From assembly GCA_964012805.1 (NCBI GenBank), contig CAXGUD010000069.1, positions 1-14,757 on the forward strand: DNA of 14,757 bases, in the 5' to 3' direction. Of the stretch, positions 1-14,757 are shown one piece after another; position 1 is the first letter of the stretch, and each line of letters starts with the position of its first letter. This stretch comes from an uncultured Bacteriovoracaceae bacterium (lineage in GTDB: Bacteria; Bdellovibrionota; Bacteriovoracia; Bacteriovoracales; Bacteriovoracaceae). The translations under genes were made by a program, and so were the position numbers. The notes beneath the pieces were generated by a model, which was not told the origin of the DNA, ran no database searches, and was given only the letters and a program-made list of their open reading frames with translations.

Positions 1-917
<917 letters not shown>

Positions 918-938
918 CACACGATTTAAAAAACGCTT

Positions 939-984
939 AAAACTATTGGGACCTTTAAGGTAAGGCAGGTCTCAATAGTTTTTT
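939..984 (+). terminator. Rho-independent terminator after fadA
   Basis: AAAACTATTGGGACCT (939-954) pairs with AGGTCTCAATAGTTTT (967-982) with one G.U pair, and ends in a T6 run. Confidence 0.8.
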
Positions 985-1035
985 CTGTCTAAAGTCGATT
1001 AATTACGGTATGAAAAAGCCGTAACTCGAAATTCG

Positions 1036-1064
1036 ATGACGCTAACTACCTTATGCGTTATGAT
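1036..1064 (+). promoter_or_regulatory. Putative sigma70 promoter for the acyl-CoA dehydrogenase
   Basis: ATGACG (1036-1041), 17 bp spacer, TATGAT (1059-1064). RBS-like AGGGAG at 1108-1113 precedes ATG 1120. Confidence 0.45.
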
Positions 1065-1119
1065 AAAGTTAGCCGTTTTTTAAAACTGTTTTTCACTTAA
1101 CTTAACTAGGGAGTCCACC

Positions 1120-2295
1120 ATGTCAAATTCGCCTGCCGTTCCCCCCATTTTTCATCCAGCATTAACAACCCTTTCAACGGAAGAAAATGATTTCAAACTT
1201 GCTGTTAGGGAGTTTGCTGAGGGCGAAATAAAACCTCTTGTCAGTAAAATGGACCAAGAATCAAAAATGGACCCGGGGCTTGTTAAAAAGCTCTTTGAAA
1301 TGGGGATGATGGGAATAGAGACACCCGAAGCCTTTGGCGGCACAGGAAGTACTTTTACATCAGCTTGTCTTGCTATTGAAGAAATTGGACGAATTGATGG
1401 ATCTGTTAGTGTTTTAATGGATGTCCAAAATACTCTTGTTACAAATGCCGTCTTAAAATGGGGAACAGATGCCCAAAAAGAAACATACCTTCCAAAACTT
1501 GCTACTGAATGGGTTGGGTCCTATGCTTTAAGTGAAAGCTCCAGTGGTTCTGATGCCTTCGCTTTAAAGCTAAAGGCCGAAGATAAAGGTGACCACTACC
1601 TTTTAAAAGGTCATAAATTATGGATAACAAATGCTGACGAAGCAGACTTTTTTCTTGTTTTTGCAAACTTAAACCCTAGTGAAGGCTATAAAGGGATTAC
1701 AGCTTTTATTGTTGAAAAAAGCTTTGAAGGCTTCAGTCTTGGAAAAAAAGAAGACAAGCTAGGAATTAGAGCAAGCTCAACTTGTGAACTTATTTTCGAC
1801 AATTGCAGAGTCCCCAAAGAAAATGTTCTTGGAGAAATTGGTAAAGGTTATAAAATTGCTATCGAGACCTTAAATGAAGGAAGAATTGGAATTGGCGCTC
1901 AGATGCTTGGGATCAGCCAAGGCGCTTACGAAGCGGCCCTTGATTACACTCAAAATAGAGAGCAGTTTGGTAAAAAAATCTCTGATTACCAAGGAGTTCA
2001 ATTTCAATTGGCCGAAATGAGGACTCAATTAGAGGCCACAAGGCTTCTTGTTTACAATGCCGCCAGACTTAAAGATTCCGGAAAAGATTTTGTAGAGCAA
2101 GCGGCCATTGCTAAACTTTACTCTTCCAGGGCAGCTGAAGCTATTACTTCAAAAACGGTTGAACTTTTTGGAGGCAATGGATTTACCACTGAGTACCCTG
2201 CTGAAAAGTACTATAGGGACGCAAAGATTGGTCAAATCTATGAAGGGACAACCAATATGCAGCTTCAAACGATTGCCAAAATGGAACTTAAATAA
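1120..2295 (+). CDS. Acyl-CoA dehydrogenase, short/branched-chain (ACADSB/SBCAD-like)
   Basis: 391 aa. Motifs ALSESSSGSDA, KLWITN, EDKLGIRASST, TLNEGRIGIGAQ, REQFGK and YRDAKIGQIYEGTTNMQ (catalytic Glu in YEG). The DVQNTL and C-terminal QLQTIAK segments resemble the SBCAD subfamily. Confidence 0.92.
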   Translation: MSNSPAVPPIFHPALTTLSTEENDFKLAVREFAEGEIKPLVSKMDQESKMDPGLVKKLFEMGMMGIETPEAFGGTGSTFTSACLAIEEIGRIDGSVSVLMDVQNTLVTNAVLKWGTDAQKETYLPKLATEWVGSYALSESSSGSDAFALKLKAEDKGDHYLLKGHKLWITNADEADFFLVFANLNPSEGYKGITAFIVEKSFEGFSLGKKEDKLGIRASSTCELIFDNCRVPKENVLGEIGKGYKIAIETLNEGRIGIGAQMLGISQGAYEAALDYTQNREQFGKKISDYQGVQFQLAEMRTQLEATRLLVYNAARLKDSGKDFVEQAAIAKLYSSRAAEAITSKTVELFGGNGFTTEYPAEKYYRDAKIGQIYEGTTNMQLQTIAKMELK

Positions 2296-2316
2296 AGAGT
2301 ACTTTAAAAAGAAATA

Positions 2317-2351
2317 AGGGTATCAAGGTCAATTAATTACCTTGATACCCT
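2317..2351. terminator. Strong hairpin, probable (possibly bidirectional) terminator
   Basis: Perfect 13-bp stem AGGGTATCAAGGT / ACCTTGATACCCT with a 9-nt loop. The A-rich run lies on the left, so the U-tract is better on the minus strand. Confidence 0.7.
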
Positions 2352-2429
2352 CTCCCCTAGACAAGATTCCTGTCATTAATAATTTTGATTATTTTCAACA
2401 GTAAACAAAAAGTCCCTTTTTCAATTTAA

Positions 2430-2762
2430 AACCTCAATTTTTCTAAAAAAAAAAATGAAAAATACCTCAATATTTTAAAGGTTCATTTTAAAAACAATAT
2501 TGATGTCAAGGACACAAACGGTTTGAGTTTTATAAGAAAGGTCATAAGAAAAAAACACCTATCCTTATTTAATTACTTTATTGATATGGCACCTAACTTA
2601 GACGAAAAAGGTAATCCAAAGCCTCTCTTGCACGAAGTTTGTCACAATTACTACTGCAGTAGCTTAATTGCAAAAACTCTTCTTGAAAAAGATGTGAAAG
2701 ATGAAAAAGACAAGGAAGGTATAAACCTCAACGACCTTCTTATGAAGTACCCTATCGAATAA
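2430..2762 (+). pseudogene. Degenerate ankyrin-repeat-like gene remnant or very short ankyrin-like protein
   Basis: The frame is open from 2430 (after TAA 2427-2429) to TAA 2760-2762 and reads ...NIDVKDTNGLSFIRKVIRKKHLSLFNYFIDMAPNLDEKGNPKPLLHEVCHNYYCSSLIAKTLLEKDVKDEKDKEGINLNDLL. It has three D-x-x-G-like turns at ankyrin-like spacing and a PLLH motif. No ATG with an RBS precedes the ankyrin-like region. Confidence 0.5.
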
Positions 2763-2793
2763 AAGGAGAAAAATCTTTTCTCTCAATTTCTTT

Positions 2794-3816
2794 TCAACCT
2801 TTCCTTTTATGCTTAACTAAATGCTCAGCAGCTTCTTCAGGCATAATCGGGTTATTGAAAAGTCCACCAGCAAACTCAATGCCTCCTCTTCTTACCGTGT
2901 GGTAAATGACACTAAAGTACCAGTGGAAGTATTCTGACTCTCTCTCGTAGTGAGAAAGACTTTGAAGAATAAAATTATAATCAGGATTTTCTAGAGCGTG
3001 AAAAGACATATGGCAAACATTAGTCATGATATCAGCGAGGTCCTCTAAATCTACACACTCTCTAAATGATGCTTGATGCTTCCTAGGAACAATCCAGGTG
3101 TGGTAAGGAGATAGTGAAGCAAAAGGGACAAGGGCCACAAAGCTATCATTTTCATAAACAATCCTCTTTTTTTCCTTTAGCTCCATTTTAAGAATGTCAC
3201 ACATGAGGCAGTGATCGTGGATAACGTGATAGTTTTCCATCTGCCCTAACCTAACTTTCGTTTCAAAAGGCATTAAGGGAAGTCCATAAATTTGAGAATG
3301 GGGATGCTGGAGTGAACCCCCAGCTTTATAACCTTGGTTTTTGAAAATTACCACGTGGTTTACATTCGGATCATCACATACCTGAATATAACGAAGCTTG
3401 TAAGCCTCCATAAGAGAAGTCGCATCCTCTAAACTCATATTGGCCAAGGACTTATTGTGGTGGGGATGGTCGATGATAACATCGTGAATTCCAAAACCAT
3501 CCATCTCCTTGCAAAGAAGGGAGAAATTTTTATTAGGAGTTTTTGTTCTATCAAGACTAGCGTACTTATTTTCTAAAATCCGCACCTGCCAATCGTCTTT
3601 TTCTCTTCCTTCAGGAACATACCTAAGGATTTCTTTATCATCTTTTTTTTCATTGCCTATGCAAAAAGGGCAATTGTCATCTTTCTCAGGTCTCTTTAAA
3701 AAAGCATCAACTCTATTATCTTCTGTTGGCTTTTTGTAATCACTAGGTCTAGACTTTCTTTCAGGAGAAAACATAACCCAGTCGTTTGTAATGAGATTTT
3801 TCCTAAATATAGGCAT
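2794..3816 (-). CDS. GalT/HIT-superfamily nucleotidyltransferase (galactose-1-phosphate uridylyltransferase-like; possibly ADP-glucose phosphorylase-type)
   Basis: 340 aa. N-terminal R-x-x-R-P, Zn motif CPFC, catalytic HPHSQ, second CLMC motif, and C-terminal HWY...GGIEFAGG...P-EEAA. Confidence 0.88.
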   Translation of the reverse strand: MPIFRKNLITNDWVMFSPERKSRPSDYKKPTEDNRVDAFLKRPEKDDNCPFCIGNEKKDDKEILRYVPEGREKDDWQVRILENKYASLDRTKTPNKNFSLLCKEMDGFGIHDVIIDHPHHNKSLANMSLEDATSLMEAYKLRYIQVCDDPNVNHVVIFKNQGYKAGGSLQHPHSQIYGLPLMPFETKVRLGQMENYHVIHDHCLMCDILKMELKEKKRIVYENDSFVALVPFASLSPYHTWIVPRKHQASFRECVDLEDLADIMTNVCHMSFHALENPDYNFILQSLSHYERESEYFHWYFSVIYHTVRRGGIEFAGGLFNNPIMPEEAAEHLVKHKRKG

Positions 3817-4115
3817 CTTCTCTACCTTTCTGTTTTGTTTTCAAAAGACCCTCATTACCGAGCGATCCTGTCAACCTTTCGACTCTTTGTGGGAAAACAT
3901 AAAGGCTTTTATTAGAAATCGTATGAATTCAGGTAATTCCACGCAAACTGAAGAGGTTCAAGAGGAATTGTTTATGACCTATTACGTTAACTAATAAACT
4001 TTGATTATTAATGATAATTTCCAAAAATTTCGAATTCCAATTATGCTTCATTTCAACAAAACAAGAATTTAAATCAATAGAGCTTTTAAAAACTCTACTC
4101 TATGGAGAATCACTA

Positions 4116-4442
4116 ATGAAAAAAAAGGGCCTTTCTTTTTTAATTGCAGCTTTGTCTTTCCAAGCTTCCTCTGCTCTTCCACCAAGGTTTCAGGTTGAAA
4201 GAGACATTAAGCAAGTTTTCTCTCTGCTCAATGAGTCGGAATATAAAAATGATGCTCTAGGAAACTTCGAATCTTTAAGGAAAAAAGATGGTCAATATGA
4301 ACTTGTTTATAAACTTTCTTACTACGGTGAGCGTTGTACTTTAACTTTTAGCCGAAAAGAAGTCGAAAGACCTTTTGGCGGGGTTGGACCTCAAGAACCC
4401 TTAGAAATTAAAGGAACCCCAAAATGTATAACCATCAAATAA
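4116..4442 (+). CDS. Small secreted hypothetical protein (108 aa)
   Basis: ATG 4116 has GGAG at 4104-4107 and begins a typical signal peptide (MKKKGLSFLIAALSFQASSA/LPP). The mature part has two Cys. This start is preferred over the ORF-track start at 4011. Confidence 0.75.
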   Translation: MKKKGLSFLIAALSFQASSALPPRFQVERDIKQVFSLLNESEYKNDALGNFESLRKKDGQYELVYKLSYYGERCTLTFSRKEVERPFGGVGPQEPLEIKGTPKCITIK

Positions 4443-4497
4443 TTTTTTCCTCCGAAAAAGTATCAAATAAACTCATTTTCCCCCATTTTTGAGTTTG

Positions 4498-4528
4498 AAA
4501 AAAGCCTTGGTTAAACCAAGGCTTTTTT
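4498..4528. terminator. Bidirectional Rho-independent terminator
   Basis: Inverted repeat AAAAAAGCCTTGGTT-A-AACCAAGGCTTTTTT with A6/T6 flanks, 55 bp after the stop at 4442. Confidence 0.85.
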
Positions 4529-4553
4529 GTTTTCAGTCTTTGCACCAACATAT

Positions 4554-4582
4554 TTCAATCCCCTTTTTATGTAGCGTATGAT
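4554..4582 (+). promoter_or_regulatory. Putative sigma70 promoter for lpxD
   Basis: TTCAAT (4554-4559), 17 bp spacer, TATGAT (4577-4582), just downstream of the terminator. RBS GAGGGGG at 4630-4636. Confidence 0.4.
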
Positions 4583-4640
4583 AGGTTTGAGCCATGTTAG
4601 AAGCCATTAAACTAGCGTCATAAAAAGTAGAGGGGGTGTC

Positions 4641-5684
4641 ATGAAGCTTAAAGAATTAGTCAATCAACTTGAAGGCTCTATTTACACGCCGCCTGGCTAT
4701 AATGGAAAAAATGTTGATAACATTGATATAAAAAAAGTCTCTCCTTTGGATAAAGCAGGCCCCAACGATATTTCTTTTTATGTGAATCCAAAAATGAAAG
4801 AACTCTTTCAAAAAACAAAAGCTGGAGCAGTTTTAGTTTCAAAGGCCAATGAAGATGTTAATTGCCTCCAAATTGTCCACAAAAGCCCTAAGGTCGGCAT
4901 GGCAAAAATTTCGAATATATTTTATAAACTGACCCACTCTTATGAAGGCATAAGTGAAATCGCTTTCATTCACCAAAAATCAAAAGTTCACTCATCGGCA
5001 ACTATCTACGCTTACGCTTATATTTCTGAAGGTGCTGAAATTGGTGAAGGCACCGTTATTTACCCTAATGTCTACATTGGAAAAAATGTAACAATTGGCG
5101 CCAATACGGTTTTATTTCCCAATGTTGTTGTTATGGATGGTTGTAACATAGGAAAGGACTGTTTAATTCATCCAGGCACAGTTATTGGAGCTGACGGCTT
5201 TGGCTTCACGCCTACGGGGACAGAAAATATAAAGGTCCCTCAAACAGGTCATGTTGTTATTGAAGATAATGTTGAAATGGGTGCCCTCTGCACTATTGAC
5301 AGGGCCGCTTTTGACAAAACTCTCATAGGAAGAGAATCAAAGCTCGATTCTCAAGTCCATGTCGCCCATAATGTTGAAATTGGAGAACTCTCTTTACTGG
5401 CCGGTCAAACTGGTATTGCTGGAAGTGCAAAGATTGGAAAAAACTTTATGTGTTCAGGACAAATTGCCGTAGGCCCAGGCATTGAAATAGGAGATAACGT
5501 TGCCCTTGGGCCTAGAACCGGTGTTATAAAGCCTATTACCGAAAAAGGCGAATATATGGGCCTCCCTGCCGTCAAAAAAATGGATTGGATTAAAGAAGTT
5601 AGAGGCCTCCAAAAAATTCCAGAACTCATGAAGCGCCTTCGAGAATTGGAAAAACAAGTTCAGGAGCTCGATTCTTCTCGGTAA
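4641..5684 (+). CDS. lpxD: UDP-3-O-acylglucosamine N-acyltransferase LpxD (divergent, stand-alone)
   Basis: 347 aa. N-terminal uridine-binding domain (AGPNDISF), hexapeptide left-handed beta-helix, IGADGFGF, KVPQTGHVVIEDNVEMGA, IDR, AHNV (catalytic His) and a C-terminal helical tail. Confidence 0.9.
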   Translation: MKLKELVNQLEGSIYTPPGYNGKNVDNIDIKKVSPLDKAGPNDISFYVNPKMKELFQKTKAGAVLVSKANEDVNCLQIVHKSPKVGMAKISNIFYKLTHSYEGISEIAFIHQKSKVHSSATIYAYAYISEGAEIGEGTVIYPNVYIGKNVTIGANTVLFPNVVVMDGCNIGKDCLIHPGTVIGADGFGFTPTGTENIKVPQTGHVVIEDNVEMGALCTIDRAAFDKTLIGRESKLDSQVHVAHNVEIGELSLLAGQTGIAGSAKIGKNFMCSGQIAVGPGIEIGDNVALGPRTGVIKPITEKGEYMGLPAVKKMDWIKEVRGLQKIPELMKRLRELEKQVQELDSSR

Positions 5685-6943
5685 GAAAGTTTCTGACCTT
5701 CCATTAAAAGCGGTGAAAAAAAGAAAAAAATATTAAAAACATACACAAAGGCCATCACAGCATAAGCGACTGTATGGCCGTAATCATCAATCATTAACCC
5801 TAAAGCCGGTCCCCAAAAAATAAAAAGAAATCTTGAGCCCAAAGCCAAAAAGGAATTCGCAGTGGCCCTTATTGAGGAGGATGTACGGGCATTAAAAGCA
5901 TCTCTAAAAATAACATGCCCCAATCCTCTATTGGCTTGTAAACAAAGACAAGACATAAGCCCTCCAAAGGTAAAGGCCAAAAGTGGGGTTTGAGAATAGT
6001 AATAAGAGAAAAAACTCATCCCACCATAACCAAGAATTGGAAGCAAAGAAATAAGGAGAAGGGTTTTTCGAATTCCCAAATAAGATTCAATTCTTACGGC
6101 AGCTCTTCCAAAAAACCCTACAACAAGATTCGTCAATGCCCATAAAATGCCGAAAATAGGGAGAGGAATCCCCAATGTTTGCCAAAAGTCTTGATAAGTC
6201 CATACTGCTAACCAGGTAGCAGACGCATAAATAATGCCATTAAAAGTAATGAGGAGGAATAACCTTGAGCTATTGAAAAGGATTTGTGACATTTCCTTTA
6301 TATTTTCAATTGTTTTTGACTTTTCCAATTTTCTTCTCGGTGGCTCACAAAGACTAAGAGAAACAAAAAAAGGGAGCCAACCTAAAATAGCTTGAGCATT
6401 CACGATCCACTTTAAAGAACCAAAAAGAAGAATTAGCGCACAAAAGAGGCCCGCCATACCCTCACTTACTTGAGAGTAAAAAATTTGTTTCGCCATAAGA
6501 TTCCTTCCAATAGAACCCTTTTCCCTTAGCGCAACATGAGTATCATAAAGAAGAGAAATATCTGTTCCAGACATCAAGCTCATAGCAATGGCATTAACTA
6601 GTTGGATGATGGCCAACATTAAAAAGCTATCAGCAAAGGCATAGAGAGAGAATCCAACACCATGCAGGATACCTGAAATAACAAGAATCAACTTTCTTCC
6701 AAAAACATCAGAGAGGTAACCCGATGGAATTTCCAAAAGAATAACCATGAGAGCGTAGAGGGCCTGAAGCCTAAAAACATCACCCATTGAAAGACCAATG
6801 CCTTTAAAAAAGGGGATTATCACAGGCATAAGTACCATGAAAGTCCATGAAGCATTCAACAGATAGACTTTTGGATAATTTCTTTTTAGAAGGTCACCAT
6901 TTATCTCTTTGGTCATGGTAACCCATCGGTTTTTTTCTACCAT
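5660..6943 (-). CDS. Major facilitator superfamily transporter
   Basis: Up to 427 aa with about 12 hydrophobic segments, LEIPSG followed by MFS motif A (GYLSDVFGRK), SGTD...LLYD and IRATANS. The true start may be the second ATG at 6916. Its 3' end overlaps that of lpxD by 25 bp. Confidence 0.9.
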   Translation of the reverse strand: MVEKNRWVTMTKEINGDLLKRNYPKVYLLNASWTFMVLMPVIIPFFKGIGLSMGDVFRLQALYALMVILLEIPSGYLSDVFGRKLILVISGILHGVGFSLYAFADSFLMLAIIQLVNAIAMSLMSGTDISLLYDTHVALREKGSIGRNLMAKQIFYSQVSEGMAGLFCALILLFGSLKWIVNAQAILGWLPFFVSLSLCEPPRRKLEKSKTIENIKEMSQILFNSSRLFLLITFNGIIYASATWLAVWTYQDFWQTLGIPLPIFGILWALTNLVVGFFGRAAVRIESYLGIRKTLLLISLLPILGYGGMSFFSYYYSQTPLLAFTFGGLMSCLCLQANRGLGHVIFRDAFNARTSSSIRATANSFLALGSRFLFIFWGPALGLMIDDYGHTVAYAVMAFVYVFNIFFFFSPLLMEGQKLSYREESSS

Positions 6944-6978
6944 ATTAAAAAGTGATGCTTAAAATTTTTTTTTATTAT

Positions 6979-7007
6979 TTGTCATTAACATAACAAATCC
7001 CTATACT
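6979..7007 (+). promoter_or_regulatory. sigma70-type promoter for the GH5 gene
   Basis: TTGTCA (6979-6984), 17 bp spacer, TATACT (7002-7007). Both boxes are 5/6 consensus, with an A/T-rich UP-like tract at 6959-6978. Confidence 0.65.
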
Positions 7008-7058
7008 TCCCCACCGAAATAAAAAAAATTTAATTAAATAAATAATGAGTCCTCAATT

Positions 7059-9032
7059 ATGACTATAAAATTATTCCAATCAAATTTTGGATGGCTTACC
7101 TTTCTTTTAATAATAATCGATAGCTTTCTTTCATCGTCACTTAAAGCAAGTGAAAATATCCCCTTATCAACTCGAATTTTTCAAGCAACAAAGTCATATA
7201 AGAGTTATTCTGACACTATCTTTGTTGATGGACTGGGAAGAGAAGTCTACTTTAGAGGTTGGAATATTTCAGGAGCCGTTAAGTTAAAATCAATGGGTTT
7301 TAAACCTTTTAAAACGCAAAAAGATGCTGCCTGGGCCCTTCAAGACCTAAAAAGAAAAACAGGTTCAAATATTATCCGGTACACTCTAAGCTGGGAAGGA
7401 GTTCATCCACAGGTTGATACTATCGATATCGGATATCTTGAAGAAATCACTTTCCATATAAAAGAGGCCATCAAAAATAAAATTTACGTCCTTCTTGACT
7501 ACCATCAAGATCTTTACTCAAGACACCTCTTCCACAAAAACTCCAAATTTACTGGTAATGGGGCCCCCGCATGGGTTACACCTAAAGAAAACTACCCAAA
7601 TGGAACATGCTTTCTTTGTGTTCACTGGGGAATGAATAAAATTTTTAATAAATCGGTCAGGTTGGCCTTTAGGAATTTTTGGGATAATGCCCCTATTGAA
7701 ACTCAAAAAGGGGTTCGTCATGTGCAAGATGAATTTTTCTGGCAAATGAAAGAAGTTATTGCTCATTTAAAAAGAAACCTCAATGAAAAAGAACAAAATT
7801 TTATCATTGGCATCAACCCAATGAATGAACCCATCGACGGAGGCTTTGGTAAACTTTCAAGTCAAAAATGGTATTCTCAAAAGATGAGACCCTTTAACAA
7901 ACGTGTCCGCGACCTGCTTGATGAAATGGGTTGGGAACAATCCTTTGTTTTTGCAGAGCCACTCGTCTTTTGGATAACTAACGCTCCTACGATACCTGCT
8001 AACCCTCCCTTTAATAAGCAGGATCCACCACTAAAAGGTTTTGTTTTTAACTCCCACTACTATGATGCTCAAAGAATGAGCTTCTCACATAAAACTGTTA
8101 AAAATGGAAGTTATTTGGCCAATACAGATCATATCAAAAGTACCGCGGCAAAACTCAAGCGCCCTCCTTTTCTCAGTGAGTTTGGTATGTTCATAAAAAA
8201 AGGAAGAGTACAAAACCAAGTTCGCATGATTGAAGCTACTTACCAGGGCATGGAAATATCCAAAGAGCAGTCCTCTTCCTTTGCCTCTTTTTACTCACCT
8301 GTCATTTCAGGAACTCAGTGGCATTGGGATATCTATCATAATCAGCATAGAGAATTACAAAATGAAAACCCCAATAGGGTCATCACAGAAGGGGATGCTT
8401 GGAACAATGAAAATTTTTCCATTGTTACAGATGGAGGATTTAAATATACAACCCCAGATCAATTTAGTGTTGAAAGGGCCTGGCCTCGAAGGTGTCAAGG
8501 AAGAATCATGCACTTTTACTATAAGGGAAGACCTGATGATGGAAGAAATGGTCGCATTAACTGGATTGCAATGAAGTTTTCTCCACAAGGTCCTTTGTAC
8601 CTAAAAGACCACGATTTTTTCTTCATGGTCTGGCAAGGAAACAAGGCCCTCGGTCCGACTGAAATTTATTTACCACCTCACTTTAGGAAAAGGTCTCTGA
8701 CAGTCATGACAGAGCAAATAATCAAAAAAGGTTTAGGGAGGCAATCTAAACCAAAGCAGCACGTTTTTTCACTCCCCGATATTCTTCCCGTTTCTCCTAA
8801 AACAGGAGAAAGAGTTTTTATTTGGAACCAAGACAAAATAAAGGGTCAACTTCATTTCTTTTTGGCCATTAAGGAAAATAAAGAGCATCCACTAGATAAA
8901 AAAAGTTTAAAAATTCTTCAGCAAAGTATCAAAAAGACCATAAAGAAACACCAGAGCCCTCTTTTCTTCAGAGGTAAAGTTAAGATTGATAAAGTTCATG
9001 TGGGAAGAAAATCGATTCGATTTAAATATTAA
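7059..9032 (+). CDS. Glycoside hydrolase family 5, endoglycoceramidase/glycosylceramidase-like, probably secreted
   Basis: 657 aa. FVDGLGREVYFRGWN, LLDYHQDLYS, GNGAPAW, MNEP (acid/base Glu), FNSHYY, FLSEFG (nucleophile Glu), GTQWHW and RAWPR leading into a C-terminal beta domain. The N-terminus is hydrophobic and ends in LKA/SE. Confidence 0.85.
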   Translation: MTIKLFQSNFGWLTFLLIIIDSFLSSSLKASENIPLSTRIFQATKSYKSYSDTIFVDGLGREVYFRGWNISGAVKLKSMGFKPFKTQKDAAWALQDLKRKTGSNIIRYTLSWEGVHPQVDTIDIGYLEEITFHIKEAIKNKIYVLLDYHQDLYSRHLFHKNSKFTGNGAPAWVTPKENYPNGTCFLCVHWGMNKIFNKSVRLAFRNFWDNAPIETQKGVRHVQDEFFWQMKEVIAHLKRNLNEKEQNFIIGINPMNEPIDGGFGKLSSQKWYSQKMRPFNKRVRDLLDEMGWEQSFVFAEPLVFWITNAPTIPANPPFNKQDPPLKGFVFNSHYYDAQRMSFSHKTVKNGSYLANTDHIKSTAAKLKRPPFLSEFGMFIKKGRVQNQVRMIEATYQGMEISKEQSSSFASFYSPVISGTQWHWDIYHNQHRELQNENPNRVITEGDAWNNENFSIVTDGGFKYTTPDQFSVERAWPRRCQGRIMHFYYKGRPDDGRNGRINWIAMKFSPQGPLYLKDHDFFFMVWQGNKALGPTEIYLPPHFRKRSLTVMTEQIIKKGLGRQSKPKQHVFSLPDILPVSPKTGERVFIWNQDKIKGQLHFFLAIKENKEHPLDKKSLKILQQSIKKTIKKHQSPLFFRGKVKIDKVHVGRKSIRFKY

Positions 9033-9187
9033 TTATCTTTACTTTTTTTAGCTACTTAGCACTCCTCATTTAGCCTTTTATCTGTCGACCAAAAAGGTGG
9101 GCGTCTTATCTACTAAATAAAATCTGTAGACCCTCAAGTATTTAATAGTTTAACCGTTCAAATAAAAAACAAAGATACAATAAATAT

Positions 9188-12100
9188 ATGAAAAAAGGAA
9201 ATTGGAACATAGTTAACAATTTGATAACTTTGAGGAATTTTTTATCCTCTGCTGCATTCCTTTTTCTTCTTCTCGGACTTTCTTCTTGCGGGCAAAAAGT
9301 CAAAGATCTTAAAAAAGCCTCACTTTCTTTTAACTTAGGAACTACTAATCAATTCCTAAAAGGTGGGGTGTACCTCTACGGTGAAGATGTTTTAGGTAAT
9401 CGTTTTTTTTCCAGAGGTATTGATGGAGGAACGACGGAATTTGAAATTGACCTTCCAGGGGGACGTTGGCGTTTTTTTGCCATAGGGTGGGAAGGTGACA
9501 ACACCATGGAGGGAATAAACCGTTGTGCCTCGGCTGGATTTGATGAGCCTATTTTTATTAATAAAGATAGAGCAGTGCCTATTACACTTAATTTTAGTAA
9601 AATGAATTGTCTTGAGAATAATACCTTTACAGCAAATCAGTATGCTTCCAGCCAAGGCCAGTTTCATAAACTTAAGTTAGTTTCTTGCATGACTTTGAAC
9701 GGAGTTTCAAGTCATACATCCAATTGTGACTATCCCCTAACAAGAATAGGTGTTGGACAATCCTACCGAGTTAGCCTAAGTGGAAAAAATATACCACCTA
9801 TGGCCTTTCAACCTGGCTTAACTTCAGAATGCATATCAAATAATGATATTACTTCTTCCCAATACCTTTCTAATTTACAACTTCCCTTTGGCGGTCTCGT
9901 CAATTTTCCACTAAAAATTACTTCTTATAGTAGCGCCAATTGTCAAGAAACAAATGAACCTGACAAGAAGCGTGAATATGAAATAATTATTGAAAACCCA
10001 CCCGTCAACGTGAAAAACTCAAGCAACCCCCTTTTAGTGTCATCAAATATTGAGCTCGAGAAGAAAAGACTTATCAAAGTAGGAGATGTTAATGGAACAA
10101 CCCGATCACACCTCTTTGTTCCAGACAATATCTTTGGTCTATCAAAAACAGTGCTTAACTCCCAAGCCCCTGAGCTCAATTGCCAATTAGGAGGAAGCCT
10201 TAGGCATTGCCTTACAAATGCCAGTAACTACAACACTGCAAGTGACGTTTATAAAGATGTTAAAAGAGTTCTTCAAAATGTTATTGGAACTCCTGATGGT
10301 CTCGAACCAGATAATAATGATAATGCCTCATCTAGAAAAACAGGACATCTTGGTGAAGCATCCTGGATTCTCTTAGGTCCTATTGGGAGCTCTCTTAGAA
10401 ATTATATAGGCGATACATGTTCGAGCCTTCCCATTTCTGGAATTAACCTTCCAAGTGAAGGAAACCTCTATACTCAAGGGTTTGATCTAAAAATGAGGGT
10501 TTATACTCCTCAAATTGAAATTCCCACCAGAATATCATCAACAACCAGTCTGGATTATAGGGTTGACCTTTATATCGACAACGACCTTGAATACGCCTTT
10601 GGCTTTCGTTGCGACAATCAAACAGGTTGGATGAGGAATAAAAGTGACGGAGGTAATGATAGCCGCTCTATAGAAATCTTTTACAATACGGCAGATCTTA
10701 ACAGTAGTAGTTTCGATTTCTACGGACTCGAGCTTTATAATTATGAAGGAAACAACTACCGCTCTAAAACTGCCCTCCAATTTAAGAAAACAACAGCTGA
10801 TTCTTACTTAGGCCATATAACCAAGACAACCTTTAATTTGAGTACAGGGAATTACACTCATGTTGCTCGATATACGGTAAAAAGTGACATTTCAGATAAT
10901 CGCATGAGGATTTATCATTTTCAGGATGAGGACAATTATCCTGATGAGGATAATTCCTTTCTTACCTGTAGCTCTGACAATTGTACAAGTTATTGCTTTA
11001 CACAAGCAGGAGATGCAGCATCTTCGGGTTGTCCTACAATTTCAGGCAGCGGTGATGAAGTTAAAACACCCGCCCTCGAAACAATAGAAGACTTATCAAC
11101 AGAGTCCATCGATGCAGGTCTTGGAGATGGTAAGGAATGGAATGATTTAACTCCACTCACCGGGGATAGCTCTTATAACAAAGCACCTAAGTTAAACTTG
11201 ACCTCAAAGAGCATGTTTGTTGGAACTTCTTACGGTGATGATAATCCCGCTTTTGATATCAATGACGCAAATACTGGGAATGACTTTGACCAGGGTAATA
11301 ACGATGTTACTTATCAGTGTGAGTACAAAGATACATATTCAAAAACAAATAATTTAGCTTCTGGTCTATCGGCCTTTAGTAGCTCAACCACTCAAACCAA
11401 TGATTCCTTAAGCCTTTCCAAAGTTTACTCTGTTTTTTATGCACACAAAGCTTCCGCGATAGGATCTTCTACGGCTTATGTAAGACTTTATGATGATGAC
11501 AATTCTTCCAATCACACAAATCAACTAAGTACAAGTCTTTCTAATTATCAAACCGTTGGTCGCATAAGTATTTTGAGCTCTCTTAGCACAGTTGAAAAAT
11601 TTGTCCTCACTTCATCAAATAGCACTTCTATTGATCCAAAGGCCCTTTATTTTTATTATAAAAATACGTCCACTAACTTTAGTGACTGCTCCAATATCCC
11701 AGGTATGACTTTTGATTCAAACAATGGTCGATTCACTGGAACTCCAACAGAGCAAAACCTCTATAAGGTTTACATTACGGCAAATAATGGAACATCGAAA
11801 AGAAGATCTTCCTTTTCTCTCTCATCCTTTAAAAACCCCACATCCTTTTCTTTCCAAGACGCTGGTCCTACTATCAGGGCCAGTGGAAACCTGATTGGAG
11901 ATAAAATAACTTTGTATAGCAATAGCTCTTGCTCAAGTTCACTTGGTAGTAATGCGACTCCTAATAGCACGGATGGTTATGTCGACATTGAAATAAGTAC
12001 TCCCTCAAGTAACACGACTCTTTACTATAAAAAGACAACTCCAGAAGGAATGGAAGGAAGTTGCTTAACAACCGGTCTTAACTTTGTAAGCGTTACAGCG

Positions 12101-14757
12101 CCATCTCTTTATAGGGACTCATCTCTAAATGAGTACGATAACAATACCACTGTCAAAATTGATACCGTTATTTTTTACCCCAATGGCAGTGGCTCTCTTT
12201 CAAATGTAAAAATTTATAAAGACAGTAACTGTTCAGATAACAACCTCGTTGCCTCTCTAGACAATCCCACTTCAACGGCTCATGAGTTTTCAATTGACTT
12301 ATCATCATATGGAGATGGCCAATATAATTTTTATGGAAAATCAACATCAACTCAGGGGATTTCTTCAGCGTGTTCATCATCAGGAGTCAGCTATAATCTT
12401 GATACCGTTCCGCCATCAAGTCCACAAACTAGTAATAATGGCCAAGAAGGCTATTTAGAACTTCCAAGCTATTATTCAGTACCTGACAATTTAACCACTC
12501 CCTACGTAAGAGTTTATAACCTAGACTACAAGGATAAGATTAAACTTTACAGTGACTCATCTTGCTCAACAGAAGTGAGTTTGAGTAGTGCTAACGACAC
12601 CTACTTTGGTGGCACCTACCTTATTACTACTGCTAATTTCCCAACCAATGGTCAAACAGTTCATAATCAACCTATTAGTTTCCCTATCTACGCAAAACGC
12701 TGGGATAGGCATGGCAATAGCTCGTCTTGCTCATCTAACTTTCTCACTTATCAATTGGATACAATGGCACCACCAGAGCCAACGGATTCCCAAGTCACTC
12801 TGAGTAATCCATCGTCAAGCCCTGGTACCGACTCCACCCCAACCTTAAGAGTCGATGGGTTGACTGCAGGGGATACAGTTTATGTCTACAATGATGCAAG
12901 TTGTGGAAGTTATATTGGTACAGCACAGGTTCCGAGTGGAGAAACTCATGCTCTTGTTACCACCACGACACTTCTTAGAGGCTCCCATAACTTAAAAGTG
13001 AAAGTTAAAGATATTGCTGGAAACATGTCCGACTGCCCATCGTCTGCCCAGGAAACTTATTTTTACAAATTAAGTGACAGCTTGGATTACTCTTATCACA
13101 ATATAGGGATTAGCCTAGTTTACCCAAGCCACACGCCTTACAATGTCGACACTCCTAAAATACAAGTAACAAAACTTGTTGCAGGGGATACAGTCAATAT
13201 CTATACAGACTCTAACTGTACTACATCCACCGGTTCTCCCTATACAGTAGGCTCCAGCGTAAGTGGTCTCCATACCTCCAATCAGATTCCAGTAACTGCC
13301 ATCTCAACTGAAGGAAACCATACTTTCTATGTTAAAGTGACAGACTCTCAGGGCCATACTTCTTCTGGATCGGGAGTTTGTTATGACTCACAAACTATAC
13401 CTTATGAATATGATACGACAGATCCTAATTTGACAAATATTAGCTTTACACGCACTAATCCAACTAACGAAGAAGGCCCAAGATTTTATCCATGGTTTAA
13501 AATTTCTGGAGTTCCTGAAATGAGCGAAGTCTCATTATGGACGAGTAATGATTGTCAGAGTGGTAGGATGAGCAATTTTATTAATGTTGGTGGCAACGAT
13601 CATACGGCCACAACTGATGTCGATATTTCAACCTATAAACTCAATACACAAAGAGAATGGACATTCTGGGTTAAGGTTAAAGAACGTGCTCAAAATACAA
13701 GCTGCAGCTCAATTTCTATCCCTTATTACAGAACGCCTGACTATTATGGACATTGGCACCCAAGCCATGTGCGGTTAAGCTCTTCTAACTCTGGTGGCAT
13801 GTCAAATAATAGAACTCCGCAGTTTAAAATTGATAACTGGAATTACGGAAGGTTCATCCAAGGTGATACGGCTTATGTTTATTCAGATAGCAATTGTAGT
13901 AATTTATTGGCAGAAACTACTACATTGACCGAATCCTATAGGGCCGTGCTAAATATTCCGTCAATATCAACAGACGGGCAACATGAGTTCTATTTTAGGG
14001 TTAAAGACAGTAGAGGAAACTTGTCAAATTGCCCAAGTAGCCCTCAAGAAACATACAGACTCGATACAGTGGCCCCTGCCGAACCAACCTCAGATGATGT
14101 TACCTTTGTTGGCTTCTCATCAAGCCCTAATATCTACCATCAACCAACAATAAGAATTGGTGGACTTTCAGGTTATAATTCAAATTCAGACTATTATTAT
14201 GCTCGTGTTTATAAAGACAATCAATGTACTCAATCAGTATCTGGTTCCTATGGGGGATCCTCTGGAGCCTCTCATATAGATATCTCCCTTTACGCTCTCA
14301 ATGAAGGAACAACGGACTTCTATATCAGGGTTTATGATAGATCTGGCAATTGGAGCAATTGCCCAAGCTCTCCTCAAATTTCCTATGAATATATAAAAGA
14401 CCCTGAGAACAGTGACATCTCATTCATTGATCCAAGTTCCTCTCCTAGTACCGATACAACTCCAACGGTCCGAATCGGTGGATTAGGAACAAGTGAAGTT
14501 ATTAAGGTCTACAACGCTTCTGGCTGCTCTTCTTCAAACCTTGTGGGAACCTCAAGCTCTTCGACAAGCTCCGGACAGGTGGACATTACTCTCAGTGCAC
14601 TAAATCAGGGAGTCAACTCCCTTTACTTTACAAAAACAAAGGGAAGTGCAACAACAGCTTGTCCATCTTCAGCTCAAGCAAGTTATACAGTTATTCCACC
14701 AACTCCAACAGGAGTAAGTCTTAGTTCGCCCACAAGCTCTCCAGGTCTTGATAAGAA
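9188..14757 (+). CDS. Giant lipoprotein with putative-Ig/cadherin-like domain and tandem Cys-paired Ig-like repeats (probable surface adhesin); 3'-truncated
   Basis: Manual translation of frame +2 from ATG 9188 finds no stop before the window end (1856 full codons). Signal ...AAFLFLLLGLSS/C with lipobox Cys at 9287-9289. Ser/Thr/Asn-rich composition. IPGMTFDSNNGRFTGTP putative-Ig motif near 11696-11748. Repeated Y-x-D-x-x-C ... D-x-x-GN-x-S-x-C ... Y-x-LDT-x-x-P units. TTG 9221 or 9230 are alternative starts. Confidence 0.9.
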   Translation, partial: MKKGNWNIVNNLITLRNFLSSAAFLFLLLGLSSCGQKVKDLKKASLSFNLGTTNQFLKGGVYLYGEDVLGNRFFSRGIDGGTTEFEIDLPGGRWRFFAIGWEGDNTMEGINRCASAGFDEPIFINKDRAVPITLNFSKMNCLENNTFTANQYASSQGQFHKLKLVSCMTLNGVSSHTSNCDYPLTRIGVGQSYRVSLSGKNIPPMAFQPGLTSECISNNDITSSQYLSNLQLPFGGLVNFPLKITSYSSANCQETNEPDKKREYEIIIENPPVNVKNSSNPLLVSSNIELEKKRLIKVGDVNGTTRSHLFVPDNIFGLSKTVLNSQAPELNCQLGGSLRHCLTNASNYNTASDVYKDVKRVLQNVIGTPDGLEPDNNDNASSRKTGHLGEASWILLGPIGSSLRNYIGDTCSSLPISGINLPSEGNLYTQGFDLKMRVYTPQIEIPTRISSTTSLDYRVDLYIDNDLEYAFGFRCDNQTGWMRNKSDGGNDSRSIEIFYNTADLNSSSFDFYGLELYNYEGNNYRSKTALQFKKTTADSYLGHITKTTFNLSTGNYTHVARYTVKSDISDNRMRIYHFQDEDNYPDEDNSFLTCSSDNCTSYCFTQAGDAASSGCPTISGSGDEVKTPALETIEDLSTESIDAGLGDGKEWNDLTPLTGDSSYNKAPKLNLTSKSMFVGTSYGDDNPAFDINDANTGNDFDQGNNDVTYQCEYKDTYSKTNNLASGLSAFSSSTTQTNDSLSLSKVYSVFYAHKASAIGSSTAYVRLYDDDNSSNHTNQLSTSLSNYQTVGRISILSSLSTVEKFVLTSSNSTSIDPKALYFYYKNTSTNFSDCSNIPGMTFDSNNGRFTGTPTEQNLYKVYITANNGTSKRRSSFSLSSFKNPTSFSFQDAGPTIRASGNLIGDKITLYSNSSCSSSLGSNATPNSTDGYVDIEISTPSSNTTLYYKKTTPEGMEGSCLTTGLNFVSVTAPSLYRDSSLNEYDNNTTVKIDTVIFYPNGSGSLSNVKIYKDSNCSDNNLVASLDNPTSTAHEFSIDLSSYGDGQYNFYGKSTSTQGISSACSSSGVSYNLDTVPPSSPQTSNNGQEGYLELPSYYSVPDNLTTPYVRVYNLDYKDKIKLYSDSSCSTEVSLSSANDTYFGGTYLITTANFPTNGQTVHNQPISFPIYAKRWDRHGNSSSCSSNFLTYQLDTMAPPEPTDSQVTLSNPSSSPGTDSTPTLRVDGLTAGDTVYVYNDASCGSYIGTAQVPSGETHALVTTTTLLRGSHNLKVKVKDIAGNMSDCPSSAQETYFYKLSDSLDYSYHNIGISLVYPSHTPYNVDTPKIQVTKLVAGDTVNIYTDSNCTTSTGSPYTVGSSVSGLHTSNQIPVTAISTEGNHTFYVKVTDSQGHTSSGSGVCYDSQTIPYEYDTTDPNLTNISFTRTNPTNEEGPRFYPWFKISGVPEMSEVSLWTSNDCQSGRMSNFINVGGNDHTATTDVDISTYKLNTQREWTFWVKVKERAQNTSCSSISIPYYRTPDYYGHWHPSHVRLSSSNSGGMSNNRTPQFKIDNWNYGRFIQGDTAYVYSDSNCSNLLAETTTLTESYRAVLNIPSISTDGQHEFYFRVKDSRGNLSNCPSSPQETYRLDTVAPAEPTSDDVTFVGFSSSPNIYHQPTIRIGGLSGYNSNSDYYYARVYKDNQCTQSVSGSYGGSSGASHIDISLYALNEGTTDFYIRVYDRSGNWSNCPSSPQISYEYIKDPENSDISFIDPSSSPSTDTTPTVRIGGLGTSEVIKVYNASGCSSSNLVGTSSSSTSSGQVDITLSALNQGVNSLYFTKTKGSATTACPSSAQASYTVIPPTPTGVSLSSPTSSPGLDK
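11830..14757 (+). repeat. Array of nine complete plus one partial divergent Ig-like protein repeats within the giant ORF
   Basis: First-Cys codons at 11930, 12230, 12563, 12902, 13217, 13553, 13895, 14225 and 14525 (spacing 100-114 codons). Second-Cys codons at 12062, 12371, 12728, 13034, 13379, 13703, 14030, 14360 and 14660. Confidence 0.85.

Follow-up and report, generated by a model that had tools for sequence, protein, structure and literature searches.

T1SS RTX adhesins of the LapA and MpAFP type carry distal ligand-binding domains on a giant stalk of tandem Ig-like domains, contain RTX nonapeptides and have no N-terminal signal peptide. Several further surface systems share features with the locus described here. 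Leptospira LigA and LigB possess a lipoprotein signal and a dozen tandem Ig-like domains, and Lig is a Lol-dependent, elongated surface adhesin (PMC7821625). In Bdellovibrio, a predator of the Bdellovibrionota, Bd0875 is a lipobox adhesin on the cell surface, and the C-terminus of the lipobox MIDAS adhesins Bd0875 and Bd1483 is surface-exposed (PMC11003981). Bdellovibrio also produces mosaic adhesive trimer (MAT) fibres with a constant cell-proximal N-terminal domain and swappable, often lectin-like tips, and the surface element that anchors these fibres is unidentified (PMC10769870). F-type lectins, such as eel AAA, striped bass FBP32 and the pneumococcal SP2159 modules, are characterised by a cation motif (h2DGx) and by R-x-D-C-C-x-x-R, to which Arg79, Arg86 and the vicinal Cys82-Cys83 of eel agglutinin belong (PMC5712786). 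Type V pilins (Mfa, Fim, BACOVA_02677) combine a lipidated Cys, a transthyretin-like sandwich and a second beta domain, with variable C-terminal adhesive additions in some of them (PMC13655056).

In this study, we analysed a stretch of 14,757 nt (referred to as the window) from an uncultured Bacteriovoracaceae bacterium, which contains the 5' part of a giant lipoprotein gene (Table 1). The overall plan of such a protein is known from Leptospira Lig and Bdellovibrio Bd0875, and the preliminary description of this DNA overrated the novelty of this plan; the giant protein alone is of modest novelty. The preliminary description also missed that the N-terminal ~280 residues define a large, lineage-restricted family, and it is this family-wide base module that appears to be new.

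Table 1. Features of the lipoprotein gene in the window.
Feature	Position	Strand	Basis or remark
2,606-aa lipoprotein gene, 5' part (residues 1-1856)	9188..14757	+	rest on C66, locus L001 bases 3-2306
Lipoprotein signal peptide and lipobox L-S-S-C34, Gly at +2	9188..9289	+	sequence
N-module (residues 35-312), three conserved Cys pairs and conserved final strand	9290..10123	+
Transthyretin-like subdomain of the N-module (about residues 40-142)	9305..9613	+	predicted model
Domain 2 (about residues 313-660), helical hairpin and 12-strand antiparallel meander	10124..11167	+	predicted model
Putative-Ig (He_PIG, cadherin-like) domain, Cys711/Cys834, insert-split	11183..11827	+	Pfam scan
Beta-rich insert of ~110 aa within the putative-Ig domain	11336..11665	+	also in same-genus ortholog (L014)
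Nine Ig repeats resembling Big_13, one Cys pair per repeat (spacing 44-55 residues)	11828..14698	+
55-nt overlap with the C66 start, within the first part of repeat 10	14703..14757	+	bridged by 2,470-nt public contig

Results

The 5.5-kb open frame that had been described earlier was borne out by translation: frame +2 contained 1,856 codons and no stop between positions 9188 and 14755, and the remaining five frames over the same DNA contained 86-219 stops each. The window is the complete contig C69. Its final 55 nt are identical to the initial 55 nt of contig C66, the 55-mer is present only at these two contig ends, and the overlap is one of 45 end overlaps of this kind in the assembly. The frame carries on into C66, where the C-terminal part was recovered: it adds two further Ig repeats, numbers 10 and 11, with an F-type-lectin-like domain between them, and closes with a seven-bladed propeller. 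A public contig from run X3, which is not labelled as the source, bridges the join, covering positions 13693-14757 of the window and 1-1460 of C66 with one differing letter; run X4 has record sizes equal to those of X3 and is probably the same data, and the two were counted as one data set. Two metagenome contigs, L060 and L061, show full identity to the window and stop short of the join. A promoter scan for the gene remained at chance level. RNA data provided three contigs of 152-286 nt, from one run and with a small share of words, and a claim of expression was set aside as too weak.

The signal peptide consists of a basic n-region and a hydrophobic h-region (residues 19-31, mean hydropathy 2.31), and no transmembrane-like stretch was found elsewhere in the window protein. 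The previously proposed lipobox LSS/C was confirmed with C34 as its cysteine, in an alignment column that is nearly invariant in the family. Following C34, the cysteines in the window come as a set of 14 (residues 113-615), a set of two (711 and 834) and nine pairs (915/959 to 1780/1825). The even sets of the preliminary description (14, 2 and then 2 per repeat) are thus exact within the window. The whole protein has 42 cysteines, among them the lipid site C34 and a partnerless C2434 in the propeller. The suggested export through Sec, Dsb and Lol is supported by the LspA, LolA and DsbB genes of the genome together with the near-invariant lipidated Cys. Lol sorting of lipoproteins follows a +2 rule, and 108 of 112 family members have S, G or A at +2, whereas D never occurs there. 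The Slam profile (PF04575) matched nothing in the genome, and likewise nothing in any control genome. The distinction from T1SS RTX adhesins also stood: no GGxGxD-type RTX nonapeptides occur in either part of the protein, which has an N-terminal lipoprotein signal and Cys pairs instead, and a Ca_tandemer repeat was matched weakly (17.8 bits versus a cut-off of 50).

The region of about 630 residues that had been left unassigned does contain cysteines, but resolves into two conserved domains, the N-module and domain 2. Residues 34-664 were searched against 1.84 billion representatives, which yielded 219 proteins, and most of the 150 that were listed match the first ~220 residues only. In a 95-sequence alignment, the lipobox Cys and five other cysteines vary hardly or not at all, and a permissive lipobox pattern was found in 111 of the 129 members with an intact start. 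Among 20 proteins that were looked up, three have a named source organism, in each case Halobacteriovorax. When 250 genomes were scored with the module profile, matches were obtained in 45/51 genomes of the host family, in 6/6 genomes of a second family (f23) and in one further genome. None of the remaining genomes had the module once two weak matches from family f9, which fall outside it (profile positions 327-441), were dropped. About five candidates were scored per genome, so that module copy numbers are lower bounds, and related genomes do not count as independent. A word-indexed search with alignment A3 returned only 4 proteins.

The 270-330-aa stand-alone members have a hydrophobic strand at their end; its alignment with residues ~305-312 was used to set the bounds of the module. 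Fifty-two members, chosen by length from the 150 representatives, were scanned against Pfam; matches were found in 18, all located after the module, and included RCC1, Kelch and DUF5122 propellers, LamG, DUF285, GLUG, TIG, Lcl_C, He_PIG and Big_13. The other 34 gave no Pfam match, and their cargo is hence not demonstrably adhesive. For the N-module itself, no match was found in Pfam or PHROGs, nor in PDB sequences with a 16-sequence profile, an NCBIfam scan of the whole window protein gave no match in this region, the ESM Atlas yielded no model of the homologue and no match at 0.9 or more, and a genome-contig scan for the N-module gave none. A literature search that covered few subscription papers found no paper on the module, nor one on adhesins of the Halobacteriovorax/Bacteriovorax family. 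A term search in the main texts of PMC11656739 and PMC12827227 found nothing on the N-module family, members of which may be listed as lineage-specific clusters in the supplements. The N-module would serve the family as a constant base close to the membrane, to which exchangeable adhesive cargo is attached.

A set of short members was studied for its gene context. Eleven lipoproteins of ~150 aa possess the first subdomain of the module and a W-D-rich tail. Eight of them, from six genera, directly adjoin a gene starting with an F..G..IS....N..F motif, which lies upstream on the same strand in seven cases and is convergent in one; two of the other three have no such neighbour, and for the last one the contig breaks off too early. 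Among the eight neighbours, S74 and matches to phage tail fibres were found in two; a PHROG scan of the one other neighbour covered gave no match, so that the fibre label of the remaining six rests on the motif. In one genus, three members of 333-345 aa precede genes that we take, from a motif, to be MAT-like, and the one that was scanned matches tail-fibre PHROGs. The W-D tail is missing from the window protein, and the link to fibres therefore bears on the module and not directly on this protein.

An AlphaFold model of residues 35-262 (mean pLDDT 91.7) consists of two beta subdomains. The first subdomain, anchor strand included, was matched to 5cag with Z 8.7 (rmsd 2.1, 90 aligned residues), to 4qdg with Z 7.7-8.1 and to Mfa3 with Z 7.1. 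A DUF4876 lipoprotein scored Z 8.3, tied with the type V pilin N-domains, and a Z of 8.7 is near the level that is common for unrelated models; the whole-model TM was 0.27-0.32. In the Foldseek search, pilin-type chains of Bacteroidia made up 8 of the first 11 rows. The pilin matches span model residues 4-116, in a model that ended at residue 262 without the last strands of the module. The first ~105 residues of the module are thus predicted to be transthyretin-like, with type V pilin N-domains as the closest matches of the model; this fold is common and constitutes by itself weak evidence for a type V pilin. One marginal match in a viral fold library (TM 0.24) was discarded.

Domain 2 was found in 37 of the 150 listed representatives and marks a subfamily. 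Its model (pLDDT 77) had no Foldseek match at E<=0.001, and VIA-align returned only the walls of outer-membrane barrels at rmsd 3.4-8 (best Z 9.1), with no specific fold match. A reading as a membrane barrel was not adopted, as the strands are polar and the domain lacks a transmembrane-like stretch. The missing match does not demonstrate a new fold.

The putative-Ig domain and the Ig repeats agreed with the previous account. Residues ~666-880 match He_PIG above the cut-off, and the Cys pair of this domain is 123 residues apart, versus 11-19 in seven pattern-matched repeats of the same type in the C55 paralog, which indicates that the domain is split by the insert; the insert itself had no family match in the Pfam scan. 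The nine Ig-like repeats in the window, aligned on their Cys pairs, have a period of 99-114 aa and a pairwise identity of 16-43%. One of them passes the Big_13 cut-off, and no match to Big_2 or vWA was found in the protein. The previous count of nine or more repeats agrees with the whole protein, which has 11.

The adhesive tip that had been placed outside the window was located on C66, with the F-type-lectin-like domain at about residues 1936-2127 and the propeller at about 2270-2606. Sequence comparison of the lectin-like domain gave matches to five solved F-type lectins (E 2e-8 to 4e-6) and to eel agglutinin (E 4e-4). The domain keeps the h2DGx motif as A-I-D-G-D (residues 1965-1969) and R-x-D-x4-R/K with vicinal cysteines as R2006-T-D-C-C-K-S-R2013. 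It differs from the known F-type lectins in its position near the tip of a 2,606-aa lipoprotein and in the spacing of its His: H1975 precedes R2006 by 30 residues, compared with 26 derived from His52/Arg79 of eel AAA (the review text prints 24, although these positions give 26; PMC5712786), and HMMER puts an Asp opposite the canonical His. Judged by its sequence, the domain likely binds fucose-containing glycans; fucose binding may be altered or lost given the His spacing and the Asp at the canonical place, and a shifted His within a longer loop is plausible.

The propeller comprises seven repeats, six recognised by pattern and one by eye. Of 7,993 candidates scored against it, 803 were homologs at E<=1e-10, most of them unnamed or annotated as DUF6923. 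The protein ends in FNKY, which was taken as the natural C-terminus because 89 of the 120 listed propeller homologs end in N-K-[F/Y/L]. The lectin and the propeller each matched in only 1 of 150 other genomes of the family, as expected of exchangeable tips. The same-genus ortholog in genome G002 shares residues 33-1219 at 34% identity and then diverges, with a fibrinogen-like domain. Another G002 contig encodes Ig repeats, a different, unassigned domain in the place of the lectin, an Ig repeat and the same propeller; it is probably the end of this ortholog, and no exact overlap joining the two contigs was found. The C2 paralog has retained the two N-terminal domains, and a small Cys-rich domain forms its end.

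The host RpoB was 81-83% identical to that of named Bacteriovoracaceae, including Halobacteriovorax and Bacteriovorax stolpii, and no other match was closer than 84%. The predator context that had been assumed is in line with this placement, and the host is presumably predatory, as judged from its family. HMG-CoA reductase without DXR typically marks predators; the host genome has an HMG-CoA reductase gene and no match to DXR. No S74 fibre gene was matched in this genome. Every named holder of the DNA is a metagenome of marine or seawater origin. Upstream, a gene in the same orientation encodes a GH5 endoglycoceramidase-like enzyme; this linkage was rejected as a conserved feature, being absent beside the one same-genus ortholog that was checked.

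Discussion

The best explanation of these data, to which we assign a probability of roughly 55%, is a lipid-anchored outer-membrane protein that acts as a disulfide-stiffened, monomeric stalk adhesin; its likely ligands are fucose-containing glycans, most probably those of prey envelopes. The precursor would be exported by Sec and then lipidated at C34. Disulfides would form in the periplasm, where one bond per Ig repeat would stiffen the stalk, replacing the calcium of RTX adhesins. The Lol system would deliver the lipoprotein to the outer membrane, and transfer to the cell surface would follow. Ig domains are about 4-4.5 nm long, and the stalk would hold the lectin tip tens of nanometres from the cell.

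Such an adhesin differs from each of the systems that it resembles. Lig domains are Cys-free, whereas a Cys pair is present here in each Big_13-like repeat, and neither a comparable base module at the N-terminus nor a tip with F-type lectin and propeller appears for Lig in the consulted text (PMC7821625). Bd0875 and Bd1483 have a vWA/MIDAS fold without a long Ig stalk (PMC11003981), in contrast to this protein, in which no vWA was matched. MATs are phage-tail-like trimers, and many of them have an S74 chaperone (PMC10769870), whereas the protein studied here has a lipobox and Ig repeats; a Pfam scan detected no S74 in it, and five of its segments gave no PHROG match.

Prey glycans are favoured as the target over those of particles. 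The same surface adhesin could bind fucose-rich algal or particle glycans and serve as a holdfast for waiting on particles or biofilms, which we consider the main rival, at a clearly lower probability. The marine origin of all named holders of the DNA, the same-strand GH5 gene and a tip that is private to the host lineage point in this direction, as does the frequent association of prokaryotic F-type domains with glycoenzymes (PMC5712786). These arguments are weakened by the absence of the GH5 gene beside the ortholog and by a base module that is nearly universal in a predator family, and the tips of Bdellovibrio are known glycan binders for prey (PMC10769870).

Next in rank, and unlikely, is a protein that is not displayed but stays periplasm-facing or is shed, acting as an envelope scaffold or as armour or a decoy against phages and grazers. 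Slam was not found in the genome, with a control that was silent as well, and domain 2 has no known fold or function. The periplasm is narrower than the length of eleven Ig domains, and the eleven repeats of this protein would exceed it; lectin and propeller tips that differ between genomes also fit contact with outside ligands. Partial release by proteolysis has been described for LigA (PMC7821625), which would be a precedent for shedding.

The resemblance of the N-module to the base of type V pilins raises the question of whether the protein could form the tip of a type V-like pilus in a host that is not a member of Bacteroidia, in which pilus the lipid anchor strand is cleaved and stand-alone N-modules polymerise by strand exchange. 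The best structural matches of the first subdomain, the hydrophobic end strand of the stand-alone members, the occurrence of tandem gene pairs and a C25 peptidase in the genome would agree with this. The structural match itself is tied with that of the DUF4876 lipoprotein and accompanied by the low whole-model TM, and the PDB sequence search found no sequence similarity of the module to type V pilins. The Arg/Lys cleavage site of type V pilins is not conserved among the 88 members compared: K or R occurs in the loop that follows the first strand in 18/88 and R in only 3/88, and the window protein has one Lys (K58) there. C25 peptidases do not track the module, as they occur in 26/51 genomes of the host family, 1/6 of family f23 and 33/34 of a module-free family; gingipain-type processing was rejected on account of this distribution and of the loop sequence. 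No pilin operon surrounds the gene, which is solitary between the GH5 gene and a convergent sensor kinase-like gene, and Mfa2 (PF08842) was not found in the genome by a search with a positive control. No stand-alone two-subdomain member is among the 4 matches of the genome. The hydrophobic final strand is shared with fused members, where it is internal, and is therefore probably structural. Type V pilins belong to hosts of the class Bacteroidia (PMC13655056), and the RpoB of this host is nearest to Bacteriovoracaceae. Compared with the type V pilins of PMC13655056, the protein is also disulfide-rich, and its second subdomain had no match in the model that ended at residue 262. On balance, the predicted module looks like a pilin base but is not classed as a type V pilin, and such a pilus tip is quite improbable.

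An assembly artefact in the long frame or its continuation is nearly excluded and already largely refuted, given that the gene, although split over two contigs and repetitive at the protein level, is joined by a 55-mer restricted to the two contig ends, is spanned by the bridging contig with its single differing letter, and contains Ig repeats no more than 43% identical to one another.

The preferred reading of the window protein as a surface stalk adhesin may be extended, tentatively and with appreciably less confidence, to the family. The N-module could be the platform by which Bacteriovoracaceae predators generally display proteins at the surface, distantly related to the type V pilin base, with long members carrying adhesins in-chain and short members serving as outer-membrane anchors of adjacent phage-tail-like fibres. 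In most other families of the phylum the module was not detected, so that it cannot explain in general how MATs are anchored. The base module is searchable and present in most genomes of the family, usually in several copies with different tips, and hence provides a concrete gene list for cultured strains, to which the window protein contributes fucose as a specific ligand that can be tested. For the question of MAT anchoring raised in PMC10769870, the occurrence of short members beside fibre-type genes is of relevance. If the extended proposal is true, the module would be a candidate for the surface element that anchors predator fibres and the basis of a family-wide, swappable prey-recognition arsenal.

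Distribution of the N-module and its gene neighbourhoods

The short members of the module family (proteins related to residues 35-312 of the giant lipoprotein) were lipoproteins of approximately 150 aa, composed of a predicted transthyretin-like subdomain and a W-D-x-A-x-W-D tail. In 8 of 11 loci they were adjoined by genes sharing a fibre-type N-terminal motif, and two of their neighbours carried an S74 fibre chaperone domain and a phage tail fibre match. Two short lipoproteins of the host genome consisted of the first subdomain alone and a Cys-containing tail lacking the W-D motif, and a fibre-type neighbour was absent at both of their loci. No S74 domain was found in the whole host genome (100% complete); S74 fibres were present in its relatives. 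The members of 333-345 aa ended in three S-Y-rich strands and were directly followed by genes for putative fibres similar to the mosaic adhesive trimer (MAT) of Bdellovibrio, in one genus and at one orthologous locus. The module also occurred in a second family, f23 (loci L040-L048), mostly as a stand-alone lipoprotein of 280-350 aa, present in up to five copies per genome within unrelated neighbourhoods and frequently ending in K-D-F.

Related repeat proteins and adjacent genes

A paralog in the host genome contained both N-terminal domains of the giant lipoprotein, followed by a Cys-rich end; the three small genes preceding it were outer-membrane-barrel-like, with one weak OMP_b-brl match. 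A second giant of this genome, adjoined by a DsbA-like gene, combined many two-Cys He_PIG repeats with TIG, LamG, ricin-like and Cys-rich segments. It also contained three Ig repeats of the same disulfide type as those of the giant lipoprotein. These repeats were also identified in a frame from genome G282, together with two discoidin-like domains devoid of the F-type lectin motif R-x-D-C-C. Throughout the phylum, many genomes had C25 (gingipain-type) peptidase domains located within open frames of 2,100-3,500 aa; in family f6 there were several copies.

The GH5 gene was not adjacent to the ortholog of the giant lipoprotein in the same-genus genome G002. At L001, which holds the 3' part of the giant gene, the decarboxylase presumably resembles histidine decarboxylase, judging by its motifs. 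The APNGKIY-repeat propeller at this locus belongs to a large, uncharacterised family (803 matches), whose homologs nearly all terminate in N-K-F/Y/L, and it is also borne by Ig-containing proteins of Leptospiraceae and others.

Locations of the described genes and frames
Feature	Location	Positions	Remarks
GH5 endoglycoceramidase-like gene	window	7059-9032	same strand as giant lipoprotein gene, 155 bases upstream
PLP-dependent decarboxylase	L001	10003-11208	between fatty-acid desaturase-like genes
APNGKIY-repeat propeller	L001	1158-2303	homologs P0157-P0276
846-aa paralog and preceding small genes	L002, G000 contig C2	5789-7582 and 8243-10783	
5'-open giant, at least 4,538 aa	L003, G000 contig C55	6323-19939	
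Two short lipoproteins	L036, L037 (G000)	C109 2534-3052 and C4 49378-49881	
Short-member loci	L062, L063, L065, L066, L067, L069, L085/L054, L055		
333-345-aa module members	L049; L050; L079	859-1857; 6207-7217; 850-1884	
1,657-aa frame	L094, G282 contig C217		
C25-bearing frames	G152:C1, G011:C9, G188:C9		examples
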